A stretch of 64,000 bases of DNA, taken from sequence record OP557969.1; one strand, 5' to 3'. The notes below the pieces were generated by a model. The model saw only the letters and a program-made list of their open reading frames with translations, made no database searches and had not been told where the DNA came from. Positions within the stretch are counted from its first letter, which is position 1. The number at the start of each line of letters is the position of its first letter. Below, piece after piece: positions 1 through 64,000 of this stretch. The translations under genes were made by a program, and so were the position numbers. This DNA comes from Escherichia phage ph0011.

Positions 1-18
1 TTTGACCAAACATTTACG

Positions 19-552
19 TTGTACCATGATTCTGGTAAAGTTGAGATTATTGAAAATCTATTACAGTACATTGCAGATCATGATGGTGTTGAACGTTTCC
101 ATAGTAAGATGAAATTCGATTTAGCTGAATTCAACAAAAAGAATCGTGAAACTTTTTGGAAGAACCGATTCTATTATGAAATGTTTCCAGAAAGGTTTGT
201 TGGTTATTATCTTTGTACTGAGAAAGGTTTATTAGTATCTCCAGATTTACTTATGGGTGAATACATGGTTCTCTATAATGAGTACTGGAAAAATAAACGT
301 AACGCTCGTGACATTGAGTGGAGACATAAGCGTTCGTACATGTACAAACACAACCACTCCCGATACAAACGTCCTAAGACTCAACAAGAGCGTCGTATGG
401 CGTGTGCAGTACTGAAGGACGAGGGGGAACCTGAAATACGTGGAAGACGTAAGATGCGTTCATTACCATCGTATTGGAACGATATCAGAACAAGACATAG
501 TACCGGATGGAAATACAGTACTAAGCGTAAAAAACAATACAAAGGGGGCTAA
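19..552 (+). CDS. hypothetical protein with strongly basic (K/R-rich) C-terminal tail; frame is open back to position 1, so the true N-terminus may lie upstream of the window
   Basis: ORF track; part of co-directional gene array; no recognisable catalytic motif. Confidence 0.4.
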   Translation: MYHDSGKVEIIENLLQYIADHDGVERFHSKMKFDLAEFNKKNRETFWKNRFYYEMFPERFVGYYLCTEKGLLVSPDLLMGEYMVLYNEYWKNKRNARDIEWRHKRSYMYKHNHSRYKRPKTQQERRMACAVLKDEGEPEIRGRRKMRSLPSYWNDIRTRHSTGWKYSTKRKKQYKGG

Positions 553-579
553 TGCTCCCTATTTTATAGGTTAAACGTT

Positions 580-909
580 ATGAGCAAAATTAATGTTGAT
601 GTAGATATTGGTTATATTGAAATTGAACCGTGTAGTATTGATACAATGATTGACACTCTTAGTAAGTACCGTGCAGAGTACAGGGGGCATATTAGTATTT
701 CACCAGACGGTGGTTACGGTGGATTCCATGGATACAATGTGATTTGGTCCAGAGAAGAAACAGACGAAGAATATAATACACGAATTGAAGCTGAATCTAA
801 AAGACGTGAAGAAATTGAACGTCAAGAAATGAAACACTTAATGAACAAGAAATCATTAAGTACCGAAGAGAAATCTAAACTGCTAAAATACATCAAGGAT
901 TACATGTAA
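580..909 (+). CDS. hypothetical protein
   Basis: ATG-initiated ORF, tight spacing to neighbours; stop overlaps next start (TAATG). Confidence 0.45.
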   Translation: MSKINVDVDIGYIEIEPCSIDTMIDTLSKYRAEYRGHISISPDGGYGGFHGYNVIWSREETDEEYNTRIEAESKRREEIERQEMKHLMNKKSLSTEEKSKLLKYIKDYM

Positions 910-1559
910 TGAAAAATGTAACACAAGAAAAGATTTTATACCTTGCAAAATATAATGGTGGTTTCAATATCATTAGCCGTGAGTACCATGGTAATTTGGC
1001 TAAGTTGATTGACAGTTTGTTAGAATTTGATTTCATTAAATGGGAAACTAATGAACTTTGGTACGAATATGCTGGACAGCAATGGGAAAGTGACTACGAA
1101 CATGCAATTCATACGTATACAATTACTAAAAGTGGTGAAGTATGTTTAGCTATCATGCGTTGTGCATATACTTACAAACATCACAAAGGTGAAGAAAAGC
1201 ATATTCGCAGAAACGAAGAATTACTTCACCTAATGGGTGAAGCTGGTATTACAATGCATGACTTGTTCAATGAACCAAGATGGACTAGAACTCTTACTAA
1301 AGCTGAATATAAATCATTACGATACATTGATGAACAAAGCAACACCCCAGATGAAATTGATGATGTTAGTGATGATGAACTAAGCCTAAAAAATGTATTT
1401 GAAAGTACCAGCACTGAAAGTATTACTGATATTTCAGTACAGATGGCACTAAAAGCAATGGAACTTTTCAAGACACAATATGAAGGACACAGTGCTGAAG
1501 AAGTAGAGCGTGAGTTCATTACACGTGTACAGATTGCATTGTTCCAATCGAAAAAGTAG
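909..1559 (+). CDS. hypothetical protein
   Basis: ATG overlapping upstream stop; 216 codons, no recognisable motif. Confidence 0.45.
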   Translation: MKNVTQEKILYLAKYNGGFNIISREYHGNLAKLIDSLLEFDFIKWETNELWYEYAGQQWESDYEHAIHTYTITKSGEVCLAIMRCAYTYKHHKGEEKHIRRNEELLHLMGEAGITMHDLFNEPRWTRTLTKAEYKSLRYIDEQSNTPDEIDDVSDDELSLKNVFESTSTESITDISVQMALKAMELFKTQYEGHSAEEVEREFITRVQIALFQSKK

Positions 1560-1667
1560 GATGATATGAAATTTTTACTTGTACTAATCGCAGTTCTTAT
1601 GGTATTATCTTGTTTAGTTAGTAATGGTAAACCATCAATTGAGAACTTATGAATAGGTGATTAAATT

Positions 1668-1901
1668 ATGAAATTTATTTCTATAGCAATTATTTCAGCA
1701 CTCATGATGTTAGTAACAGGATGTGCACCTAAAGTTGATGAGATGGATGCTGAAATCATCCGTCAAGGTTTAACAAAACTAAATCACCAAGGAACACTAT
1801 ACGCATGTCATACTATGCGTCATGGGCAAGATCTTAATCTCATGTGCAGGAAGATTGTGAACCGCAAACGTCTTAATACTGTTCCGAAGGATGCACAATG
1901 A
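1668..1901 (+). CDS. putative small lipoprotein
   Basis: N-terminal hydrophobic signal ending in lipobox-like LVTGC (MKFISIAIISALMMLVTGC). Confidence 0.5.
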   Translation: MKFISIAIISALMMLVTGCAPKVDEMDAEIIRQGLTKLNHQGTLYACHTMRHGQDLNLMCRKIVNRKRLNTVPKDAQ

Positions 1902-2068
1902 AAGAAATAATTGGCTACAAATGTAAAAATTGTGGCAAAGATCAGGGTAAGCATTCAGTACAAGGAATGGCTTGTCCAAATCCAGGGCGTGGTAATTTCA
2001 GAGGATTCAGTACTGAAAAGTCTTATGAACCTGATTATTCAAAACCAGTGATGGGCTATAAGTTATGA
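1898..2068 (+). CDS. small Cys-rich zinc-ribbon-like protein (56 aa), not in ORF track
   Basis: ATG overlaps upstream stop (ATGA) and its stop overlaps next start (ATGA); contains CKNCGK ... MACPNPGRG Cys pairs. Confidence 0.45.
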   Translation: MKEIIGYKCKNCGKDQGKHSVQGMACPNPGRGNFRGFSTEKSYEPDYSKPVMGYKL

Positions 2069-2427
2069 GTGATTATGTAGCATTTCTTCATCGATATGGT
2101 GAAGCTAAAGAAAAACATATTATTCGTATGCCAGTATATGGTGAAAAAGACTGGTACAAAAGCACTATCAGTGTAGGTGCATTTCGTAACCGTGAATCTG
2201 AATTCTTTCTTGGTAAGCAACATGAACGACCTGTTCTTTGTTCACTGTGGCGTTTAGATGAATGGGATAGTGAAAATTCCAGAACGGCTGAATCAATGAT
2301 GGTAGTTGTTGGTATTGCGAACTATCAGCACCCATATGACATGTTGCCTACATTTGAACATGCTTCTTTGTTTGACTTTTACAAAGCAGTAGGGTATGAT
2401 TATAAAAAGAAGCGTTACATTAAATAA
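2065..2427 (+). CDS. hypothetical protein
   Basis: ORF track; ATGA overlap with upstream small ORF. Confidence 0.45.
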   Translation: MSDYVAFLHRYGEAKEKHIIRMPVYGEKDWYKSTISVGAFRNRESEFFLGKQHERPVLCSLWRLDEWDSENSRTAESMMVVVGIANYQHPYDMLPTFEHASLFDFYKAVGYDYKKKRYIK

Positions 2428-2453
2428 CAGCACCTTTTAAATTGGAGAAAATC

Positions 2454-3068
2454 ATGACTACATCTGAAAAGTACTGGTGGATTATGGGCCATCCTAAATT
2501 CATCAACGGAGATATGGTTCCCCCAAGGATTGATATCGAACCACATGATGTGTGTCCAATCACAAACCGCATTGAATCATTTAAAGCTCTGAATACAAAG
2601 ACACAATTTTGGGTAGAATTCATCTCACCTATGTACGTTGAGCAAGATGATGAATGGGTACAAGCACATGATTATGAGTTAGATTGCGGTGGTGATACTT
2701 ATGATGAGGCAATTGATGCACTATACAAAAATGTACTAAACACTTATGGTGATTACACCCAACAAGAAGCAGACGATACGTTTAATAAGATCCATGCAGC
2801 CATTTCTACATCATCAATTTACAATTCTGCAAAAACAGTTTGGGAAGAACGTCACGGGTGGAGTTCATCTGTAATTGATGCAGAAGCCAAAGAAACAATT
2901 CTCGAAGACATAAAAAATATAAAAAGTACAATAGAAGCCTTGCGTGAATTTATAAAGTCTTGTACAATAGAACAACAGAAAGAGGCAAAGATGCATTTGG
3001 AGAGTGAAGAATGTAAACTTTGGGTTCTAGAGAAATCTATTGAAAAGGGTATAGACTTAGACTTATGA
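2454..3068 (+). CDS. hypothetical protein (start moved to first ATG after GGAG)
   Basis: ORF track frame; ttggagaaaatcATG gives GGAG-7nt-ATG. Confidence 0.45.
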   Translation: MTTSEKYWWIMGHPKFINGDMVPPRIDIEPHDVCPITNRIESFKALNTKTQFWVEFISPMYVEQDDEWVQAHDYELDCGGDTYDEAIDALYKNVLNTYGDYTQQEADDTFNKIHAAISTSSIYNSAKTVWEERHGWSSSVIDAEAKETILEDIKNIKSTIEALREFIKSCTIEQQKEAKMHLESEECKLWVLEKSIEKGIDLDL

Positions 3069-3433
3069 ATCGTAAACTTGAGAAACTAATTGAAGAACTA
3101 CGCCGGATGCCACCCATCGAGCAAGTGGGGAGTTACAAACGTTATCGTGTGATTGCTCGTGCACTAGATAAGAAAGGTCGTGTATTGGCAACACGTACTA
3201 ATTCTTACACACATACTCACCCAGTACAGAAAGGTTTTGCAATCCGTGCTGGAAGACCACAAGGTGAGTTTCTTCATGCTGAAATTTCATGTTTATTAGC
3301 TTCACGTGCTGAAGTTCATACTTTGTTGATTGCACGGATAAGTAAAGATGGTATTCCAGTTCCAGCCAAGCCTTGTGAGATTTGTACGTTGGCAATTATG
3401 GAATATGGGGTCAAAGAAATTATTCACACATGA
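3065..3433 (+). CDS. cytidine/deoxycytidylate deaminase-like zinc-binding protein
   Basis: HAE ... PCEIC motif pair (H-x-E and PCxxC zinc ligands of the CDA fold) about 33 residues apart. Confidence 0.45.
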   Translation: MNRKLEKLIEELRRMPPIEQVGSYKRYRVIARALDKKGRVLATRTNSYTHTHPVQKGFAIRAGRPQGEFLHAEISCLLASRAEVHTLLIARISKDGIPVPAKPCEICTLAIMEYGVKEIIHT

Positions 3434-3654
3434 AAAAAATTGAACGCTACAAAAACCATACAGTTGTGACTGAAGATGATATATTTTATTATTATATTTT
3501 CAGACCCACACACTGTTTACAAATAACGACATTTGAGAATGATAATTTCAAAGATGTCAACTTCCATATAACAGATTTAGCTAAATATTCCAGAACTGAA
3601 CACTTTAGTAATCTAGTATTTGTGTACTGTATTCCAAACTCAAATAATAAGTAG
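3430..3654 (+). CDS. hypothetical protein (start moved to ATG overlapping upstream stop)
   Basis: ATGA overlap at 3430-3433; in frame with ORF-track ORF 3382..3654. Confidence 0.4.
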   Translation: MKKIERYKNHTVVTEDDIFYYYIFRPTHCLQITTFENDNFKDVNFHITDLAKYSRTEHFSNLVFVYCIPNSNNK

Positions 3655-3663
3655 GAGATCAAA

Positions 3664-4023
3664 ATGGCTAAAACAATTTCTTTAAAAAATGAAAAGGTAG
3701 GACAACGAAAAGATGGTTTCTATGGTTTTTCTTGGACTACATTATTTTTTGGACCTTTCCCTGCATTGTTTCGTGGTGACTTTATTACGTTCATCGGTGC
3801 ATTTGTAATTTACTTCATCCTCAACGCAGTGTCTTTTTGGATTGTGGGTACAATTGCAATGGTCGTGTGGGCGTTTATTTACAATAAGTACTACACGGTG
3901 AATCTCATCAAGAATGGGTATAAATTCAATGGTACACATGAAGAAAATGCTGAAGCTGCAATGGCTTTGCAAATTGATTTGAATAAAAACAACACAGTTG
4001 ATAAAAATAAAGATCCTGAGTAA
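3664..4023 (+). CDS. predicted integral membrane protein
   Basis: two long hydrophobic stretches (FFGPFPALF..., FVIYFILNAVSFWIVGTIAMVVWAFIY); SD-like AGGAGA upstream. Confidence 0.5.
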   Translation: MAKTISLKNEKVGQRKDGFYGFSWTTLFFGPFPALFRGDFITFIGAFVIYFILNAVSFWIVGTIAMVVWAFIYNKYYTVNLIKNGYKFNGTHEENAEAAMALQIDLNKNNTVDKNKDPE

Positions 4024-4242
4024 ATGGAAAAATATGATATAATTTACGATTATTACGGTAAGGCTTATATGAAGTGTGGACGTTATGTTGAACTCTCTAA
4101 TAGAGAATCAATAGATCCCCACACTCTTATAACAATTCATAACTCGTACTATAAAAAAGTTACAATAGCTAATTTCGCTACCTACGTAAATAATCCGTTA
4201 TTTCCTTACATTATTCAGTACTACTGTCGAGTTATAAAATAA
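4024..4242 (+). CDS. hypothetical protein
   Basis: ORF track; immediately follows upstream stop. Confidence 0.4.
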   Translation: MEKYDIIYDYYGKAYMKCGRYVELSNRESIDPHTLITIHNSYYKKVTIANFATYVNNPLFPYIIQYYCRVIK

Positions 4243-4253
4243 GGTAAAAAGAC

Positions 4254-4664
4254 ATGTTAGCCGATGATTTTATGTCTCTAAGTACCAAAATATTTGATAT
4301 ATTAGGGGATGAAATAGATTTTCATCTAAATGATACAACTATACCATTCGAAGATGGTGGTTATTTTTTCGCAATTGGTTATAAGTACAATGTTGATTTT
4401 TCAATTCCGGTTCCTGATGGAAGTGATTATGCAGAATCAACATATTTTGAATTTCAGTTCAGTGGGCATACTGAGCGTTTACTAACATATAGACGTAAAG
4501 GAAATTTCAGTAGGCCAGAGATCATATTAATGGATTTTGAAAAACGCATAGAACTTGCAAAGAATAATCCATTTATTAGTACTTACGCGTTAAACCAACT
4601 TATTGAACTATTTGATGGCTATCCAGACAGAATACGAGGGTCGTTACGTATAAATGCAGAATGA
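4254..4664 (+). CDS. hypothetical protein
   Basis: ORF track; ATG start. Confidence 0.45.
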   Translation: MLADDFMSLSTKIFDILGDEIDFHLNDTTIPFEDGGYFFAIGYKYNVDFSIPVPDGSDYAESTYFEFQFSGHTERLLTYRRKGNFSRPEIILMDFEKRIELAKNNPFISTYALNQLIELFDGYPDRIRGSLRINAE

Positions 4665-4839
4665 AATCTTTAAAAAAGAATACGATGGTGAAAGCCTTTA
4701 TGATATTCAGAGAGATGTTCATGAAGCCTTTGATTCAAAATTTAACCCATTAGCTGAACAAATCCCACAAGATGAATTTGGTTTTCAGGAAGGCACTTTC
4801 ACAGTGACTATTACATGGAGTCCAGATGAGACTAGCTAA
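4654..4839 (+). CDS. hypothetical protein
   Basis: ORF track; start overlaps upstream gene end. Confidence 0.35.
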   Translation: MQNEIFKKEYDGESLYDIQRDVHEAFDSKFNPLAEQIPQDEFGFQEGTFTVTITWSPDETS

Positions 4840-4944
4840 ACTTGTCATAGGGTGTAGTGCAATTGCTGCATATATGATTTTTTCACCTCCAACCAATGTA
4901 TTACTGCTAATTTGGGCGGTTGTTATATTAGCAGTACTTTAAAG

Positions 4945-4975
4945 CACCCCATAGTGGGTGTTTTTCTTTTTTTGT
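4945..4975 (+). terminator. putative intrinsic terminator
   Basis: short GC stem (gcaccc/gggtg) followed by long T-run tttttcttttttt. Confidence 0.45.
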
Positions 4976-5106
4976 ACAAATAAAAAGCAATGTCTCAATT
5001 CCTTGATATAGGTCAAGAGAAATAACCAGCTATTACGCTATAATGCTTTCTGTTGTTGTTAAATAACTTCACCCCCAGATGATTTCAAAAATACAAGGAG
5101 TGTACT

Positions 5107-6912
5107 GTGCAATTGAATAAATTATACACGGACGTAACGAATTTTCTAAACCAGAGTAATACTGATCTTACAAATGAAAACGCAAATAAAGATGCCAAAT
5201 GTGTAAATACACACAGAGATTTACTTGCTGGTATCTTATCTAAACATTATTCACAAGATGTTATTCCAAAGGATCTAATGCAGTGGCACAATGATGGATA
5301 TGGTCACATTCATGATTTGGACTACTATATTAGTCCATTAACAAACTGTTGTTTGGTTAATTATCCAGATATGCTTAAACATGGGTTTACTATCGGGTGT
5401 GCTAAAATCGAAGAACCAAAGAGTTTTAGTGTAGCATGTACGGTGCTAACACAGATTGTACAAGCTGTTGCAAGTTCCCAATATGGTGGTCAATCGTTGG
5501 CTCACATTGATGTCGGATTGGAACCTTATGTACAAAAGTCTTGGGAAAAGTTATTAGAAAAACAAAAGAAATATAATCTAAGCGATGATTTTATTGAAGA
5601 AGAATTACGAAAAGAAGTATATGATGGGTGTCAAACATTACTATATCAGACCAATTCAATGATTAGCACTAATGGACAAGCTGCATTCATTTCTCTTAGT
5701 TTAGGACTTAATACTTCCAAATTTGGAAAATTAATCACTGAACAGTACTTGAAAGTTCACGAGAATGGTTTAGGTAAAGATAAGATTACACCAGTGTTTC
5801 CTAAAGTTATTTTCTTTCTACAAGATGGTATTAACATGAATGTCAATGATAGTAATTATGATCTTAAACAGTTAGCTATGCGTTGTGCATCAAAAAGAAT
5901 CTATCCAGATTTTGTTTCAGTACCATTAAATCATAAAGTGACGGGAAGTAGTAGCACTGCGGTAACACCGATGGGCTGTCGTTCATTCTTAGGAAAATGG
6001 GAAGATTCAAATGGAAATGAACAATACAACGGTCGCTTCAATTTAGGTGTAGTTTCTATCAATTTACCACTAATTGCTCTTGAAAGTGCCTCAGATGGAG
6101 AGTTTTTTGATAAAATAGACGAGCATATGAATATTGCATATCGTGCTCAGATGAACCGCGTAGAGCGTTTAAAAGGTACAAAAGCGAAACAGAATCCAAT
6201 TTTGTTTATGGAAGGTGCATTAACACGTTTAAGTGCAGAAGAAACTATTGACAAGCTATTTTACAATGGTTATGCTAGTATTAGTATTGGTTATGTTGGA
6301 CTTGTTGAATGTTCGGAAATCCTCACTGGTTCTATCAGTAAGGAGTTTTGTATGTCAGTACTGAATTATATGAAAGTAAAATGCGATGAGTTCAAAAAAG
6401 AAAGTAATATTGCTTTTAGTCTATATGGAACTCCAGCAGAGTCGCTTTGTTATAAATTTGCACGTTGCATTGAAGCAAAATATCCTTCAGTTCTCAAACG
6501 AGATTTCATTACAAATTCATTCCATCAACCAGTATGGGTTGAAAGTTCCGCTTTTGAAAAGTGGGATTATGAGGAAAACTTTGCGTATCTAAGCAATGGT
6601 GGGAATATTAGCTATGTTGAAACACCAAACCTGGCTAATAATATACAAGCACTTGAAACATTGATCAATTATGCATATGATAAAATTCCATATTTTGGAA
6701 TTAATCAGAAAGTAGATAAGTGTTTTGAATGTAATTTTGAGGGAGAATTTAGTGTAGATAAAAATGGTTTTCATTGCCCTGTATGTAATAACAGAAATGA
6801 GCGAACAATGTCTGTTATACGTAGGGTATCTGGATATCTTAGTGCACCAAATAGTCGCCCGTTTAATAAAGGTAAACAAGCTGAAGTAATTCAGCGTATA
6901 CAGCATATGTAA
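5107..6912 (+). CDS. nrdD: anaerobic ribonucleoside-triphosphate reductase (class III RNR), GTG start
   Basis: N-terminus and C-terminal Cys-pair zinc ribbon plus glycyl-radical motif [12 protein letters not shown] match NrdD family as recalled from T4 NrdD; AAGGAG 7 nt upstream of GTG. Confidence 0.93.
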
Positions 6913-6923
6913 GGAGATATATT

Positions 6924-7286
6924 ATGTCAATTCAAGGTAAACAAGTAATGTCAGGTGAGCACATCGGAACCATCATGCTGGTGGATAATGATATTGCACG
7001 TATTATTGTATCTAAAACATTTTCAGAAAATGATGAAGTACTTTTGAGTACTTTTGACGGCGAAGAACTTCGTGACGTTCAGGTTAAACATGAACCTGGT
7101 ATTGAAGGTGGTCAGCATTTGAATGTAAATGTTCTATCTAAAGAACAACTCATTGATGCACAAAATAACCCTGAAAAGTATCCACAGCTTACTATTCGTG
7201 TTAGTGGTTATGCAGTACGTTTCAATTCACTAACAAAAGAACAACAAGATGATGTAATTTCTCGTACATTCACAAAAGAACTATGA
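6924..7286 (+). CDS. grcA: autonomous glycyl radical cofactor (GrcA/YfiD-like spare-part protein)
   Basis: C-terminal [10 protein letters not shown] ... [35 protein letters not shown] is near-identical in pattern to E. coli GrcA/PflB C-terminus; AAGGAGA SD. Confidence 0.85.
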
Positions 7287-7612
7287 TGGATTTAAAACCA
7301 ATTGTAGTGAACAAATACAAAGAACCGTATGATGTGTACATTGGTCGTGGGTCTAAATGGGGTAACCCATTTACCCATATCAATGATAAACAGACAAAAG
7401 CCGAATTCATTGTTGCTACAAGGGAAGAATCAATTGAAAAATTCCGAGAATACATTATTGACCGTATTTCTAATGGCGAAATTAAAATTGATGATTTACT
7501 TGAATTAGCAGGTAAACGTCTTGGATGTTTCTGCAAACCAAAATCATGTCACGGCGATGTTCTTGTTGAAATAGTGAGTGCAATATTAGATGAATTACCA
7601 GACGATAATTAA
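7283..7612 (+). CDS. DUF4326-like protein
   Basis: [12 protein letters not shown] ... [13 protein letters not shown] motif set; ATGA overlap with grcA. Confidence 0.6.
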
Positions 7613-8069
7613 AGATGACCTTATTAATGGTGAGGGGGTGAGGTGCTCCCTTTTTGTTAGTGGGTGTAGCCATTGTTGTGCCAAATGCTTCAACGAAAAG
7701 GCATGGGATTATAGAAGTGGCCAAGAGTTCAGTACTGAAACAATTGATATAATTTTAGCTGAACTCAGTAAACCGTACATTAGTGGGTTATCACTACTTG
7801 GTGGAGATCCACTAATGAAAAAGAACATCGAAACAATTTTAGAACTATGTAAAATTGTAAAAGATACTTATCCAAATAAAACTATTTGGTGCTGGAGTGG
7901 GTATACTTTAGAAGAGATTATGGATAATCATGCATCTCCAATACTGGAGTACATAGATGTATTGGTTGATGGTAAATTCATAGAAGCAGAAAAGAATTTA
8001 GAATTACCATTTAGAGGCTCTAATAATCAACGTATTCTTCGCAAAGGCGTAGATTATGCATTATCTTGA
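7590..8069 (+). CDS. nrdG: anaerobic ribonucleotide reductase activating protein (radical SAM)
   Basis: N-terminal Cys cluster GCSHCCAKCFN typical of NrdG-type activases; position adjacent to nrdD. Confidence 0.85.
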   Translation: MNYQTIIKDDLINGEGVRCSLFVSGCSHCCAKCFNEKAWDYRSGQEFSTETIDIILAELSKPYISGLSLLGGDPLMKKNIETILELCKIVKDTYPNKTIWCWSGYTLEEIMDNHASPILEYIDVLVDGKFIEAEKNLELPFRGSNNQRILRKGVDYALS

Positions 8070-8096
8070 TATTACAGAAATGTGGAAATATATGAA

Positions 8097-8121
8097 GAAG
8101 CACCCTTTGGGTGCTTTTTTT
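8097..8121 (+). terminator. intrinsic terminator
   Basis: gcaccc-ttt-gggtgc hairpin followed by 7 T. Confidence 0.7.
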
Positions 8122-8128
8122 ATAATAT

Positions 8129-8136
8129 TATAAATA
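8129..8136 (+). promoter_or_regulatory. T4-type late promoter motif TATAAATA
   Basis: exact TATAAATA about 30 nt upstream of the 8168 start. Confidence 0.55.
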
Positions 8137-8167
8137 CACTATGAATATCTAGATAGAAGGGATATAT

Positions 8168-10867
8168 ATGGCAAATAAAATATATGGTGGTATTGATGTT
8201 ACACACAATGTCACAGTAAAAGGTAAGAGAAGTGCTCAGAGCATCAATGATGACGTATTTGATGAAAACGGCAATCTCACAATAGATGCATATACACAAA
8301 ATGATATGTTAGAAATGGTTGGTATGTTACCAATTTCTCGTTATGGTACACAAAACTATCTACCTGCTGGGGTTAATGGTACAACAGTTGGTTCTTCAGA
8401 AAATATTAATTCCAGAAATACAAAATTATTTTTGGAAGATGATAACACTTTAGTAATGTTACGTCCAGGTACTAATGGTAGTACTCAAGGTGTTTATTAT
8501 AGTTATATGACCCAAGCAGTAGGTACAACAAATACAAGTCGTATGGTTAATACTACTCGTGCATATAAACCCAATTACTTTGGTGCAGCATACGCAGTTT
8601 ATTTGTACCCAAGTAGTAATGATATTACTTGCGGTTTAGTGAGAATGGAGAATACCGATGGTACATATGTTGATAAAGTTTTTGTGTCAGATAATAATGG
8701 TACATTGAATGATGCAATGCACACTGGTATTATTCTATCAGATCATACAGCAGTACAACCTTTTGGTGCAATACAATTTGTTATTCGTGCAGAAGATGGT
8801 GCATTATATTTTTTTAGTTTAGACACACCAAATAATACTCTTAAAATATCCGTTACTAAAGTTACTTTTAGTCCAAGTAATAACCCAGGTGGTGGTACTT
8901 ATAGTATTACTAGAATTACTGGTTGGACTACAAGAACTTTTTATAATGCAATGATAGCTGATGAGAACATTGTTCCTACGATGAAAATAAATTCAACAAA
9001 TACCAATGATACTCCATACGTTTTAATTCCAAGCGGTATTATTGGGTTTGGTGTTTATATGACAGATCCAGATTTATATGTTGCACAGAGATCAGGTACA
9101 TCTACATTCAAATTTAGATTATGTGGTGATATGTGGATGAGTAATGGTAGATATGACATACGACCACAACATAGTTTTAGTATGACTTTTGATGTTGCAA
9201 CGAAGCAATGTGCACTCGATAATATGACAACGACTACACCAGTTGCTGTTTATGACAATGGTTCTAGCATGAATGCAACTGGACCTTGCTTGACAACTGA
9301 CCCATTTTATCTTCATGCAGGTGCACGTAATATTTTCAGTAATTATTGCTATATTCCATCAACAGGGGATGCGTTTTGTTCATTTTCACCAAACCTAGCA
9401 GAACCATTGAATTTATCATATGCAAAATACCCACCAAAATCTTTATTTGATTTGATGGATGTTAGAAGTGTGTCAGCAACTAATTTTATTAATGGTGTAG
9501 TAACACCAAGATTTGGTTCAGCAGTTGGGTCATACCAAGTAGGTGTAGAGTTATTACCAAATAACAGTACTAAACAATATTCAAGACGTTCTGGTGATGG
9601 TCGTTTTTTTCCATCCTATGCTGTTCATAAATCTACACCAAACTTTACATTCAAGTCGTTGAATTATGGTACAGTACCTGGTTATGAACCAACACCTGAC
9701 AGAAATTTCATAACCACACCAGAATCACGCATTTTTATAAGTTCAATATCTGGTTCAAACGTCACTACTAATGGTGGTGTTTTGGTTGCTGACATTAGAA
9801 CATCAACACCAATTAGTTTTGATTATAAAGGTAATGTACTGAATAATGGTACAATCAGTATGTCTCAAGATATAATGAATGCTATTAGGAATTCAGAATT
9901 TGCTAAAGTTGCTGGTTCTTGGGATATATCCCCAGCATCAGTAAAAACATTATCAGTTTTCGTTCCACAACAAACTGATATTCCTGTTTTCGCGGTTCTT
10001 GCTGCAACAACTAATTCCAGAGGACTATATATTCGTATGATTGAATTAGGTGTTAATACAAGAACAGGAGATATTACAACGTGGGCATTTAAACGTTTAG
10101 TACATGAAAGTGTTCAAGCTCTGGATTACAAAACTGATGCCGGATATTATCTTGATAGTGGAAGTATTGGTATTACTATATATGATGCTGGTTCTTTTTA
10201 CTTCATTGGTGGTGGTATTCCAGGTTTCTTTCCTACAGTTGGTAATACAGCTTCACCTTTTTTTCGTGCTACTGTAGATAAAGCAAGTAAGCAATTTAAT
10301 AATTTCCATATAGCTGGTAATCGACCTATCTATGCATTAGACGGTCAACCATTTGCTTTACCTGGTATTGGATTTGGTATTCTTCAAAGTATAGATCTTC
10401 AAAACAAAACTATTTTTAGAAAGTATGGAACTACATTAGAAGATTATAATGCATGGACTGATAAAGGAGATCCATTCATTTGCGTTGTTTCACAAGACGT
10501 TGCTCAAGGTTTTATTATATACTTCACTGAAGAGACACCAGTACTGATATCAGGTAAGCACTATACATTACCAATATCAAATATTGATTTAACAAAAGTG
10601 AAAGCAAATCCTGCGAATACTACATTTTATGTGTATATTAAATTAGTGCAGGGTATTGCAAAGTATCATATATCAACAACTGAATTAGCTGAAACTCAGT
10701 CAATATTCTGGATTGGTACAGTGAAAACTAATGATTTACAAATAACCGAAATTAATATCGTTAAACGTTCTCGTTTAGATCTGTTTGGTGCATCCTATGA
10801 CGCTGCCGGAAGTTCATTCCCAGTTAGTTCTGGTTTCCCTTCAGGTTCTGGTAATGTGAATTGGTAA
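8168..10867 (+). CDS. large putative tail fibre / receptor-binding structural protein (paralogue A)
   Basis: 899 aa, S/T/G/N-rich; late promoter upstream; N-terminal LPISRYG motif and conserved ~90-aa C-terminal module shared with 10878 and 11479 ORFs. Confidence 0.5.
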   Translation: MANKIYGGIDVTHNVTVKGKRSAQSINDDVFDENGNLTIDAYTQNDMLEMVGMLPISRYGTQNYLPAGVNGTTVGSSENINSRNTKLFLEDDNTLVMLRPGTNGSTQGVYYSYMTQAVGTTNTSRMVNTTRAYKPNYFGAAYAVYLYPSSNDITCGLVRMENTDGTYVDKVFVSDNNGTLNDAMHTGIILSDHTAVQPFGAIQFVIRAEDGALYFFSLDTPNNTLKISVTKVTFSPSNNPGGGTYSITRITGWTTRTFYNAMIADENIVPTMKINSTNTNDTPYVLIPSGIIGFGVYMTDPDLYVAQRSGTSTFKFRLCGDMWMSNGRYDIRPQHSFSMTFDVATKQCALDNMTTTTPVAVYDNGSSMNATGPCLTTDPFYLHAGARNIFSNYCYIPSTGDAFCSFSPNLAEPLNLSYAKYPPKSLFDLMDVRSVSATNFINGVVTPRFGSAVGSYQVGVELLPNNSTKQYSRRSGDGRFFPSYAVHKSTPNFTFKSLNYGTVPGYEPTPDRNFITTPESRIFISSISGSNVTTNGGVLVADIRTSTPISFDYKGNVLNNGTISMSQDIMNAIRNSEFAKVAGSWDISPASVKTLSVFVPQQTDIPVFAVLAATTNSRGLYIRMIELGVNTRTGDITTWAFKRLVHESVQALDYKTDAGYYLDSGSIGITIYDAGSFYFIGGGIPGFFPTVGNTASPFFRATVDKASKQFNNFHIAGNRPIYALDGQPFALPGIGFGILQSIDLQNKTIFRKYGTTLEDYNAWTDKGDPFICVVSQDVAQGFIIYFTEETPVLISGKHYTLPISNIDLTKVKANPANTTFYVYIKLVQGIAKYHISTTELAETQSIFWIGTVKTNDLQITEINIVKRSRLDLFGASYDAAGSSFPVSSGFPSGSGNVNW

Positions 10868-10877
10868 TGGAGAGAAT

Positions 10878-11468
10878 ATGTCTTATAAATTTAGAGCAGA
10901 TGTGGAAGCTTATGCTTCCGTTAAATCACAAGGAAAAAATACTGGGACCACGATAACTGTTCGTTCTGGTAATGTGTATCAAGCTGATGCAAATGGGAAT
11001 ATTGATATACCAGTCATGAGTACAGATGATGTGAATTACATTACCAGTTCGTTTCCGTTATCACAATTTGGACCACTTTACAGTGATGAACCATTAGGTA
11101 TTACTTCTGCGGGTTTCAATTTAACTTTCAGCAAAGAATTACCGTTATTCATGGCGGGAGCGGCGTATACCCTCCCAGCAAAAACAATAACAGATCCTGG
11201 TGTTTCTGGTACTAATATTGAAACACATTATGTATATGTTATATTAGATGTTGGGGTAGCTGACTACCTCATTTCTAAAACTCAACGACCTGAAAGTAGT
11301 GTTAATATGTACATCGGAAAACTAACAGTTTTCCCAGATGGCATTACAGGGGTCAGTATAAATAAAGTGTCAAGATTTGACAACTTCAGAGTAAGTTCTA
11401 CAAAAATTGGTTCAGCTATCCCTATCAGTTCTGGTTCACCAGATGTGAATGGTATGATAGAATGGTAA
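10878..11468 (+). CDS. small protein carrying the fibre C-terminal module
   Basis: C-terminal ~90 aa (YIGKLTV ... VSRFDNF ... GSAIPISSGSP) aligns with C-termini of both flanking ~900-aa proteins. Confidence 0.5.
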   Translation: MSYKFRADVEAYASVKSQGKNTGTTITVRSGNVYQADANGNIDIPVMSTDDVNYITSSFPLSQFGPLYSDEPLGITSAGFNLTFSKELPLFMAGAAYTLPAKTITDPGVSGTNIETHYVYVILDVGVADYLISKTQRPESSVNMYIGKLTVFPDGITGVSINKVSRFDNFRVSSTKIGSAIPISSGSPDVNGMIEW

Positions 11469-11478
11469 AGGAATATAT

Positions 11479-14220
11479 ATGGCTTCTAGACGAATTATAG
11501 GAAACGCAGATATACTAGGGAATTTAAAAATTAATGGAAAGTATGCATTACGTTCCCTTAATGGTGTTCCTGCTGACTCTGCTGGTAAAATCACTTATCA
11601 ATATTATGACAAAGCGGAAGTAAATCAGATATTTGATATGCTTCCAGTTTCAAGGGTAGGTGATCAAGATTACCTACCAATGAGTATTAACGGTACTTTT
11701 GAAGGTGCTTCTTCCTTTTCATTTGCAAAAATAATGCAACCTTGTATCATTGAAAATGATGGAACTGGTGTAATTTTACGTGCAGGTACAAATGGAAGTT
11801 CTTATGGTTACTATTATACTTATATTAAAAATATAAGAGATATAGAAACACTAACTCAAGATAATATAATTACAACCAATACGATGTATAGACCGTCTGT
11901 GCTACCAAGTACTGATTACATTTATGAATTTTATGGGTCAAATGCATATGAATTACTATTTTGGGAATCAACTGATAGAACATCATATTACCTTACATTA
12001 ACAAATGAAACATTGAATGAATCAGCACACAAGCATTGCAGAATTCCAAAAACAGCAATAACAAATAAACCAATATATGCACACATCGTAAATGATTCAG
12101 TTTATATATGGTGTATGGATTCAAGTGTATTTAGTAGTGTTCGCGGGTGTGCATTTATTATATACACAGTACCTTTAACTGCATTTAATACTGGTTCAGT
12201 TTCTACCGTAACACAGATTGGTGGTTATTCAGGAAGAACTATAAGAGATGCAACATATACTGCATCTAATAATATTCGCGTTTATGATAGCTATTCTATT
12301 TTAGGTTCAGGTGGTGATGCACTAATAGTATATGATAATGGTATTTCCAGAATAGATTATTGGGAAAATAACGTATTTAATACCCAAGCAGTTCTTAGCC
12401 CAGATGGTACAAAAATAAGAGTTGCGATCTATCCAGGATTCCGTGTTTTCACTGAAACAAAAACATCTAGTGTATATGCACTTGGTATTAGCTTTACATA
12501 TGATATCAGTACTAAAACAATGACACTTGACGGTTCTGAACGTGGTCCAATCAGAGTATCAGCTAATACATCAACTGGTAGTATAACAGTAAGAAACCCG
12601 TTTTCAATCAATATGGAAAACTTTACAGGGTTTTATGACGGTGCACTTGGCAACTATGGTTCAATCTGTCAAACTTCTGATGGTTTTGTTTTCACCACCA
12701 AAGCAAGATGGACATCCACACCAACATATGCAGTACAAACATACAAAGTTTCTGGTACACCTTATGATAGTTGGGTCGCTAAAACACGTACTGCTAGTAA
12801 TTTAAAACGTGTCGAAGTAATGCCAGTTTATGGTTCCCCTGTCGGTGAAAACTTAATAGGTGTTCGTTTCGTAGATAAACGTAAGATACTTGTTGCATGT
12901 TCTGGCACTGCTGATGGAATTTCTTATGGTTATGATAGTACAGTTTTTACTGAAATAGGTGAGAATCCGACTTATGTTTATAAAAACTTGGAACAAAATA
13001 CCACAATGAATGGTTTTGCACCATCAAGTAATAGACACTATTTAAGTACTGATTACAAATATGCAGGTATGATAACATTGGTTGATGCAAATGGAAATGT
13101 CAGCACTTATGGTTCTTCGTTAATAGAAGACATCGATAAACCAGCGTATGGAAAATTCGACCCAGTTACAATGGACTTCGACAGTAATAGATATGAAATT
13201 TCAGGAACAACATTATCAAGTATAGGTGATAATGCAATCGCTAAAGCTGGATTGTCTGGAATAACTGATCATAAAACTGTTTTTTATTATGTACCTGATA
13301 CTACATATTCTAAATCGATTGCAGTCACTTCTGCATTAAACGGTACTACCAATGTGTGTTATATTATTTTTTCCGAAATATCATGTAGTGCAGTTGGTAC
13401 AAGTGGTACTATAATTTTACGTGATATTAATGTTGATACAGCAAGATATACATCAATGACGAATACATTCCAAATTTCACCAAATGAAATGGTCAAACGT
13501 TGGGCTGGTATGACGGTTTCTAAGTTTAGTGGTTTTAACTACTTAGGTGTGAACATTTTATATGGCATTGATACCCCAGGTTGGACTCGTTATCCTAACA
13601 TGATTGCTAAAGTGAAAAATGGTATTATTTCAAGTCAACGATATATGGAAACAACTTATATTTCAAACGCACAATTTGATATAGGTACAATTCCAGGGAT
13701 TGGGTTTGGATATTACCAAATGAACAAAAACGATTATCAAACTAAATCAGTTTTTGCTGTATGTGGTACTACTGAAGCAGATATGGATAAACTAATATCT
13801 GGTAATGAAACGATATCACAGTACTTAGTTATTGCTTCACAGGACGTGGCACAAGGGTTTCATGTATACTTTTCACAAGAAGTACCAGTTTTCTTGGGTG
13901 GAAAGTTTGCAAAGATACCACCGACTATGATAGACTTATCTACTATAAGTACTACACCAGAGAATTCAACATTCTACATATATGCGGTGATGGATAGAGA
14001 TACATCCACAGCATCGTATCAGATATCACTACATCAATTATCAGAAACTATGACATCAACATACATTGGTAAGATAGTAACTAATAATAATGGTATTGCA
14101 TCAATCGAGTCTGAAAAAGTTTCCAGATTCTTGCTATACCGTCCAAGTACCTACAATCGTGGTTCTGCGATCCCAGCAAGTTCTGGTGTTCCGTCAGGAA
14201 CAGGTACACGTTGGAATTAA
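11479..14220 (+). CDS. large putative tail fibre / receptor-binding structural protein (paralogue B)
   Basis: 913 aa; N-terminal MLPVSRVGDQDYLP and C-terminal GSAIPASSGVPSG module shared with 8168 ORF. Confidence 0.5.
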   Translation: MASRRIIGNADILGNLKINGKYALRSLNGVPADSAGKITYQYYDKAEVNQIFDMLPVSRVGDQDYLPMSINGTFEGASSFSFAKIMQPCIIENDGTGVILRAGTNGSSYGYYYTYIKNIRDIETLTQDNIITTNTMYRPSVLPSTDYIYEFYGSNAYELLFWESTDRTSYYLTLTNETLNESAHKHCRIPKTAITNKPIYAHIVNDSVYIWCMDSSVFSSVRGCAFIIYTVPLTAFNTGSVSTVTQIGGYSGRTIRDATYTASNNIRVYDSYSILGSGGDALIVYDNGISRIDYWENNVFNTQAVLSPDGTKIRVAIYPGFRVFTETKTSSVYALGISFTYDISTKTMTLDGSERGPIRVSANTSTGSITVRNPFSINMENFTGFYDGALGNYGSICQTSDGFVFTTKARWTSTPTYAVQTYKVSGTPYDSWVAKTRTASNLKRVEVMPVYGSPVGENLIGVRFVDKRKILVACSGTADGISYGYDSTVFTEIGENPTYVYKNLEQNTTMNGFAPSSNRHYLSTDYKYAGMITLVDANGNVSTYGSSLIEDIDKPAYGKFDPVTMDFDSNRYEISGTTLSSIGDNAIAKAGLSGITDHKTVFYYVPDTTYSKSIAVTSALNGTTNVCYIIFSEISCSAVGTSGTIILRDINVDTARYTSMTNTFQISPNEMVKRWAGMTVSKFSGFNYLGVNILYGIDTPGWTRYPNMIAKVKNGIISSQRYMETTYISNAQFDIGTIPGIGFGYYQMNKNDYQTKSVFAVCGTTEADMDKLISGNETISQYLVIASQDVAQGFHVYFSQEVPVFLGGKFAKIPPTMIDLSTISTTPENSTFYIYAVMDRDTSTASYQISLHQLSETMTSTYIGKIVTNNNGIASIESEKVSRFLLYRPSTYNRGSAIPASSGVPSGTGTRWN

Positions 14221-14224
14221 TTTT

Positions 14225-14255
14225 AAAGCTCGTCTATTGACGGGCTTTTCTTTTG
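14225..14255 (+). terminator. intrinsic terminator
   Basis: aaagctcgtc/gacgggcttt hairpin (one G-U pair) followed by T-rich run. Confidence 0.6.
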
Positions 14256-14288
14256 TGTGTATAATACAAAGAAATATAGGAGGAAATT

Positions 14289-14855
14289 ATGGTCAAATCA
14301 TTACTACCACCACCAAAACGACATAAAATTAAAGAAATGAAAGAACAACGTACATTAAAGATGTACAACAATTTAGTTAATTTACTTTGCAAAAGTCCAT
14401 CACTCAAAGAAATATTCACCACAGATGATGATCGTAATGCACTTATTGAGATGAAGTATATGCTCAGTAAAATGTCCTTTTACAAATTTGTCAAAGAATA
14501 CTCAACTGAACCATTCAGTCCTCGTTGGCGAGTCAAACCAAGAGAGTATTTTTTCGGTGGTTCATATACTGATATCATTCAAGATACGGTGATAGGCGTA
14601 GAGTTCGAGATTGATTATGAGCCTAATGGTGTGGAAAACTGGCAGATTGACAAACATTTACCAAGTGAAGATGAAATTTATGTTTATGCAAGAAAACAGT
14701 CAACTTTCAGTTCAAAAATTGCTCTTAATAATTTAGATTCATTTATTATTTTCTATACATTTGTCGGTGTAGATAAAATGGCAACTAAACTCAATGAATT
14801 ATCATTGCAACAAAAACAGATTAATGCATACAAAGACATTACAGATTTATACTAA
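14289..14855 (+). CDS. hypothetical protein, paralogue family member 1
   Basis: AGGAGG SD; shares motif TTDDDRNALIEMKYMLSK with next two genes. Confidence 0.55.
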   Translation: MVKSLLPPPKRHKIKEMKEQRTLKMYNNLVNLLCKSPSLKEIFTTDDDRNALIEMKYMLSKMSFYKFVKEYSTEPFSPRWRVKPREYFFGGSYTDIIQDTVIGVEFEIDYEPNGVENWQIDKHLPSEDEIYVYARKQSTFSSKIALNNLDSFIIFYTFVGVDKMATKLNELSLQQKQINAYKDITDLY

Positions 14856-14867
14856 TGAGGATTGGAT

Positions 14868-15383
14868 ATGTTTTTTGGACAGTTTAAAAAACCTGACAGT
14901 ACTTTAATTTGGCATGAAATCATCTTTAAAATTATATCTAAAAGCTACTCACTAAAAGATATTATCAAAACAGATCATGATCGACGTGTTCTGTTAGAAG
15001 CAAAATATAAATTGAGCAAACACCCGTTACTTTCTTTAATCATTGATTACGTTAATGATTATGAATCCAGTCGTTGGAAGTGGGAAGACGGAGGTTTATT
15101 TCGTGGAAAAACATTCTACGGTGCAGAACGATATGTATTCAGTGATACAGCAAATGGTGTTAAGTTTGCTATTAGAAACTTTAACTCCAAAGAAAATGAT
15201 TATCTTGAAAGTGGAGTTAAGGTGTATATAGATAATAATAACAATGTACTTACATATGACGAATCACTAATTATGTTACAAATAATGCGTGGAGTTGAAA
15301 GTGTAAGACACAATCTTACTAAGTTGAAAATCCAGCAAAATGATATACATAATAGACAGAAAATTAAGGGTTTATATAAATGA
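14868..15383 (+). CDS. hypothetical protein, paralogue family member 2
   Basis: GAGGA-7nt-ATG; motif KTDHDRRVLLEAKYKLSK. Confidence 0.5.
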   Translation: MFFGQFKKPDSTLIWHEIIFKIISKSYSLKDIIKTDHDRRVLLEAKYKLSKHPLLSLIIDYVNDYESSRWKWEDGGLFRGKTFYGAERYVFSDTANGVKFAIRNFNSKENDYLESGVKVYIDNNNNVLTYDESLIMLQIMRGVESVRHNLTKLKIQQNDIHNRQKIKGLYK

Positions 15384-15889
15384 TTTCATTTTTCAAAAAG
15401 AAAGAAAAAGTTGATGAAACTGGATTAGAATCGTTTCTATGGACTCTTATCATTAAAAAAAGTCCATTAATGAAAGAATATGCTATCAATGATGCTAATA
15501 GAAAAACTATCATTGAATACAAATACGAATTATCAAAATGTGATCCAATAGTTTATCACTTTGCGAAGTACTGTTCTAAAAATTTATCGGATATCACGAT
15601 TGAACACGAGTCAGTACCAATGAGTTTTCCTTATGGTGATTGGGTAAATACTTTTGATATTTTCGATGGGTCTAATGGATTCCGTTTCTTTTACTCGTCA
15701 AATAAAGCAAATGTTCGTATTAAAACTGAGATAGGTTGGGCACAGCATAGCACAAATAAAGAAGATTATAATTTACTAGCTGACGTATACCGAAGTGTGA
15801 AGAATTCAAAGGATATTGATGAAAGAATTAAAAAGCAAAATCGTATTTCTTTATCACTTGAAACATACAAGTCAAAGTATGGTGGTTAA
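15380..15889 (+). CDS. hypothetical protein, paralogue family member 3
   Basis: ATGA overlap; motif INDANRKTIIEYKYELSK. Confidence 0.5.
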   Translation: MISFFKKKEKVDETGLESFLWTLIIKKSPLMKEYAINDANRKTIIEYKYELSKCDPIVYHFAKYCSKNLSDITIEHESVPMSFPYGDWVNTFDIFDGSNGFRFFYSSNKANVRIKTEIGWAQHSTNKEDYNLLADVYRSVKNSKDIDERIKKQNRISLSLETYKSKYGG

Positions 15890-15891
15890 CT

Positions 15892-16293
15892 ATGACTACA
15901 GTTGATGATATCTATAGTACTATACGCAATATGAGCACAGATAGAAAAGTATTTGGTGATAAAGAAAAATCTAAGTGTTATGGTATTGATTCTTTTGATA
16001 TAATTTCGTATGAGTACAATACGAATGGAAATAGTTCACTGAATATTGTCTGCCCTCGTGACCCAGAAAATAATTTTATGTATGTTGAAATTAATAATGA
16101 TGGAATGTTTTTTACAAAAGTTTTTAAAGGTGGAATTAATTACGAAACAATTGAATGTATGAATGAAGAAACTTTCTTTCAAGAAGATACAATTATCAAT
16201 TTAGGTTTTAGTTTTGATGATTATAAAACATTAGAACATGACTTTAATCGTTATTATAACGGTTTCTTAAAGGAGTTAACAATTTATCTATGA
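15892..16293 (+). CDS. hypothetical protein
   Basis: ORF track; tight spacing. Confidence 0.45.
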   Translation: MTTVDDIYSTIRNMSTDRKVFGDKEKSKCYGIDSFDIISYEYNTNGNSSLNIVCPRDPENNFMYVEINNDGMFFTKVFKGGINYETIECMNEETFFQEDTIINLGFSFDDYKTLEHDFNRYYNGFLKELTIYL

Positions 16294-17522
16294 ATAACCA
16301 ATATGTTGAACAAACAATAGTGAAACACTTGGCTGGGTCACAAGCCTACGGAACCAGTACACCTGAAAGTGATACTGATTATCGTGGTATTTTTCTTGCT
16401 AATAAAGAATTTATTCTTACGCCATTCTATAAGGTTAAAGAAGTAGCTGATAAAAATGAAGAAGATACCAAATTCTATGAGTTAAATCAGTATTTAAAAT
16501 TATACACTGATGCTAACCCTAATATTCTGGAATCACTATGGGTTGAACCAGAACACATTGTAGAAAGTACTGAGATTTATGACTATCTTCGTTCATTTAA
16601 CCAAAAACTTCTTAGTTCCAAGATTGCATTTTCATACACTGGATATGCATATAATCAAATTAAACGTATGACAAATCACCACGGTTGGATGGATAAAGAG
16701 CGTATTGCTGAAAAACGTTTAAATGAGATTTTAGAAGAACACCCAGTCGATGAGGTTCTTGTGTGGATGTATGATTCATTCCCACAATATCTTGTTGACC
16801 GTTTAGATACATCCAAATTACATCCATTTAATGCTAAAAAGATTGATTTTGAAAAATACATGCGTGATACGTCATTGCAGTTAGTTTCGAAAAATCCATT
16901 AAAGCAATATCATTTTGTAAGATTAGTGCATAACTACACTACTGATAAAATTCTAGATCGTGATTTCAATTTATTGAATTTTAACAATGGGTATGAACTA
17001 ATTCATTACGGAGAAAACATTTTTGCGATTATTAAAAATCCAAATGAAAGTACAATCAACGGTGATGGTTCATTGCGACATTTTTCAAAAGAGCGTAGTA
17101 CTGAAGAGTTGAAAACCAAACCAGAACTAATTGTCAAATTTAACGAAAAAGAATATCAGGAAAATAGTGAGAATAGAAAAAGTTATCATAAATGGAAAGA
17201 AAATCGTAATGCCAAACGTGCTATTTTAGAATCACTACACGGCTATGATTGCAAAAGTGCAATGCATACCATTAGACTATTGAATAGTGCAGAAGATGCA
17301 TTACAAAGTGGGATTATTCAAGTTAAACGCCCAGATGCACAGATGTTGATGGATATTCGTAATGGTAAATGGAAGTATGAAGAAGTTTTAGAATATTTCG
17401 ATGATAAAGTAAAATATATCCGTGATGTTCTATATAAGAAATCAGAACTTCCAAAAAAACCAGATATTAAATTAGCATCGAAAATTATCATTGATATCCG
17501 AGAGATGCAATGGTATAAGTAA
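16290..17522 (+). CDS. Pol-beta superfamily nucleotidyltransferase
   Basis: N-terminal hAGSQAYGTSTPESDTDYRGIF = G[SG]x9-13DhD nucleotidyltransferase signature; ATGA overlap. Confidence 0.6.
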   Translation: MNNQYVEQTIVKHLAGSQAYGTSTPESDTDYRGIFLANKEFILTPFYKVKEVADKNEEDTKFYELNQYLKLYTDANPNILESLWVEPEHIVESTEIYDYLRSFNQKLLSSKIAFSYTGYAYNQIKRMTNHHGWMDKERIAEKRLNEILEEHPVDEVLVWMYDSFPQYLVDRLDTSKLHPFNAKKIDFEKYMRDTSLQLVSKNPLKQYHFVRLVHNYTTDKILDRDFNLLNFNNGYELIHYGENIFAIIKNPNESTINGDGSLRHFSKERSTEELKTKPELIVKFNEKEYQENSENRKSYHKWKENRNAKRAILESLHGYDCKSAMHTIRLLNSAEDALQSGIIQVKRPDAQMLMDIRNGKWKYEEVLEYFDDKVKYIRDVLYKKSELPKKPDIKLASKIIIDIREMQWYK

Positions 17523-17616
17523 TATATGGGTGTAATAGTTATAAAAAATTCCATTACACACCAAATCACTTCAGTGATTTATATCTTGACATTGAAAAAA
17601 ATAATTATGTATAGTT

Positions 17617-17647
17617 AGAGAACTTCATATGGAGTTCTCTTTTTTTA
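17617..17647 (+). terminator. intrinsic terminator
   Basis: 10-bp stem agagaacttc/ggagttctct, 4-nt loop, 7 T. Confidence 0.75.
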
Positions 17648-17660
17648 TAAGGGTGATTAA

Positions 17661-18062
17661 ATGTTAAATGAACGTATTAAAAATGCACTATATGTATTGA
17701 ACCAAGAAGTTAATTCTATTAATAAAAGTACTGAGCGATATAAAGTATTACATGAAATTAGACAAGAATTGGAATCTATTAATAAGGGAAAATGGGTTCT
17801 TGAACGCGAACGAACTATTGTTGAAAAAGCAATTGCAAAATTCATCTCTGAACGTTATGGTAAAATTTCAGAGGAAGATGTACTAATGAACTTACATCTT
17901 TCACAAACGGAAGTGATGGAGAAATTTCATTTTGATTCATTAGACTGGTTGGAAATGATCATGGAATTGGAAGAAGAATTCAATGTAGAAGTAGATTTAT
18001 ATTATGAAAAACAAGAAACCAAACTATATGAACTAGCAGAACATATTAAACTAATGATGTAA
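17661..18062 (+). CDS. acyl-carrier-protein-like protein with N-terminal extension
   Basis: C-terminal FDSLDWLEMIMELEEEFNVEV matches ACP phosphopantetheine-attachment region (DSLD ... ALEEEF). Confidence 0.55.
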   Translation: MLNERIKNALYVLNQEVNSINKSTERYKVLHEIRQELESINKGKWVLERERTIVEKAIAKFISERYGKISEEDVLMNLHLSQTEVMEKFHFDSLDWLEMIMELEEEFNVEVDLYYEKQETKLYELAEHIKLMM

Positions 18063-18115
18063 ACATATACCATTATATACTCTAAATAATATCATCAACT
18101 ACAGGAGATGATATT

Positions 18116-18490
18116 ATGAGTGTACTAGAAATTATTGTTTCAAAAATTTTAATTCCATATTGGAAGCCGATTTCTTTTGCGTTATTACTCGGTGGTGCGG
18201 CATTATCAGGTTGGAAAGCTAATACTTATTATACTGGTTATCAGCAAAGTATCGAGCAACAAATAGCCAAACAGGTTGATGTCGCACTTGATAAAATGCA
18301 ACAGGAAAATGCAAAAAATTACATTGAAACAAAAAAAATCATGGAAGATAATGCTAAAGTTATTGAAACGAAAGTTCCTTATATAGTAGAACGCAAAGTT
18401 TATAAGAATGTGTGTTTAGATGAAGATGGCGTGAAAATTCTAAATGATCTAAAACAAAATTCACAAGCAATGAGGAATAAGTTAAAATGA
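18116..18490 (+). CDS. putative i-spanin (Rz-like)
   Basis: single N-terminal TM (ISFALLLGGAALSGW) followed by charged coiled-coil-like region; followed by overlapping lipoprotein gene. Confidence 0.5.
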   Translation: MSVLEIIVSKILIPYWKPISFALLLGGAALSGWKANTYYTGYQQSIEQQIAKQVDVALDKMQQENAKNYIETKKIMEDNAKVIETKVPYIVERKVYKNVCLDEDGVKILNDLKQNSQAMRNKLK

Positions 18491-18795
18491 AAAAAATATT
18501 AGTCCCAATGATTTCTTTTTTAATTATAAGTGGTTGTGCTGAACAAGCAAAACTACAATCACCTGCACCTATTAAACAAGAAATTCTATTAGAAAGATGT
18601 GATGATGATACACCTCTGCCACAAAAAATCATGATTGACAATAATGGTTTTAAAGGTTATGATGGTGCAGAAATTCTTAAAGTACTTACTCGTTGGGATG
18701 CAATCTATAATGAGTGTGCTTTAAAACATGATGCCTTGATTAAAACTATTCGCGATTTACAAGGCAAAGATATTAAAATTAATATCAAGGAATAA
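18487..18795 (+). CDS. putative o-spanin (Rz1-like lipoprotein)
   Basis: signal peptide with lipobox IISGC; start overlaps i-spanin stop. Confidence 0.5.
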   Translation: MKKILVPMISFLIISGCAEQAKLQSPAPIKQEILLERCDDDTPLPQKIMIDNNGFKGYDGAEILKVLTRWDAIYNECALKHDALIKTIRDLQGKDIKINIKE

Positions 18796-18796
18796 A

Positions 18797-19414
18797 ATGA
18801 ACAAATATCATGTTTACTATAAGACTAATTTATCACTACTGGAAAAATTAAACCATAAAAGTACTAAGATTAAACACTACACATTAAATGGAATTACTTT
18901 TAAGTATTTTCCACAAAAAGTTCTTACATTTATTAAGAATCCAAAATGCATAGCATGTGGTATTGAAGCAACAGAAGTACGTATTGAACGTACATTTAGT
19001 TCTGACCCAATTTTCGGTAAACCACATTTAAATCTATATGCAGTATGTGGTCTTTATGAAGTTTTAATGACAGTTGACCATAATAATCTAGCATCAAAAG
19101 GTGGTCCAGATTTAGAGTCGAACTTTAATACTATGTGCTCCAGATGCAATCAACTACGTTCAAATAAAACTGAATCAGTTGATGAGTTTCTTGTGAAAGT
19201 TAAAGGTCGTAATCTTCTACAAGAACATATGAATAATTTCTTTAATGTGCAAAATGGACAAAAGAAAAATAGTATTGATAAATCAAAACTACTAGAAGAA
19301 CGTAGATTACAACAAGAATTATGGGAAACTGATCATTTATGGCATGTTCGAGAATTTGGTCGCCATATGAAAGCGTTAAAAAAAGAACAAAAGAAATTGA
19401 ACAATCACAATTAA
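18797..19414 (+). CDS. HNH-family endonuclease (free-standing, homing-endonuclease-like)
   Basis: CIACG ... VDHNNLASKGG ... CSRCNQLRSNK resembles His-Me finger HNH motif with Cys zinc ligands. Confidence 0.55.
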   Translation: MNKYHVYYKTNLSLLEKLNHKSTKIKHYTLNGITFKYFPQKVLTFIKNPKCIACGIEATEVRIERTFSSDPIFGKPHLNLYAVCGLYEVLMTVDHNNLASKGGPDLESNFNTMCSRCNQLRSNKTESVDEFLVKVKGRNLLQEHMNNFFNVQNGQKKNSIDKSKLLEERRLQQELWETDHLWHVREFGRHMKALKKEQKKLNNHN

Positions 19415-19425
19415 TATGCTATGAT

Positions 19426-19456
19426 AGGGACTTGAGAAATCGAGTCCCTATTTTTT
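19426..19456 (+). terminator. intrinsic terminator
   Basis: agggact/agtccct stem, 10-nt loop, 6 T. Confidence 0.65.
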
Positions 19457-19467
19457 GGAGAAAATAA

Positions 19468-19824
19468 ATGAAATCGAAAATCTTTTTACCACAATTAATG
19501 TGGCATCTGGCAGAGTTAGATGAAGATGATGAATACACTGACTATGGTACATGGGATGACAGTACTGAAACTTTCAAACCAGATATGAAATACAAAATCA
19601 TTTGCAACGAAAGTAAAGGGCACAGAAGGTGGACTGAAGAATTTGATCTCGTATTTCTTGACATGAGTACAAACAAGTTTTATCATTGTACATATGAACG
19701 AGGTTTAACAGAAGACAGACCAGTACAACCATTCAGTAATGAAACTGATGGTGTTAAGTGCAATGAAGTTTCTGTTATAAGAGAAGAAATTATCACTTAT
19801 CGAACTTTGTGGAAATATTTGTAA
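19468..19824 (+). CDS. hypothetical protein
   Basis: ORF track; ATG with GGAG upstream. Confidence 0.45.
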   Translation: MKSKIFLPQLMWHLAELDEDDEYTDYGTWDDSTETFKPDMKYKIICNESKGHRRWTEEFDLVFLDMSTNKFYHCTYERGLTEDRPVQPFSNETDGVKCNEVSVIREEIITYRTLWKYL

Positions 19825-19825
19825 A

Positions 19826-20224
19826 ATGCTTAAAGAATTAGATTTTTCAAACTTAGAAATTATCAGTGCTGTTAAAAACATCTCCGACATGGGAGATGAG
19901 AAATCAGTGCTTGTTACTATTACTTTTGTAAAAGAAGAAGATAGTTATAGTCATTTGACTGGTATTGAAGAACTAATTCATAAAACCAATCTTGAAAATA
20001 ATGGTAAACTCATCAAACTTCAGGCATCCTATATCCAAAAAACATCAAATTTTATAGACATAAATAATATAGTCAAGGTGGTATATAATCATCCTGACCA
20101 CAAATATAGGAATACATCAAGAAATGAAAATATTGCGAAAGATACTAACATCATAGAAGATGTTGACTTTATCAATACTATTTTTGATCGTTGCTCTATT
20201 GATTTGAAAAAAGTATACATGTAA
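19826..20224 (+). CDS. hypothetical protein
   Basis: ORF track. Confidence 0.45.
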   Translation: MLKELDFSNLEIISAVKNISDMGDEKSVLVTITFVKEEDSYSHLTGIEELIHKTNLENNGKLIKLQASYIQKTSNFIDINNIVKVVYNHPDHKYRNTSRNENIAKDTNIIEDVDFINTIFDRCSIDLKKVYM

Positions 20225-20259
20225 TGGGACAATAATTGAACCTGTGATATAATGTATAT

Positions 20260-20782
20260 TGTAAAATGACAACGGACATTGTAAAAAATGGACACTGAAA
20301 ACCTAATTCACTTGAAAATGTAAAGGATAGATGAGCTTTACCGTTGTAGCGAACAGCAGAAGAAACCCGTTAGAGTACTGGCATTCAAACAAACACGATG
20401 TAAGACCACGAATCACGGCGACACGGCTGTATAAAGAACTCCGATAAGCATACAGAGAGTTCCTAGATAGATGTATAAGGTTCGCACCTTACCAGATTTG
20501 CTAAGGGAGTTTAAGAATGGCGAACGCAATTTTTACAAGAAAGTTGCGTCCAAAATTTGAGAACAAGTACTACTTTGATCGAATAGAGTTAGTACTGAGT
20601 GCTGTTGATGAAAAGACCAGCGACCGTTGCATATGACTGCGATAGAGAGAAACCGAGCAACCCGCTTTCGCTCTCTAAATCTTTGGTACGAGAAAGATCC
20701 GTCCAAAATTTGAGAAATTCGCAATTCGATAATATCCGATGCCATCAGCGTCAAGAAGAGACTTAATTGTCTCTTTTTTATT
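20260..20782 (+). ncRNA. candidate structured non-coding RNA region (no + strand ORF, GC-richer than flanks)
   Basis: about 600 nt without + strand ORF of 60 codons or more in an otherwise gene-dense array; TGaTATAAT -10-like element at 20245-20253; nested stems (gttcgc/gcgaac, cctta/taagg, agagag/ctctct); 17-nt direct repeat cgtccaaaatttgagaa at 20547 and 20700; ends at terminator 20755..20782. Confidence 0.3.
20755..20782 (+). terminator. intrinsic terminator
   Basis: aagagac/gtctctt stem, loop ttaatt, T-run. Confidence 0.65.
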
Positions 20783-20919
20783 ACTTTCATTCCCCTGTGG
20801 GGGATGAAATAGTCCTCAACAAATCCCGTCAAGTTATTAAAATACATTATCATTATTCAGAAGTAACAAGTTTACGAAGTAAACGAAGTGACTTCTTGGG
20901 TTGCGAGAGAACGAAGTGA

Positions 20920-21348
20920 ATGAGTAACACAACGAAAATATATAATAAATCTGAATTAACACAATTGTTATTCAAAGAATATTTTGAGTTTCAGATAAAA
21001 GACGAACATCAATTACCACAACAATACTTGAAAAGAATTAAAGATACGTCAGTAATTACTAAAGAAACTAATTTTTATAATAGTATTTTGGATTTCGTTA
21101 AATCAGTTCATACGACAAGACCTATTGTAGTTTTGTTTTTTGATAAATCTATCCCTTTAGTAGTTCCCGAAAATGTATTTTTTATCTCAGAAACTGATTT
21201 AAATAACCAAAGTACTATAAGTAGATTAAGAAATTGCTTACTTGTAGTATGTGATTCTTATTTGTATAATAACAGAATACTATGGGATAGAAGCAAACGC
21301 AATGCAATTTCGGAAATGAACCCTGAACTTACATTTATTATTAACTAA
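20920..21348 (+). CDS. hypothetical protein
   Basis: ORF track; ATG. Confidence 0.45.
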   Translation: MSNTTKIYNKSELTQLLFKEYFEFQIKDEHQLPQQYLKRIKDTSVITKETNFYNSILDFVKSVHTTRPIVVLFFDKSIPLVVPENVFFISETDLNNQSTISRLRNCLLVVCDSYLYNNRILWDRSKRNAISEMNPELTFIIN

Positions 21349-21354
21349 ATACCA

Positions 21355-21362
21355 TATAAATA
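21355..21362 (+). promoter_or_regulatory. T4-type late promoter motif TATAAATA
   Basis: exact TATAAATA about 20 nt upstream of 21381 start, followed by AAGGAGAGA SD. Confidence 0.55.
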
Positions 21363-21380
21363 ACTCTAAGGAGAGATTTT

Positions 21381-21821
21381 ATGGAAAATATTGAAAATTT
21401 GAGACATGTTATGGATTTTATCATTGATACTGAAGAAGATAGTGCTTATGATGAAATCCTACTAACTTTTATTGAAAATAGTTTGTTTTTAAGTTCTGCT
21501 GCACATAACTGGCATTTACAAAGCCGATTCTATACTAAGCATCTTCAACTGGATGAACTATACAAAGAGTTACCTGAGTATGTTGATGCATTTGTAGAGG
21601 GTATTATGAACACACGCGGTGCATTACAGGTAGGAACTGGTAACAGTTATCGTTTTACCCCTATCGAAGATTGTGTACCAATTCTTGAAGAATATGCGAG
21701 TCAATGTAAAGCCATTCATGCTATGCTTGAGGAAGCTGAAGACTATGGCAGTACTAACACATTAGAAGATATTATTAGTTTTGTAGACGGTGTGCTTTAC
21801 AAACTTAAAGTTTTACAATAA
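21381..21821 (+). CDS. Dps/ferritin-like four-helix-bundle protein (tentative)
   Basis: AHNWHLQSRFYTKHLQLDELYKELPEYVDAFVEGIMNTRG resembles the Dps helix pair (HWNMRG..F..H..LD ... AER) as recalled. Confidence 0.4.
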   Translation: MENIENLRHVMDFIIDTEEDSAYDEILLTFIENSLFLSSAAHNWHLQSRFYTKHLQLDELYKELPEYVDAFVEGIMNTRGALQVGTGNSYRFTPIEDCVPILEEYASQCKAIHAMLEEAEDYGSTNTLEDIISFVDGVLYKLKVLQ

Positions 21822-21827
21822 AATATA

Positions 21828-21858
21828 TGGAGAGTCATTATGACTCTCCATTTCTTTT
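21828..21858 (+). terminator. intrinsic terminator
   Basis: tggagagtca/tgactctcca 10-bp stem, 3-nt loop, T-rich tail. Confidence 0.65.
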
Positions 21859-21869
21859 GGAGGATATAT

Positions 21870-22223
21870 ATGAGTGATTACCGAGTAACATCTGGACTAA
21901 TGGCCCGACTTATTGAAGCAGTTCCTAAAGAGGATTATGAAGCTATTTCAGATCGTCTTTTTGACGCAGATTCTAAACTCCATATTACATATGATGGTAC
22001 ATTAATTTACAGTACTGATATTGATATTCCTAGCTATGAATTTGAGATTTCTTTTGGTAGCAAACTAAGTACTGAAGAATTCGCTCGAAAATGTGAGCGT
22101 GAAGGGCTGTGTATTGATATCAGTTCAGTTCAGCCATACACGTCACTGTGGTATGATGGTGCTGATAGTCCAATGTCTACTACAACTTTACAGGATTTTC
22201 TAAATGCAAATAAAAAAGATTAA
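21870..22223 (+). CDS. hypothetical protein (start moved downstream of terminator to GGAGGA-ATG)
   Basis: ORF-track ORF 21840 begins inside the terminator hairpin; ATG at 21870 has SD. Confidence 0.45.
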   Translation: MSDYRVTSGLMARLIEAVPKEDYEAISDRLFDADSKLHITYDGTLIYSTDIDIPSYEFEISFGSKLSTEEFARKCEREGLCIDISSVQPYTSLWYDGADSPMSTTTLQDFLNANKKD

Positions 22224-22596
22224 ATTCCACCAGCATTGTTCTATACATGAATGTGATGATTGTGGTATGAACATGAGTGACATTTATACAGTTTCCTGTA
22301 AAGGATTCAAATTCACACACGGTGAACCTGCTTATTGTTATGGGACAGAAGAAGGTGATATCGAAGTAGTACTGAAAGAATTGTTCCAGTACTTGCAAAG
22401 TGCTGGTTATGATGTTACAATGCCCACATATTACGAAGATGATTATGACTCACATGTAGAAGAAAATACATATTATAATCAATTTGTTCATGGTAATGGA
22501 TTTATCACATACCTTCATGAGAATGGTATTGAGGTAAAAACTAAGTACACAAGTGATGATTACGAAAGTGATGACTCTATGGAGATTGAAGATTGA
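22204..22596 (+). CDS. hypothetical acidic protein (start uncertain)
   Basis: ORF track; several candidate ATGs. Confidence 0.35.
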   Translation: MQIKKIKFHQHCSIHECDDCGMNMSDIYTVSCKGFKFTHGEPAYCYGTEEGDIEVVLKELFQYLQSAGYDVTMPTYYEDDYDSHVEENTYYNQFVHGNGFITYLHENGIEVKTKYTSDDYESDDSMEIED

Positions 22597-23177
22597 AAGC
22601 AAAAGACCTAGCAGCACTGTTGATGCAGAATCCTGAAATGGAAGTTTATCATGAGCATATGCATATTGATGATATGTATGAAGCGTACTATTCACCAGAA
22701 AATGTATCTGGTATTGAAATCACACCAAGTGGTGTATTCATCAGTACTGAACGTATTGATTACAATTCCCAGCAAGAAATCAAAACTCCACATAAAAAAC
22801 CTCGCATTGGTGCTATTGAACTTGTATTTCAACAGGATCGTCTGGTTGAGTACAACGAAGACGATGGTTCTACTCGAACTGATGTTGAGAATGTTGTTTT
22901 TCGTTTTTATAATGCATATGAAGACCCAACAACAGGTGAAGATTTCTTCCGTGAACTATTAAATGATGGGGAAGTTTATGGTGAAGATGGAACTGTGTTT
23001 GTATTGGACCCTAATTATGATCCAGATCACAACACATGGCAATTCTATACACCACAAGATGTAATGGAGGTTAAAGTACTTACTGACATTGACGATATGT
23101 GGAATCCAGTATATACTTCGATGACATTTGACGAAGCAAAGAAATACTTCGTTTCTAAACTAAACATTAAACAATAG
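22593..23177 (+). CDS. hypothetical protein (TTG start per ORF track, uncertain)
   Basis: ORF track; TTGA overlap with upstream stop. Confidence 0.4.
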   Translation: MKAKDLAALLMQNPEMEVYHEHMHIDDMYEAYYSPENVSGIEITPSGVFISTERIDYNSQQEIKTPHKKPRIGAIELVFQQDRLVEYNEDDGSTRTDVENVVFRFYNAYEDPTTGEDFFRELLNDGEVYGEDGTVFVLDPNYDPDHNTWQFYTPQDVMEVKVLTDIDDMWNPVYTSMTFDEAKKYFVSKLNIKQ

Positions 23178-23191
23178 GGATTCTCGAATTT

Positions 23192-23473
23192 ATGAAAATT
23201 GTTGCAAGTGCATGGATGAAACAATCAGATGGTACAAGTGCTTTTGAAGAGTATGGTTTTGTTGAAAGTGTAGAAGAATTAAATCGTTTCAAAAGTGAAA
23301 ATGATGATGATGTATTTGATATTGTATTCACCTATCACCATATTCCAAATGATACCGATTATGAACATTATTATTACAATCCTGACCTATTGGAAATTCT
23401 AGTGTGCGACAATCAACATGAAATTGATGAAAACACTGCTCTACTAATGTTGAGCACTGTGTCTCCGGTATAA
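23192..23473 (+). CDS. hypothetical protein
   Basis: ORF track. Confidence 0.4.
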   Translation: MKIVASAWMKQSDGTSAFEEYGFVESVEELNRFKSENDDDVFDIVFTYHHIPNDTDYEHYYYNPDLLEILVCDNQHEIDENTALLMLSTVSPV

Positions 23474-23481
23474 GGAGTTAT

Positions 23482-23961
23482 ATGTATAACCTTACAATTA
23501 TCCGCGAACCAAATGAATATGATGGTGATACGACATATGGTGAAGTTTTGGTATTTCAAAGTGCTGAACAAAGTGAAATTGAACGTGAATTAAAAGATTA
23601 TTTACGTGAACATTTATATCTATACCGTACTGATGCAAATTGTCATTATGGTGATATAATGTTTATTGTAACACACAATGGTGTAGTAATTGAATATGTG
23701 AATATGACAAATGCTATGGATTTTCTTAATTACACTGATACTTCTACACCATTGGATAATTATTTCAGTACTGTTTTTGATGAATTACGTAAGAACGTTT
23801 CTAGAAATGATAGATTCTGCACTAATGTTGGATTATTAGAATCAAATACAAGAAAGAATCTTTCTAAAAAGTATGATGAAGAACGTAAGAAAAATTTGGA
23901 AATTAAACATTTGCATGAGTTAATGAAGAAATATCCCAACGAGGTCAAATATGGCTCTTAG
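23482..23961 (+). CDS. hypothetical protein
   Basis: ORF track; GGAG upstream. Confidence 0.45.
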   Translation: MYNLTIIREPNEYDGDTTYGEVLVFQSAEQSEIERELKDYLREHLYLYRTDANCHYGDIMFIVTHNGVVIEYVNMTNAMDFLNYTDTSTPLDNYFSTVFDELRKNVSRNDRFCTNVGLLESNTRKNLSKKYDEERKKNLEIKHLHELMKKYPNEVKYGS

Positions 23962-24289
23962 AGGACAAACTCAATATAAGTGTATTGAAGAAATAAGAAA
24001 GAAAGACGGAACACTTTTTGACAGGAAATTAAAACAAGAATATAAAGACCTAAGAGATGTTATACGAAATGAAAGTTTCGGTGGGAAGCGTAGACAGAAG
24101 ATTTATGAATTTCTGAAGAATGGTTTAGAAATTCAAGTCAATGGACTTCATTGTGTACAAACTAAAAACGATCCAGATATTTTACGTCTTTTAAAAGAGG
24201 GTAAAATAGAAATGTTCAATACCCCAATTTCATCCTATGGTAATAGATTAAAATGTAAGCACACATACTTAAGGATTAAAAATGGGTAA
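23951..24289 (+). CDS. hypothetical basic protein
   Basis: ORF track; GAGG upstream. Confidence 0.4.
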   Translation: MALRGQTQYKCIEEIRKKDGTLFDRKLKQEYKDLRDVIRNESFGGKRRQKIYEFLKNGLEIQVNGLHCVQTKNDPDILRLLKEGKIEMFNTPISSYGNRLKCKHTYLRIKNG

Positions 24290-24866
24290 ATTAGTATATT
24301 ACTATGGTAGTATGTCTAGTGGTAAAAGTACTCATCTTTTGCAAAAAGCATATAACCATAAGAAAAATGGAATGAAGGTAATTTACTTAACCAGTGCACT
24401 TGATGATCGTTATGGAACTGGAAAGATTACTTCAAGGATTGGCATCGAAGCTGAGGCTGAAGTAATTCCAAAAAATGACATTAGTGTTCTTCTTAAAGTT
24501 AAAGAAACTCTCAATAATGATGTTGACATTAACAGTATCTATGTTGATGAATGTCAATTTTTAAACAGGGAACAGATTGACCATTTAGCTGATATCGCAG
24601 ATAATTATGGTGTTGATGTTTCTTGTTATGGAATCCGAACAGATTTTGAATCCAACCTATTTGAAGGTTCACAAAGACTGTTTGAAATAGCTGATGACAT
24701 ACACGAACTTAAGAACGTGTGTGAGAATAAGAAGTGTGGTAAAGAAGCTACCATGAATGCTCGTATAGTTGAAAGTACGGAGAAAGTGTTTATTGGTGGT
24801 GACGAATCATATAAAAGCCTATGCAGAAAATGTTACAAAGACTATATGAGGAATAAAAATGGTTGA
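24282..24866 (+). CDS. tk: thymidine kinase
   Basis: P-loop YYGSMSSGKST near N-terminus and C-terminal Cys zinc ribbon (CENKKCGK ... CRKCY) typical of type II thymidine kinases. Confidence 0.9.
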   Translation: MGKLVYYYGSMSSGKSTHLLQKAYNHKKNGMKVIYLTSALDDRYGTGKITSRIGIEAEAEVIPKNDISVLLKVKETLNNDVDINSIYVDECQFLNREQIDHLADIADNYGVDVSCYGIRTDFESNLFEGSQRLFEIADDIHELKNVCENKKCGKEATMNARIVESTEKVFIGGDESYKSLCRKCYKDYMRNKNG

Positions 24867-25080
24867 TACATTATTGAAACGCGTTTTGAATAACGTACTA
24901 TATGGATTAAAAAAAGCAACAAATCTTATTTTTAGTTCAGTAGAAATGATTATTACAGTGCTGGTATTTTCACTTGTGCTACATTTTGTACCATTCTGGT
25001 TAGTTTTCATTGCACTCATTATTACACTTGGTGTACATGTTTATAATGTTTACTTAGAATTAATGAAAGATGGTGATTAA
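24859..25080 (+). CDS. small membrane protein with two TM helices (holin/pinholin candidate)
   Basis: 73 aa, two hydrophobic helices (IITVLVFSLVLHFVPFWLVFIALIITLGV). Confidence 0.4.
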   Translation: MVDTLLKRVLNNVLYGLKKATNLIFSSVEMIITVLVFSLVLHFVPFWLVFIALIITLGVHVYNVYLELMKDGD

Positions 25081-25089
25081 ATTTAGTTA

Positions 25090-25117
25090 GACCTCACTAT
25101 GTGGGGTCTTTTTTTAA
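25090..25117 (+). terminator. intrinsic terminator
   Basis: gacctca/tggggtc stem (one G-U), loop ctatg, 9 T. Confidence 0.7.
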
Positions 25118-25127
25118 GGTAAATGAT

Positions 25128-25571
25128 ATGCATATTGAGGTAGAGACATTCAAACGTTTTATCGACATTTGTCGTCATACGAGTCTTGTATATTTGGGTC
25201 CAGGTGCAAACTTCAGAACATTATCTTCAATTTTAGGATATACTGAGCCATCATGTATATATTATGATGGTAATATGATTCATCTCACTGATGGTGATTT
25301 TAATGTTCAGTACATTTCCCAATGTGATATGTATGTGTTTAATACACCAGAATATAATATTATTATTGAAGAACGTACTAAAGATAATTACCCAACCAAA
25401 TATGTAAGTTGGGATAGAACAGACTGTGTATATGCTACTGGACCAGTACAGAAACCTATGAATTATCCTACTATTCATTTGAATTTTATCCATGATGAAA
25501 TAAAAGATTACTGTAACAGTATTTCTGATTCAGAAACAAAATACTTTCCTATTATATTTTTTAAGGTTTGA
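25128..25571 (+). CDS. hypothetical protein (start moved to first ATG after terminator)
   Basis: ORF-track GTG start lies inside the terminator stem. Confidence 0.4.
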   Translation: MHIEVETFKRFIDICRHTSLVYLGPGANFRTLSSILGYTEPSCIYYDGNMIHLTDGDFNVQYISQCDMYVFNTPEYNIIIEERTKDNYPTKYVSWDRTDCVYATGPVQKPMNYPTIHLNFIHDEIKDYCNSISDSETKYFPIIFFKV

Positions 25572-25573
25572 TT

Positions 25574-25963
25574 ATGAGATGGCGTAAACGACACGTAAAA
25601 AGATTTGATAAAATAATCAAAAAGTATTTCTCGCACAAGATAGATCCAATGGTCCTTCAGATAAGGAATAGTATCTTTGACCGACGTTACCCACAGTGTT
25701 TAGAATCATTAGGTCGTAAGCGTTCCAAGAATGAATATCAGGTATATCGTTATGATTTATCAGAATTCTTTTTGAATACTCGTGTATCTGTTCCAATCCG
25801 AGTGTACTCAAGGGTAAAACGAAGTAGAATTCAAGATATCACGTATGGTTATCTTATGCTTGAAATTAGCGAACTCAATGAAAAAATGGGTAGAAATTTC
25901 AGTACTTTATGCCTAGAAAACCATGATACGATCAAAAGAATAATAGAAGAGATGGGAAAGTAG
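25574..25963 (+). CDS. hypothetical basic protein
   Basis: ATG 2 nt after upstream stop; ORF-track frame. Confidence 0.4.
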   Translation: MRWRKRHVKRFDKIIKKYFSHKIDPMVLQIRNSIFDRRYPQCLESLGRKRSKNEYQVYRYDLSEFFLNTRVSVPIRVYSRVKRSRIQDITYGYLMLEISELNEKMGRNFSTLCLENHDTIKRIIEEMGK

Positions 25964-25992
25964 GATTTTTAGTGCTATAATTGGAGATGTGT

Positions 25993-26337
25993 ATGAAATA
26001 TATTGATAAAGGTACAGTTGAGACGCAGTACTGGAATATTCATATGGCTGGTGATATCCAAACAGCAAGGGAGTACACAAGAAAATTTGCATTCAATCAT
26101 GGTTTTTGTGTACAATTGACCCCATGTGAATACATCTATACTGGTGGTCTTGAAAGTGGAATATGTGCTCGTATTATTCAGTACCCACGCTTCCCAAAAG
26201 AAGAAGTATATCTCAACAGAGATGTATTAAACTATGCTAAGGGTTTAGCTGAAGAGATGTGTCAAAAGAGTTTTACTATTGAGCGAAACAATGATACAAT
26301 CTATTATGAAAGCGATGAACCTTTACACAAGAAATAA
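25993..26337 (+). CDS. hypothetical protein
   Basis: ORF-track frame; GGAG-7nt-ATG. Confidence 0.4.
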   Translation: MKYIDKGTVETQYWNIHMAGDIQTAREYTRKFAFNHGFCVQLTPCEYIYTGGLESGICARIIQYPRFPKEEVYLNRDVLNYAKGLAEEMCQKSFTIERNNDTIYYESDEPLHKK

Positions 26338-26348
26338 AAGGAAAATAT

Positions 26349-26480
26349 ATGAATGGACTAAAGAAGTTTGGTAAAGATTTTCTAAAATGTATACGTTATA
26401 CATATGATGCAAATCCAGAAATGACTGCTATTGTAGGTGTGTTTATTGCACTCGTTGTATTAAGTTTTATTATGGTGTAA
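26349..26480 (+). CDS. small membrane peptide (43 aa) with C-terminal TM helix, not in ORF track
   Basis: ATG at 26349, hydrophobic C-terminus AIVGVFIALVVLSFIMV; fills an otherwise unexplained gap. Confidence 0.35.
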   Translation: MNGLKKFGKDFLKCIRYTYDANPEMTAIVGVFIALVVLSFIMV

Positions 26481-26484
26481 AAAT

Positions 26485-26688
26485 ATGATTGAAATTAATG
26501 CTGATATATATTGTAGTGCTTTTCCAAATTACTTCATTTATGCATTAAGTACATTTGGTGAAACTGAAGGTGAAACGTTTGTTCTAGTAGACAATACTAC
26601 ATGGTATAAAACAAGTAATAAAATTCCCGAAGATGTATTAAAAACATACACTCGTATTGAAAATAAGAATCTGTACGTGAATTTATAG
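26485..26688 (+). CDS. hypothetical protein
   Basis: ORF track. Confidence 0.4.
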   Translation: MIEINADIYCSAFPNYFIYALSTFGETEGETFVLVDNTTWYKTSNKIPEDVLKTYTRIENKNLYVNL

Positions 26689-26696
26689 GTAATAAT

Positions 26697-27107
26697 ATGA
26701 TTGAAATGGAAGGAACTCTGGTGTATGATCCAGATCGTGGCACTATGAAAAAGAAGAAGGACTTCTGGTTAGTACTACAACTTCCGTTACAGTTGGCTAG
26801 ATACTATCAGTACTTCATTCGAACTGACTTACATATTGACATTAAAGACCCACAATGGGGGGCACATGTCAGTATCGTTCGTGGTGAAGTGCCACCAAAT
26901 CCAGAGTACTGGAAAAAGTACGATGGTAAAAAAATAAAAATACGATTTAACCCTGATATTGTCCAAGTCAAAGATAAAAAGAATCCAGGTTCGTTCTTCA
27001 TTATTGAGTTTGATGATGAATTTATTGGGAATATTCGAAAAGAATTAGGATTACATTCTAAGTATTTACGATACCACATCACTGTAGGAAGAACGTACTA
27101 CGATTAG
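26697..27107 (+). CDS. hypothetical protein
   Basis: ORF track. Confidence 0.45.
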   Translation: MIEMEGTLVYDPDRGTMKKKKDFWLVLQLPLQLARYYQYFIRTDLHIDIKDPQWGAHVSIVRGEVPPNPEYWKKYDGKKIKIRFNPDIVQVKDKKNPGSFFIIEFDDEFIGNIRKELGLHSKYLRYHITVGRTYYD

Positions 27108-27125
27108 TTTTGTAGTAAATATTTC

Positions 27126-27153
27126 TTGACATAAAACAAAAACATGCTATAAT
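27126..27153 (+). promoter_or_regulatory. sigma70-type promoter TTGACA-16nt-TATAAT with TGn extended -10
   Basis: perfect hexamers TTGACA (27126) and TATAAT (27148) with 16-nt spacer, upstream of lysozyme gene. Confidence 0.6.
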
Positions 27154-27270
27154 ACTTAAACATTTGAAAAGAACGTTTTTGTACTGTAGAAAGTCCGATG
27201 AGGCTTTTGCAAAATGGCCTCTTTGCCATCTTTGTGATTGCCCATCTTAACAATCAACAAAGGAGGCGTT

Positions 27271-28197
27271 TTGAAACAAGCGAAAAAAGCACTGAAAACT
27301 AAAATTGCCGTAGGCGTATTAGTTTCATCAGCCCTATTCGCTGCTATTGGATTTTATGGTTTTTCACGACATGATCATGCACCATCATTAGACGAAAGTC
27401 AGGTGCATAATTTGAAACCACAGTTGACTCAAATTCAAAAGCAGGAACTACCACAGGTATCAGTACCGAAAACAGTTCCAAGCAGCGAGAAACATTATAC
27501 GGTTCAACCTGGTGATAGTTATTATTCTATTGCTAAAAAGTTTAAACCTAAAAATGTACAACTTGAAGAGTATGTTATTTTGTTGAAAAATATCAATTTA
27601 AATGCTACACTTCATACTTCTCAGGGTATCTTTATCCCAACAAAAGAGGATTTGAAGAACATATTATTACCAGATGTGACTGTTCTGTTTGATTACACTG
27701 ATCCAGAAATTATCAATCACATTAAAGAAGCTGAAGGTTCAATAGAATACCAGTCCAAGAATAAACGACGTTTACTGGGTGGTCAGGTTGGTGTTTCATA
27801 TCGTAATTCTAAATTTTATCCATACCGTGATGTAAAAGGTAACTATACGATTGGGTACGGTCACTACCTTGGTAAGAATGCTTCTGATGCAAGTAAGTAC
27901 CGTAACGGAATTACCAAATCACAAGCACATAAACTTTTATTGGATGACATGGAACGAATTAATAATGATTTAATTTTATTATTGAAGAAGCGAAATGCGA
28001 CAAACCTTACGGTCGAACAACAACGAATTTTATTTGAGATGGCATTTACTCTAGGAGTTGACAAGTTAAACACTTTCAATAAACTATGGAAAAGCGTTGA
28101 AAATCAAAATTACAACAAGTTCAAAAAAGAAATTAAGAATTCTCTATGGTATCGTCAAGTAGGAAACCGTGCAGAATTGTTGTTAAGCTCACTCTAA
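27271..28197 (+). CDS. peptidoglycan hydrolase: N-terminal signal-anchor/TM + LysM + T4-lysozyme-family (GH24) domain; likely TTG start
   Basis: AGGAGG 4 nt before TTG 27271 (ORF track uses TTG 27238); Gly/Ala-rich TM IAVGVLVSSALFAAIGFYGF; LysM YTVQPGDSYYSIAKKF; lysozyme motifs NYTIGYGHYLG and SLWYRQVGNRAELL. Confidence 0.8.
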   Translation: MKQAKKALKTKIAVGVLVSSALFAAIGFYGFSRHDHAPSLDESQVHNLKPQLTQIQKQELPQVSVPKTVPSSEKHYTVQPGDSYYSIAKKFKPKNVQLEEYVILLKNINLNATLHTSQGIFIPTKEDLKNILLPDVTVLFDYTDPEIINHIKEAEGSIEYQSKNKRRLLGGQVGVSYRNSKFYPYRDVKGNYTIGYGHYLGKNASDASKYRNGITKSQAHKLLLDDMERINNDLILLLKKRNATNLTVEQQRILFEMAFTLGVDKLNTFNKLWKSVENQNYNKFKKEIKNSLWYRQVGNRAELLLSSL

Positions 28198-28213
28198 AAA
28201 AGGTAGGTAAATT

Positions 28214-28546
28214 ATGCTAAATCTAAACATTCAAGGCAACATTGATATCACTCCAGCAATCCAAGATGCTATTTACAATGAAGCAAAAAGTCTGGATAAG
28301 TACCGTACTTCTTCAGTACTAGACATTGGTGTTCATGTTAAGAAAGAGCATAAAACTCAATATGCTGTAACTTTAACTGCTGGTAGTAAATCAGTGACTG
28401 CTGATGATGCTGATTTGTATAAAGCAATTGTTGAATCTTTTGATAAGATGGAAACTGTATTCAGTAAAGACAAAAGCATTAAATTGCACCGCCGAAACCA
28501 CCCAGAACATCCAGTTCTTGATGATTTGACAGAAAACGAAGAGTAA
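28214..28546 (+). CDS. hpf: ribosome hibernation promoting factor / RaiA (YfiA)-like protein
   Basis: MLNLNIQGNIDITPAIQDAIYNEAKSLDKY ... LYKAIVESFDKMETVF follows the HPF/YfiA pattern (MQLNITG.N.EIT.AL ... LEQY ... MYAAIDGLIDKL) as recalled. Confidence 0.65.
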   Translation: MLNLNIQGNIDITPAIQDAIYNEAKSLDKYRTSSVLDIGVHVKKEHKTQYAVTLTAGSKSVTADDADLYKAIVESFDKMETVFSKDKSIKLHRRNHPEHPVLDDLTENEE

Positions 28547-28556
28547 TATATACTAA

Positions 28557-28586
28557 AGGGACAGAATTAATCTGTCCCTTTTCTTA
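28557..28586 (+). terminator. intrinsic terminator
   Basis: agggacag/ctgtccct 8-bp stem, 7-nt loop, T-rich tail. Confidence 0.7.
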
Positions 28587-28599
28587 TGGAGTTTTAATT

Positions 28600-28995
28600 A
28601 TGAATTGTTCCTGGATGGAAATTGTAAAATCTCTAATATCAACACATGATATGGACTTACCTGAACACCTAGTTATTAATAGATGGTTCTATCCATATCC
28701 AGATAACCGTTGTGTTGGAATTGGATTTTTTATTAATGAAAAATCTCAATATATTGTATTAATTGAAGATTATACAAAAACCAATATTGCGTTCTCAATT
28801 GAGTTGAATGTAGATCACATAAAATACTACACCAATAAAATGGATGAAGACGATGGTGATGTTATAATTCCAGCAGAAATAGACGAAGCTTCATTTTTTC
28901 AGTTATCATTAATTCATAATGTATCTGATATTACTTATGATAATGTGAAAGACCTTTTTATATTGTACAATAAACTGTATAATTACTTTATATGA
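28600..28995 (+). CDS. hypothetical protein
   Basis: ORF track. Confidence 0.45.
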   Translation: MNCSWMEIVKSLISTHDMDLPEHLVINRWFYPYPDNRCVGIGFFINEKSQYIVLIEDYTKTNIAFSIELNVDHIKYYTNKMDEDDGDVIIPAEIDEASFFQLSLIHNVSDITYDNVKDLFILYNKLYNYFI

Positions 28996-29379
28996 TTGAG
29001 GTGTAAGTTGAGAAATACATTAATTAAAGTTAATTTATCACATTTCGACCCATATCAGAAATATGAAGAAAGTCGAAGATATAATATTAATGAATATTTC
29101 ACAATATATTTCAATAGAACATATAGCATGATCATCATTACTATTTGTAATCATATAAAAATTTGTATAACAAAAGACACAATAACTTTATACATTCAAG
29201 GCAAAGAAACTGATATTCCAACAGATTTGGATGAAGATGGATATGCTCAAGACGAATTCTTGAGAGATCACTTGTTGATTGAGTACAGCACTTATGCATT
29301 GATTAATTTCTACAAAGTAAATTACATTAAGTGGTTGTCTGGTGAATGTGATGATGGTATAATAGAGTATAATATATAA
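28996..29379 (+). CDS. hypothetical protein (TTG start per ORF track; uncertain)
   Basis: ORF track. Confidence 0.3.
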   Translation: MRCKLRNTLIKVNLSHFDPYQKYEESRRYNINEYFTIYFNRTYSMIIITICNHIKICITKDTITLYIQGKETDIPTDLDEDGYAQDEFLRDHLLIEYSTYALINFYKVNYIKWLSGECDDGIIEYNI

Positions 29380-29403
29380 TATATAATGAATACAATTATG
29401 CTT

Positions 29404-29511
29404 GAAGAAGATTAGGGTGTTTATTAACAAGAAATCGACGTGAACAAAGAACCAAAATACAAGCCTAATGGCTTCTGGGAACGTCTCTTTGATTGGCTGA
29501 TGGGGGAGTGA
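29404..29511 (+). repeat. direct repeat copy A (about 110 nt) of a micro-ORF element; this copy carries in-frame TAG and TAA
   Basis: gaagaagattAgggtgttt ... ggcttctgggaacgtct ... tgattggctgatgggggagtga; aligns with copy B at 30536..30643. Confidence 0.7.
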
Positions 29512-29696
29512 TGGAATATACAATATGTGCTATTATTTGTATCTTAGCTTTAATCTGTGGTGTTGGTGTGATGGTTTATTGTGATGTAGAACCCAGTACT
29601 GAAGTAGGTACAACCATCACATTTAAACCTGGTGTTAAAATTAATGATACCTATTGCTACAATCCAAACACAAACCGCTATGAGATTTGTTTATGA
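29511..29696 (+). CDS. small Cys-rich membrane protein (start moved to ATG overlapping repeat-A stop, TGATG)
   Basis: MEYTICAIICILALICGVGVMVYC hydrophobic N-terminus. Confidence 0.4.
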   Translation: MEYTICAIICILALICGVGVMVYCDVEPSTEVGTTITFKPGVKINDTYCYNPNTNRYEICL

Positions 29697-30100
29697 GAAC
29701 ATTCAACATTGTTCATATAATTGAACCGATTGCAGAACATATGAAAAACATAAGTAATAACGAGTCAGGTTTTTACTTCAATTTAGATAAACTTCATCGT
29801 TATACCAATGTATCTAGTTTTAATCGTGCTAAGAGACTTTATATCCGTATACACAACCTATGGTACAGTGATGATACGTTGATGATAGATATCACTGTTG
29901 ATGAAGACATAAAATTAAGATATATTGACGATTTTAAATCAGATGATATTCGTTCTGGTTCATTACCAATTGATGCTTCATATGAAGAATATCTGCAATA
30001 TCAGTTCATTGATGACACATTTGGCTTTGACTTTGAACTATATAATAGTATAATGAACGTATACCATATATATGAAAGGCATTTGAATGGACATTCGTAA
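29693..30100 (+). CDS. hypothetical protein, paralogue X1
   Basis: ATGA overlap; C-terminal YEEYLQYQFIDDTFGFDFELYNSIMNVYHIYERHL resembles next gene. Confidence 0.45.
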   Translation: MRTFNIVHIIEPIAEHMKNISNNESGFYFNLDKLHRYTNVSSFNRAKRLYIRIHNLWYSDDTLMIDITVDEDIKLRYIDDFKSDDIRSGSLPIDASYEEYLQYQFIDDTFGFDFELYNSIMNVYHIYERHLNGHS

Positions 30101-30509
30101 AATACCAAATTTCAACAGCACATTAAGGTTCTTTTCTGAACATGAAATCAGTACTGAAAGACGTGGTTTAGTTACATATAATCAACATCGTGTTATGTAC
30201 ACTAATAATTTTCAGGGTACTGTACGAATAAAATTTCGTAATGCGTTAGAAGAGAATGATGAATTGTTAATTTTACTAAGAAAAAGTAAGATTGAATTGA
30301 CATACGCAACTCACCATATTGAAAGTGAGTTGATGTGGCACACCCTATCAAAAAAAGAAGGTTCATTACCAGTTGTTGATAATGGTCCTGAAACACTTGA
30401 TCAGTACATGTTCATTGATGATACATTTAGTATTGACTATCCATCATTTCAGTGTATACTAGATATACATGCAAAATATTACGACCGTCTACGTGATAGA
30501 TTAATTTAA
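30087..30509 (+). CDS. hypothetical protein, paralogue X2
   Basis: C-terminal LDQYMFIDDTFSIDYPSFQCILDIHAKYYDRL parallels X1. Confidence 0.45.
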   Translation: MDIRKIPNFNSTLRFFSEHEISTERRGLVTYNQHRVMYTNNFQGTVRIKFRNALEENDELLILLRKSKIELTYATHHIESELMWHTLSKKEGSLPVVDNGPETLDQYMFIDDTFSIDYPSFQCILDIHAKYYDRLRDRLI

Positions 30510-30520
30510 TTGGAGGCATT

Positions 30521-30643
30521 GTGATTACAGTGTTAGAAGAAGATTGGGGTGTTTCCGAGCAAGGAACAGATGAATATGAATATCCAGAATATCAGCCAAA
30601 AGGCTTCTGGGAACGTCTACGTGATTGGTTGATGGGGGAATAA
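30521..30643 (+). CDS. candidate 40-aa micro-ORF (GTG start) ending ...KGFWERLRDWLMGE
   Basis: intact ORF only in copy B; GGAGG 4 nt upstream of GTG; stop 1 nt before cca ATG. Confidence 0.3.
   Translation: MITVLEEDWGVSEQGTDEYEYPEYQPKGFWERLRDWLMGE
30536..30643 (+). repeat. direct repeat copy B of the micro-ORF element
   Basis: shares 5' 20-nt and 3' ~45-nt blocks with copy A. Confidence 0.7.
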
Positions 30644-30644
30644 T

Positions 30645-31757
30645 ATGAAAAAGTATTTGGTTGGAGGTTATACGAGAGATCGTTTAATGGGCATCCGTGC
30701 AAAAGACAAAGATTATGTCATTGTTGGTGCAACTGAATCCGATATTAAGTACTTGCAAAGTATTGGTTATAAGCAAGTAGGCAAGGACTTCCCTGTGTAC
30801 TTGAGTCCAGAGGGTAATGAACACGCATTGGCTCGTACCGAGCGTAAGACTGGTACTGGATATGGTGGTTTCGAAGTGAATACAAAAGGTGTGACACTAG
30901 AACAAGATCTATATCGTCGTGATCTCACAATCAATAGTATTGCTTATGATCCAGTACTCCAGATTCACATCGACCCTTATGGTGGGAAAGCTGATATCAA
31001 GAACAAAGTACTTCGTCATGTATCAGAACACTTTAAAGAAGATCCATTGCGTGTTCTACGTTTGGCCCGTTTCGCTACACGTTATTCAGACTTTTCTATC
31101 CATGAAAGTACAGAGGAACTTGCTATTAGTATGGTCAATAGTGGTGAATTAGATCATCTTGTCCCAGACCGTGTTTTTGTTGAATTTGAAAAAGCACTTT
31201 CTGAAGAAAAACCATCTAAATTCCTCAAAACCCTAAGTAAATTTGGTTATTATGAGAAAGTTTTCAAAACATCTCTAACTAAAAAGAATTTAGACATAAT
31301 TGATTATATTTCTGATAACTGCACGGATGTATATAAACCATATTTCTTGTGGGCAGTACTTCTTGAAAATGAAGAAGTAGATAATAATTCTGTTCTAAAT
31401 GGTGCTATTAAAGTACCAGTAAAGTATGTAAAATTTAGTAATTACATCAAACGTTTTTCTGATGATATCAAAACCTTCCGAAAAAAGACCCCAGATGAAA
31501 TGGGTAATATTTTAATGGAAATGAATATCAAAAACAACGGAGGTGAAGGATTCCTTTATAAAGTATTGGAGTATTTCATTTTACGAAAAGAAATCGATTT
31601 AGAACATGAAGACCTGATTGTTAAAGTATATGACAGATATACTGATGTAGTATTACCTGATATTCAGCAACTGGTGAAAGACGGTGAACTTGAAACATCA
31701 GAAATTCGTGATTTTGTTTGTGGGCTACGTTACGAAGCAATTAAACAATTATTCTAA
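30645..31757 (+). CDS. cca: tRNA nucleotidyltransferase (CCA-adding enzyme / poly(A) polymerase family)
   Basis: MKKYLVGGYTRDRLMG ... GYKQVGKDFPVYL ... ALARTERK ... RRDLTINSIAYD matches class II nucleotidyltransferase head domain as recalled from E. coli Cca. Confidence 0.85.
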   Translation: MKKYLVGGYTRDRLMGIRAKDKDYVIVGATESDIKYLQSIGYKQVGKDFPVYLSPEGNEHALARTERKTGTGYGGFEVNTKGVTLEQDLYRRDLTINSIAYDPVLQIHIDPYGGKADIKNKVLRHVSEHFKEDPLRVLRLARFATRYSDFSIHESTEELAISMVNSGELDHLVPDRVFVEFEKALSEEKPSKFLKTLSKFGYYEKVFKTSLTKKNLDIIDYISDNCTDVYKPYFLWAVLLENEEVDNNSVLNGAIKVPVKYVKFSNYIKRFSDDIKTFRKKTPDEMGNILMEMNIKNNGGEGFLYKVLEYFILRKEIDLEHEDLIVKVYDRYTDVVLPDIQQLVKDGELETSEIRDFVCGLRYEAIKQLF

Positions 31758-31867
31758 AAAAATCGGGACAAAAAACCAATAACTGATATAATTATTAGTA
31801 TCTGAACATCGATTGATGACAAAGAGATAAGATATGCGTTATAGTTGTGGAATAATATTTTATCGTG

Positions 31868-32266
31868 ATGGGCAGATACTTATCGGGCATACAACACGGA
31901 CAGAATCATTGGGATTTACCTAAAGGGAAAGCTGAGGGTAATGAAACATTTAAAGAAGCTGCTGTCCGTGAGTGCTACGAAGAGACAGGATACGAAATTG
32001 ATGAAGATGATCTTTTGTTTCTTGGTGATGTTTCCTATAGAAAGGGAAAAAGGCTAGTACTTTTCTTTTATACTGCCAAAGACAAACCTGTACCTGAAGA
32101 ATTAGTTTGTAAAAGTACTTACACTAACAGATACGGTAAGAGTCATCCAGAATTGGATAAGTTCATGTACATTGATGTACGAGAATGTCAAAAGTATTTG
32201 ACTGAACGAATGTGTAACAGTATTATTAAAGCTGTTAAAGCTTTTCAAAGAAATAGAAGGAAATAA
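31868..32266 (+). CDS. Nudix hydrolase (apparent +1 frameshift relative to a 29-codon upstream ORF that encodes the expected N-terminal beta strands)
   Basis: Nudix box GKAEGNETFKEAAVRECYEETGY (Gx5Ex7REUxEExGU); WDLPKG upstream; N-terminal segment MRYSCGIIFYRDGQILIGHTT is in frame 31834..31923. Confidence 0.7.
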   Translation: MGRYLSGIQHGQNHWDLPKGKAEGNETFKEAAVRECYEETGYEIDEDDLLFLGDVSYRKGKRLVLFFYTAKDKPVPEELVCKSTYTNRYGKSHPELDKFMYIDVRECQKYLTERMCNSIIKAVKAFQRNRRK

Positions 32267-32267
32267 C

Positions 32268-32516
32268 ATGAAAGTTAAAATTTATGGTCGAAAGACTGGT
32301 TGTAAATTTTGCGATACAGCTAAAGCTGTGTGTGAACAAAATAATTTTGATATGGAGTTCATTGATATTGTTGCTGAAGGGATTGATGGTGCTAAACTAT
32401 CAGAAATTTGTGGTGAACCTGTGCGTCAAGTTCCACAGATTTTCGTGAATGATGTTTATGTACCTGGTGGTTGTACTGGATTTATCAACGGACTCAAAGA
32501 AGGTCATTGGAAATAA
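32268..32516 (+). CDS. nrdC: glutaredoxin/thioredoxin-like small redox protein (T4 NrdC-like)
   Basis: 82 aa with CKFC redox motif near N-terminus; position next to nucleotide-metabolism genes. Confidence 0.6.
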   Translation: MKVKIYGRKTGCKFCDTAKAVCEQNNFDMEFIDIVAEGIDGAKLSEICGEPVRQVPQIFVNDVYVPGGCTGFINGLKEGHWK

Positions 32517-32758
32517 TGGATATTGAAAAGGTATCATCTCGTGCAAAACATCTAGCTGATACATTGGGAGTTGAGTTTAAAATTCCTGATATTACAATAG
32601 CTAAAGAAAAAGCCCAGAAGAAAATCAATAAGATGAAAGAATATCTATCTAAACAGGAACAATATGATTCTGCTGTAGAATTTATTATACAATCTTTTAG
32701 TAAAGATGATATTAAAGCATTCATCCAATATGTGAAGGTTTCTGATAACCCTAAATAA
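32516..32758 (+). CDS. hypothetical protein (start at ATG overlapping nrdC stop, TAATG)
   Basis: in frame with ORF-track ORF 32471..32758. Confidence 0.45.
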   Translation: MDIEKVSSRAKHLADTLGVEFKIPDITIAKEKAQKKINKMKEYLSKQEQYDSAVEFIIQSFSKDDIKAFIQYVKVSDNPK

Positions 32759-32803
32759 TCATGAAGAACAAAAGTTCTTCATAACAATTTGGGAGATACT
32801 ATT

Positions 32804-33046
32804 ATGCTCAGTTTTCGTGAACAATTAGCAAAAGGTCAATTTCAGGCTAAAGCTCAAACTAACATTCCAAAAAAATCTGCTTTTTTGGGAACAATTACGG
32901 AAGATGGATATTGTGATTATGATGCACCAGAGGACTCATGGTACATCACAAAAGACACAAAACGCAGTAATAGACTTCACAAAAGTACAATAGCTAGAAA
33001 GCATCGAAAAGAATTGAAAAAAATCCGTTTCGGTGAAGAAGAATAA
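32804..33046 (+). CDS. hypothetical basic protein (start moved to ATG after GGGAGA)
   Basis: ORF-track frame. Confidence 0.4.
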   Translation: MLSFREQLAKGQFQAKAQTNIPKKSAFLGTITEDGYCDYDAPEDSWYITKDTKRSNRLHKSTIARKHRKELKKIRFGEEE

Positions 33047-33055
33047 TTTAAAATA

Positions 33056-33085
33056 AGGACTCTGACTATAGAGTCCTTTCTTTTC
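33056..33085 (+). terminator. intrinsic terminator
   Basis: aggactct/agagtcct 8-bp stem, T-rich tail. Confidence 0.7.
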
Positions 33086-33095
33086 GGAGAACATA

Positions 33096-33572
33096 ATGAT
33101 TCATGAACACAGAGGTAATCTGTTTGAATTATTCAGTACTGTAACAGATGATAATTCAGCATTACATATAATTGCTCATGGTTGTAACGCACAAGGTAAA
33201 ATGGGTTCAGGTTTTGCAAAAGAACTAAGAAATCGCTATCCAATGGCATATGATGATTATAAAGCATATGAAAAGGAAATGGGATTTCTAAGAACTGGGC
33301 AAATTTCATATTCTTTGGTAAGCAATGATTTGATTATTGCAAATTGTATTACGCAACAGTACTATGGCAATGATGGTAAAAAATATGTAAGTTATGATGC
33401 AGTTGACGATGTTTTTAAACAACTCAATTACTTATGTAATGTTGAACGAAGTATTCATGTGCACTTTCCGAAAATTGGAGCCGATTTGGGTGGTGGTAAC
33501 TGGAACGTTATCAAAGAAATCATTGATCATCGTTTGGTTAATGCAGAAAAACATTTATATATTCTAAAATAA
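33096..33572 (+). CDS. macro-domain (ADP-ribose-binding/processing) protein
   Basis: IIAHGCNAQGKMGSGFA ... FPKIGADLGGGNW pattern typical of macro/Appr-1-p processing domains. Confidence 0.55.
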   Translation: MIHEHRGNLFELFSTVTDDNSALHIIAHGCNAQGKMGSGFAKELRNRYPMAYDDYKAYEKEMGFLRTGQISYSLVSNDLIIANCITQQYYGNDGKKYVSYDAVDDVFKQLNYLCNVERSIHVHFPKIGADLGGGNWNVIKEIIDHRLVNAEKHLYILK

Positions 33573-33590
33573 AAAAAGGACTTGACAAAA

Positions 33591-33899
33591 ATGACTATGA
33601 CCGTTAAACTACTAAACATCAATAACATTGGCCCAGTACTAGCCGTTCTACAAACTGATTCCGCTGAAGCTGTTGTAGTCAACTACCCAGCACAACTCGG
33701 AACTGACGAAAATGGTGAAATCATTCTTCGTGATTATCTAGAGTTTGTCAGTATGGAGAAAAATGTTATTTTTTATAAATCCAACATTATTAGTGTTAGT
33801 GATGCAAATCCTGCATTGGTTGATGCTTATGTTGATGCTATTAAAGCAATCGAAGACACACCAAAAGTTTTCGTACCAGAGAATAAAATCATTGTATAA
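33591..33899 (+). CDS. hypothetical protein
   Basis: ATG in frame with ORF-track TTG start. Confidence 0.4.
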   Translation: MTMTVKLLNINNIGPVLAVLQTDSAEAVVVNYPAQLGTDENGEIILRDYLEFVSMEKNVIFYKSNIISVSDANPALVDAYVDAIKAIEDTPKVFVPENKIIV

Positions 33900-33911
33900 T
33901 AGAGGTATAAA

Positions 33912-34289
33912 ATGGCTGCTAATGACGTTAAAGTAAAAACTATTCAAGCTATCGTAGTACTGAAAGATTCAACTCCATCTCCAAAAGAATTGGTAATGGC
34001 TGGAATGACAATGCTTCATCAATACAATCCTGAATCACCAAATTATGTTCAAGAATACGAAGCAAAGCAGTTTAAAGTACATTGGCAGTCATGGATTAAA
34101 GATAATGAAATGGAGCAGGTCGTCTATGCTGCTGATGACATTTTTGAATTAGAACAAATTGAATATCTGGCAGGTCAACAATCAGTTCCATTGAGTATTT
34201 TTGGTAATGGTGAGGAAGTTTTAGTTCTAGGTCCATTCACTGCCGATGTAATTACACACTTACTAAGTAATTGTGAAAAAATTGGCTAA
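33912..34289 (+). CDS. hypothetical protein
   Basis: ORF track; SD-like GAGG upstream. Confidence 0.45.
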   Translation: MAANDVKVKTIQAIVVLKDSTPSPKELVMAGMTMLHQYNPESPNYVQEYEAKQFKVHWQSWIKDNEMEQVVYAADDIFELEQIEYLAGQQSVPLSIFGNGEEVLVLGPFTADVITHLLSNCEKIG

Positions 34290-34550
34290 ATGCTTAAAAT
34301 TATCAGGATACCGAAACAATACATTGATGTTAAATAATATAAAGTATTGGGTTGACCCATACTTTAATAATTCATTGTTAATGTACAGAGATAAAAGTCG
34401 AGATTTATACGGAATATATGTTACGCAGTTAATATATGCTATAGATTCAGAACATTTTACTCCGTTGGTATACCTGTACTGTCTTTATAATTCCAAATAA
34501 CTATTAGCACCTCTAAATAATGTATATAAACATTAATGAGGTGCTTTTTT

Positions 34551-35342
34551 ATGTCTTACGATTATATGGGTGGAAACCCAGATGCTCCTAACTTTGACCA
34601 TCGTGAAAAACTGAAAGATGTTATCACTCAAATGTTGGGTGCAGGGGCTGTTGAGGTAGAAATTACTGATGGTCAATTAGAAATTGCAATTGATAATGCT
34701 GTATCAAATTACAGAGCGTGGAGTTCTGCTTCTAAAGAAGAAGCATTTTTAAATATGAAATTCTATGATTCACAATCTGTATATATGCTCCCAACTGAAG
34801 TTGAAATAGTTAAAAAGATTTACCGCTATGGTAATGGTTATTTAAGTTCTGGGTCAGGTAACAGCGTAGACCCATTCTCATTGGCATTCACAAATACATA
34901 TCTATTGACTTCGGCTAGGAATGCAGGTGGATATGATTTAACAACTTATGATTTCAGTTTTCAATTTCAAGAATTGGTTGGTCGTATGTTTGGACGTGAA
35001 ATTATATTCCAATTTAACCCAATGACTAAGAAACTTATTATTGACCGTGATATTCGCGGTACAGAAGAAGTTCTACTACATGTGTATCATAATATTCCAG
35101 AACCATTATTGTTCCAACGTCAGCAAAGCTACCCGTGGCTTCGTGATTGGGCATTGTCTGAAGCAATGATTATGCTTGGTCGTAACCGTGCTAAGTTTGC
35201 TAGTTTGCCTGGACCACAAGGGACATTTTCAATGGATGGTGATACATTAAGAAATGAAGGTATCCAATTACAAGAACAACTAAAAGAACAGTTGAAGCGA
35301 TATAAAGATGGTGGAGAACCACTTGGAATGATTATCGGGTAA
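34551..35342 (+). CDS. hypothetical protein (start moved to ATG after GAGGTG; upstream hairpin)
   Basis: ORF-track frame 34536..35342; gcacctc ... gaggtgc hairpin plus T-run sits just 5' of start. Confidence 0.45.
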   Translation: MSYDYMGGNPDAPNFDHREKLKDVITQMLGAGAVEVEITDGQLEIAIDNAVSNYRAWSSASKEEAFLNMKFYDSQSVYMLPTEVEIVKKIYRYGNGYLSSGSGNSVDPFSLAFTNTYLLTSARNAGGYDLTTYDFSFQFQELVGRMFGREIIFQFNPMTKKLIIDRDIRGTEEVLLHVYHNIPEPLLFQRQQSYPWLRDWALSEAMIMLGRNRAKFASLPGPQGTFSMDGDTLRNEGIQLQEQLKEQLKRYKDGGEPLGMIIG

Positions 35343-35368
35343 ATTTTAAACATCAAAAAGAGTACTAT

Positions 35369-37363
35369 ATGAATAATGAAGAATTGAAAAAACTTTTGTT
35401 GTCAAAACATATTAATTCATGGGTACATTTATACAAAGGGGACTCTCATGTGAGGGATCTCCTTTCTATTTTTGGAATAGAACCAAAAACTGATTTCGAA
35501 ATATATAAAATTCTATATATGTTCATGAATGATATATCAACAATCCCAACTGCATATTGCGGAAAAAAAGCAAGATATAAAAATTTTCAAAAAGGATTTT
35601 ATAAATTTTGCGATGATTATATTATTAATAAAAAAAATACATGTAATGTATGTCATGAAATGTATTATAAAAATCGAACAAATAAAACAAAATCAACATT
35701 AATGGGTATGTATGGTGTATCTAATGTGTCCCAGATCCAAGAAGTAAAGAAAAAGAAAGAAAAAACTAACATGGAGCGTTATGGTGTTTCTACTAATTTA
35801 CAAACATCAGAATCTAAAGAGAAAATCAAACAAACTAATATAGAGCGTTATGGATGTGAATATCCAAACCAAAACCCTGAAATATTTAATAAAGTAAAAG
35901 AGACAAATTTAAAAAAATATGGTGTTGAATTCCAAAGTAAAAGAAATGAAGTAAAAGAGAAAGCAAAAAATACAAATATCTTAAAATACGGTACTGAGTA
36001 CTCTTTATCATCACCGACGATTCGTGAAAAAATCAATAAAACAAATCTTGAACGATATGGTGGTAACCCACTATCAAATAAAATTATCCAAGATAAAATA
36101 AAAAATACCAATATATTGAAGTATAATTCATTTTATCCAATGAGCAATTTGGATGTTCAGAAAAAAGTTCATAATACAAATGTGGAAAGATATGGTGTAA
36201 AACACCCATCCCAGAATAATTCTATTATTGAAAAAATGAAAGAAACCACAAAAAATAGATATGGGGCTGAACACTACTCACAAACTGATGAGTATAAAGA
36301 GAAAATGTCACTTGCTCATCTAGACGAAAGATATACTATAATTGTTGAAAATATTGATAAAAACTATATTCCATTATTTGAAAACACAGACCTGATGATG
36401 AAAGTTAACACCGATGAATACCCATTTTGGTGTGAATATTGTGATGATTTGTTTTATAGTAAGTACAAAAATCATAAAGTGAAATGTAAGTGTCAGAAAA
36501 ATAATGGTCATTCCTTGAAAGAGAAAGAGTTAGTTGATTATATAAAATCATTAATACCAAATATGGAAATTATAGAAAATGACCGTTCAGTACTGAAACC
36601 TAAAGAGTTGGATGTGTATATTCCAGAACTTAAACTAGCTATTGAATTTAATGGTGTTTATTGGCATAATGATGAAAATATCAATTCTACTAAACATCAA
36701 GATAAGGTATTAGATTGCTTAAAACATGGTGTAAATCTTATTCACATTTATGAAGATGAATGGGATAACCCATTAACCAATAAAATTATCAAGGAACGTT
36801 TAAAGAATAAACTTCTAGCGTCTAATAGAATTTATGCTAGAAAATGTACTGTTAGAAACATAGACAAACAAGTAAGTAATAAGTTTGTGAAATCACATCA
36901 TATCCAAGGTGTTGCACAAGCAAGTATACACATTGGGCTTTACTATGGGTGCGATTTAGTTGCTGTTATGACCTTTGGTAAATCAAGGTTTGATAAAAAC
37001 TATGAATATGAATTAATCAGATACTGTTCATCTGGTACAGTTGTTGGTGGTGCATCAAAATTACTAAAATATTTCGAAACCGTATATAATCCACAATCAT
37101 TGTTGACATATGCTGATATGGATTGGAGTAATGGTAATCTTTACACGGTTCTTGGTTTTGAGTTAGATAGCTATACAGAACCTGGATATTTTTATTATGA
37201 CCCACAAACGCACGAGAGAATTTCACGTCAAAAATGTCAAAAACATAAATTGATTAAGAAAGGTCACGATATCAACTTAACCGAGAGACAAATTTGCTGT
37301 GATGTATTGGGATATTATAAGATTTACAACTCTGGTAATATAAAATACACAAAAAAATATTAA
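35369..37363 (+). CDS. multidomain protein: N-terminal region, eight tandem ~25-aa repeats with (E/K)(R/K)YG core, PD-(D/E)xK (Vsr/DUF559-like) endonuclease motif, C-terminal domain of unknown function
   Basis: repeats NMERYGVSTNLQ / NIERYGCEYPNQ / LKKYGVEFQS / ILKYGTEYSL / LERYGGNPLS / ILKYNSFYPM / VERYGVKHPS / NRYGAEHYS; ELDVYIPELKLAIEFNGVYWH nuclease-like motif. Confidence 0.5.
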   Translation: MNNEELKKLLLSKHINSWVHLYKGDSHVRDLLSIFGIEPKTDFEIYKILYMFMNDISTIPTAYCGKKARYKNFQKGFYKFCDDYIINKKNTCNVCHEMYYKNRTNKTKSTLMGMYGVSNVSQIQEVKKKKEKTNMERYGVSTNLQTSESKEKIKQTNIERYGCEYPNQNPEIFNKVKETNLKKYGVEFQSKRNEVKEKAKNTNILKYGTEYSLSSPTIREKINKTNLERYGGNPLSNKIIQDKIKNTNILKYNSFYPMSNLDVQKKVHNTNVERYGVKHPSQNNSIIEKMKETTKNRYGAEHYSQTDEYKEKMSLAHLDERYTIIVENIDKNYIPLFENTDLMMKVNTDEYPFWCEYCDDLFYSKYKNHKVKCKCQKNNGHSLKEKELVDYIKSLIPNMEIIENDRSVLKPKELDVYIPELKLAIEFNGVYWHNDENINSTKHQDKVLDCLKHGVNLIHIYEDEWDNPLTNKIIKERLKNKLLASNRIYARKCTVRNIDKQVSNKFVKSHHIQGVAQASIHIGLYYGCDLVAVMTFGKSRFDKNYEYELIRYCSSGTVVGGASKLLKYFETVYNPQSLLTYADMDWSNGNLYTVLGFELDSYTEPGYFYYDPQTHERISRQKCQKHKLIKKGHDINLTERQICCDVLGYYKIYNSGNIKYTKKY

Positions 37364-37370
37364 TAAAATA

Positions 37371-37397
37371 GACTCCATTTTTTTGGGGTCTTTTTTC
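37371..37397 (+). terminator. intrinsic terminator
   Basis: gactcc/ggggtc stem with G-U pair, T-rich loop and tail. Confidence 0.5.
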
Positions 37398-37445
37398 ATA
37401 TGTGGTGATATAATGTTTATTACATTAACGTAAAGGAATAATCCT

Positions 37446-37712
37446 ATGAATACTGAGAAGGTAATGTACAATCGATATCGTTGTGGTAGACCAACCCTAG
37501 ATTATGAATCTACTGAAAATTTCTGGAGATTTATCAAAGATTCAATTGTTGATGTTATCGGTAGAGATCGAGTAAATGCATGGGCTAGTATATATCGTGA
37601 CAATAATGGTGAAACATTTTTCATCACATATGTTTCTGTGTATGACGAAAACGAGATGATTGTGGATTTACTTGAATGTTTAGTAGGGAAAGATTTAATA
37701 GAAATTGTATAA
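37446..37712 (+). CDS. hypothetical protein
   Basis: ORF track; TGgTGATATAAT -10-like element upstream at 37409. Confidence 0.45.
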   Translation: MNTEKVMYNRYRCGRPTLDYESTENFWRFIKDSIVDVIGRDRVNAWASIYRDNNGETFFITYVSVYDENEMIVDLLECLVGKDLIEIV

Positions 37713-37730
37713 AATACATGGAGTAGTATA

Positions 37731-38357
37731 ATGGGAAGACACATAATTGCAATCAATGGAACTATTGGAAGCGGGAAAGATACTTTTGCTAAAACATTCA
37801 TTGAAAATGGATATACAAAAATGTCATTTGCGACCAATCTAAAAGATTCGGTTGCTTCTATTTTTGGTTGGGATCGTGAAATGCTCGAAGGAACTACCAA
37901 GGAAAGTCGAAAGATTCGTGAAGAGCCAGATCAGTACTGGTGTAAAAAGATGGGACGTGATGATGTTTCACCTCGTTGGGTACTACAAAATTACGGAACT
38001 AATATTTTACGTAAGTATTTTCATAATGATATCTGGGTATTTAGTTTAGAAAAAACAATGCAAGAAATTGATGGAAATATTATCATTACTGATTGTCGTT
38101 TCCCAAATGAATTAAAAATGATTAGATCACAAAACGGAACTATTATTGAAGTACGTCGTGTACTTCCACATTGGTATGGTCTAGCGGCATCATATAATAA
38201 AAGAAATATTTCTATTAAACCAGTAGAACTTGAAACAGTCCATGAATCTGAATGGGCTTGGATTGGAATAAATTATCCTGATATTATTGTACATAATAAT
38301 GGTACACTAGAAGACTTACAGAAAAAAGCATTGGAGATTATTTACTCTAATATGTAA
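37731..38357 (+). CDS. deoxynucleoside monophosphate kinase (T4 gp1-like)
   Basis: P-loop INGTIGSGKDT; overall pattern (R ... G ... HESE ... NNGTLEDL) parallels T4 gene 1 product as recalled. Confidence 0.6.
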   Translation: MGRHIIAINGTIGSGKDTFAKTFIENGYTKMSFATNLKDSVASIFGWDREMLEGTTKESRKIREEPDQYWCKKMGRDDVSPRWVLQNYGTNILRKYFHNDIWVFSLEKTMQEIDGNIIITDCRFPNELKMIRSQNGTIIEVRRVLPHWYGLAASYNKRNISIKPVELETVHESEWAWIGINYPDIIVHNNGTLEDLQKKALEIIYSNM

Positions 38358-38413
38358 AATATAAACAATAAAGACTGGTCATTTAAATCCTTCAATAAAT
38401 AAGACTATACGAA

Positions 38414-38421
38414 TATAAATT
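38414..38421 (+). promoter_or_regulatory. late-promoter-like motif TATAAATT
   Basis: 7/8 match to TATAAATA, about 30 nt upstream of sheath gene start. Confidence 0.4.
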
Positions 38422-38453
38422 TCGAACAACCAATTATTTTTGGAGGATTTAAT

Positions 38454-41117
38454 ATGGCAGGAGATCTACTCTCACCTGGCGTGTCTATCTCAGTAACTGA
38501 TAACAGTATGAGTACTGCTGCTGCTCCTGGCACAGTACCACTATTTGTAATTGCTACTGCTGAAGACAAACTTGTCCCTGGCAGCAACGCAATTGCCACT
38601 GGGACTACTAAAGCAAATGCAGGTAAATTGCAGCTTTTGACATCACAAAAAAGTTCACTTGATACCTACGGTACACCAATTTTCCAAACGAATAACGGAT
38701 CTGTTGTACAAGGAGATGAACTAAACGAATATGGTCTACATGCAGTATATTCATACCTAGGAATTACCAATCGTGCATATGTAATTCGTGCTGATATCGA
38801 CCTAGCACAACTTGCACCACGTGCTGAAGCTCCAACTGGTCCAGTATCTAATGGTACTTTGTGGTTTGACGCTGCACAATCGCAAGTTGAAGCATATGTA
38901 GCTAAAAAAGATAGTCCAAGTAGTTTTTATGATTGGCAACTTAAGCCAGTAACTTTTGTTAGTGCAGAAGAAGTTGATGATGTAAGCCTAGTAGGTTTAA
39001 ATGTTGATGATTTAGTTCTACGTTATAAGCCAAGTAATGGTCAGATGTTAATGTATAAGCGTACTGCTTCCGGTTTGGTTCAAATGGAAACCTACTTATC
39101 CCCAATTAACAAAGTTCCAGTAGGTCCAACAGTAGAAAAAGGTAACATTTGGATTCGTGATGGATATACACAAAACGGTTCTAACTATTTTGGTACTCGT
39201 TTTGTTATTAAACGTTATGCCTCGTTAACTCAAGTTTGGAATGTTGTACCAACATACACAGGTAATTCATTTCAAGAAATCGAAGCGAAAAGTGGAGTAC
39301 TAAACAATAGTTATATCGCATCTCGTTTTGATGAAGATAGTAAGAGTTTCTCTTTCTATATCCAAAGTGCTAAACTATCAACTATTAGTGCACCAGCGTT
39401 GCCATTAGGTGAAACTATCATTGAACAAGCTGGTGATGATAGTTACATGACATTTACTTACTTGAATAAGTCAGTGAAAGTACTAGCAGTACCGAATGGT
39501 GGTGTTATTAATACACAAACTATCATCAATAATCTGAATTCTAATGCTGAAGTGATTAACGATGGTTTCAAATTCAAACGCGAATCAAATGGTAGTTTAG
39601 TTGTTTCTAATATTAAAGGATATAGTTTCAAAATCACACAAAGTGGTGATGACATTTTTGCAGAAGACGAACTACAAAAACTAACTGTAAACAGCAACAA
39701 CTACTCTCAAATTAATATTAAAAACTTTCGTGTTAGTGAATCCGTGCCGCGTAATATCGCAAAAGATGGAACTTTGTGGTATGATTTCGGGAACTCAGAT
39801 AATCTAACTGTCACTCTATATGTGGCTGATGTGGCAAATGACAAATGGGAACTTGTACAAGATGAAAACAAATATGTACAAGTTGATGAACCAGCAGCAG
39901 ACCGTACAATTTGGGTATGCCCACTATCACAAGGTGTTGATGGTTATGAATTCTATCGCAATGTTGATGGCGAGTGGGTTAAGCTTGATAACACTGATCA
40001 AAGCACCCTAAATGGTATGGTTTTCCACGATTTTAATATTCCATCCACTGTTCCAGCAGCAGCATTATATCAAAATGGTATGTTGGCTGTTGATTTAGGC
40101 AACACTGAAGGTGTTGTTAAAAAAATGGTTAATGGTCAATGGGAAGTTGTTAGTGGTGTAAGTATTGATGGTGCTGGCTTGTTTGGTCGTGCTGCACAAC
40201 GCAAACTAGTTGTTGAAGCTTTGGCTGCTGTCATTGTAGGCAATGATGAAATTCGTTCTGAATTTATTGATTTTAACCTAATTTGTGTACCTGGGTATGT
40301 CGAAACACTATCTGATTGTGTAACACTAAACACTGATCGTAAAGAAACTGCATTTATTGTTACCGATGTACCAGCACGTTTAGATCCAACTGGAAACGGT
40401 AGTGCCGTACAGAAATGGGCAACCAATGCAAATAATGCACCAACTAATGGTCCAGTGGGTAGAACAACTGCATATGATTATGCTGCTCAGTATATGGGTT
40501 GGTGTTTAAGTACCAATGTTGACGGGATGGAAGTTGCTGTACCTGGAAGTACAATTGCGATGCGTACATATGCATACAGTGATAGTGTAAGTTATGTATG
40601 GTATCCACCTGCTGGTACAACTCGTGGTGTTGTAACTAATGCTGCAAGTACTGGTTTTATTAATAGTGAAGGTGAATATCAACCAGTCGTATACAATCAA
40701 GGTCAACGTGATGTTATGTATACTAATAACATTAACCCAATTGCGATGCGTCCTAATCGTGGATTGTTGGTATATGGTGATAAAACACTATCTGCTAACC
40801 AAACTTCCGCTTTAAGCCGTGTTAACGTAGCTCGTTTGGTTGTTTATATTCGTCGCCAACTAGAAATTATTTCTGAACCATTCCTATTCCGTTTGAATAC
40901 ACCAAGTACTCGTCAGGAATTCAGTGGTGTTGTGAATAGTTTCCTAGCTGAAATTGTACAACAACAAGGTCTATATAACTTTGCTGTAGTTTGTGATGAA
41001 AGCAACAATACTTCTGAACGTATTGATCGTAATGAACTATGGATGGATATTGCAATCCAACCAACTAAGTCTATCAACTTCATTTATGTACCAATTCGTA
41101 TTGAGAAGACTCAATAA
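38454..41117 (+). CDS. tail sheath protein (long form, 887 aa)
   Basis: N-terminal LLSPGV and C-terminal block LLVYGDKTLSANQTSALSRVNVARLVVYIRRQLEIISEPFLF ... NFAVVCDESNN match contractile-sheath family conservation; GGAGGA SD. Confidence 0.75.
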   Translation: MAGDLLSPGVSISVTDNSMSTAAAPGTVPLFVIATAEDKLVPGSNAIATGTTKANAGKLQLLTSQKSSLDTYGTPIFQTNNGSVVQGDELNEYGLHAVYSYLGITNRAYVIRADIDLAQLAPRAEAPTGPVSNGTLWFDAAQSQVEAYVAKKDSPSSFYDWQLKPVTFVSAEEVDDVSLVGLNVDDLVLRYKPSNGQMLMYKRTASGLVQMETYLSPINKVPVGPTVEKGNIWIRDGYTQNGSNYFGTRFVIKRYASLTQVWNVVPTYTGNSFQEIEAKSGVLNNSYIASRFDEDSKSFSFYIQSAKLSTISAPALPLGETIIEQAGDDSYMTFTYLNKSVKVLAVPNGGVINTQTIINNLNSNAEVINDGFKFKRESNGSLVVSNIKGYSFKITQSGDDIFAEDELQKLTVNSNNYSQINIKNFRVSESVPRNIAKDGTLWYDFGNSDNLTVTLYVADVANDKWELVQDENKYVQVDEPAADRTIWVCPLSQGVDGYEFYRNVDGEWVKLDNTDQSTLNGMVFHDFNIPSTVPAAALYQNGMLAVDLGNTEGVVKKMVNGQWEVVSGVSIDGAGLFGRAAQRKLVVEALAAVIVGNDEIRSEFIDFNLICVPGYVETLSDCVTLNTDRKETAFIVTDVPARLDPTGNGSAVQKWATNANNAPTNGPVGRTTAYDYAAQYMGWCLSTNVDGMEVAVPGSTIAMRTYAYSDSVSYVWYPPAGTTRGVVTNAASTGFINSEGEYQPVVYNQGQRDVMYTNNINPIAMRPNRGLLVYGDKTLSANQTSALSRVNVARLVVYIRRQLEIISEPFLFRLNTPSTRQEFSGVVNSFLAEIVQQQGLYNFAVVCDESNNTSERIDRNELWMDIAIQPTKSINFIYVPIRIEKTQ

Positions 41118-41123
41118 AACATT

Positions 41124-41150
41124 AAGGGAACCTTTTGGTTCCCTTTTTTA
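41124..41150 (+). terminator. intrinsic terminator
   Basis: aagggaacc/ggttccctt perfect stem, loop tttt, 6 T. Confidence 0.8.
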
Positions 41151-41506
41151 TTGGTTAAAATTAAATACGTTATATTATCAATTTAGTGATTTGGATATAT
41201 TATGGAAGAAATACTTAAAAAAACATTACAGGATGTAAGTAATACAGTAAGGACACAAGAAGAATCATTGAAAATCTTAAAAGAATTTTTGAATAATCTA
41301 GAACATTGTCGGTATTATTCGTGGATATACTGTGTACACAAATGGTAAATGGTCTATTGGTATAAATTATATAGATTATAACCAAAATAAAAAATACTTG
41401 TATTGTGTTAATATAGATTGGTTCCCTTATTGATGACATACTTCAATAAAAGTATTATTAATAGATAAATAATATAAAGATGTCATTCCATAATAGGAGA
41501 ATATAA

Positions 41507-42193
41507 ATGGCTACAATGCTTGATCGATATGGCGTGCCGCTGGCGGGTGGTGGTCGTATCTCTATGAAACAACCGAAAGCAAAATATAAATTTCGTGTCA
41601 TTTTCTTTGGTTTCGGAACTAATGATGATGGTAATATGATTACACTAGACACTAATACAGTAGGGGCAGTATCTGTATCACATGAAAACGTTACTGTTCA
41701 TAGTTACAACAGTTCTGCACATTATAAAGGTAAGTACACATGGGATACCATTGAAATTGCTTTCCGTGATTCTGTTGGTAACGCATCAGCAAAAGCATTA
41801 TATAACCAAATGCGTAAAGAATTTAACTACTACAGCCAAGAATCCCGTATGACTGATTCACAATTTAAATTCGAAATGTGGATTCAGGAACTGGATGGTT
41901 CGAATAGTGAAAATACTTCTAACCTTTTTGAAGGTACGTTGAGTACTTGGGTATGCCAAGGTTGCTTTATTGAATCAAGCAACTTTGGTGATTGGGATTA
42001 TTCATCTAGTGATGCTCAAGTTATTTCAATGACAGTACAACCTGATGGCTGTGCTAAATTGGGTCCAAACGGTGAAGCATTTGGTGATGAAGTTAGTGGT
42101 TTCGGTAATCCTTCTACTGCTACATCTATTTCTGGTGCACAAACCAATATCAGTAGCACTACACTACCTGATAGTAATTTCTATGAAAAATAA
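41507..42193 (+). CDS. tail tube protein (gp19-like), paralogue 1
   Basis: pattern W.TIEIAFRDSVGNASAKAL ... DWDYSSSDAQVISMTVQPD parallels T4 gp19 (W.VTVMNDEAHDARQKF ... LDWDSNNEIQTFEVTL); AGGAGA SD. Confidence 0.65.
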   Translation: MATMLDRYGVPLAGGGRISMKQPKAKYKFRVIFFGFGTNDDGNMITLDTNTVGAVSVSHENVTVHSYNSSAHYKGKYTWDTIEIAFRDSVGNASAKALYNQMRKEFNYYSQESRMTDSQFKFEMWIQELDGSNSENTSNLFEGTLSTWVCQGCFIESSNFGDWDYSSSDAQVISMTVQPDGCAKLGPNGEAFGDEVSGFGNPSTATSISGAQTNISSTTLPDSNFYEK

Positions 42194-42212
42194 TTTCATT
42201 TAAACTTAATAT

Positions 42213-42241
42213 AGCCTCGAATCATTTCGGGGCTTTTTTTA
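42213..42241 (+). terminator. intrinsic terminator between tube paralogues
   Basis: agcctcgaa/ttcggggct stem (one G-U), loop tcat, 7 T. Confidence 0.7.
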
Positions 42242-42285
42242 TGCTAAATAAAGTATAATACCTTAAAAAATATAAAGAGGTTGCT

Positions 42286-43062
42286 ATGGCAAATAACATG
42301 ATTAATAAATATGGGGTTCCTTTACCATCAGGGCGTAATAGATCTATGCTTCAACCAAAAGCAAAATACAAGTTTCGTGTTATTGTATATAATTTTGGAA
42401 CTGAAATAAATGAACGAGATCACATCGCACTAGATGTTGATAAAATTGACAGACCTACTGTTACATTTAGCACACATAAACTATATCAATTTACAACCAA
42501 TACATCATATATTGGAAGTCATGATTGGGAGCCAATTACTTTATCTATACGTGATTCTGTTGGTAACGCATCAGCAAAAGCATTATCAAGACAATTACAA
42601 AAACAACTAGACTTTCAACGAAGAATAACTCAAAGAAGGAATCATGACTATGGTTCATATAAATTCGGATTAGTTATACAAATGCTTAGTGGTCGCAATG
42701 CTGATGATACCTTGGATAATTTAGGAAGAGATACTTTAGTTGATGCATCTACCGCTGCAACAAATAATTCTGGTCTTGTCAATGCAGTTGACCAATTTAT
42801 TGGTGGTTCATCATATAATAGTGCAGGTGTAATGGAATACTTTGTTTTAACTGGATGTGTTATTCAAAACATATCATACGATTCTCTGGATTATAGTTCA
42901 AGTTCACCAGTTGAAATGGTTGTAACTATAAAACCAGATAATTGTATACAATTTGATAACATTGAAGAAATGTATAGTACCAGAATAAATTCACTTTTAC
43001 CTGAAAATGTCAATCAAGGGTTAGATATCATTGATCGTGTTTTTGGTAATGTTGGATTTTAA
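42286..43062 (+). CDS. tail tube protein (gp19-like), paralogue 2
   Basis: N-terminus KYGVPLPSGRNRSMLQPKAKYKFRVI and ITLSIRDSVGNASAKAL shared with 41507 ORF. Confidence 0.65.
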   Translation: MANNMINKYGVPLPSGRNRSMLQPKAKYKFRVIVYNFGTEINERDHIALDVDKIDRPTVTFSTHKLYQFTTNTSYIGSHDWEPITLSIRDSVGNASAKALSRQLQKQLDFQRRITQRRNHDYGSYKFGLVIQMLSGRNADDTLDNLGRDTLVDASTAATNNSGLVNAVDQFIGGSSYNSAGVMEYFVLTGCVIQNISYDSLDYSSSSPVEMVVTIKPDNCIQFDNIEEMYSTRINSLLPENVNQGLDIIDRVFGNVGF

Positions 43063-43073
43063 GGAGGTGATGG

Positions 43074-44168
43074 ATGAGTGATTTTTTTGATTCATTTGTT
43101 AGTACTGGAACTGGTATAGTAGATGGAGTTATTGATAATATAAACATAGTAAATGATCCAGCATTCAAGAACTATAATGCGGCCCAGCGTGTTTTTGGAA
43201 CAGCAGGTGAAATGGGGTTCTCATTTTATAACTTACCAAAATTTAAAAATAGTTTTATAATAGAATTTGTATTAACTCCTTTCGCAAAGAACTTTATTAA
43301 AACACAATTACCAGATACACATACTGGCTTTGATGTTAATAATGTATCGTGTTTTGTGAAAGATGTGACGTTACCAAGCTTTTCATTCAATATTGAAACA
43401 GTAAATCAATATAACAAAAAGCGATTAGTTACTGGGGATATAGTTTATAAACCAAGTACTGTGGTTTTTTATGATACTGTAGATGGGGCTGGATACTTAC
43501 TACTGGATGCATATAGAAAGTTTTATTATGGGGATTTTTTTGATAAAAATCCACAATCATACAGAAATGATGTATTAAGTACACCTGACAACTTTAATGG
43601 ACTAGGTGGTAACTGGGGTCGTTCTGTTATGAATAATGGTAATTATGATAATCAGTACTTTTTCAAATCCATTAATATATATGAGATTGATAATGAGACA
43701 TATACTGTACATAATATGATAAATGTATTCATTGAAGATGTACAATTGGAAACAAAATCCATGGAAAGTGAAGCAGAACCTTCTATGATTACATTAACCA
43801 TGAGATATGAAGCATGTAACAACTTTGGTCCTGATGGGTATTTGAGCATTAGTGTTCCGTCGATGGAGATTGCTCATTTGATTACGAACACAGAAGGACT
43901 TGGTGTTAGTGGGTTTTTTAAATTTTTTGGTGAGTTAGATGATAAAACTGCCGGAATCACAACTGTTGGTAAAATTATCCGAGCAGGTACGGCAACTAGT
44001 GATATAATAAGCAGTGTTGATGATATATTGCGTGGGGATACTACACCTGATACAATTCGAAACATAGGTGCTGCTGTAACTAGGGGTTCTGATGCGATTG
44101 GATTTGGTAGTGTTGTGTCGGATGCAAGTTCTAAATTTGGACTTGGTAATATACTAGGAGATTTCTAA
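43074..44168 (+). CDS. hypothetical structural protein (possible tube-associated)
   Basis: GGAGG SD; follows tube genes; no firm motif. Confidence 0.4.
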   Translation: MSDFFDSFVSTGTGIVDGVIDNINIVNDPAFKNYNAAQRVFGTAGEMGFSFYNLPKFKNSFIIEFVLTPFAKNFIKTQLPDTHTGFDVNNVSCFVKDVTLPSFSFNIETVNQYNKKRLVTGDIVYKPSTVVFYDTVDGAGYLLLDAYRKFYYGDFFDKNPQSYRNDVLSTPDNFNGLGGNWGRSVMNNGNYDNQYFFKSINIYEIDNETYTVHNMINVFIEDVQLETKSMESEAEPSMITLTMRYEACNNFGPDGYLSISVPSMEIAHLITNTEGLGVSGFFKFFGELDDKTAGITTVGKIIRAGTATSDIISSVDDILRGDTTPDTIRNIGAAVTRGSDAIGFGSVVSDASSKFGLGNILGDF

Positions 44169-44229
44169 TAGCAGGATACTGTAATGTTTAGAATTAAATA
44201 TTGTTAAATGTATAAATTAAAAGGCATAA

Positions 44230-45240
<1,011 letters not shown>

Positions 45241-45268
45241 CTAAAACGTCTATTAATGGAGTTATTAA

Positions 45269-45805
45269 ATGAACAAGCTACAAAAAATTCTAACAGAAAA
45301 TAAACCTGTGTATGAATATCGTGTCAAATTTGCATTTGAGCCGAGTGCTGAACAATTGAGTAAAGTTACACAACGACTAGTAGATCGATATGATGCATTT
45401 GAAGTAGGTGCGTTGAAGAAAACAATTTTTATGGAAAAACCACTAGATTTTTACGAACTCGATTGTGGTGAAATCTGGATGTTTGATTTTAAATGCAATC
45501 GTGGTGTTCAGTCTAATGTACTGATGTATGAAATTGGAAACCTTCTGTCTGTTACTGAAGCACTTATTCGTGTTCGTAATAAAGATGAGCCTCGTCAAAT
45601 CGAAATGACAGATTTGGAAGATGATATTGATTTTGATGTTATTGATGAACCTATTATCGGTGTTGATTTTGGTAAACCTGAAGATAGTACTGATTTGGCT
45701 GGACAACAACGTGCTGATACAGCAGTTTCTGATGCCATTAAAGCTGTTAAAAAAGAAAATAAATACTCTCAATATATGAGTGCTGGTTTTAGTAAAAAGG
45801 ATTAA
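45269..45805 (+). CDS. hypothetical protein
   Basis: ORF track. Confidence 0.45.
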   Translation: MNKLQKILTENKPVYEYRVKFAFEPSAEQLSKVTQRLVDRYDAFEVGALKKTIFMEKPLDFYELDCGEIWMFDFKCNRGVQSNVLMYEIGNLLSVTEALIRVRNKDEPRQIEMTDLEDDIDFDVIDEPIIGVDFGKPEDSTDLAGQQRADTAVSDAIKAVKKENKYSQYMSAGFSKKD

Positions 45806-45808
45806 GAC

Positions 45809-46351
45809 ATGAGTATACTTAATGAAATGTTGGACTATGAAGATAATGAGTTAAATGAAGCTCGACCATATAGTCGTTCACAGAGTGCTATTGATAGTGC
45901 AAAAGGTAAAGTAAAAGGTTTTTTTGGTAGTGGGCAGATTGAACAAGGTGCACAAGAGGTTGGTGCTGAAGCGAACCGTTTGTGGGCAGAGTTTAAACGT
46001 TATGTTGGTCGAAAATATGGCAAAGCACAACCATCTGTTCCTTACGCTGATGTTGCACAGTTTTTTAAAGGGAACAATCTTGATATTAAATACTTGGGTA
46101 ATAATCCACGTCGTTCTTTTACACCAAAAGATGTAGGTACTGCTTTATTAAACGCTGCTCGTGATCTAATGAATGACTATCGTGACCAACAAGGCGAGGA
46201 AGAACGTTCTGAACCACAACAGTCACAGCGTACTGCACCTGAGCAACCAGCACAACAAGAACAACCAAAAGCACAAGGTTCCAGTATCCCTGATGCTCTA
46301 CAAAAATTAAGTCCAGAGCAACGCGACCAACTGTTACGTATGCTTTCTTAA
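45809..46351 (+). CDS. hypothetical protein with Q/E/P-rich C-terminus
   Basis: ORF track. Confidence 0.45.
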   Translation: MSILNEMLDYEDNELNEARPYSRSQSAIDSAKGKVKGFFGSGQIEQGAQEVGAEANRLWAEFKRYVGRKYGKAQPSVPYADVAQFFKGNNLDIKYLGNNPRRSFTPKDVGTALLNAARDLMNDYRDQQGEEERSEPQQSQRTAPEQPAQQEQPKAQGSSIPDALQKLSPEQRDQLLRMLS

Positions 46352-46364
46352 GGAGAACCATCAC

Positions 46365-47864
46365 ATGGATAATTTTTTCAGTACTGAAACTACCACCGTT
46401 CCTAATGGATATGTATATACGTCCCATACTGGTGCAAAATATGTATTTCTAGAAGGATTTTGGTTCAATGATAGTAATATGTTAATGGTAGACCCTAGAA
46501 AATACCCATCCATGTACGCAAGTGCTTGTCAGCAAATTGTCGAGCATAATCTGGCTTCAAATGAATATAAGATTGGTAAAAAATATATTATTGAAGGCAA
46601 AGAGTGTACATTTATTGGAGAAAACCGATTTGAATCAAAAGATGGTATTCTACTAACTGAAAGTGAAATCATCACTGAGTTAATGGCAGACGACCATCGC
46701 GTATATAATGTGTCTAAAGAAACACTCCAAAAAGAATGGAATGACTTAAAATTCTATATTCTTCCCCCATATGCTGATGATATTTCTATTCCAGCAGGTA
46801 TGGAAGTTGGTGGATTTAAATATGTTCCTAAAAAACATCGTTTTGTTGATATTAAATCGGGTCATCCGGTTGATCCAGTAATGACCCGTAAACTGTCAGA
46901 TGAAGGTATGCGTATTGCCCGTCAGTTAGCATCAAAAAATAAACTAATTCCAATCAAATCTACATTAGTTCAAGGTAATTCTCGATGTGAATGGAATGGT
47001 AAAGATTTTTGTGACAACGATGGTAATGTGGTAATCCCAGAGCAAAATGCACATACAATCATTAATGCGTATCAGAAATTTGTTAAAAACCACCCTGAAG
47101 ACTTCCCAACTCTAACTGGGGAACACGAACATAGTGAACAACGATTCGGTTCAGGTGAAAAACCAGAACAACGAGGTAAACCGACAGCTTTTGCAACAAA
47201 AGAATCAATCAATGAAGCTGATGAAGAAATTGAAGATTTTGAAAGCATTACGGTCCCTGATGGTTATCGAATGACTTCTTCTAAAGGAAAAACCTATACG
47301 AAGAAGAACAACATGTGGTATGATATTGAAACGAAAAAACGACTCAATACTAGTGCATCTAAAAGTGTTGAACTAGCAGCCCAGCGTGACATTTTCCGTC
47401 ATAACAATTCAGGGGCAATGAAAATCGGCACAAAAGTTAAATCCAAACAAGGAAAAGAATATTCTTATGTTGGTGGTGATAGATTTATTAGTGCCGATGG
47501 GAAGTTTATTCCAAAAGCAACCGCAGAGAAATTACTGGCTAAGTATGATGAAGAGAAAGCAGTTCAAGATGATGTGAAACCGGAAGATTCTAGTACTGAA
47601 CAACTTCATCAAAAAGAAGAACCAAAAACCAAACCAGAAAACATTTCTGAACCTGAGCCAGAAAAGGAATCTGAAACTGATAACATTGCTGGTGATGATG
47701 TACAATCATTGGCTTCTAAAATCAAAGAGTCTCCTTATGCTAAAAAAATCACAGTACTGTTAACTCGTGGTGATGAGGTTTCTCTACTTGCTGCTGACAT
47801 TTTACTTTCAGGTAAAAAGGATGAAACAGTGCAAATTTTAAAATCATTAAATAATAATGATTGA
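46365..47864 (+). CDS. hypothetical protein with internal duplicated module
   Basis: TVPNGYVYTSHTGAKY ... KIGKKYIIEGKECTFIGENRF repeated as TVPDGYRMTSSKGKTY ... KIGTKVKSKQGKEYSYVGGDRF. Confidence 0.5.
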   Translation: MDNFFSTETTTVPNGYVYTSHTGAKYVFLEGFWFNDSNMLMVDPRKYPSMYASACQQIVEHNLASNEYKIGKKYIIEGKECTFIGENRFESKDGILLTESEIITELMADDHRVYNVSKETLQKEWNDLKFYILPPYADDISIPAGMEVGGFKYVPKKHRFVDIKSGHPVDPVMTRKLSDEGMRIARQLASKNKLIPIKSTLVQGNSRCEWNGKDFCDNDGNVVIPEQNAHTIINAYQKFVKNHPEDFPTLTGEHEHSEQRFGSGEKPEQRGKPTAFATKESINEADEEIEDFESITVPDGYRMTSSKGKTYTKKNNMWYDIETKKRLNTSASKSVELAAQRDIFRHNNSGAMKIGTKVKSKQGKEYSYVGGDRFISADGKFIPKATAEKLLAKYDEEKAVQDDVKPEDSSTEQLHQKEEPKTKPENISEPEPEKESETDNIAGDDVQSLASKIKESPYAKKITVLLTRGDEVSLLAADILLSGKKDETVQILKSLNNND

Positions 47865-47886
47865 TAACTAAAAGGATTTATTTAAA

Positions 47887-48840
47887 ATGACAAAAAAAAT
47901 TAATGAAGCACAAGTTAAAATCGATATCGCAGGTTTAGAATCTGATGATTTGGAAACACTATCACGTATGCTGGCTCTTGCTGGGCAAGCAGAACACAAA
48001 GACCCAGTTGTTGCTCAAGTTCCTTCGATGGGGGCAATTTCACCATCAATTCCACCTATTGCACCACTAGACATTGATTCAATTGGAGCGGATGAAGAAA
48101 TCAGTGATATGGAAACTTCAATTGAAGATCCACTAGCATCGGCAGTTGATGAACTTTCCTCAGATGTTGCTGATTTTGGTGCTGAAGGTGATGAAGTTAG
48201 TATGGATGCTGAATTTTCAGAACCAGATGCTGAAGAAGATTTATCACTAGACTTGAGTGGTCAACCACAACTTGAATCCGTTGAAGATGACGATGAGGAA
48301 GAAGAAATTATTGAAGAAGAATTTGATTTTAGTCGTATGCTATCACTTGCTGGTATCAACGAAGAAGATGAGGATTTTTCAGTAGAGGACGAACCTTCTG
48401 ATAATAAAGAACAATTTCTTCCAGACCTAAGCATCGTTGAAGATGAGGAACCATCAAACAATACTGATTATGGTCCATATAGCTCAGAAGCTGATGCGGT
48501 ACGTGACGGCGAACTAAAAACTAATGGTGTTGAAGGTGATAATTTTGTTGTAATTGTGAAAGGAAACCAATTTTATTGGAGACGTGTTGTAGATGAAGAC
48601 ATTGACAATCGTCCAGAACCTGAGTATTATGACAATGAAGGAAATGAACATCGTGTTCACAAATTTGAACCAAAAGCACCAGGTACTGCACTAGGTGATA
48701 ACCCACTAAATGTTAATGAAAGTGAAGATGATGATTCACCAGAAGGTAACATTGATCTTGAAGATGATTCTGATGAAAAAGTAGAAGATATTTTTGAAAG
48801 TCTCCAAGAAAAATATAAGAAATTTTTAGGAGATATTTAA
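47887..48840 (+). CDS. highly acidic D/E-rich protein (scaffold-like or DNA-mimic-like; function unknown)
   Basis: long runs of D/E (DDDEEEEIIEEEFDF, EDEDFSVEDEPSD). Confidence 0.5.
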   Translation: MTKKINEAQVKIDIAGLESDDLETLSRMLALAGQAEHKDPVVAQVPSMGAISPSIPPIAPLDIDSIGADEEISDMETSIEDPLASAVDELSSDVADFGAEGDEVSMDAEFSEPDAEEDLSLDLSGQPQLESVEDDDEEEEIIEEEFDFSRMLSLAGINEEDEDFSVEDEPSDNKEQFLPDLSIVEDEEPSNNTDYGPYSSEADAVRDGELKTNGVEGDNFVVIVKGNQFYWRRVVDEDIDNRPEPEYYDNEGNEHRVHKFEPKAPGTALGDNPLNVNESEDDDSPEGNIDLEDDSDEKVEDIFESLQEKYKKFLGDI

Positions 48841-48841
48841 T

Positions 48842-49237
48842 ATGACATACAATTATCGTGAACTTGTTGAAGCATTGGATGAAATTACAGGTCGAGATGA
48901 AGATGAAAGTTTTTCAGTTCAAGTCGAATCTGATGTAGTAGCAGTTGATATTCTTAAGGATATCACTAAATGCCTCATTGACGTTGTTGATAATATTAAA
49001 TCTGGTGAAGATCAAAAAGAAATTGTCGAAAAACTACAAAAAGCACGTGACATTTTGTCTGACATGAGATATGATGATGAAAGTACTGAAGTTGCTGATG
49101 AAGAAGTTCTGGAAGCAATTGCTGGTTGTTTTGGAACCGAAGGTATGGGTCCAACAATTGACCAAGATGGAGTCCAGCACTATAACGAACCAGGTGCACC
49201 AACATATGCAGCACGTCAAGGTTATGTTGGAGACTGA
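48842..49237 (+). CDS. hypothetical acidic protein
   Basis: ORF track; start 1 nt after upstream stop. Confidence 0.45.
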   Translation: MTYNYRELVEALDEITGRDEDESFSVQVESDVVAVDILKDITKCLIDVVDNIKSGEDQKEIVEKLQKARDILSDMRYDDESTEVADEEVLEAIAGCFGTEGMGPTIDQDGVQHYNEPGAPTYAARQGYVGD

Positions 49238-49240
49238 TAT

Positions 49241-49621
49241 ATGTTTCCTGAACCATCACATAACAGTACTGAATATCAAAATAGTGTACTTTCCAAAGTT
49301 AGGGAAGTACATGAATCTGATTCAGAAATAACCGACCGTATGCTTCTGATGTCAATTTTTGAAAATTTCAGAACTGGCGGTGGTTTGCGTCTTAGCAAGT
49401 TTGGGTATGGAATTTGTAAAGAAAATAATCTATACGAATTTACAAAAATCCCCTTGAAAAGAGAATTTAAAAGTTCTATAATGTTTACATCACTTGATAG
49501 AATATGTACTTCACCTTACTATGTAGAAGGGCCGTATATATATCTTTCTGATGCAATGATAATAGCTGAATTAACATTGTGTTGTGATGATTTTAAGCAA
49601 TTGTTTTCTATACATATGTAA
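49241..49621 (+). CDS. hypothetical protein
   Basis: ORF track. Confidence 0.45.
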   Translation: MFPEPSHNSTEYQNSVLSKVREVHESDSEITDRMLLMSIFENFRTGGGLRLSKFGYGICKENNLYEFTKIPLKREFKSSIMFTSLDRICTSPYYVEGPYIYLSDAMIIAELTLCCDDFKQLFSIHM

Positions 49622-49634
49622 TAAAAAATAATTG

Positions 49635-49881
49635 TTGACAAGTTGAAAATGATGTGATATAATAAACATCACAATGAAAGTTTTCAAGTTTCACATGATG
49701 TGAGATTGAAAAAAAGAAAAAATAGTTGACGAGTTGAAATGATGTGATATAATGTTCACATCAAGACAACAAAGAGATTTACCTTTTAAACACACGGATG
49801 ATTCATGAAGTAACAAAGGAACTGATAAGTTAAAATATTTTAACACAGTTCCTTTACTTTTGCACACGGATTGGCTATAAT
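49635..49881 (+). promoter_or_regulatory. tandem promoter/leader region: P1 TTGACA-17-TATAAT (49635/49658), P2 TTGACG-16-TATAAT (49726/49748), P3 -10 TATAAT (49876); inverted repeats overlap the -10 elements
   Basis: consensus hexamers with TGa extended -10; GATGTGA/TCACATC inverted repeat flanks P2 -10; CACACGGAT repeated at 49792 and 49863. Confidence 0.6.
49815..49862 (+). terminator. leader hairpin/attenuator candidate between P2 and P3
   Basis: 10-bp stem aaaggaactg/cagttccttt with 21-nt loop, then acttttg. Confidence 0.4.
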
Positions 49882-49922
49882 AGAAACCTAAACGATTTTA
49901 TCCAACAAAAGGAAATATATAC

Positions 49923-51248
49923 ATGACTACTCAAAACGATATCCTGAACGTTAAACTGACTCCAAAGAAAGCTAAAGAAGCAATGGCACTAGCTGACATG
50001 ATTCAAGATAGCCTGATGATTTGGGGTAGCCCAGGTATCGGTAAGTCTGCAATCGCTCGTCAATATGCTGATGAAAATTATCCACTGCGTAAAGACAACG
50101 AAGCCAAAATTGAGTTAATGAAACAACAAATTGAAGCTGACCCAGAGAATGCTGAACAGCTACGTCGTGAACTAGCTGCATTTGAAGCAAAACTGATCGA
50201 CCAAGATACAAACTTTATCGATTTCCGTTTGTCTCAGATTGAACCAAGTGACCTTCGTGGTATTCCAGTTCCAGAGAAACTTTTCCGTAAAACTGATGGT
50301 TCTCTCCTAAAAGAATCTGAGCTTGCTGAAGCAAAAGATTATGTAGCTGAAACAGCAGTAGTATGGGCAGCACCTAAAGTACTGAAATTACCAGATGATT
50401 GGAAAGGTGTTATTCTGTTTGACGAAATTAACTCTGCAATGCCAATTGTTCAGGCAGCGTCTTATCAGCTAATTCTCGACCGTTGTGTTGGTGAGATGAA
50501 GCTACCGAAAACTGCCCTGATTCTTGCAGCAGGTAACCGTGAAACTGATGGCGGTGTGACGTTCTCACTGGCTACACCACTACGTGACCGTATGACACAC
50601 ATTGAGATGATTCCTTATCATCAAGATTGGATCAACGATTATGCAATTGGTAAACGTTTGAACCCAGCAACTGTTGCGTTCATCAACAACACAGGTTCTA
50701 AGTACTTTAACACTCTTAGCCCACAAGATCCTTCTCACAGCGGTGGTACATCTCCGCGTTCATGGGAAGCAGTAGCACGCTACGAAGATCTGAAGAAAAC
50801 TAAGACGATTGATAAAGAAGTATTCCGTGCAATGATTGCGGGTCGTGTAGGTGAAGGTGTTGCAACTGAATACATTGAGTACGTTGATAACGTTGCAAAA
50901 CTCCCAGATACCATGTCTATTCTGTCTGGTGAAATCAAAGATATCGATGCGTCTCTTGATATTTCTGCTAACTACTTTATCACACTGAACTTGGTTTATA
51001 AAATTATTGACCTGTACAATGAGAAGCAAGAACAACGTCTACCAGTGGAAGAATGGGGTAAATTGTGCAACAACTTCATCACCTTCCTAGACCATAACTT
51101 CTCTGCAACTCAAGCAGAATTGGCAGTGCTGGCAATCCGTACCATTACACTACATAAGGTTTTGATTTCCATTAAAGATGTACCAGCGTTTAAAGATTTT
51201 ATCGCTAAGTACTCTGAACTAGTTCGTAAAGCACGCTCTCTTGGGTAA
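49923..51248 (+). CDS. MoxR-type AAA+ ATPase (CobS-like)
   Basis: Walker A GSPGIGKS, Walker B ILFDEINSA, overall MoxR/CobS-like layout. Confidence 0.75.
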   Translation: MTTQNDILNVKLTPKKAKEAMALADMIQDSLMIWGSPGIGKSAIARQYADENYPLRKDNEAKIELMKQQIEADPENAEQLRRELAAFEAKLIDQDTNFIDFRLSQIEPSDLRGIPVPEKLFRKTDGSLLKESELAEAKDYVAETAVVWAAPKVLKLPDDWKGVILFDEINSAMPIVQAASYQLILDRCVGEMKLPKTALILAAGNRETDGGVTFSLATPLRDRMTHIEMIPYHQDWINDYAIGKRLNPATVAFINNTGSKYFNTLSPQDPSHSGGTSPRSWEAVARYEDLKKTKTIDKEVFRAMIAGRVGEGVATEYIEYVDNVAKLPDTMSILSGEIKDIDASLDISANYFITLNLVYKIIDLYNEKQEQRLPVEEWGKLCNNFITFLDHNFSATQAELAVLAIRTITLHKVLISIKDVPAFKDFIAKYSELVRKARSLG

Positions 51249-51270
51249 TTAACAAAGAGTTGTTGACAAG

Positions 51271-51298
51271 AAGGATACCTAATGGTATCCTTCTTTTA
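51271..51298 (+). terminator. intrinsic terminator
   Basis: aaggatacc/ggtatcctt 9-bp stem, T-rich tail. Confidence 0.7.
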
Positions 51299-51322
51299 TC
51301 TTAACTAAACGAGGAAATATAC

Positions 51323-52747
51323 ATGTCCGATAACAAAACTACATCTGTGTTCAATGAAGTATCCCCAGAACTTCAGAAAGAATGTCAAGACCGTCTAGTT
51401 CTGGCTCGTACATCTTTGATGTTGACTGCACCATTCTTCGGTGTATTGGCTTCGCGTTTGCGTCCAGTTCCAAATAACACATGGTGTCGTACTTTGGCAG
51501 TTGATGGTAAACATTTATTTTACAATGTAGAATTTGTAATGGGTGTTCAAGATCCAGCAAAAAAGAAAGCATATGAAGAGGCTATTCGCGAAAAGCACCC
51601 AGAAGTTACTGAAGAACAATTAAAAGAAATGACTGAAGGTCTGACAGATGAAAACATTATTGCAGTAATTTGTCATGAAATCTTGCACTGTGCATACGAT
51701 CACTTCCTTCGTCGTGGTATGCGTGATCCACAGCGTTATAACCGTGCAGCAGATTATGCGATTAACCAAATCATCGTTCGTGAGAAAATTGGTAAAATCC
51801 AAAGCTCATGGTTGTATGATAAAAAATATGAAGGAATGACTGCTGAAGAGATTTATAATCTTCTTGAAGAAGAAGAGCAACAGCAAGATGGTGAAGGTGA
51901 AGGTACACCACAAAGTGGCAGCGGTGAAGGTGAAGGCAAAGATCGCGGGACATTTGGTGATATCAAGGATGGTAAGGGTAAACCAAAAGGTACTACAATT
52001 GACCAACATGACGTTCCACAAGAAGGTCAAGAAGGTGGTTCTAGTGAACAACAAAAACGTGATTATATGGATGATTTTAAAACAGCAATGATGAATGCTG
52101 CTCGTGCTGGTGGTACACCAGCAGAAATCGCTCGTATGATTAATAACTTCAAAGAACCAAAGATTGATTGGCGTTCTAAGCTTCAACGCACTCTTCGTAG
52201 TTGGTTGAAGTCTGATGCAACTTATCAAAATCCAGCACGTCGTTCATGGGGTGCAGGTTTTGGTTCTAATGGTTCATTTTATGGTAATCCAATTTATCCA
52301 GGGATGAAACCAGATGATGATATTGATATTGCGATTGCTCTGGATGCTTCTGGATCTATTTCCGAAGACATGCTTCGTGATTTCATTAGTGAAGTTCTTG
52401 GTATCACTAAACAATTTAAACAGTTTAAGATTCGTATCATGACATTTGATACTGAAGTTTATACTGTCAAGGATTACAAAACTGGTGAAGAACGTAAGAT
52501 TCTGGAATATCCAGTAAAAGGTGGTGGCGGTACTGATTTTGAAGCAGTGTGGGTTCACATGAAGAATGACAATTATAAGCCTAAACAGCTTGTCATGTTT
52601 ACTGATGGTGAGCCATGGCAGTCATGGGGTGATCCAAACTATTGCAAAACATTGTTTGTGATTCACAGTAATCCAAATAAAGTTGCACCATTTGGTGAAA
52701 CAGTACACTACGAGTATGAAGCAGACAAAAAACGTCAACGTAGTTAA
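51323..52747 (+). CDS. VWA-domain protein with N-terminal HExxH metallopeptidase-like motif (CobT-like partner of MoxR ATPase)
   Basis: MIDAS motif ALDASGSIS and FTDGEP; HEILHCAYDH motif in N-terminal half. Confidence 0.7.
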   Translation: MSDNKTTSVFNEVSPELQKECQDRLVLARTSLMLTAPFFGVLASRLRPVPNNTWCRTLAVDGKHLFYNVEFVMGVQDPAKKKAYEEAIREKHPEVTEEQLKEMTEGLTDENIIAVICHEILHCAYDHFLRRGMRDPQRYNRAADYAINQIIVREKIGKIQSSWLYDKKYEGMTAEEIYNLLEEEEQQQDGEGEGTPQSGSGEGEGKDRGTFGDIKDGKGKPKGTTIDQHDVPQEGQEGGSSEQQKRDYMDDFKTAMMNAARAGGTPAEIARMINNFKEPKIDWRSKLQRTLRSWLKSDATYQNPARRSWGAGFGSNGSFYGNPIYPGMKPDDDIDIAIALDASGSISEDMLRDFISEVLGITKQFKQFKIRIMTFDTEVYTVKDYKTGEERKILEYPVKGGGGTDFEAVWVHMKNDNYKPKQLVMFTDGEPWQSWGDPNYCKTLFVIHSNPNKVAPFGETVHYEYEADKKRQRS

Positions 52748-52759
52748 GTACTAAATAAT

Positions 52760-52790
52760 GAGAACGGAATTTTCCGTTCTCTTCTTTTTA
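52760..52790 (+). terminator. intrinsic terminator
   Basis: gagaacgga/tccgttctc perfect stem, loop attt, T-run. Confidence 0.8.
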
Positions 52791-52857
52791 TAAGTGGGAT
52801 GACTTATAAAAATATGATATAATAGTTAATGTACAAATATACATGGAGAGTAATAAA

Positions 52858-53091
52858 ATGGAACAAGAAAACAATCAAATTCAACTAACCCTTCTGGACC
52901 TAATTAACGCTGCAAAAATCATGGAAGCTGCTGTTGCACGAAACACGTTTAAAGTAGAAGAGCTAGTTGATGTATCTCCAGTTGTCTCTAAGTTTGTTTC
53001 TTTTGCAAACGTAGCACTTGAAGATATCAAAGCACAAGAAGATGCAGCTAAAGCACAAGAAAGCGAAACTCAAGAAAATAAAGGAGAGTAA
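52858..53091 (+). CDS. hypothetical protein (start moved to ATG after GGAGAG)
   Basis: ORF-track frame 52843..53091. Confidence 0.4.
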   Translation: MEQENNQIQLTLLDLINAAKIMEAAVARNTFKVEELVDVSPVVSKFVSFANVALEDIKAQEDAAKAQESETQENKGE

Positions 53092-53093
53092 TT

Positions 53094-53750
53094 ATGGCAG
53101 CTATTCGTCATGTTGGTGTAATGCGTAATACAGGTTCTCGTGTTTTTGTTGTTTGGCGTTCACTACCAGATGATCCTGAACACTGCCTTATTGTTTATCG
53201 CGATTCACTTCCTGAAGCATATGTTCATGCAGTGACTGATATTGTGATGGGGCATGGTCAATCAAATATTGATTTATGGGAAGTGATGCATAAAATCGGT
53301 TATCTAGATGGTCGTAAAATGTTAGATGTTTTACATAACATGCAATATCTACGCCGTGTACGTACTTGTGATATCGATATGCACACTGGTGGTAATAATA
53401 AAATCTCACTTGATGTGCTTAATAAAGCATTGGATGAAAATCAAGCTAAAATTCAAGAAGATGGTAAAGTAAAAGACTTTAACCCATTTGACCCACAGGA
53501 AGCTGACACTAAAGTTGAAGAAGCTACTATTGTTGAAAAACTCATTTCTGATGCACAAAAATATGAAAAACTAGCTCAAGAATATTATGAGCGTGCATAC
53601 AATCTAGAGCCATCATTGCGTCCACAAGCACAAGTGGTTGAGCATAAAAAAGATAGCAAAACACTTTATCTGGAAATCCCAGAAGGTATTTCACAAACCA
53701 AGGCTATTGAGAAAGTAAAACAACTGTTTGCAGCACGAAAAGCAAAATAA
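53094..53750 (+). CDS. hypothetical protein
   Basis: ORF track. Confidence 0.45.
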   Translation: MAAIRHVGVMRNTGSRVFVVWRSLPDDPEHCLIVYRDSLPEAYVHAVTDIVMGHGQSNIDLWEVMHKIGYLDGRKMLDVLHNMQYLRRVRTCDIDMHTGGNNKISLDVLNKALDENQAKIQEDGKVKDFNPFDPQEADTKVEEATIVEKLISDAQKYEKLAQEYYERAYNLEPSLRPQAQVVEHKKDSKTLYLEIPEGISQTKAIEKVKQLFAARKAK

Positions 53751-53753
53751 ATT

Positions 53754-54347
53754 ATGACAAAGATTGAATTAGATGAAGCGATTAAAGGTTTATCTAATGT
53801 GTGTTTTAGTGGCGGGGCAGCAGGTGCTGACCGCCTTTTTTCTATCTATGCAAAAGATAATGGATTTGAAGTTGTTAATTTTTCATTTAAAGGTCATGAG
53901 CATAGTGTAGATGAAAATACTATATTAGAAATACCATCCAATATTCTATCTGATATTTCTATATTAAAGCAACTAAACATTGCATGTTACTCGTTGCAGA
54001 GAAAAGTACCAAAGCCTGGTTCTTATGTTTATAACTTACTTGCAAGGAATAGTTATCAAATACTTAATACAGAAAGAATATATTGTATTGCAAATATTAC
54101 ATCACCAACTAAGGTGAGTGGTGGTACTGCATGGGCAGTGCAGATGTACATGGATTCAGTTGAAAATCCTGAAATTTATTGTTATGATATGAATTCACGT
54201 TCTGTATTTTATTTTGACACAGTACTGAAAGAGTTTACTGAAACATTCTCAATACCAGAACCACACGGTAACTGGACTGGGATTGGTTCACGTAATGCTA
54301 CACAAAAACACATGGAACATTTTATTACATTTTTCAAGGAAGTATAA
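53754..54347 (+). CDS. Rossmann-like nucleotide-binding protein with GGxxGxD motif (SLOG/DprA/LOG-like; tentative)
   Basis: FSGGAAGADRLF near N-terminus resembles the glycine-rich loop of SLOG-superfamily domains. Confidence 0.35.
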   Translation: MTKIELDEAIKGLSNVCFSGGAAGADRLFSIYAKDNGFEVVNFSFKGHEHSVDENTILEIPSNILSDISILKQLNIACYSLQRKVPKPGSYVYNLLARNSYQILNTERIYCIANITSPTKVSGGTAWAVQMYMDSVENPEIYCYDMNSRSVFYFDTVLKEFTETFSIPEPHGNWTGIGSRNATQKHMEHFITFFKEV

Positions 54348-55987
54348 TGAAACAACTACAAGAACTATATCAAAAAATTCTAGATGAAGGCGTGGAAAGT
54401 GTTGACCGTACTGGTGTTGGTACAACCAAACTTATCGGTCAACAAATGCGTTTCGACCTTAACGATGGTTTTCCAGCAGTGACGACAAAACGTCTAGCAT
54501 GGAAAACAATGGTTGCTGAACTTTTATTTTTTATTAAAGGTATTCCAGACCGTCGAGTGATGCAGGAATTTTTACATGGTGAATTTAATGAAGATAAGAA
54601 CGATATTTGGAAAGGTAATTGTGTTGATATGAAAAATAAAAATCCATTAAAATTTAATGGATACAATTTAGGTAATATGTACCCAGTTTACTGGAGACGA
54701 ATGTATAAACCTGTTCCTAAAACAGTTAAAGTTAAACGTAAAAAAGACTTTGATTTTGAATATATTGAAAAATATAAATCATTTTATGATGATGTAGAAA
54801 TTGAAAAACATCATAAATCGGGTCAAACATTCATTGATATTAGGGGAGATGAGTTAGAATATCTTGGATTCAATGGACAGTATGAAAATAAACGACATTA
54901 TTTGAAATATAAGAACACGGGAACTATAATCAAACTCAATACATCTGAAATTGATATTAAACATAATAAACTTAATAGTGGTGAAGATTATTATAAAAAA
55001 AATTCAGTCGGTGGATATTTGGGTGCACCACGTGAAGTTCTTTCAAATGATCCATTGAACTCAAAAGTACAGAGCCTATGGTATAATATGCTTTCTCGTG
55101 TAAACACCTCTCCCAACTATAATAATATTAGTGTTAGCCCAAGGTGGTATAATTATTATAACTTCCTAACTGACATTCGTACTATACCACTGTTTTTTGA
55201 ATGGTTGGATGATCCAACATATTATGAATTAGATAAAGATTATTTTGGTTCATCTGTTTATTCAAGAAATACATGTACATTTTTACCCAAACATATCAAT
55301 CAAAAATTAATAAGAAAACGCAATGACTGTGCATTGGAAGTTGATGGAATACTTTATTATTCATTTACATGTTTTTATAAATCAATTTATGGTGGGAAAA
55401 CACAACCAAAAGATCCATTTACTTTTTTAGAAAATAACGGTCATACTTATATTATTCACGAAGAGACAGATGAATATGTATACCGTCCACAATTGTTTAT
55501 TGATCAATTAGAAACTGTTATTGAAAATATTAAACATGTCACCTTGAATGAAAATCATCCGGCTGGACGTAGATTGATTATGGATTCTTGGAATCCATCA
55601 TGGGAGGACGATTCAGTTCTGGGAATATGTCACCCATTTGTTCAATTCTTTGTAGTGAATGGAAAGCTGTCATGTGAGTTTTATATGCGTTCATCTGACA
55701 CATTTCTTGGATTACCACTGAATATATCATCATATGCATTATTGACGCACATGATTGCACAAATTACAGGTCTAGAAGTAGGAGAGCTAATTTACACTGC
55801 TGGTGATTGTCACATTTATAAAAATCACATTGAACAAGTAAAAGAACAACTACAACGAAAACCACGTGCATTACCTGAATTATGGATTGATCCTACTATT
55901 ACTGATATTGAAGATTTCACAATGGATTCTTTTAAATTGATTAATTACGATCCAATGCCAACAATTAAAGCACCGATGGCTGTATAA
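54347..55987 (+). CDS. td: thymidylate synthase (ThyA/Td) with about 260-aa in-frame internal insertion
   Basis: N-terminal DRTGVGT ... GFPAVTTKRLAWK and C-terminal CHPFVQFFV ... FLGLPLNISSYALLTHMIA ... IKAPMAV match ThyA/T4 Td; 546 aa versus about 265-290 aa for ordinary ThyA. Confidence 0.88.
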   Translation: MKQLQELYQKILDEGVESVDRTGVGTTKLIGQQMRFDLNDGFPAVTTKRLAWKTMVAELLFFIKGIPDRRVMQEFLHGEFNEDKNDIWKGNCVDMKNKNPLKFNGYNLGNMYPVYWRRMYKPVPKTVKVKRKKDFDFEYIEKYKSFYDDVEIEKHHKSGQTFIDIRGDELEYLGFNGQYENKRHYLKYKNTGTIIKLNTSEIDIKHNKLNSGEDYYKKNSVGGYLGAPREVLSNDPLNSKVQSLWYNMLSRVNTSPNYNNISVSPRWYNYYNFLTDIRTIPLFFEWLDDPTYYELDKDYFGSSVYSRNTCTFLPKHINQKLIRKRNDCALEVDGILYYSFTCFYKSIYGGKTQPKDPFTFLENNGHTYIIHEETDEYVYRPQLFIDQLETVIENIKHVTLNENHPAGRRLIMDSWNPSWEDDSVLGICHPFVQFFVVNGKLSCEFYMRSSDTFLGLPLNISSYALLTHMIAQITGLEVGELIYTAGDCHIYKNHIEQVKEQLQRKPRALPELWIDPTITDIEDFTMDSFKLINYDPMPTIKAPMAV

Positions 55988-55990
55988 ACG

Positions 55991-56020
55991 AAAAGGGAGA
56001 ACATATGTTCTCCCTTTTTT
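55991..56020. terminator. bidirectional intrinsic terminator at the convergence point
   Basis: aaaa-gggagaaca-ta-tgttctccc-tttttt: perfect palindromic stem flanked by A-run and T-run. Confidence 0.8.
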
Positions 56021-56021
56021 A

Positions 56022-58313
56022 TTATCTAATTGTTACCAATGTTCTTCCGTCGAAACGTACATCAGGAGTTGAAGGTATACTAAACACCACGTTAGTGCCG
56101 TTAAACGTCACGCTATCGACCTCAACACGAGTATATACACCAGGGCTAATCTGTTCCTGTATCTCTGCTGTAACGATGTTTGAGGCTGTTACTGTAAGGG
56201 TGTATGAATCACCACTTAATACCCATGATGAAATAGTAAATGCGTCTGTCCTAACTGAACCTGAACCAATAGGAACCCATTGCCCTTTTACCTTTTGCAT
56301 AGAGGTTCGTTCGGATGTAGAGTATGCAATCATACCATCGACACCCACTGAGTTATCAATGCTTGCTAGTACTGGCAACTGAATACCATATCTATTAAAA
56401 CGTGTACGGATAGTTCCATTATCATAGATACTTACATCAGCATAATTACCCATAGAAAGTTTCAAATCCGCTCCATCCAATGTCATTGAACTTTGATTTG
56501 TATTACTTTCTAGTGTGAGTACACCGTTAGCTAATAAATTGATATTTTTAAATTTATTACTATTTCCTTTAAAAGTTGTATTAGCATTAAAAGTACTTGC
56601 ACCGTTAACTACAATAGTATTTTCTGCTGTGTCGCCTAATATGGTATTACCATTCAAAGTGGTTTCACCATCTACTACAATATTGGATTCGAAAGTACTA
56701 TTACCATTTACTACAAGATTGGATTTAAAAGTTCCATCACCATCTACGTCTACAGTAGAATGGAAAGTACTCTTACCATTAACCACAATAGTATTTTCTG
56801 CGGTATCACCCAATATGGTATTACTATGAACAGTCAAATTACCACTGGTGGTAACATTACTAGCTAGTGTATCACCATTCAATGTACTTGTTCCATCTAC
56901 TACAATATTGGATTTGAAAGTACTTTTACCATTAACCACAATAGTATTTTCTGGGGTTTCACCCAATGTTGTATTACCATGAACATTCAAATTACCACTA
57001 GCAGTAATATTACTAGCTAATGTATCACCAACCAATGTACTAGTACCATCTACTACAATATTACCATGAAAAGCACTTTCACCATTTTTGAATTCAACTT
57101 GTTCTTTATTCATTGAACTAAATGAAATGATATTACTACTTGCACTTATTCCAACATTAGTATTAGTTGGATTATCGAATCTCAGAACTGGCGTTGACGC
57201 AGGTGATGATGTTGATTGATATAATGTCAATGTCGAATTGGTAATTCTAATACGTTCAGTTCCAGAAGTACTGAATCCAATAGCATCATCAGCAGGATGA
57301 AAAATACCAGTATTCGTGTCTGACCATTTTTCAGGGTCATTACCTGGGTTGCTTACTGGGTCGTATGGGCTATTGTTAAATGCAATTGCTGGTGCGGTAG
57401 CACTACCATAGGTCACACCAAATCTACCACCTCCTACTGTACCATCGTCGTACATGGAATCACCAGTCCTACGTAAGCATTCAATTACAACGTTGTCGAT
57501 TGATGTTTGAACGGTTCCTGCATTCGTTCTAAATGGACGATTATTTGCAATCATGATAGTATTATCATATAATACTGAAGCTGCTGAAATACTAGTTCTT
57601 GATTGACGAAGGCGAATGTTTTTATCTTCAGTGATAATGATCCAATCACCATCTGATAGTGCTGTTTGGTTCATTGGTACACCGGATGCAAACGGTTTAG
57701 TTAAATCTTCATCAGTTGCTAAGTTTACTAGCCCACTATGACCAGTACTGGGAATGGCGGTAGATACAATTCTCGCAAAAGCATATGTTACGAGTTTAGC
57801 ACCAGAAATATTTGGATTAGAATCAACATAATATAAAATTTCTACCCAATCACCCTGACCAGTTGGGTTAGTTGGAGTGAATGTCACTGTACTTGTTGTT
57901 GGTTTATTAGCTTCAAAGTGTGCTTGTGCTGCATCTATAATACCACGTACAACATAATAATCACCACTAAGTGATGCTGTAGGTGCAGGTAGTGGACTTT
58001 GTGCCAAAGGTGGGTCTATATCATCAGGGATTGGATTATACGTACCAACAAATTGTAAACCACTAGTTACTGAATCTGGTAACTGTGATGTAAGAAGTTT
58101 GCCGTTAGCATCTAAGTTTGCAAAACGTCTATATGCCATCGAGCCATCTTCAAAATCCAGAACACCCTCGAATGATTTCCATTCTTTATTGTATCTAATC
58201 ATCCCTGATCTTATTACGTCAGCGGTTTCTTTTGATGGTGCTTTTGGTAACTCTAAAAAAGATTTACTATCAATAATTACACCACCATCACCTCTAATTC
58301 GATTTATACTCAT
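56022..58313 (-). CDS. putative tail fibre / tailspike-like protein with tandem ~37-aa beta-rich repeats
   Basis: 763 aa; repeats NTIVVNGKSTF.SNIVVDGTSTL.GDTLASN.T.SGNL.VH.NT.LGDTAENTIVVNG; GAGGA SD before ATG at 58313. Confidence 0.55.
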   Translation of the reverse strand: MSINRIRGDGGVIIDSKSFLELPKAPSKETADVIRSGMIRYNKEWKSFEGVLDFEDGSMAYRRFANLDANGKLLTSQLPDSVTSGLQFVGTYNPIPDDIDPPLAQSPLPAPTASLSGDYYVVRGIIDAAQAHFEANKPTTSTVTFTPTNPTGQGDWVEILYYVDSNPNISGAKLVTYAFARIVSTAIPSTGHSGLVNLATDEDLTKPFASGVPMNQTALSDGDWIIITEDKNIRLRQSRTSISAASVLYDNTIMIANNRPFRTNAGTVQTSIDNVVIECLRRTGDSMYDDGTVGGGRFGVTYGSATAPAIAFNNSPYDPVSNPGNDPEKWSDTNTGIFHPADDAIGFSTSGTERIRITNSTLTLYQSTSSPASTPVLRFDNPTNTNVGISASSNIISFSSMNKEQVEFKNGESAFHGNIVVDGTSTLVGDTLASNITASGNLNVHGNTTLGETPENTIVVNGKSTFKSNIVVDGTSTLNGDTLASNVTTSGNLTVHSNTILGDTAENTIVVNGKSTFHSTVDVDGDGTFKSNLVVNGNSTFESNIVVDGETTLNGNTILGDTAENTIVVNGASTFNANTTFKGNSNKFKNINLLANGVLTLESNTNQSSMTLDGADLKLSMGNYADVSIYDNGTIRTRFNRYGIQLPVLASIDNSVGVDGMIAYSTSERTSMQKVKGQWVPIGSGSVRTDAFTISSWVLSGDSYTLTVTASNIVTAEIQEQISPGVYTRVEVDSVTFNGTNVVFSIPSTPDVRFDGRTLVTIR
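56560..57060 (-). repeat. tandem in-frame nucleotide repeats (about 111-nt units) inside fibre gene
   Basis: recurring blocks accacaatagtattttctg ... atggtattac visible on + strand text. Confidence 0.55.
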
Positions 58314-58361
58314 TTAAATATTTCCTCAGAATAGATTATATATGATGTATTTATTTTAGAT

Positions 58362-58393
58362 AAAAGAAAAGGCCAAGTATAGACCTGGCCTTT
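58362..58393 (-). terminator. intrinsic terminator (- strand) after 58400..59179 gene
   Basis: aaaggcca/tggccttt stem; T-rich tail on - strand. Confidence 0.55.
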
Positions 58394-58399
58394 AAAAAA

Positions 58400-59179
58400 T
58401 TATTTATTACGTTCAGGTATCTGAATACCTTCATATACCCATTTAGCAGCTTGTTGTGCTTTATAAATTGCATCTGGGTCAGAATCATCAACTGCATCAA
58501 TCGCTGCACATTGCTCTTCACATTCAGAAAATAGTTTTTCTACCATTGCGGATACTTCAGTATATAGTTGTGTCATTTCTTCTGAGGTAAGTTTTACAAT
58601 AGCATCATCCAGTATGATAGTGACATTTTCAGCACCCGACACTACTTGTGTATAATAATTAAGTAGCATTTGACGACCTGCAAGATCGGTATTGTAGCGA
58701 TGACCTTTGAATTCATAACCTGAATTAACACGAAATGCTCTCTCAGATAATGTTCTTTCTTTTAAATCTGTTTTTACATCAGCAATGGGTACATCAACAA
58801 AATTATAAGTTTTAAGTACTGTTAATGCTTTATATTCATCAGTTGCATCTTCCAAAAATTCCACCACTGGTTGCTTTTCATCTTTCAAACGAACATATTC
58901 CAATTGTTGGCCTTTTGAATTCACATTACCGACATTTTTATATTCTAACCACCAAAAACCTTCTTCTTTTCTCACTACATCATTCGGCTCTACTGGTGAA
59001 CCATCAACACTGGAAATTCCGTACAGAGTTCTAATATCACTATAAAGATAACGATAAGTCTGAGTATCATCGGGAGTTGCACCTGGACGTTCTTTAAGAC
59101 CTTTAACACCAATTGGATTAGTAATAATATTACCCAATTCATAATTTTCTTTTGAATCACCTTTCACATATGTGAACAT
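58400..59179 (-). CDS. hypothetical protein between two fibre genes (possible fibre assembly/accessory protein)
   Basis: 259-codon ORF; GAGGTAG SD; position between fibre genes. Confidence 0.5.
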   Translation of the reverse strand: MFTYVKGDSKENYELGNIITNPIGVKGLKERPGATPDDTQTYRYLYSDIRTLYGISSVDGSPVEPNDVVRKEEGFWWLEYKNVGNVNSKGQQLEYVRLKDEKQPVVEFLEDATDEYKALTVLKTYNFVDVPIADVKTDLKERTLSERAFRVNSGYEFKGHRYNTDLAGRQMLLNYYTQVVSGAENVTIILDDAIVKLTSEEMTQLYTEVSAMVEKLFSECEEQCAAIDAVDDSDPDAIYKAQQAAKWVYEGIQIPERNK

Positions 59180-59241
59180 ATAACTACCTCATTTGTTATG
59201 ATGGTGTCACCAAGTATAGGTGACACCTTTTATTATAATTA

Positions 59242-62200
59242 TTAAGCGGTACGTTGAGCAATAAACATATCTGCTACTGAACTTACACCATCGTAAATTA
59301 CCTGATAGATAGTTACAGAGTTTGCAGTTTTATTTAGAGTCCCATCAACAACAGCATATGTACCATCAGTAGTAAAGTTTCTATTACCAGTTGCATCTTG
59401 TTTAACATAAATGTATACTGATGATGCTTTTCCACCACCGATTAGACCAGTGATTGGTGCTAGAGTAGTATCTTGATCAAGAGTGATGAAGTATACGTTG
59501 CTAGTACCGTCAGGGGTCCAAGTACCATTCGGTGCAATAACAGAGGAAGTTACTTTACTTGGAATAACATCATACTTTTTGGTAGTTACGGTTGTAGTGG
59601 CGAGTTCTGCGTTGGTTGTAGTTAACTTACCAGTAACAGTTACTTCTTTATCAAACACCGCATTTTCTTTGAAAGTTGGTGTTGAATTAACAGTTAGTGT
59701 GTCAGTATTAGTATTACCTAAAACCACACTACCACTTGCTGTCATCAAACCAGAAACAGTTAGTGTACCACCAATAGTTGCATTACCAGTTACTGATGCA
59801 CTAGCAAGTGTAGCTGCACCAGATGTAGTTATTGTTGTAACAGATGCTGCCTCTAGTGTGGTTGCACCAGTTGCGGTAAGTTTACCATCAACTACTAGAT
59901 CACCAGTTACGGATGCACCACCGGACATTGTTACTGCCCCACCGAATGAACCAGTTGTAATTACTTCAAGTGTGTTACCTTTTAGTAATTCAGTTGCTGT
60001 GATACTTGTACCAGCGGTAATGCTTGTACCCGCAGAAACAGTATTAGTTGCAGTTAAGGACTTCACAGCTACATCAGAGTTAGCTTGGTTAAGTTTAGCA
60101 TTTAGAGTACCTGTTACTGTGAAGTCACCGTTGTTAACAACATTACCATTGATAGTTAGATTGTTATTTTGTGAACCGACATCACCAATTGTTGCTGATT
60201 TAGAAATTAACTCAGCACCAGCGGTAATGTTGCCAGCAGCACTGATATTGTTTGCTGCAACAACTGCATAAGGTTCAATTGTTTGACCACTAACATCAAT
60301 ATCTGCGTTAATACCACCATCAACACGCAAAGAACCAGCAATATATGTATTAGGGAAAATCTGAACAGTTTCAGTGTGTTCACCGACCTGTGTACCAACA
60401 ATAACATTAGATCCAGTTTTCACTGCACCAGAAGTTGTTAGAGAACCTACTGTTGCTTTGCCAGTAACACCTAGTGTACCGCCAACAGTTGCATTATTAG
60501 TTACTGCCAATGCTGTTCCTTCACCATTCAGTGTAATTGATGGAGCAGTTGCTTTACCAGTTACATCTAGTGTACCACCAACAGTTGCATTACCATCTGA
60601 ATGTATTGTTGTTGCAACAGAAAGACTGTTTGCAATTACATCCGCACCAGTCAAATCCAATGCACCTGGTGTTAATGTACCAGTAATGTTAACATTATTA
60701 CCAAAGGTTGCTGCACCAGTTACATCTAGTGTAGTGCTAAATGTACCAGAAGTTGCAGAGATTGCACCAGATTCAAGTGAACCAACAGTGGTTTTTCCAG
60801 TTACACCCAGTGTACCACCAACTGTTCCATTTGTTGTAACTTCTAGTGTTCCAGTACTTAGATCTTTTGCTGTCACTTTACCAGATGCGTTAACAGTTGT
60901 TGTTGTAACACCACCACTTAGGGTGCTTGTCCCAGTAACACTGAGTGTTTTTGCTGCACTAACGCTGTTTACAGTAAGATCAGCACCTGATAGGTCTAAA
61001 CCACCTTCAGGAATAAAATTACCCTTAACTGTTAGTTGTTGAACAGTACTGTCACCAGTTACATCTAGTGTAGAAGCAGTCAAACCACCATTCATACTTG
61101 CTGCACCAGTAACATCTAGTGTAGTTGTTACAGTTGCACTGTTTAGTGTGGAGCTACCGGAAATATTAGCACTAGGTGCAGTAATAGATCCTTTTACAAC
61201 TTGTACATCACCCGCAACAACATCAATACCACCAGCATTAACTGTTAGTTTTTCAGCAGTATTCAACGTACTTGAAATTGTTGTTGCACCAGTTAAGGTT
61301 GTAGTTCCAGCTACACTTATGTTTCCAGAGATAGATGGATTACCTGTAATGTCACCAGTAGTGAGAACCAATTCAGTACCTACAGTAGTAGAACCAGTAC
61401 TTTCTAGTGTTACACCAACGATGTTTGCAGAACTTAGGTTAATAGTACCATCAACAGTTAAGTTACCGTGAACGGTCGCATCACCAAGTGAATTTAATGT
61501 TTTCACTGAAACATCAGTTTTACTAAGGTCAATTACACCCGCAGTAAGTGTTCCAGATACTGCCAAATTACCAGTTATTGCTGTATTTTTAGTAATAGAT
61601 ACTGTTTCTGATGCTGACGTAATGGAGCCAGCAGTAAGTGCCCCACCAATGGTTGCATTGTTAGTTACGGTTAACGCTGTTTCTTCACCAGATAGTGTTA
61701 AAGAAATACCATTCATTTCACCAGTAATATTTGCCGATGCCGCAGAAATATCACCAGCAACTACCGCATTTGTTGCGTTTAGGGTTGTTGTGGTAATTTC
61801 AGTACTTTTCACTTTAGGTAGTGCGTTGATACCATCTTTACTATTAACTGTAATAATACCAGAACTTGTTAGAGATTTAACAGAAACATCTGCACCACTT
61901 AAGTTAACTGTACCAGAAACAACTAGATCGCCACCAATATTAGCTCCTTCTGTTGTAGTGATTGATTTTGCATTAACTTCAGTGTTACTCAAATCAATTG
62001 CACCAGGTGATACAGTTCCAGAAACTGTGAGATTACCAGTAACTGTAGTATCATTAGAAATAGATACGCCATCATCATTGCTAATTGTTGGGGTTTCAAT
62101 TGTAACAGCTTTAACTTTACCAGAAGAAGTCATGTCAGCAACAGTAGATGCACCAGTGACCTTTAGATTAGTAATATTTGCAGTAGTTGAGCCAAGTGTA

Positions 62201-64000
62201 GTAATCGTACCATCAGTACTTTCTAGTTTAGGAAGAACACTAGCAATAGAAGATTCGTTACTAACAATTGCACCAGTACTAGTTAAAGATTTGACAGTAA
62301 CATCAGCCGTAGTAAGATCTACTGTACCATTAACAGTTAGGTTACCACCAATAGTTGCACCAGCAGTAGTAGTAATGGATTTAGCATTAACATCAGTTGT
62401 TGCTAGATCGATAGAACCTGGAATAACTGCACCAGTAACGGTTAGGTCACCAGTTACATTTGTATTATTGGAAATAGTGACACCACTTGCATTTGAAATG
62501 GTTGGGGTAACCAACGATGCAGTTGTAGTTTCACCAGTTACAGTTAAAGTTGACCCAACTAGAACAGATGAGCTTGAGTAAATTGTACCCAAATTAGCAG
62601 ATCCGGTAACAGTTATATCATCAGCATTAACAGTAGTTGTCGTTATGGTAGTACTATTAAGTACTGGAAGTACGTTAGCATTAACAAGATCATTACTTTT
62701 AACAATACCAGAAGTAGTTAATGATTTAACATTAAGGTTGGCTGCTGATAAATCAAAAGAGCCTTGAACTACTAAATCACCACCAATAGTTGCACCAGCA
62801 GTAGTAGTGATTGATTTAGCATTAATATCGGTAGTGCTCAAGTCTAGAGAACCAACAGTTAAGCTACCAGTAATATCAACATTTTCGGTGAAGTTAGTAT
62901 CACCACTAATAGTTGGTGCAGTAAGATTTGTTGCACTAATATTAGTACCGTTAATTGTTTGCCCACTTACAGTTCCACTCGCAGTGATAGTAGGAGCCGT
63001 TACTTCAGTAGATGCACTAATTGTTGGTGCAGATACAGAAGTTGTACCAGTAATAGTACCAGAACTTACTGAACCAGCGGATAATGCACCAGAAAGAGTT
63101 GCAGTTGTACCAGCAATATCACCAGTAACAGTTAGTTTAGCACCCACGGTAGTGTTACCAGTACTTTCAAGTGTTGCACCTTTAATATTTGCTGCCGCGA
63201 CAACAGAATTAGGTGTTAGATCTTGACCACTAACATCAACAGTTAGTCCAGTTACTGTTCCAGTAAATTCAACATCATTAAGAATTGCCTTACCACCAAC
63301 TGTAAGGTATGGTGTACTTGGGTCTTGAGTATCGTTACCAGTGATAGTTAGATAATCTAGTTTGTTTAGGCCGTTACCAGTAATACCATAAGAAGATAGT
63401 GATGCATTACCAAAGGTAGCAGTTTTAAGTACTTTCAATGTTGCTGGGGAAACCAACTCAGATTGAACTTCATTAGGTAAAATAACGGTTGGACGTTTAT
63501 CTTGTGCGGTATACGCAAAACCTAGTTTCACAGCAGAATCTTGTGAATTTTGACCTAAACTAATAGCTTTAAAAGAAGCAGTACCGTTTAAACCAGTAAT
63601 ATTAGATCCTAGTGTAACACCACCAACTAAAGAAGACGCACCCTTTATATTTAAAGTGTTTGCATCAATATCATCAAGTTGGAAATCACCACCAAATGTA
63701 CCGGAAACATTAATATTATTAAAATTAGCAGTACCAGTACTTTCAATATCTGGAATGGTTGCTGTTCCAGTAACCTCAAAATCAGCAACTTTAGTTTTAC
63801 CTTTTGTCACTTCTAGAAGTGGGGTGTCAGGTGATTGTGTATCGTTACCAGAAACGGTTAGATAATCTAGTTTGTTTAGACCATTACCAGTAATACCATA
63901 AGAAGACAATGATGCATTACCAAAAGTAGCAGAAGTTAAAACTGTCAATTTAGCAGGTGACATTAATTCAGATTGAATTTCATTTTGTAGAATTACTGTT
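59242..64000 (-). CDS. giant repetitive fibre/adhesin-like protein, 5'-partial (N-terminus beyond window end)
   Basis: more than 1580 codons, T/G/S/V-rich; frame stays open past 63963 with residues matching an internal repeat (NEVQSELVSPATLKVL...). Confidence 0.6.
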   Translation of the reverse strand, partial: TVILQNEIQSELMSPAKLTVLTSATFGNASLSSYGITGNGLNKLDYLTVSGNDTQSPDTPLLEVTKGKTKVADFEVTGTATIPDIESTGTANFNNINVSGTFGGDFQLDDIDANTLNIKGASSLVGGVTLGSNITGLNGTASFKAISLGQNSQDSAVKLGFAYTAQDKRPTVILPNEVQSELVSPATLKVLKTATFGNASLSSYGITGNGLNKLDYLTITGNDTQDPSTPYLTVGGKAILNDVEFTGTVTGLTVDVSGQDLTPNSVVAAANIKGATLESTGNTTVGAKLTVTGDIAGTTATLSGALSAGSVSSGTITGTTSVSAPTISASTEVTAPTITASGTVSGQTINGTNISATNLTAPTISGDTNFTENVDITGSLTVGSLDLSTTDINAKSITTTAGATIGGDLVVQGSFDLSAANLNVKSLTTSGIVKSNDLVNANVLPVLNSTTITTTTVNADDITVTGSANLGTIYSSSSVLVGSTLTVTGETTTASLVTPTISNASGVTISNNTNVTGDLTVTGAVIPGSIDLATTDVNAKSITTTAGATIGGNLTVNGTVDLTTADVTVKSLTSTGAIVSNESSIASVLPKLESTDGTITTLGSTTANITNLKVTGASTVADMTSSGKVKAVTIETPTISNDDGVSISNDTTVTGNLTVSGTVSPGAIDLSNTEVNAKSITTTEGANIGGDLVVSGTVNLSGADVSVKSLTSSGIITVNSKDGINALPKVKSTEITTTTLNATNAVVAGDISAASANITGEMNGISLTLSGEETALTVTNNATIGGALTAGSITSASETVSITKNTAITGNLAVSGTLTAGVIDLSKTDVSVKTLNSLGDATVHGNLTVDGTINLSSANIVGVTLESTGSTTVGTELVLTTGDITGNPSISGNISVAGTTTLTGATTISSTLNTAEKLTVNAGGIDVVAGDVQVVKGSITAPSANISGSSTLNSATVTTTLDVTGAASMNGGLTASTLDVTGDSTVQQLTVKGNFIPEGGLDLSGADLTVNSVSAAKTLSVTGTSTLSGGVTTTTVNASGKVTAKDLSTGTLEVTTNGTVGGTLGVTGKTTVGSLESGAISATSGTFSTTLDVTGAATFGNNVNITGTLTPGALDLTGADVIANSLSVATTIHSDGNATVGGTLDVTGKATAPSITLNGEGTALAVTNNATVGGTLGVTGKATVGSLTTSGAVKTGSNVIVGTQVGEHTETVQIFPNTYIAGSLRVDGGINADIDVSGQTIEPYAVVAANNISAAGNITAGAELISKSATIGDVGSQNNNLTINGNVVNNGDFTVTGTLNAKLNQANSDVAVKSLTATNTVSAGTSITAGTSITATELLKGNTLEVITTGSFGGAVTMSGGASVTGDLVVDGKLTATGATTLEAASVTTITTSGAATLASASVTGNATIGGTLTVSGLMTASGSVVLGNTNTDTLTVNSTPTFKENAVFDKEVTVTGKLTTTNAELATTTVTTKKYDVIPSKVTSSVIAPNGTWTPDGTSNVYFITLDQDTTLAPITGLIGGGKASSVYIYVKQDATGNRNFTTDGTYAVVDGTLNKTANSVTIYQVIYDGVSSVADMFIAQRTA
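63329..63990 (-). repeat. two ~150-nt near-identical direct repeats about 510 nt apart inside giant fibre gene
   Basis: gtatcgttaccag ... gttagataatctagtttgtttag ... ttaccagtaataccataagaaga ... tgatgcattaccaaa at about 63329 and about 63839. Confidence 0.7.

Follow-up and report, generated by a model that had tools for sequence, protein, structure and literature searches.

A GrcA-like glycyl radical protein encoded in the nrdD-nrdG operon of an Escherichia phage

The 64,000-nucleotide stretch of Escherichia phage ph0011 DNA analyzed here (sequence record OP557969.1; hereafter the window) carries, at 6924..7286 on the plus strand, a grcA-like gene for an autonomous glycyl radical cofactor, or spare-part protein. 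The open reading frame is intact and encodes 120 amino acids, with the C-terminal sequence that had been quoted in an earlier, sequence-only reading of this DNA. Judged by the function of its homologues, this phage GrcA (YfiD/Y06I type) probably repairs oxygen-cleaved host pyruvate formate-lyase (PFL; PflB) by way of PflA. The evidence computed for the window gene itself consists of its sequence family membership, the predicted fold of its product, the identity of that product to the PFL type of radical domain, a conserved operon position, and purifying selection. By analogy, the window orthologue would act as its T4 and E. coli homologues do.

The 120-residue protein contains a single Pfam domain, Gly_radical, at residues 59-101 (E=1e-17). 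PHROG 1209 matches over the full length (residues 4-120, E=1.6e-50), and the best NCBIfam model is TIGR04365, spare_glycyl (residues 14-120, E=8e-38). The best match among solved structures is E. coli GrcA/YfiD (6owr; residues 12-120, E=3.8e-31), followed by the C-terminus of PflB (E=4.7e-30), with homology extending back to PflB residue 669. This family match is far beyond chance, and the GrcA-like glycyl radical protein that the sequence-only reading had placed at 6924-7286 is confirmed by it. The profile HMM comparison proposed in that reading gives Gly_radical 65 bits against a cutoff of 22.2, with the conserved glycine present, and TIGR04365 a score of 129.5 bits, which is below its trusted cutoff of 170 (discussed below). 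The radical glycine is Gly95 (codon 7206-7208) in the motif RVSGYAV, 25 residues from the C-terminus and at the same offset as PflB Gly734 and GrcA Gly102. The C-terminal glycyl radical domain (residues 59-120; 7098..7283, plus strand) comprises this loop and a GGQHLNVNV strand, a duplicated beta-strand.

By its sequence features, the radical module is of the PFL type rather than the NrdD type. In an ungapped 61-residue comparison anchored on the radical glycine, the window protein matches PflB at 49 positions, T4 vs.6 at 49, GrcA at 48, TdcE at 46, and the NrdD encoded by the same phage at 9. The number of residues following the radical glycine is 25 in all of the phage GrcA, PflB, GrcA, TdcE, and the phage's own NrdD. 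The radical domain is 80% identical to the C-terminus of E. coli PflB (residues ~700-759), and a 26-residue core is wholly identical. In an alignment of 11 sequences, phage and host homologues together, 38 columns do not vary among GrcA, PflB, and the phage homologues, and the window protein retains all 38, including the radical glycine; the GGQHLNVNV strand is constant in all 11. The window protein has no cysteines, whereas the last 75 residues of the window NrdD have four, which make up a Cys4 zinc ribbon just before the glycine loop.

The N-terminal half of the protein (residues 1-58; 6924..7097, plus strand) shows homology to the matching part of T4 vs.6 and, more weakly, of E. coli GrcA, with 22/52 identical residues to the vs.6 protein of phage RB14 and 18/56 (32%) to E. 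coli GrcA. By sequence comparison its homology to the corresponding region of YfiD and Y06I is clear, and functional equivalence is putative. The shortfall of the window protein against the TIGR04365 cutoff comes from this divergent half. The RB14 protein (155.7 bits) and the other phage homologues tested (105-140 bits) fail the same cutoff, and E. coli GrcA scores 233.9 bits. Because the cutoff is missed even by RB14 vs.6, a protein with 98% identity to T4 vs.6, we treated it as a curation threshold and not as a defining property; it evidently delimits bacterial GrcA from the phage versions and does not delimit function.

The AlphaFold (AF2) model of the 120-residue protein has a mean pLDDT of 80.6. 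In Foldseek searches the top matches to the C-terminal half of the model were the YfiD NMR structure and PFL crystal structures, and the fold predicted for this half can be superposed on the NMR model of YfiD. The N-terminal half is modeled as a compact five-strand beta domain, with a pLDDT of ~90 for residues 1-55. Its best structural matches are KOW/SH3-like barrels with E values of ~0.06-0.2, which are too weak for a fold to be named. YfiD's N-terminus was found to be disordered by NMR, and Andorfer et al. (2021) state that YfiD requires its first 60 residues both for binding to cleaved PFL and for installation of the radical (PMC8683613). By their account, YfiD is activated essentially only in the presence of cleaved PFL. 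The folded N-terminus of the model, as against the disordered one of YfiD, may represent a real difference in the phage clade or may be caused by over-confidence of the model. If the two N-termini do differ, binding to cleaved PFL could differ as well.

The activity of two members of this family has been described. According to the account in PMC8683613, Wagner et al. (2001, BBRC 285:456) reported that the PFL activase gives E. coli YfiD and T4 Y06I a glycyl radical and that both proteins return activity to oxygen-cleaved PFL. We have taken Y06I to be the product of T4 gene vs.6, since the T4 region that we retrieved has its GrcA annotation on vs.6, and a single matching place was listed for each T4-like record. 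The vs.6 protein (RefSeq NP_049730, "autonomous glycyl radical cofactor GrcA") also has 120 residues and aligns with the window protein over its whole length at 59% identity; the two share the RVSGYAV loop, the position of the glycine, and an N-terminal motif beginning with GTI. The T4 gene is located in the vs region between regB and denV, unlike the window gene with its place in the nrdD-nrdG operon. The window gene is about equally distant from PflB, GrcA, and vs.6. At the variable position of LT(K/P)EQQ its product has lysine, as does PflB, where GrcA and vs.6 have proline.

The RB14 vs.6 gene (3507-3869 of the RB14 locus) appears to be a mosaic. We compared it with E. coli grcA (821-1204 of its retrieved locus), and its last 61 codons have 95.6% DNA identity to the host gene. 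The 3' half has a host-like GC content of 49%, and the 5' half, at 33% GC, resembles the other phage copies. The sequences suggest a fairly recent recombination of the T4-type gene with host grcA. The window copy shows nothing of this kind.

Compared with E. coli GrcA (YfiD; InterPro IPR011140, TIGR04365), with which it shares 79% identity in the radical domain, the window protein is seven residues shorter and has a divergent N-terminal half; its gene, in addition, is part of a phage nrdD operon. The shorter GrcA2 and GrcA3 proteins (NF008341 and NF038360; ~80 residues) share the radical domain, and their models score 88.8 and 113 bits against the window protein, below the cutoffs of 145 and 158. 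They lack the N-terminal region of ~58 residues that the window protein shares with GrcA and vs.6. In comparison with PflB, the window protein has neither the catalytic barrel nor Cys418/Cys419. The pyruvate formate-lyase model TIGR01255 gives 92.6 bits against a cutoff of 994, and the match covers only model positions 673-744.

A 100% identical protein is already present in the NCBI database under the names "autonomous glycyl radical cofactor GrcA" and "pyruvate formate-lyase". The second of these names is a misnomer, given that a protein of 120 residues with no cysteine and without the ~760-residue barrel cannot be a formate acetyltransferase. Other public labels for the 120-residue protein include "2-ketobutyrate formate-lyase", "acetyltransferase", "ribonucleotide reductase subunit", and "hypothetical protein". 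All such labels except "hypothetical protein" are misleading for a protein that has the radical domain only.

The grcA-like gene is the second of four closely spaced genes on the plus strand, in the order nrdD (5107-6912), grcA (6924-7286), a gene for a DUF4326 protein (7283-7612), and nrdG (7590-8069). The grcA start codon lies 11 nucleotides past the nrdD stop, and a ribosome binding site, GGAGA (6913..6917, plus strand), can be read from the sequence 6 nucleotides 5' of the ATG; one is annotated at the equivalent spot in phages UE-S1 and Munch. The TGA of grcA overlaps the ATG of the DUF4326 gene (ATGA, 7283-7286), and the 3' end of the DUF4326 gene shares 23 nucleotides with the start of nrdG. 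The description of the gene as lying between nrdD and nrdG therefore holds insofar as nrdD is upstream and nrdG downstream, although the DUF4326 gene intervenes before nrdG. A terminator-like hairpin with a 9-bp stem followed by a T run (4941..4964, plus strand) is found upstream of nrdD and probably marks where the nrdD-grcA-DUF4326-nrdG transcription unit has its 5' boundary; UE-S1 and Munch have annotated terminators at the equivalent position. We found no terminator-like hairpin between the genes of the operon. A scan for sigma-70-like sites yielded 18, compared with 17.1 in shuffled sequence; as these sites were no more common than in the shuffled sequence, we do not claim a promoter.

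The nrdD gene (5107..6912, plus strand) encodes a T4-type class III (anaerobic) ribonucleotide reductase (Pfam NRDD, E=1.4e-164; NCBIfam NF006732, 769 bits). It is a full-length close relative of T4 NrdD (structure 1h78, E=1.1e-164) and has conserved the PMGCRSF finger loop. The N-terminal ATP-cone is absent, with the match to NF006732 beginning at model position 97 and the alignment with T4 NrdD at residue 6. The furthest-upstream start in the window and in phage A4 is the GTG at 5107, giving 601 residues; UE-S1 and PBECO4 are annotated with 621-622 residues from an upstream start. As the sequence-only reading had stated, this NrdD keeps its own glycyl loop, RRVSGYL, alongside its Cys4 zinc ribbon. 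The nrdG product (7590..8069, plus strand), the radical-SAM activase of NrdD, matches NCBIfam TIGR02491 with 195 bits (cutoff 126) and Pfam Fer4_12 with an E value of 2.6e-52. It is the sole PflA-like match in the window, where we found no phage-borne PflA, no PflB barrel, and no second GrcA.

The DUF4326 gene (7283..7612, plus strand; 109-residue product, Pfam DUF4326, E=3.2e-24) is translationally coupled between grcA and nrdG and is probably outside the radical system. PBECO4 and K64-1 have a DUF4326 gene at this spot as well, and in Munch and Yen9-04 other genes stand in its place. The domain was predicted by Iyer, Aravind and colleagues to be a rhodanese-phosphatase-like enzyme acting on ADP-ribose derivatives (PMC9503650, PMC7824862). 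The window's DUF4326 protein carries an 11-residue C-terminal motif. Farther along the plus strand, the window has a gene at 16290-17522 for a 410-residue protein with an RlaP domain (RNA-repair-pathway DNA polymerase beta family nucleotidyltransferase, E=2e-15). Directly downstream of nrdG, two large open reading frames (8168-10867 and 11479-14220, both on the plus strand; 899 and 913 residues) have no Pfam match; the Yen9-04 gene at the equivalent place downstream of nrdG carries a minor tail protein annotation.

A 3.2-kb region of the window has 82-90% DNA identity to the Asteriusvirus E. coli jumbo phages UE-S1, TH47, and A4 (~350 kb). The location of grcA downstream of nrdD and upstream of nrdG is common to four genera of Rak2-like jumbo phages, namely a subset of Asteriusvirus (the window, A4, UE-S1, and TH47), the Munch group, Alcyoneusvirus (K64-1 and RaK2), and Eneladusvirus (fHe-Yen9-04 and Serratia phage BF). 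The amino acid identities of GrcA, NrdD, and NrdG to their window counterparts are 77, 74, and 79% in Munch, 72, 73, and 76% in K64-1, and 67, 73, and 71% in Yen9-04. The GrcA identity tracks that of NrdD and NrdG, which fits a long vertical co-inheritance of the three genes.

The gene is not present in every close relative. PBECO4 is cleanly without the grcA open reading frame, and its nrdD stop is followed after 8 nucleotides by the start of the DUF4326 gene. Among the matches listed, 17 other relatives have two-piece coverage of 81-82% and are gapped in the same way as PBECO4. The absence in the PBECO4 sub-lineage is most simply explained as a deletion, and PBECO4 and the 17 gapped relatives show that the gene is dispensable. 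We considered whether the RVSGY loop of some NrdDs, which has serine in place of the usual cysteine before the glycine, is linked to the presence of grcA, and rejected this, since PBECO4 has RVSGY without grcA and an Aeromonas phage has RVCGY with it.

Other differences among the relatives are found around the gene. The spacer between nrdD and grcA is AT-rich and ~150-175 nucleotides long in UE-S1 (3913-4086) and TH47, and ~10 nucleotides long in the window (6913-6923), A4, Munch, and K64-1; the longer spacer could be a promoter or the remnant of an insertion. In TH47, nrdD is interrupted at the equivalent of window position 6048/6049 by a 1.17-kb insert (1549-2721) with a 279-residue open reading frame whose N-terminus is GIY-YIG-like. 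As in T4 nrdD, the insert may represent an intron that carries a homing endonuclease. TH47 has a second insert, of ~0.97 kb (4436-5409) with a 328-residue open reading frame, which separates the DUF4326 gene from nrdG. Both inserts are absent from the window.

The window gene is an old phage gene under purifying selection, as judged from its low dN/dS, its phage-like GC content, and its low third-position identity to host genes. Against its orthologues, the radical domain has a dN/dS of 0.06-0.14 and the N-terminal half one of 0.10-0.61, with synonymous sites near saturation. The GC content of the gene is 35.3% and that of the phage is 34.3%, and only 23-25 of 61 third codon positions are identical to those of host grcA and pflB. 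Recent capture from the host was rejected on the latter two grounds.

Oxygen cleaves active PflB at its radical glycine, Gly734. In the repair that we propose, host PflB cleaved by O2 at this residue would be bound by the N-terminal half of the phage protein, and the C-terminal domain, as a near copy of PflB residues 700-759, would slot into the vacated site. Host PflA would then install a new glycyl radical on Gly95, and PFL activity (the conversion of pyruvate to acetyl-CoA and formate) would resume without the 85-kDa subunit having to be remade. Since an infected cell is not reliable for remaking PflB or GrcA, a part made by the phage would be useful. The benefit would be a repair that is independent of host gene expression and that keeps fermentative acetyl-CoA/ATP and formate production going.

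PFL is the cell's source of formate, and we hypothesize that formate from the repaired enzyme could feed the T4-type NrdD. Formate is the reductant of most characterized class III ribonucleotide reductases (PMC4493059). A supply of formate to NrdD would explain the co-transcription of grcA with nrdD and nrdG as a module for dNTP supply under microaerobic or anaerobic conditions. We found no paper stating such a link between a phage GrcA and NrdD. The copies that are not linked to nrdD, in the vs region of the T4-likes and the tRNA region of the T5-likes, indicate that the usefulness of the gene does not depend on this rationale.

The adjacency to nrdD raises the alternative that the protein is a spare part for the phage NrdD, in which it would replace an oxygen-cleaved glycyl loop and NrdG would re-install the radical. 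In favor of this, nrdD directly precedes the gene, which shares an operon with nrdG, the linkage recurs in four jumbo phage genera and, with another gene order, in Aeromonas T4-likes, and both RVSGY and the 25 residues after the glycine are common to NrdD and the small protein; it is considered conceivable, though unproven, that glycyl radical enzymes other than PFL have spare parts (PMC8683613). This alternative is nonetheless very improbable and can be set aside on sequence grounds, given the match of 9/61 to the phage's own NrdD against 49/61 to host PflB and 46/61 to TdcE, and the lack of any counterpart to the Cys4 zinc ribbon of the NrdD radical domain. Furthermore, the NrdD of PBECO4 has the RVSGY loop in a phage with no grcA, the T4 and T5-like copies sit away from nrdD, and it is PFL on which the T4 homologue works, in the account given in PMC8683613. 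Of the two repair targets offered in the sequence-only reading, host PflB and the phage NrdD, the latter is thus not supported. A role other than repair is also very unlikely. The protein could be a decoy or inhibitor that titrates PflA or blocks PFL, redirecting the flux of pyruvate, or it could be the decaying remnant of a pflB 3' end. Free YfiD is a poor substrate of PflA, with a Km of about 100 uM (PMC8683613), so that binding without repair is conceivable; PBECO4 and the 17 other listed relatives do without the gene, and many records call the protein merely "pyruvate formate-lyase". A remnant or decoy would, however, not be expected from 38 of 38 invariant columns retained with the radical glycine among them, from strong purifying selection (the radical-domain dN/dS being that given above), or from an intact open reading frame with a ribosome binding site and translational coupling. 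The N-terminal region homologous to GrcA and vs.6 makes the protein more than a pflB fragment, and the T4 homologue restores PFL activity, again as recounted in PMC8683613.

A further alternative keeps host PFL as the target but has the radical installed by the phage NrdG, instead of or besides PflA, which would make the module independent of the host activase. The two genes are co-transcribed and have long been co-inherited, the RRVSGYL loop that is the substrate of NrdG shares RVSGY with the IRVSGYA of GrcA, and NrdG and PflA are homologous radical-SAM activases (PFLA models match NrdG weakly, and the two are 25% identical over 69 residues). We consider this unlikely, as the activase of the two characterized proteins, YfiD and Y06I, is PFL-AE, which E. 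coli contains constitutively, according to what PMC8683613 relates. In addition, NrdG is ~90 residues shorter than PflA, its recognition of NrdD may need the context of the zinc ribbon, which is absent from GrcA, and the T4 homologue is unlinked to nrdG. A broader proposal, which we regard as a little more doubtful still, is that grcA, nrdD, and nrdG of the Rak2-like jumbo phages form a self-contained anaerobic dNTP module, in which NrdG cross-activates the spare part and the repaired PFL gives NrdD its formate. If true, this would be the first time that an NrdG-type activase is seen to work on a domain of the PFL type, and that a virus repairs an enzyme of its host for the specific purpose of supplying its own reductase. 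Repair of host PflB with a radical installed by PflA is the reading that we prefer.

A tblastn search found homologues in 1584 of 50,697 phage records (~3%), including those of Tequatrovirus, T5-like phages, Klebsiella and Enterobacter T4-likes, Aeromonas phages, and Rak2-like jumbo phages, and many of these records are already labeled "autonomous glycyl radical cofactor". The function had been called unusual for a phage in the sequence-only reading, which is contradicted by these numbers and by the biochemistry of T4 Y06I from 2001. In IMG/VR, 80 loci were found, of which 70 are stand-alone copies and 10 are host pflB; nrdD and nrdG both occur within 6 kb of 6 of the 70. Apart from the arrangement in the window, the gene is found in the vs region in T4 and RB14, among tRNA genes in the T5-likes, and in the order nrdD-nrdG-grcA in Aeromonas T4-likes. 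For the comparison of the Aeromonas phage GrcA with Aeromonas PflB and GrcA, the contig scan gave one unrelated Allofournierella locus, and the protein search gave mostly short unnamed fragments with no Aeromonas entry. A literature search yielded no paper joining a jumbo phage with formate-lyase, which is not proof of absence.

A phage-encoded GrcA is thus already known and is common in phages, and this protein is already annotated. The gene carries little weight as a discovery, with the phage protein known since 2001, homologues in ~3% of sequenced phage genomes, and the exact protein deposited as GrcA. The new points are modest ones: the spot shared by four jumbo phage genera, the divergence in step with nrdD and nrdG, the clean absence from PBECO4, and the purifying selection. 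The near-isogenic phages with and without grcA, PBECO4 being the one without, constitute a natural experiment on what the repair of PFL is worth in the microaerobic gut and on the supply of formate to a class III ribonucleotide reductase.

Follow-up and report, generated by a model that had tools for sequence, protein, structure and literature searches.

Three adjacent genes of a jumbo coliphage, g1, g2 and g3, probably constitute a swappable host-recognition cassette and not a set of fibers. The preferred explanation, given a probability of about 60%, is that a late operon encodes virion proteins, peripheral components of the tail or baseplate, that share an attachment unit split between their two termini. 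This common unit would comprise a ~65-residue N-terminal segment (a helix and an LPxSRxG strand), a ~100-residue beta-sandwich and a ~26-residue tail ending in Trp. In g1 and g3 a body of ~710 residues, with two or more beta-propellers of a type that binds or processes carbohydrate, would sit in a loop of the attachment domain, and this variable body probably touches the host surface; g2 would be the attachment unit minus the insert, i.e. a headless subunit.

The RaK2/121Q-group jumbo phages and the nucleus-forming chimalliviruses are therapy candidates whose host-recognition apparatus is largely unassigned. The g1-g3 family supplies candidates for the unassigned baseplate-periphery density in 121Q, phAPEC6 and Goslar, and it offers host-range engineering a defined 6-kb swap unit, whose borders are a terminator plus late promoter and, at the far end, a second terminator. 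The headless paralog makes the setting of valency in such assemblies testable.

The three genes and their transcription signals

The window, i.e. the whole 64-kb stretch of DNA that was analyzed, is ~91% identical to Escherichia phage A4 (Asteriusvirus) at the nucleotide level, and by its sequence the source is an Asteriusvirus-type jumbo coliphage. The gene order nrdD-nrdG followed by the three genes is common to 121Q, phAPEC6, CBB and fHe-Yen9-04. Two calls of the first-pass annotation hold without change, the positions of the three open reading frames and a late-promoter motif 5' of the first of them. The genes and signals are as follows:

8094..8121, plus strand: intrinsic terminator of the upstream nrdD-nrdG unit, a hairpin with its GC stem at 8100-8114 and a T run at 8115-8121
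8129..8136, plus strand: T4-type late-promoter-like motif TATAAATA, 31 nt 5' of the g1 ATG
8155..8162, plus strand: putative Shine-Dalgarno-like AGAAGGGA for g1, as read off the letters
8168..10867, plus strand: g1, 899 aa, matching phrog_3573 (E 1.2e-196); predicted shoulders-type anchor, split by an inserted beta-propeller body
10878..11468, plus strand: g2, 196 aa, headless mini-paralog; predicted to be a complete shoulders-like domain of N-terminal segment, sandwich and tail, without the propeller body
11357..11364, plus strand: second TATAAATA, within the 3' part of g2 and 115 nt before g3
11479..14220, plus strand: g3, 913 aa, second large paralog, matching phrog_3573 (E 4e-210); architecture as in g1, with the N-terminal anchor at aa 1-67, the body at 68-781 and the module plus tail at 782-913
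14225..14258, plus strand: intrinsic terminator closing the three-gene unit (10-bp stem with 5 GC pairs, then TCTTTTGTGT; terminator scan)

The RNA fold of the upstream hairpin has -16.8 kcal/mol (z = -5.4), none of 200 shuffled sequences being equally stable, and the same hairpin is found 5' of the orthologous genes in A4, 121Q, phAPEC6, CBB and fHe-Yen9-04. ATAAATA, proposed as a late promoter by the CBB authors (PMC5259590), is much rarer in the window than expected (11 observed vs 39.8 expected) and also occurs directly 5' of the tail sheath gene (38395). In four genera or lineages (Asteriusvirus, CBB, fHe-Yen9-04 and one metagenomic relative) the T4-type motif is kept as ATAAATAC at positions -38 to -42 relative to the leading gene of the set. 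With a terminator, the conserved ATAAATAC and a second terminator as its signals, g1-g2-g3 is read as one late-transcribed operon. The TATAAATA copy within g2, which has the same position in A4 and is missing in 121Q, is possibly an internal late promoter, or a chance occurrence.

The split attachment unit and its predicted fold

The two large proteins g1 and g3 are homologous from end to end, with 26% identity in 969 aligned columns (E 3e-52), so that the N-terminal motif and C-terminal module that had been noted as their common parts are present but belong to a wider homology; the profile match of both to phrog_3573 likewise spans the full length. Residues 77-196 of g2 align with g1 779-899 (36% identity, E 2e-18) and with g3 791-912 (37% identity, E 1e-18). 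The shared C-terminal module, put at first at ~90 aa, is therefore real but ~120-130 aa long, and consists of a ~100-aa beta domain and a ~26-aa conserved tail with an invariant terminal Trp; the motifs quoted for it (TFYVYI, Y.IS, IGK, VSRF and GSAIP.SSG.P) are visible in alignment A4. The early description of g2 as an N-terminal stub plus the module is borne out, and the stub too has its homologs in the N-termini of g1 and g3 (pairwise E 0.003): g2 matches the ~65 residues at the start of the large proteins and the ~120 at their end, and nothing between. A profile of the mini-proteins matches g1 in two collinear pieces, residues 1-70 (E 9e-11) and 779-899 (E 3.5e-48), which abut at profile position 76/77 and have ~710 residues between them in g1, and it matches every large protein in the same way, with one piece at the very start and the other at the very end of the chain. 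The match of g2 to phrog_26864 is full-length (E 8.3e-47). The parts of g1 are:

8363..10477, plus strand: variable body (aa 66-770), ~52 beta strands, at least two predicted beta-propellers of lectin, sialidase or glycoside-hydrolase type
8168..8362, plus strand: N-terminal anchor segment (aa 1-65), with a helix at 44-51 and the MLPISRYG strand; homologous to the g2 N-terminus
10478..10786, plus strand: C-terminal beta-sandwich module (aa 771-873), which makes up most of the predicted shoulders-like domain
10787..10864, plus strand: conserved C-terminal tail (aa 874-899, GSSFPVSSGFPSGSGNVNW), pLDDT <50 in the monomer model

A comparison of the module across related phages, which had been suggested as a check, finds the ends more conserved than the body, the mean identity among orthologs being 0.64 for the N-terminal segment, 0.69 for the module and 0.74 for the tail vs 0.48 for the propeller body. 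Among the mini-proteins the G, P and terminal W of the tail are invariant, and this tail (g1 aa 874-899) is proposed to be a neck-like oligomerization or docking peptide.

The AF2 monomer model of g1 (pLDDT 85.6, pTM 0.81; 797 of the 899 residues at pLDDT >=70) is globular, compact and all beta, with propeller matches and without fibrous repeats. The early label "fiber-like" is thus not sustained; the elongated tail-fiber class, with its fibrous, repeat-rich shaft, was rejected for the same model, and no Pfam fiber domain is present in g1-g3. Structural matches to the body of the large proteins predict beta-propellers of five to seven blades. For the ends, the suggested structure prediction of the module gave a beta-sandwich with an associated N-terminal helix, like the baseplate-docking shoulders of the p2 receptor-binding protein (RBP) and TssK, and on this model the anchor adopts a shoulders-type fold. 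The assignment rests on the AF2 monomer and fold comparison; profile searches of all PDB sequences with alignments A3, A4 and A5 gave no relevant match to solved structures.

The module had been taken for either a receptor-binding or an assembly domain. Assembly or attachment is the half of this proposal that holds, and a receptor-binding tip is disfavored because the module belongs to the most conserved part of the proteins, has the predicted shoulders fold and is followed in some distant relatives by further domains after the module and tail; a Pfam scan of the relatives with such extra C-terminal domains found no known domain. The attachment unit may trimerize and may dock at the periphery of the baseplate, and g2 would be a headless partner or place-holder within the same assembly as g1 and g3.

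Virion homologs, family distribution and alternative readings

Virion proteomics, the remaining check proposed for the set, places homologs in phAPEC6 and Goslar particles, the detection being by homology and concerning the proteins of those phages and not the window's own. The g1 ortholog gp323c was found in phAPEC6 virions by 4 peptides (5.6% coverage); the phAPEC6 orthologs of g2 and g3 are unannotated and were consequently undetectable, their reading frames lying on the complement strand of MK817115 at about 240,079-243,412 (locus L005, 4209-7542). In Goslar, gp26 (E 1e-83 vs the family profile) is represented by 21 peptides and ~12.8 copies per virion, and the mini homolog gp28 (E 8e-22) by 10 peptides, 61% coverage and ~14.3 copies per virion, in a preparation that according to its authors also contained non-virion assemblies. 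The gp26 and gp28 genes are flanked by the tail-fiber genes gp25 and gp29, and the homologs in pVa-21 and Proteus phage 10 are situated among tail-fiber or baseplate genes. The Goslar paper does not discuss gp26-28 and its peripheral baseplate lies outside the resolved map, and the phAPEC6 tail map, at 25 A, is without protein assignment. No Pfam match to DUF7941, the domain of the chimallivirus filament proteins (Goslar gp22/gp23), is present in g1-g3, and the authors' list of DUF7941 proteins does not include Goslar gp26 or gp28. Mass spectrometry of CBB was set aside as support, because the ORF numbers of that paper differ from those of RefSeq and its Table 4 cannot be mapped to gp147-149, and the "structural protein" label may be homology-based; that of RAY and Deimos-Minion was done on crude lysates and so bears on expression only.

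Sequence homologs (E down to 1e-298) with like architecture and tandem layout include phrog_3573 and phrog_26864, 121Q gp499-501, CBB gp147-149, fHe-Yen9-04 g137-139, RAY gp18-20, EL ORF114/115 and Goslar gp26/gp28, labeled as hypothetical, "minor tail", "structural" or "membrane" proteins. The family comprises 564 clusters at 50% identity with functional annotation nowhere, phrog_3573 (large) and phrog_26864 (mini) included, and no published description of the fold or role of these homologs was found.

Identity to 121Q is 54% for g1, 44% for g2 and 51% for g3, with flanking proteins at 81-98%. The cassette is hypervariable, in the manner of host-range genes, and this pattern fits its exchange as a whole. 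The layout is big-mini-big in Asteriusvirus, big-big-big in CBB and fHe-Yen9-04, mini-mini-big in XaC1 and mini-big-big in a metagenomic contig. The positional ortholog of g2 in CBB is a 916-aa protein and, by nearest-neighbor identities, the g2-type module groups with large proteins of the CBB_148 type; another mini-protein (P0080), which leads a mini-big-big set, groups instead with large proteins of the g1 type. Mini forms recur in XaC1, Goslar and several metagenomic lineages, and would fit an origin from full-length paralogs by internal deletion of the propeller body, arising more than once. Tandem duplication, one half of an early suggestion of modular exchange or duplication, is supported as the source of the three paralogs, and the other half, exchange of modules, gives way to internal deletion and whole-cassette exchange.

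Tandem sets of three module genes in fixed positional lineages also occur in RAY, Proteus phage 10 and pVa-21, and these sets across several phages, together with the joint divergence of the three genes of the cassette, have suggested a tentative alternative in which g1, g2 and g3 form a 1:1:1 pseudo-threefold heterotrimer through the shared shoulders, in ~12 units per virion, instead of separate homotrimers. The mini chain would then reduce the number of propeller heads per unit. Goslar gp26, gp27 (13.8 copies per virion) and gp28 are equimolar, which fits 12 units at two per wedge, the number per wedge reported for TssK (PMC6300606), and the fibers of phiKZ are made of paralogs with a common attachment domain (PMC13250141). 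However, some relatives depart from this number: two module genes are detectable in EL and in contigs L016, L017 and L019 (EL ORF116 and ORF113 were rejected as third members, having no similarity), so that a rule of three fails and the heterotrimer is not the main claim. The similarity of Goslar gp27 to the family is moreover marginal (single-target E 1e-3; hhalign probability 1.4%), and the copy-number range of 8.5-22 also permits 18, i.e. six homotrimers of each. It is conceivable, though doubtful, that each paralog gives one chain to an asymmetric heteromeric receptor-binding unit whose heads are tuned to three, two or one by deletion of the body; such an arrangement would explain both the permutations of big and mini forms and the ~12 roughly equal copies per virion. 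A pseudo-threefold heterotrimeric RBP with its binding domain inside the anchor domain is undescribed for any phage.

The propeller bodies resemble their structural matches at 4-12% identity, and it is rather improbable that they are enzymes that break down a surface glycan, as sialidase-, GH- or phosphorylase-like depolymerases would, and not passive adhesins. The top two matches are non-catalytic fucose lectins, and in remote relatives, EL ORF114 for example, the best-conserved motif of the body, EDDGTxVxLRxGTNG, lacks the Arg. Pfam and NCBIfam searches (E up to 1 or 0.1) found no carbohydrate-binding or catalytic family in g1-g3, a weak DUF5484 match (E 0.15) being disregarded; as no carbohydrate family is matched, it is the fold class by itself that suggests glycan binding by the propellers.

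Hair-like appendages that are unassigned decorate the tail and capsid of phAPEC6 and CBB, which have several virion proteins without assigned function, gp323c among those of phAPEC6, and g1-g3 might accordingly be anchors or components of such "hairy" whiskers, or of collar or capsid fibers. This is unlikely: the g1 model is globular and not filamentous, the family is also found in GAP32, which is reported to be without whiskers, and in chimalliviruses, whose collar filaments are a different protein (Goslar gp126), ~13 copies per Goslar virion are too few for hairs, and the fold relatives are baseplate-docked proteins. Least probable is that g2, though small, without a body and unannotated in phAPEC6, plays no part in the virion, being either a deletion remnant in decay or a non-structural chaperone for assembly, since its open reading frame is intact in all Asteriusviruses (44-91% identity, with P, G, Y and W positions invariant), mini forms recur independently, and Goslar gp28 is in virions in equimolar amount with its large homolog.

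Relation to known receptor-binding and docking proteins

The preferred reading, a cassette with a split anchor and a headless member, would extend the docking module of the p2 RBP and TssK to jumbo myoviruses of Gram-negative bacteria, with an unusual split topology. The shoulders of p2, 1358, SPP1 gp22 and TssK are a baseplate-binding trimeric domain (PMC7291167, PMC6300606); in the p2 and 1358 RBPs and in TssK they trimerize around a central cavity that takes a loop of a baseplate protein (the Dit hand or the TssG loop). The lactococcal p2 and 1358 RBPs (PDB 2WZP, 4L92), trimers of shoulders, neck and head, share the shoulders fold predicted for the g1-g3 anchor, but have no sequence similarity to g1-g3 and come from lactococcal phages instead of a jumbo myovirus of Gram-negative bacteria. 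Their shoulders are N-terminal and contiguous, with the head after the neck, whereas g1 and g3 carry the ~710-aa body inside the shoulders and g2 is contiguous but without a head; the host-facing part is a jelly-roll head in p2 and 1358 and, by prediction, propellers in g1 and g3. TssK (PDB 5M30, 6N38, 5Y0E) differs in its helical neck and membrane-complex-binding head, has neither propellers nor the split topology, and is cytoplasmic and not a virion protein. Bacillus phage SPP1 gp22 (PDB 2XC8) is without sequence similarity to the family and without the conserved G-S-x-x-P...W tail, and SPP1 has no adjacent large paralog that carries the gp22 domain.

Among jumbo phages the counterparts are phiKZ gp131-gp135, which like g1-g3 are paralogs with a common attachment domain that differ elsewhere (PMC13250141). 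They form a heteromeric fiber base, with 12 fibers per baseplate, and gp131 has a seven-bladed beta-propeller (PMC13250141). A PDB profile search, which includes the gp131 propeller, gave no match to the g1-g3 family, and identification of the family with phiKZ gp26 or gp27, the latter of near-equal size at 898 aa, was rejected as there is no HMM match, gp28 likewise giving none. gp131 has the shared domain, which forms a helical bundle, at its N-terminus and the propeller at its C-terminus, unlike g1 and g3, in which the propeller body appears to be held between the two halves of a shoulders-type anchor.

Genes, homology and transcription signals

The three co-oriented genes of the phage ph0011 window, here g1, g2 and g3, encode two large proteins and a small one, with gaps of 10 nt between the successive ORFs.

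8094-8121: terminator hairpin 3' of nrdG (-16.8 kcal/mol, z -5.4)
8129-8136: late-promoter-like motif TATAAATA between hairpin and g1, followed by a Shine-Dalgarno sequence and the g1 start
8168-10867, + strand: g1, 899 aa ORF
10878-11468, + strand: g2, 196 aa ORF
11479-14220, + strand: g3, 913 aa ORF
14225-14258: terminator 3' of g3

Pairwise alignments confirm the first-pass annotation that all three ORFs end in a common C-terminal module, and the motifs it quoted are found; however, the module is about 120-130 aa long rather than ~90 aa. Residues 77-196 of g2 match the final ~120 residues of both g1 and g3 (36-37% identity, E about 1e-18), and a weak alignment (E 0.003) links the first ~65 residues of g2 to the N-terminal ends of the two large proteins. 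The likeness of g1 and g3, reported earlier for their two ends, does include both ends but extends over the whole length (26% identity, E 3e-52). The large proteins fall into PHROGs family phrog_3573 and the small one into phrog_26864, both of unknown function; Pfam and NCBIfam searches of the three gave no useful match, and a literature search found no publication on the fold or role of the family.

The late promoter suggested upstream of g1 gains support from relatives, since CBB, fHe-Yen9-04, four Asteriusviruses and one metagenomic relative all keep the order hairpin, ATAAATAC and RBS at -38 to -42 relative to the gene that opens the set, although the surrounding sequence differs between them. 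The motif was proposed as the late promoter of the group by the CBB authors (PMC5259590). ATAAATA occurs 11 times in the window vs 39.8 expected (~3.6-fold under-represented; 100/100 shuffles had more), and several of the remaining copies (noted at 8130, 38395, 41465, 45233, 45759, and on the minus strand at 58348 and 58401) lie directly upstream of ORF starts or structural genes, e.g. 38395 before the tail sheath gene (38454), a pattern consistent with a late-promoter signal under counter-selection elsewhere.

Escherichia phage A4, an Asteriusvirus jumbo myovirus of the RaK2/121Q group, is ~91% identical across the region, and the order nrdD, nrdG and the three genes is kept in 121Q (gp499-501), phAPEC6, CBB (gp147-149) and Yersinia phage fHe-Yen9-04 (g137-139), where the homologues are labeled hypothetical, "minor tail", "structural" or "membrane" protein. 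The phAPEC6 record MK817115 annotates only gp323c of the three, plus gp322c, a spurious gene of 37 aa; it leaves two intact orthologues unannotated, that of g2 (195 aa, 4209-4796 of the phAPEC6 locus) and that of g3 (about 913 aa, about 4800-7542). The annotated start of 121Q gp501 (5446, 886 aa; 5365-8106 of its locus) is probably too far downstream, because homology to g3 and its relatives begins ~27 codons earlier. Elsewhere in the window, a 120-aa ORF at 6924-7286, between nrdD and a DUF4326 gene, encodes a GrcA/YfiD-like "spare part", an autonomous glycyl-radical cofactor (TIGR04365, E 8e-38; RVSGYAV motif). It adjoins the genes for NrdD, the anaerobic ribonucleotide reductase, and for the NrdD activase NrdG; phage A4 has it labeled "pyruvate formate-lyase". 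At 35369-37363 an ORF for a 664-aa homing/HNH endonuclease (phrog_3339, E 2e-165) directly precedes the genes for dNMP kinase and tail sheath.

Predicted folds and split topology

The AlphaFold2 model of g1, built on an alignment of 54 homologues (pLDDT 85.6, pTM 0.81; pLDDT below 50 only at residues 1-25 and 874-899), is compact and all beta, and the earlier description "fibre-like" gives way to a predicted propeller-type protein. The body matches sialidases, GH130, GH43, GH62 and GH32 enzymes and the phi11 receptor-binding protein; since each match spans 200-285 residues and the modeled body has ~52 strands, it apparently holds at least two propellers.

Fold-comparison values for the shared module
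Lactococcal phage p2 RBP: 9.9
Cyanophage A-1(L) tail fibre: 8.3
Phage 1358 RBP: 8.0
SPP1 gp22: 7.9
Haloferax virus HFTV1 tail fibre gp42: 7.0
T6SS TssK: 6.4, 6.2, 5.6
phi812 baseplate protein: 5.9
Mtd: 5.0
IglD (TssK homologue): 4.5
Anabaena CIS baseplate protein: 3.7
First match unconnected with phage tails or contractile systems: 3.1

What p2 RBP, 1358 RBP, gp22 and TssK have in common is the "shoulders" domain, which trimerises and binds a baseplate-protein loop: for p2 and 1358 the Dit "hand", for the T6SS the TssG loops (PMC7291167, PMC6300606). Profile searches of PDB sequences gave no match for the module, and the shoulders assignment is by fold only. Because the module shares this predicted fold, it is likely an attachment domain and not a receptor-binding tip; of the two roles first proposed, receptor binding or assembly, the model thus favors the second.

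Against the mini-protein profile, every large homologue aligns in two collinear stretches, at its very N-terminal and very C-terminal ends, which meet at profile position 76/77. This argues that in the large proteins a propeller body of ~710 residues interrupts a loop of a shoulders domain, and that the mini-protein is probably the same domain uninterrupted. The C-terminal tail GSxxPxSxGxP...W is conserved, is of low confidence in the monomer model, and is followed by extra domains in some distant relatives; it may be a neck-like oligomerisation or docking element.

Some metagenomic minis (P0073, P0100, P0136, P0143, P0149, P0166, P0178, P0185, P0184, P0191) carry other leaders before the LPxSxxG strand, one type a coiled-coil-like stretch with the motif A(D/N)N...NPHG.T..Q.G and another with Y....G.VP....L..GEIA.N..D..LY.K...G.V, both of which we take to be typical of tail-fibre N-termini; this variety suggests an anchor unit that is joined to various adaptors. 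In three chimallivirus loci, genes directly upstream of the module-bearing genes share by eye another N-terminal domain (V.FVPRAAPFF...), found in EL ORF113, RAY gp17, Proteus phage 10 QMP24009 and the N-terminal extension of large EL ORF114, which points to a second attachment element common to proteins of that lineage.

Distribution and exchange

Searched against 1.84 billion proteins, a profile of the module yields 564 cluster representatives, mostly of 870-1200 aa with the module C-terminal, plus many 170-250-aa minis. They range over RaK2-like phages and unrelated chimalliviruses (RAY gp18-20, EL ORF114/115, Goslar gp26 and gp28, pVa-21). Conservation among orthologues is 0.64 for the N segment, 0.69 for the module and 0.74 for the tail vs 0.48 for the propellers. 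Compared with 121Q, flanking proteins are 81-98% identical vs 54, 44 and 51% for g1, g2 and g3; compared with A4 the trio is 88-94% identical vs 35-60% for the downstream gene cluster. These opposite patterns argue that the three genes behave as one cassette, hypervariable and exchangeable, in the manner usual for host-range determinants.

The downstream cluster (14289-16293) comprises tandem paralogues of 188, 173 and 169 aa (phrog_18641/phrog_7868, unknown function) that share the motif ...D.R..L.E.KY.LSK, plus a 133-aa ORF. It is 87-98% identical to 121Q, the reverse of the g1-g3 pattern, so that the window is a mosaic whose recombination junction lies near 14220-14290.

The middle gene is full length in CBB (916 aa) and fHe-Yen9-04 (895 aa), and the g2-type module is nearest to that lineage; the metagenomic mini P0080, first gene of a mini-big-big set, is nearest to g1-type proteins. 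Since these minis group with different large lineages, headless versions lacking the propeller body arose on more than one occasion, for which an internal deletion is the simplest route.

Virion presence and proposed role

Virion proteomics, the check proposed with the first-pass annotation, places homologues in the particles of two phages. phAPEC6 gp323c, the g1 orthologue, was detected through 4 peptides in ESI-MS/MS of particles (PMC7247149); being unannotated, the orthologues of g2 and g3 could not have been identified in that proteome. In Goslar the large homologue gp26 (21 peptides) is present at about 12.8 copies per virion, the mini gp28 (10 peptides, 61% coverage) at about 14.3 and gp27, encoded between them, at about 13.8 (Table S4, 2026 preprint), and the tail-fibre neighbors gp25 and gp29 at 75-87. 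In Goslar, pVa-21 and Proteus phage 10 the genes of the homologues have tail-fibre or baseplate genes around them. Goslar gp27 (161 aa, 3383-3868 of its locus) is collinear with the mini-protein profile (NPH..T motif, LP, VPATTLDVSG, IGTW), a marginal match (single-target E 1e-3, hhalign probability 1.4%).

The reading we favor, at a probability of roughly 0.6, is that g1, g2 and g3 are late virion proteins at the tail periphery that would dock, presumably as trimers, through a p2-RBP/TssK-type shoulders unit, with the propellers of g1 and g3 facing the host surface to recognize carbohydrate and g2 a headless member of the g1/g3 assembly. That the three join in one heterotrimer is less likely, though several observations favor it: tandem triplets occur in many lineages in all big/mini permutations except mini last, the three diverge together, and the equimolar ~13 copies in Goslar would correspond to two units per wedge, as for TssK, but some lineages have two members only and the copy-number range also permits six homotrimers of each protein. 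Alternatively, the proteins might be the "hairs" of phAPEC6 and CBB, the propellers depolymerases, or g2 a remnant or chaperone.

For the favored shoulders-docked arrangement, both the anchor and the propeller heads would be of known kinds. However, p2 RBP and TssK have a linear shoulders-neck-head order, unlike the large proteins here, in which the body apparently lies inside the shoulders; with this split layout, its recurring headless paralogue and its presence in jumbo myoviruses, the set varies those known kinds in new ways.

Follow-up and report, generated by a model that had tools for sequence, protein, structure and literature searches.

Large phages carry diversified clusters of early accessory and anti-defence genes, such as the early-gene clusters of T4 and the anti-CRISPR and anti-defence loci with their small, fast-evolving genes. 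Other small phage proteins of known function are the tail-fibre assembly chaperones of the T4 gp38/gp57A and lambda Tfa types. Also counted among the systems closest to the locus described here are the "head plus coiled-coil stalk" scaffolds of XRCC4, PAXX and SAS-6. Work on jumbo phages has assigned RlaP to RNA-repair counter-defence and predicted that DUF4326 is an NAD/ADP-ribose-linked enzyme (Iyer et al., 2021; PMC7824862). Pseudomonas RlaP enzymes extend the 3'-OH of damaged RNA by one or two NMPs and restore tRNA function (bioRxiv 10.64898/2025.12.29.696909). The RaK2/121Q/CBB group of jumbo phages is studied and used therapeutically against E. coli, Klebsiella, Salmonella and plant pathogens, and more than 80% of the genes of these phages are without known function.

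We analysed a 64,000-nucleotide stretch (hereafter, the window) of Escherichia phage ph0011 (OP557969.1), which is an Asteriusvirus of the 121Q/PBECO4-like jumbo phages. Three consecutive small genes (positions 14289–15889, + strand) follow its tail-fibre cluster. The original prediction, made from the sequence alone, read them as a tandem array of diversified paralogues, a kind of array that in phages often consists of accessory (host-range, anti-defence or takeover) genes.

Three tandem genes encode full-length paralogues

The first gene, ORF1 (14289–14855; 188 aa; 121Q gp502), is the A1-type copy and has an AGGAGG Shine-Dalgarno sequence (14278–14283, + strand) that can be read 5 nt upstream of its ATG. 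ORF2 (14868–15383; 121Q gp503), the A2-type copy, could start from a TTG at 14862 to give a protein of 173 aa or from an ATG at 14868 to give one of 171 aa. The ATG is the likely start, and the TTG less so, because a GAGGA Shine-Dalgarno sequence lies 6 nt upstream and this start agrees with the 121Q annotation. ORF3 (15380–15889; 169 aa; 121Q gp504), the B-type copy, begins within the ATGA that overlaps the stop of ORF2 at 15380. The conserved block that first drew attention to the genes is present exactly as quoted in all three proteins, at aa 44–61 of ORF1 (14418–14471), aa 34–51 of ORF2 (14967–15020) and aa 36–53 of ORF3 (15485–15538).

Pairwise and profile comparisons confirmed that ORF1–3 are true paralogues, with homology that spans their sequences from end to end. 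BLASTP aligned ORF1 with ORF2 over 175 columns (6e-16, 30% identity) and ORF3 with ORF1 (2e-5) and ORF2 (3e-5). A profile-profile alignment (hhalign) of the ORF1/2 type with the ORF3 type gave a probability of 98.8% and an E-value of 7.2e-17 over 153 columns. These statistics exclude a chance or low-complexity match, the outcome that would have undone the initial observation. They also correct the impression that the proteins are unrelated outside the block, beyond which the three share a conserved aspartate in the beta-region and a C-terminal tyrosine. No fourth family copy was found anywhere in the 64-kb window.

A protein family of one jumbo-phage clade

ORF1 and ORF2 match phrog_18641 over their full length (5.6e-73 and 1.1e-80, respectively) and ORF3 matches phrog_7868 in the same way (1.3e-57). 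PHROGs keeps the two as separate families without annotation. However, ORF2 also matches phrog_7868 over its full length (1.2e-12) and, among 35 family members, 34 match phrog_7868 and 33 match phrog_18641. Sequence comparison thus unites the two in one superfamily with conserved positional subfamilies. Its members have approximately 150–210 aa and are mildly basic (median pI 8.8). A word search for the family returned 12 clusters and an exhaustive HMM search of 1.84 billion proteins only 32 representatives. The tblastn matches came only from jumbo phages of the RaK2/121Q/Munch/CBB/GAP32/Eneladusvirus type, and all members whose genome or contig we traced belong to jumbo-phage surroundings of the RaK2/121Q/CBB/GAP32-like kind. 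Among all members traced, the family is therefore restricted to a single phage clade.

Copy number does vary among related phages, from one to four, and in some of them (as in CBB, fHe-Yen9-04 and L014) the copies are parted by other genes. The conserved A-then-B gene order led us to consider an obligate A/B heterodimer. This arrangement is weakened by the single-copy locus L011, by the parted copies and by the four-copy genomes, and the same variation in number and spacing argues against any one obligate heteromer.

Searches of the family against Pfam, NCBIfam, PADLOC and PDB sequences returned nothing meaningful. ORF1–3 have no Pfam match at E≤0.1 and no match recurs among the 35 members at E≤1. 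One-off weak matches to DUF2290, ribosomal protein S14 and SAVED (E 0.3) were not repeated across members, and an HNH endonuclease C-terminal module (phrog_10822) was matched by ORF3 only (E=0.0061; 1 of 35 members). Neither PADLOC models nor solved anti-defence folds matched the proteins. The Pfam searches of the 35 members also revealed no helix-turn-helix or other DNA-binding domain at E≤1. We consider it quite unlikely that the three proteins regulate by binding nucleic acids or serve host takeover, perhaps as early modulators of transcription or replication, with no relation to RNA repair or defence.

In the predicted architecture, a helical bundle at the N terminus is followed by a beta-region of four strands and a C-terminal amphipathic helix of 40 residues. 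An initial model from 10 sequences was of low quality (pLDDT 64), and Foldseek returned nothing for it from the PDB; the confident model of ORF2 (pLDDT 85.3) likewise had no significant match among PDB structures. All three proteins carry the family signature, a block of the form S-x2-L ... D-x2-R-x6-K-Y-x-L-S-K followed by the beta-hairpin aspartate and the C-terminal tyrosine. Each of the residues D36, R39, K46, Y47, S50, D93 and Y170 (ORF2 numbering) occurs in at least 90% of 48 sequences; the first five fall within a 100-degree arc on one face of predicted helix 3. A polar set this invariant would be expected in an enzyme, or in a protein that binds a conserved ligand, no less than in inhibitors of variable targets.

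Ancient copies that diverge faster than their neighbours

The three genes are positional orthologues conserved across several genera, and their duplications must thus be old. The copies are ancient paralogues and not a recent expansion or a recently diversified array. Between lineages, the three proteins diverge far faster than their neighbours (25–39% identity versus 70–87% for the nucleotidyltransferase of the locus). For example, the window and phage A4 share 33–39% identity in the three proteins but 60% in ORF4, the next gene, 87% in the nucleotidyltransferase and 90–94% in the fibres. The corresponding values against Muenster or L007 are 25–40% for the trio and 70–72% for the nucleotidyltransferase. 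Among close relatives and within a type, the genes are under purifying selection, as estimated from dN/dS values between the window and 121Q of 0.17 (ORF1), 0.18 (ORF2) and 0.077 (ORF3). No positive selection is seen among these close relatives (0.08–0.18). In its fast divergence, absence from two virion proteomes and copy number of one to four, the family behaves like accessory or interface genes.

A predicted transcription unit separate from the fibre operon

ORF1–3 look like the first genes of a five-gene transcription unit, as had been anticipated from the unrelated small gene and nucleotidyltransferase that follow them on the + strand. The fourth gene, ORF4 (15892–16293; 133 aa; phrog_22376), encodes a conserved small protein that did not qualify as a family member when compared with it. 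The fifth (16290–17522; 410 aa; phrog_388) encodes a Pol-beta nucleotidyltransferase of the RlaP family. Sequence features that point to a single unit are the tight packing of the genes, which overlap (ATGA at 15380 and 16290) or stand 2–12 nt apart, the lack of terminator-like sites on the + strand between the five genes, one strong RpoD-like promoter upstream and a terminator-like hairpin with a T-run after the nucleotidyltransferase (17617–17640, + strand). This hairpin is the probable end of the unit and is overlapped by the next RpoD-like promoter (17586–17615).

The unit is predicted to begin at an RpoD (sigma-70)-like promoter, TTGACG-17-TATAAT (14237–14265, + strand), which has 11 of 12 consensus matches and ranked top in a 9-kb scan that contained two further sites with 11 of 12 matches. 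Its -35 box lies inside a terminator-like hairpin at the end of the tail-fibre operon (14225–14248, + strand; AAAGCTCGTC-TATT-GACGGGCTTT followed by a T-run; 10 pairs, 5 of them GC). The arms of the hairpin covary across phages (GCTCGTC/GACGGGC, GCCTGTC/GACAGGC and GGCTGTC/GACAGCC). Across 6 phages, which represent at least 3 lineages, TATTGAC does not change and the -10-like box keeps its spacing. The same design occurs in fHe-Yen9-04 and CBB. The tail-fibre operon is preceded by TATAAATA, a T4-like late motif, which occurs only at 8129, 11357 and 21355 and not near the trio. A literature search returned no transcriptome for the RaK2/121Q/CBB-type clade. For CBB, the RpoD-like promoters have been predicted to act early and those with ATAAATA to act late (PMC5259590). 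From the promoter motif and these promoter classes we infer that the trio is expressed early, from a promoter of the type used by the host RNA polymerase.

Family proteins are also absent from two virion proteomes (phAPEC6 and CBB), which points to non-virion proteins. Mass spectrometry of phAPEC6 virions listed gp314c, gp315c and gp323c, whereas gp316c–321c were absent (PMC7247149). In CBB, CBB_148 and CBB_149 are flagged as detected by mass spectrometry and CBB_150, 153, 155 and 156 are not. Absence from virions is typical of chaperones, and in each genus examined a large fibre or structural gene directly precedes the first family copy; in 121Q and A4, fibre genes also follow the block. These features would suit chaperones of tail-fibre assembly, or factors outside the virion that help the neighbouring fibre proteins to mature, a role that we nonetheless regard as very improbable. 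A conserved terminator and an RpoD-like promoter stand between the trio and the late-motif fibre operon, and the identities of fibres and trio are anti-correlated (90–94% versus 33–39% with A4; 43–50% versus 87–96% with 121Q). Hence, neither the co-transcription nor the co-variation expected of a chaperone and its cognate fibre gene is apparent from the sequences. Furthermore, the window keeps the trio without the downstream fibre cassette of 121Q (gp507–509), the extra copies of CBB and fHe-Yen9-04 follow Thg1 and DUF4326 far from fibre genes, and Pfam yields no tail-assembly match (E≤0.1 for ORF1–3; E≤1 for 35 members). The place directly downstream of the fibre cluster is thus a matter of position only, given the intervening terminator and promoter and the uncoupled divergence.

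Association with RNA-repair genes

The nucleotidyltransferase matches the RlaP profile PF10127 with 57.5 bits (E 2.2e-15), above the gathering cut-off of 23. The match covers profile positions 23–144 of 249, the N-terminal nucleotidyltransferase domain, and leaves the C-terminal ~280 aa outside it; the protein has no PDB sequence match. All 14 loci examined have a family copy upstream of RlaP and in its orientation, down to a nucleotidyltransferase identity of 53%. An apparent loss of RlaP with retention of the family in L013 was ruled out, as the gene is present with a single frameshift. In distant genera (CBB, fHe-Yen9-04 and L014), genes for Thg1, DUF4326 and a DNA methyltransferase are interleaved with the family copies, which flank Thg1 in all three. 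A gene for RNA ligase, a neighbour expected of RlaP, is not annotated in the locus stretches inspected, and the 64-kb window has no tRNA genes.

The constant proximity to RlaP and Thg1 is compatible with a role for the paralogues in the repair pathway itself, not as inhibitors of host proteins. As cofactors or substrate adaptors, they would bind damaged tRNA or RNA ends, or RlaP or Thg1, via the polar stripe and channel particular RNAs. The basic character of the proteins, a D/R/K/Y/S stripe of the kind that typically contacts phosphate or nucleic acid and the short gaps and overlaps, which are consistent with translational coupling, also favour this role. Yet tRNA and RlaP are so conserved (70–96% identity) that binding to them should not drive divergence down to 25–39%, and ORF4, encoded in the same unit, stays at 53–61% across genera. 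RlaP-family enzymes act alone in vitro (bioRxiv 10.64898/2025.12.29.696909), and Pfam searches detected no RNA-binding domain in ORF1–3 or the 35 members. RlaP (phrog_388) also appears to be a broader phage family than the clade-restricted trio, as the phAPEC6 record carries a similarity note to Salmonella phage PVP-SE1. Furthermore, the whole region (NrdD/G, fibres, trio block, ACP, spanins and HNH) is syntenic throughout the clade, which makes adjacency to RlaP weak evidence of functional coupling; it may be inherited gene order. On balance, participation in repair seems unlikely.

Our best guess, offered tentatively, is that the trio are early-expressed effectors of counter-defence or host interaction. 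The proteins would act in the cytoplasm as accessory effectors, expressed from a promoter of the early type that the host RNA polymerase uses, and would belong to a counter-defence island with tRNA- and RNA-repair enzymes that includes RlaP everywhere and Thg1, DUF4326 and a DNA methyltransferase in the distant genera. The shared scaffold and invariant polar stripe could provide a common binding chemistry to every paralogue, while the fast-evolving surface of each would recognise its own variable factor of the host. Host abortive-infection effectors such as tRNA-targeting nucleases would be the likeliest targets. If each paralogue recognises a different factor, the copies would act additively, with different specificities, and not as one obligate complex. 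As counter-defence candidates, the three proteins are reasonable but unproven. A more specific proposal, for which the chances are low, is that the family, which matches no solved structure significantly, is a previously unrecognised jumbo-phage class working with RlaP and Thg1. Each paralogue would inhibit a different tRNA-targeting nuclease of the host, or else the proteins would be new factors that give RNA repair its specificity. The defence repertoire of the host would in that case be mirrored in the number of copies and in their rapid divergence.

Implications and comparison with known systems

With this analysis, three "hypothetical proteins" become members of a defined family with subfamilies, invariant residues, a confident model, a predicted expression class and consistent genomic partners, and the family offers anti-defence screens a concrete, inexpensive target. 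Should the family neutralise host abortive-infection systems, whether they target tRNA or not, phage counter-defence would gain a new class of proteins, and this would help explain the clustering of RNA-repair genes at the locus. Should it not, the merging of two PHROGs into one superfamily is still a clean gain in annotation.

Like the tail-fibre chaperones (T4 gp38/gp57A and lambda Tfa), the trio are small non-virion proteins encoded directly 3' of a fibre gene. Unlike them, they have a separate promoter class, an intervening terminator, uncoupled divergence, family copies remote from fibres and no family match. The trio differ from the accessory and anti-defence clusters of large phages in lacking sequence or fold kinship to any characterised anti-defence protein and in forming an ancient, positionally conserved array that is not frequently reshuffled. 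They resemble those clusters in the small size of the proteins, predicted early promoter, absence from virions, rapid divergence and variable copy number, and in their location among the counter-defence genes for RlaP, Thg1, DUF4326 and the methyltransferase.

Three tandem paralogues of a jumbo phage family

The three genes lie in tandem on the + strand. ORF1 (14289–14855; 188 aa) has a perfect AGGAGG Shine-Dalgarno 5 nt upstream, and the ORF2 stop codon and the start of ORF3 (15380–15889; 169 aa) overlap in an ATGA. ORF2 can be read from a TTG (14862–15383; 173 aa) or an ATG (14868–15383; 171 aa). Translation probably begins at the ATG, given the GAGGA 6 nt upstream of it and the use of this start in the annotation of phage 121Q. 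The three motif strings quoted in the original prediction were found as exact matches in ORF1–3, and the paralogy read from them held up under alignment. BLASTP matched ORF1 to ORF2 over the whole length (6e-16, 30% identity) and ORF3 to ORF1 (2e-5) and ORF2 (3e-5). ORF1 and ORF2 belong to phrog_18641 and ORF3 to phrog_7868, with full-length cross-hits down to 1.2e-12; profile-profile alignment of the ORF1/2 and ORF3 types gave 98.8% probability (E=7e-17, 153 columns). The similarity is therefore far above chance and the paralogy genuine and full-length, rather than confined to a conserved block in otherwise divergent proteins, as first proposed. No further copy was found elsewhere in the 64-kb window.

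The locus shares 96% identity with Escherichia phage UE-S1 and ~92% with 121Q, PBECO4, phAPEC6 and other Asteriusvirus jumbo phages; genomes of this type carry the counterparts as "hypothetical proteins" (gp502–504 in 121Q). Searching 5.8 billion proteins by word index recovered 12 family clusters, and an HMM run exhaustively against 1.84 billion representatives gave only 32 matches. All but one of the latter (31/32) are single-domain proteins of at most ~200 aa, with a few short fragments; the exception, a 2278-aa repeat protein, was regarded as spurious. By tblastn, family members turned up in phages of Escherichia, Salmonella and Klebsiella (RaK2, K64-1, Muenster). Divergent members used as queries extended the range to Salmonella phage Munch and the related 7t3 and PHA46, Yersinia phages fHe-Yen9-03/04, Erwinia and Serratia Eneladusviruses, Pectobacterium phage CBB, Cronobacter phage GAP32 and Xanthomonas phage XbC2. 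Every member traced came from the RaK2-like jumbo phage clade or from a metagenomic contig of identical gene order. Within the text of the CBB supplementary files, the four CBB copies appear in the annotation table only, so the published CBB paralogue list probably omits them.

Some deposited copies are damaged (P0008 of Escherichia phage CMSTMSU; P0009 and P0012 of Salmonella phage SD-1_S14). In a record marked UNVERIFIED, one copy joins the C-terminus of ORF2 to the N-terminus of ORF3; of the remaining two, one has an internal deletion and one is truncated. Such damage may reflect assembly errors or dispensability of the genes.

Predicted fold and conserved residues

The AlphaFold2 model of ORF2 is confident (pLDDT 85.3, pTM 0.79; 35-sequence alignment) and predicts helices at residues 15–23, 29–32, 36–50, 55–63 and 130–169, with four strands within 70–121. 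A Foldseek search of BFVD returned only uncharacterised family members, solved structures yielded no significant match to the model, and no Pfam, NCBIfam or PADLOC family recurred across the members. The proteins are mildly basic (median pI 8.8). Five nearly invariant residues (D36, R39, K46, Y47 and S50, ORF2 numbering) lie within an arc of 100 degrees on predicted helix 3, and the modelled C-terminal helix carries an unbroken a/d-type hydrophobic stripe. Near-invariance also extends to D93 and the C-terminal Y170. A role as nucleic-acid-binding regulators or takeover factors seems to us quite unlikely.

A probable five-gene unit separate from the fibre operon

A terminator-like hairpin 3' of the gene for a 913-aa fibre protein (14225–14248) is overlapped by an RpoD-like promoter, TTGACG-17-TATAAT (14237–14265; score 11/12), which ranked first in a 9-kb scan in which two other sites also scored 11/12. 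Its −35 region, TATTGAC, does not vary among six phages of at least three lineages; compensatory changes occur in the arms of the hairpin. The same design recurs in fHe-Yen9-04 and CBB, where the hairpin loop carries TTGACA, a T-run forms the spacer and the −10 box follows at 17 nt. The arrangement amounts to a compact bifunctional element, in which a GC-rich terminator hairpin holds the −35 TTGAC(A/G) in its loop or in its 3' arm, a T-run is the spacer and a −10 box lies 17 nt further downstream. It occurs in the window (14225–14265) and in two compared loci (L015, ~5452–5483; L016, ~4838–4880 and ~4918–4950) and is common to Asteriusvirus, Mimasvirus, Eneladusvirus and one metagenomic lineage, with covarying hairpin arms.

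Downstream of the trio, ORF4 (15892–16293, +) and the RlaP nucleotidyltransferase gene (16290–17522, +) follow. The five genes are closely packed or overlap, the + strand has no terminator-like site between them, and a hairpin with a T-run lies 3' of the nucleotidyltransferase gene (17617–17640). They thus look like a single transcription unit, in agreement with the original prediction. The fibre operon (8168–14220; first ATG at 8168) is instead preceded by a hairpin and T-run and then, ~30 nt upstream of the ATG, a T4-like TATAAATA (8129–8136; whole segment 8096–8137). This looks like a T4-like late promoter of the operon. In the whole window TATAAATA occurs 3 times, less often than the 11 expected from shuffles. 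In CBB, RpoD-like promoters are predicted for early genes and ATAAATA promoters for late structural genes (PMC5259590). The five-gene unit is thus separate from the fibre operon, with a different predicted promoter class, and its RpoD-like motif would predict early timing. Our literature search found no transcriptome for the RaK2-like clade.

The published list of phAPEC6 virion proteins includes the flanking fibre proteins and does not name gp316c–gp321c (nucleotidyltransferase, ORF4 and trio) (PMC7247149). The CBB annotation table flags CBB_148 and CBB_149 as detected and leaves the four family copies unflagged.

Rapid divergence uncoupled from the fibres

In a neighbour-joining tree of 48 members, the first copies of the window and of phages A4 and JNE01 grouped together, as did the second copies. 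The last copies (window ORF3, A4_3, JNE01_3, Muenster_2 and L007_2) formed a 'B' clade, and CBB-type copies a third. The copies are positional orthologues, and the 'B' clade is ancient. The copy-number variation raised by the original prediction spans one (contig L011), two (Muenster, L007, L010, L013, L014), three (Asteriusvirus; L005, a 2.5-kb contig ending inside the first copy) and four copies (CBB, fHe-Yen9-04); other genes intervene between copies in L010, L014, CBB and fHe-Yen9-04.

Divergence in the family far outpaces that of the neighbouring genes. Identity between the window and A4 is 90–94% for fibres, 33–39% for the trio, 60% for ORF4 and 87% for the nucleotidyltransferase. The corresponding values are only 43–50%, then 87–96%, 98% and 96%, against 121Q, and no hit or 41–43%, then 25–40%, 53–59% and 70–72%, against Muenster or L007. 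Trio divergence is thus uncoupled from the adjacent fibres. Purifying selection acts on the trio within a type (dN/dS versus 121Q: ORF1 0.17, ORF2 0.18, ORF3 0.077; ORF4 0.04, nucleotidyltransferase 0.066). The low dN/dS and the rate contrast indicate real, constrained genes at a between-lineage divergence plateau.

The fibre genes at 10878–14220 are mosaic, and the genes to their right have 121Q as nearest relative. High nucleotide identity to 121Q begins at ~13690 and that to A4 stops at ~14470, which implies recombination near the fibre gene 3' end. The window also lacks, at ~17556–17559, a ~3.4-kb cassette that 121Q carries between the nucleotidyltransferase and ACP-like genes (L001, the 121Q stretch, 15501–18931), with gp507 and two tail-fibre genes (gp508, gp509). 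At this position A4 has two fibre genes and JNE01 a ~180-aa ORF and a ~930-aa tail protein. Further downstream are a 133-aa ORF (17661–18062) with an acyl-carrier-protein-like C-terminal half (29 bits, below the NCBIfam cut-off of 71), Rz-like spanin genes (18116–18795) and an HNH endonuclease gene (18797–19414). Syntenic genes before the spanin are annotated as acyl carrier proteins in CBB (gp163) and fHe-Yen9-04 (g153).

That the paralogues are fibre chaperones is very improbable: the trio has its own promoter, diverges independently of the fibres and is kept in a genome without the downstream fibre cassette, and some family copies are remote from fibres.

A putative counter-defence island

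Each of the 14 loci examined has the family flanked by a large fibre or structural gene on one side and an RlaP (PF10127) nucleotidyltransferase gene on the other. In L013, a metagenomic jumbo phage contig, one frameshift near codon 20 of the RlaP gene (9376–9425) accounts for the absent Pfam call; both family copies upstream are intact. RlaP enzymes extend damaged RNA 3' ends by 1–2 nucleotides and contribute to restoring tRNA function (bioRxiv 10.64898/2025.12.29.696909), and in jumbo phages RlaP has been read as counter-defence RNA repair (PMC7824862). The copies in CBB, GAP32-type phages, fHe-Yen9-04 and contig L014 are interleaved with a Thg1-type tRNA-His guanylyltransferase, DUF4326 (a predicted NAD/ADP-ribose-linked enzyme) and an N4/N6 DNA methyltransferase. 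With RlaP, these genes make the locus look like a counter-defence island.

The RlaP adjacency and a basic polar stripe would suit RNA-repair cofactors or adaptors. However, the trio diverges fast although its proposed partners are conserved, and because the entire region is syntenic across the clade, adjacency lends weak support to a functional link; we consider this role unlikely. ORF4 (phrog_22376), the second conserved protein of unknown function in the unit, is far more conserved than the trio (53–61% across genera in A4, JNE01, Muenster and L007) and usually lies immediately 5' of RlaP or one ~150-aa ORF away, with weaker phmmer matches in contigs L011–L013. It may be a better candidate than the trio for a true RlaP partner.

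The best-supported reading, offered tentatively, is that the paralogues are fast-evolving effectors that would be made early and act in the cytoplasm at the phage–host interface. Their targets would differ from copy to copy and might be host tRNA-targeting or other abortive-infection effectors. A counter-defence role is plausible for this uncharacterised accessory family of jumbo phages. The trio genes were already known as deposited hypothetical proteins catalogued in two PHROGs of unknown function. Our analysis merges these PHROGs into one superfamily, undetected in virions, and adds a confidently predicted model without significant solved-structure match, positional subfamilies, an invariant residue set, a conserved terminator/promoter element and a strong rate contrast with the neighbouring genes.

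Follow-up and report, generated by a model that had tools for sequence, protein, structure and literature searches.

The RlaP family of nucleotidyltransferases was reportedly defined by Burroughs and Aravind in 2016. According to two sources, the name comes from the association of these genes with RNA ligase genes (bioRxiv 10.64898/2025.12.29.696909; PMC7824862). A survey of jumbo phages published in 2021 reported that RlaP is their most prevalent RNA-end nucleotidyltransferase, that its distribution in jumbo phages mirrors that of RNA ligases, and that it is predicted to replace nucleotides lost ahead of ligation (PMC7824862). The biochemistry of the family is described in a December 2025 preprint, not peer reviewed, on the short Pseudomonas enzymes PfRlaP and PaRlaP. 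Both enzymes extend RNA 3'-OH ends by one or two NMPs, accept any NTP and also dATP as donor, and prefer Mn2+ and the 5' half of a cleaved tRNA mimic; they are inactive on DNA and protein and leave E. coli proteins unlabelled (bioRxiv 10.64898/2025.12.29.696909). The preprint proposes a role for RlaP as antidote to those ribotoxins, RloC among them, that remove nucleotides once they have cleaved, and it assigns T4 NrdC.11 to the RlaP family as part of 'cluster 5' (bioRxiv 10.64898/2025.12.29.696909). The T4 segment from nrdC.11 to mobD.3 can be deleted in the laboratory (PMC9825161). The literature searched contained no experimental study of a phage RlaP.

tRNAs now count among the major targets of bacterial immunity, the attackers including PrrC, RloC, PARIS, HEPN toxins and Cas12a3. 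A CCA-adding enzyme requires a tRNA end at the discriminator position, and a shorter end cannot be restored by this enzyme alone. HepT-type HEPN toxins act on tRNA tails much like Cas12a3. Cas12a3 itself removes 2-4 nucleotides from the tails and can reach the discriminator base (PMC12851939). Two further enzymes serve here as points of comparison. Class II CCA-adding enzymes (PF01743) likewise belong to the Pol-beta superfamily and carry out template-independent addition to tRNA 3' ends, and Hailong HalB is a protein-primed maker of poly-dA, 217 aa in length, whose partner is the HalA channel.

Family membership, domain layout and the inserted module

The nucleotidyltransferase gene occupies 16290..17522 on the plus strand of the window (the whole 64-kb stretch of DNA analysed), begins with ATG and encodes 410 aa, its coordinates taking in the stop codon; it was delimited from the ORF list and characterized using Pfam, PHROG and AlphaFold. 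The preliminary description had recognized in this ORF a GS-x10-DTD signature and had placed the product in the Pol-beta superfamily. The signature is present as described, since HLAGSQAYGTSTPESDTDYRGIF makes up aa 13-35 of the translation and exactly 10 residues separate G16-S17 from D28-T-D30. The superfamily placement was borne out by a match to PF10127 (57.5 bits against a gathering score of 23; E = 2.2e-15, aa 12-131), the right family among those that had been put forward for comparison. Five relatives also exceeded the gathering score of this model. PHROG 388, annotated 'nucleotidyltransferase', matched the protein over its full length (E = 6.4e-76, aa 3-409), while an NCBIfam search returned nothing useful. 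T4 NrdC.11 likewise falls within PF10127 and PHROG 388. The Pfam search gave no match in the 410-aa protein to PF01743, the head domain of class II CCA-adding enzymes and poly(A) polymerases, and class II CCA-adding enzymes differ from this protein both in family and in accessory domains.

Judged by its sequence, the protein belongs to the RlaP family (PF10127) of Pol-beta nucleotidyltransferases and has the long form seen in phages, and it appears to be an orthologue-level relative of T4 NrdC.11. The gene is a new member of an already known, bioinformatically described family, and its variant feature is a fold-orphan insert. The window is 90-94% identical at the DNA level to Escherichia phages of the 121Q, PBECO4, slurp01 and UE-S1 group, which have genomes of ~350 kb; one relative in this group, vB_Ec-M-J, is classified in the genus Asteriusvirus. 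Relatives of the protein were found by tblastn in 1,207 phage records, among them rV5-like phages (~32-42% identity), a Lak megaphage and the T-even phages, whose version of the gene is nrdC.11. When 1.84 billion cluster representatives were searched with a profile, 10,653 were recovered at E <= 1e-3.

In each phage member tested, the PF10127 model covers the N-terminal half only. The layout of the remainder was derived from a 264-aa RlaP of Alicyclobacillus, which matches positions 21-249 of the 249-position Pfam profile. Aligned to the phage family using hhalign (probability 100%, E = 8e-45), this protein pairs with aa 8-130 and with aa ~305-402 of the 410-aa protein and leaves a single gap, at aa ~131-300. 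The 410-aa protein is therefore a canonical RlaP with a module of ~170 residues between its two domains. On the plus strand, the N-terminal Pol-beta nucleotidyltransferase domain corresponds to 16290..16679 (aa 1-130), the inserted module to 16680..17189 (aa 131-300) and the C-terminal helical RlaP domain to 17190..17519 (aa 301-410). The module itself consists of a helical part (nt 16692-16880, aa ~135-197) and a beta-rich part (nt 16902-17144, aa ~205-285). The beta-rich part is common to all of the ~350-aa long-form relatives, and the helical part is found mainly in the jumbo-phage clade and, within an alignment of 32 sequences, also in two others, P0098 and P0106.

Set beside PfRlaP and PaRlaP, which are encoded in rtcB-rlaP-rtcA operons of Pseudomonas, the phage protein belongs to the same Pfam family and has the same nucleotidyltransferase domain with three catalytic acids. 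[quoted passage not shown] T2 NrdC.11 aligned with aa 9-377 of the phage protein (hhalign, 97.9% probability, E = 3e-13). The T4 and T2 NrdC.11 proteins resemble the 410-aa protein in being long-form RlaPs of phages that encode Rnl1 and Pnkp; they are ~26-29% identical to it, however, and at 337 aa lack the helical insert of the jumbo-phage clade. The PHROG 388 proteins of rV5-like phages (Vequintavirinae) and of environmental phages belong to the same full-length family at 31-42% identity and share the beta-rich part of the insert, but they are ~350 aa long and, P0098 and P0106 excepted, most are without the helical part.

The AlphaFold model of the 410-aa protein has a mean pLDDT of 91.2. 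The inserted module is predicted with confidence, but no PDB structure is related to it. Searches of PDB sequences gave nothing at E <= 10, whether the query was the protein or a profile of 32 sequences, and Foldseek gave only weak, superfamily-level matches, both in a copy of the PDB that does not include the PfRlaP structure. The best structural neighbour was Hailong HalB (PDB 9dbh). The inserted module may serve in substrate selection and is a candidate specificity element.

Active site and predicted action on RNA ends

The Pol-beta motif consists of G16-S17 (nt 16335-16340), D28-x-D30 (nt 16371-16379) and a third acid, D59 (nt 16464-16466), and the C-terminal domain carries the motif G-Y-D320-x-K322-x3-H326-x2-R329 (nt 17241-17276), all on the plus strand. 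Conservation was assessed by aligning 429 sequences with the family profile: the query, 80 viral and 80 cellular loci, and 268 database proteins. All of them have G16 and S17, more than 99% have D28 and D30, and an Asp or Glu occupies position 59 throughout. In an alignment of 32 sequences with identities down to ~39%, G16, S17, D28, D30 and D59 are all invariant. The third acid, which the preliminary description had left to be located, is thus D59, and the loss of the catalytic Asp residues among homologues that it had named as grounds for doubt is not what the alignment contains; by sequence, the catalytic motif of the phage protein is intact. Near-invariant residues of the C-terminal domain in the 429 sequences are W302, R306, N307, R310, E314, D320, K322, H326, R329, R347, D349 and R357. 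As a separate observation, insertions of ~300 aa split the GYD/KHAMH motif in some homologues; their end residues are intein-like, and Pfam gave no match to them.

We hold with moderate confidence, by analogy with the bacterial enzymes, that the phage protein is an RlaP extending RNA 3'-OH ends within phage tRNA repair, which is the most economical reading of the data. This reading draws on the activity described for the family, the integrity of the active site, the repair genes of T4 type in the lineage and the linkage of relatives to tRNA-end enzymes. An RNA 3'-OH end would be held in the cleft between the nucleotidyltransferase and C-terminal helical domains, two metal ions would be coordinated by D28, D30 and D59, and one or two untemplated nucleotides would be added to the end. 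Nucleotides lost to host ribotoxins or immune nucleases would be put back on tRNA during infection, and Rnl1 ligase with Pnkp, or the CCA-adding enzyme, would complete the repair after the RlaP step. The RNA substrate, the number of nucleotides added and tRNA as the target are all predicted from the two bacterial RlaPs. Our confidence is not higher because those homologues are short and the insert could change the specificity; the restriction of the PF10127 match to the N-terminal half, next to an insert of ~170 residues, counts against the reading for the same reason. The preliminary description had hesitated between RNA or tRNA end modification and nucleotide signalling, and both the biochemistry of the family and the genomic context favour the former. 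Its wording 'unknown substrate' is outdated at the level of the family, given the Pseudomonas RlaPs; for the phage member, an RNA substrate is predicted from them.

The signalling half of that earlier proposal, in which the enzyme would make a nucleotide second messenger or a decoy signal in the manner of a CD-NTase or cGAS, is the least probable of the readings considered. The Pol-beta core is shared with such enzymes, but the C-terminal domain is of the RlaP type, PADLOC returned no match, and there are no effector or sensor genes nearby. The comparison with CD-NTase families that had been suggested yielded noise-level fold matches only, CdnC and CdnE appearing in Foldseek at E > 1 and probability <= 0.07.

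Modification of a protein substrate is also very improbable. Two forms of NMPylation were considered, one MNT-antitoxin-like and directed against a host HEPN tRNA nuclease, the other a DrrA-like AMPylation of a host factor. The structural matches that bring these enzymes to mind are weak and of superfamily level, E. coli proteins are not labelled by the bacterial RlaPs, and the conserved basic residues of the cleft together with the RNA-repair neighbours indicate a nucleic-acid substrate. Identity with an MNT antitoxin, a family that had also been named for comparison, was rejected; the protein has 410 aa against ~100-150 aa, no HEPN gene adjoins it, and the fold matches are weak.

Neighbouring genes and the repair set of the phage lineage

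Three tandem paralogues (14289-15889; phrog_18641 twice and phrog_7868) lie upstream of the nucleotidyltransferase gene and match one another at ~30% identity. This is the paralogue array that had been noticed earlier beside the gene; Pfam and PHROG searches found no known domains in it, and it provides no functional lead. A 133-aa gene follows at 15892..16293 on the plus strand (ORF list, PHROG; phrog_22376, E = 2e-82), and its stop codon overlaps the start codon of the nucleotidyltransferase gene (ATGA), so that the two genes may be translationally coupled. The 133-aa gene also adjoins the nucleotidyltransferase start at loci L085, L001 and L086-L088, where the nucleotidyltransferases are only ~60% identical.

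Two intergenic gaps, at ~14.23 kb and ~17.6 kb, each hold one of the region's two best promoter-like sites and one of its two terminator-like hairpins, all on the plus strand. In the first gap, a hairpin with a stem of 10 bp and a T run after it (14225-14248) is overlapped by the promoter-like site TTGACG-17-TATAAT (14237-14265), which agrees with the consensus at 11/12 positions; both signals are consensus matches only. The second is the 139-bp gap 3' of the nucleotidyltransferase gene and contains a promoter-like site (17586-17615) and a terminator-like hairpin (17617-17640), again consensus matches only. From this arrangement, the three paralogues, the 133-aa gene and the nucleotidyltransferase gene probably form a five-gene unit (14289-17522) that starts at 14225..14265 and ends at 17586..17640. 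The signals at 17586..17640 are also where the unit of the ACP-like gene probably begins.

The ACP-like gene (17661-18062) was assigned from a PF00550 match exactly at the cut-off of 20.8 bits and from matches to ACP PHROGs. CitX and MdcG are Pol-beta-type enzymes that load a prosthetic group onto a carrier protein. A CitX/MdcG-like loading of the ACP-like protein, or a small-molecule modification of the ANT type, could accordingly be imagined for the phage enzyme, and we give this reading very little credence. The nucleotidyltransferase gene does lie upstream of the ACP-like gene, as the preliminary description had it, but the link implied by that remark did not hold up, since promoter- and terminator-like signals lie in the gap between the genes and their adjacency is not conserved: ~3.5 kb intervenes in 121Q and three genes in the Yersinia jumbo phage fHe-Yen9-04, and the ACP-like gene is absent near the relatives of all other lineages examined. 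The sequence family is, moreover, RlaP and not ANT. The ACP-like neighbour was therefore rejected as a functional partner and is probably unrelated in function.

The CCA-adding enzyme mentioned in the preliminary description was confirmed at 30645..31757 on the plus strand, as a 370-aa CCA-adding-type tRNA nucleotidyltransferase (PF01743 and PF12627; phrog_2244, E = 1e-113). It has a class II head and neck with no HD domain detected, and the NCBIfam CCA models cover only aa 1-207 of its 370 aa. The gene is located 13 kb downstream of the nucleotidyltransferase gene, outside the operon of the latter, and its product would be a functional partner of the RlaP protein.

An RNA ligase and a Pnkp are encoded in vB_Ec-M-J ~38 kb upstream of the nucleotidyltransferase gene, in a region that corresponds to DNA outside the window; the survey of repair genes covered ~124 kb of a relative's genome. 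The ligase scores 287 bits with TIGR02308 (cut-off, 242), as a T4 RnlA equivalog, and also matches PF09511 and PF20819; the Pnkp matches PF13671 and PF25109 in Pfam. The nucleotidyltransferase region was found in 35 Asteriusvirus-type records and the ligase region in 35 records of the same group, most of them with Pnkp and two matching the ligase part only. RNA-repair partners are present in the lineage of the phage protein at the level of the genome only, and the phage gene, unlike the Pseudomonas ones, is not beside an RNA ligase. The distance of ~38 kb, which places Rnl1 and Pnkp outside the operon, counts against the repair reading, as does the result that ARAGORN found no tRNA genes in the 64-kb window. 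In T2, no CCA-adding enzyme was found within a 12.5-kb region, and T-even genomes are not known to encode one.

Genomic context of relatives

The context of relatives was surveyed at 80 cellular loci and 80 viral loci, the latter with 10-kb flanks. Unbiased clustering of the neighbouring ORFs revealed two mutually exclusive contexts at the viral loci. The largest class has the gene order uvsX-nucleotidyltransferase-uvsY (44/80), and in loci of this type a gp32-like SSB and a helicase also adjoin, with no RNA-repair gene nearby. At 16 of the 80, a CCA-adding enzyme is encoded no more than 2.5 kb upstream on the same strand, with overlapping ORFs in two cases, and the nucleotidyltransferases of these 16 loci are as little as 29% identical. 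Among the PHROG 388 genes of rV5-like and environmental phages, many lie directly 3' of the CCA-adding enzyme and others between uvsX and uvsY.

The uvsX/uvsY class is one of two grounds for the principal rival to RNA repair, namely that the enzyme modifies DNA 3' ends or synthesizes DNA. It could be a terminal-transferase-like helper of recombination-dependent replication, or a HalB-like maker of oligodeoxyadenylate serving, for example, as a decoy that keeps a Hailong-type channel closed. Placement of more than half of the viral loci within a DNA recombination module and the choice of HalB, which makes DNA, as best structural neighbour both weigh against the RNA reading. Nevertheless, we regard a role on DNA as distinctly unlikely. 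PfRlaP and PaRlaP do not extend DNA. HalB, like every other PDB chain, was missed by the sequence profiles at E <= 10, no HalA-like partner was found, and none of the distinguishing features of HalB (its length of 217 aa, protein priming and poly-dA synthesis) is present in the phage protein. The uvsX/uvsY context is missing in this phage and in the lineages linked to CCA-adding, Thg1 and RtcB genes, and it may represent synteny inside one environmental phage group.

Seed searches located Thg1-like genes within 10 kb at seven jumbo-phage loci and one cellular locus, and Pnkp within 10 kb at two viral loci; an RNA ligase was found within 10 kb at none of the 80 viral loci. A CCA-adding enzyme lies within 10 kb at two cellular loci, and in Alicyclobacillus the RlaP ORF overlaps a CCA-adding-type gene downstream of it. 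RtcB is encoded within 6 kb of long-form relatives at 4 of the 80 cellular loci; one of the four also has RtcR, and at this locus both assignments were confirmed using Pfam (RtcB, PF01139, E = 3e-131; RtcR, PF06956 and a sigma-54 domain). That relatives recur beside genes for CCA-adding enzymes, Thg1, Pnkp and RtcB points to concrete candidate substrates for the predicted RNA 3'-end extension.

A more specific role can be put forward tentatively, although we consider it rather doubtful. The recurrent pairing of RlaP and CCA-adding genes, the trimming of tRNA tails by Cas12a3 and the requirement of CCA-adding enzymes for a discriminator end together suggest that long-form RlaP and the CCA-adding enzyme could rebuild tRNA 3' tails in two steps as a counter-defence. 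In the first step RlaP would replace the missing nucleotide(s) at the discriminator or acceptor end, in the second the CCA-adding enzyme would complete the tail with CCA, and the fold-orphan insert would recognize the acceptor stem. We found no proposal of such a two-step rebuild in the literature searched.

The long phage form of RlaP is present in more than 1,200 sequenced phages, T4 included, and the 410-aa gene is a clean representative of it. In these phages, the annotations 'nucleotidyltransferase' and 'hypothetical protein' could be narrowed to 'RlaP-family RNA 3'-terminal nucleotidyltransferase (predicted)'. Beyond gene neighbourhoods, six family representatives are fused to an RNase T-type 3'-5' exonuclease, and the exonuclease domain (PF00929) was confirmed by Pfam in two of them.

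Genes on either side of the nucleotidyltransferase

Upstream of the nucleotidyltransferase (NTase) gene lie three tandem paralogues (window 14289-15889; 188, 173 and 169 aa) assigned to phrog_18641 and phrog_7868, which are approximately 30% identical to one another and carry no known domain. They are followed by a 133-aa phrog_22376 gene (window 15892-16293) whose stop overlaps the start of the NTase gene. Jumbo phages with NTases that are only approximately 60% identical have it in the same place.

The ACP-like protein encoded downstream (window 17661-18062, 133 aa) reached the PF00550 cut-off exactly; it contains the DSL phosphopantetheine-site motif and an N-terminal extension of approximately 55 aa. 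Its surroundings showed neither a phosphopantetheinyl transferase gene nor one for acyl handling. In 121Q (L085, 11230-14805) the NTase and ACP-like genes are separated by approximately 3.5 kb of additional DNA, which is absent both from the window (17522-18062) and from UE-S1. The alignment of other PBECO4-type relatives stops at the end of the NTase gene, which is consistent with the same difference. Further along the window, a spanin pair (18116-18795) is directly followed by an HNH endonuclease gene (18797-19414). Based on the 121Q difference and the placement of this endonuclease, the region 3' of the NTase appears to be variable among close relatives.

The NTase gene has other neighbors elsewhere. 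In 44 of the 80 viral loci (among L096-L164), it is flanked by uvsX-like and uvsY-like genes (for example, L100 8562-9650 and L106 3223-3681), with a gp32-like SSB and a helicase adjoining it in loci of this type. The carriers of the uvsX-NTase-uvsY arrangement are a large group of environmental phages. Across the 80 viral loci, this context and the CCA-enzyme context did not co-occur.

tRNA-end enzymes in the window and near relatives

The NCBIfam model for multifunctional CCA addition/repair enzymes matched only aa 1-207 of the 370-aa CCA-adding-type enzyme of the phage (window 30645-31757). Since the match is restricted to this part, the HD phosphohydrolase domain seems to be missing from the predicted protein. 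The next gene encodes a Nudix hydrolase (window 31865-32266).

In Eneladusvirus-type jumbo phages, a Thg1-like tRNA 5'-end (3'-5') polymerase is encoded approximately 3 kb upstream of the NTase, as in Yersinia phage fHe-Yen9-04 (L004 4211-4966; PF04446, E = 3e-32) and in L089-L095. The cellular locus L032, from a Polyangiaceae MAG, also has a Thg1-like gene close to an RlaP relative; the window contains none. A bacterial cluster on the Alicyclobacillus fastidiosus chromosome (L038 5974-8745) combines a canonical 264-aa RlaP with an overlapping 421-aa CCA-adding/repair-type enzyme that has an HD domain. The cluster also includes an MBL-fold hydrolase, which matched the Pfam anti-Pycsar Apyc1 family at 57.6 (cut-off 50) and RNase Z models weakly.

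Fusions and insertions within the family

In six homologues (P0147, P0163, P0192, P0185, P0206 and P0162), the RlaP-type NTase is naturally fused at its C-terminal side to an RNase T/DEDD 3'-5' exonuclease domain, recognized by Pfam in two (PF00929, E ~1e-22) and detected by BLAST in the remaining four. Such a domain combination points to an enzyme that would 'trim and rebuild' 3' ends.

In several family members of approximately 680-760 aa, the invariant C-terminal GYD|x-KHAMH motif is itself split by an insertion of approximately 300-340 aa, precisely at the point corresponding to D320/C321 of the phage protein. These include the homologues P0121, P0122, P0123, P0126, P0136, P0138 and P0144, the relative in TH47 (MT446416, 348695-350959) and the viral loci L136, L151 and L163. 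A Pfam scan of the insertion recognized no intein and no homing endonuclease. Judged from its sequence, the insertion looks intein-like; it begins with Cys and ends in QGN, followed by T or C.

Strand switch near the window end

At approximately 56 kb, GC skew and AT skew both change sign and the long ORFs turn to the minus strand (56022-58313, 58400-59179 and 59242-63963). This position is probably a boundary of transcription modules.
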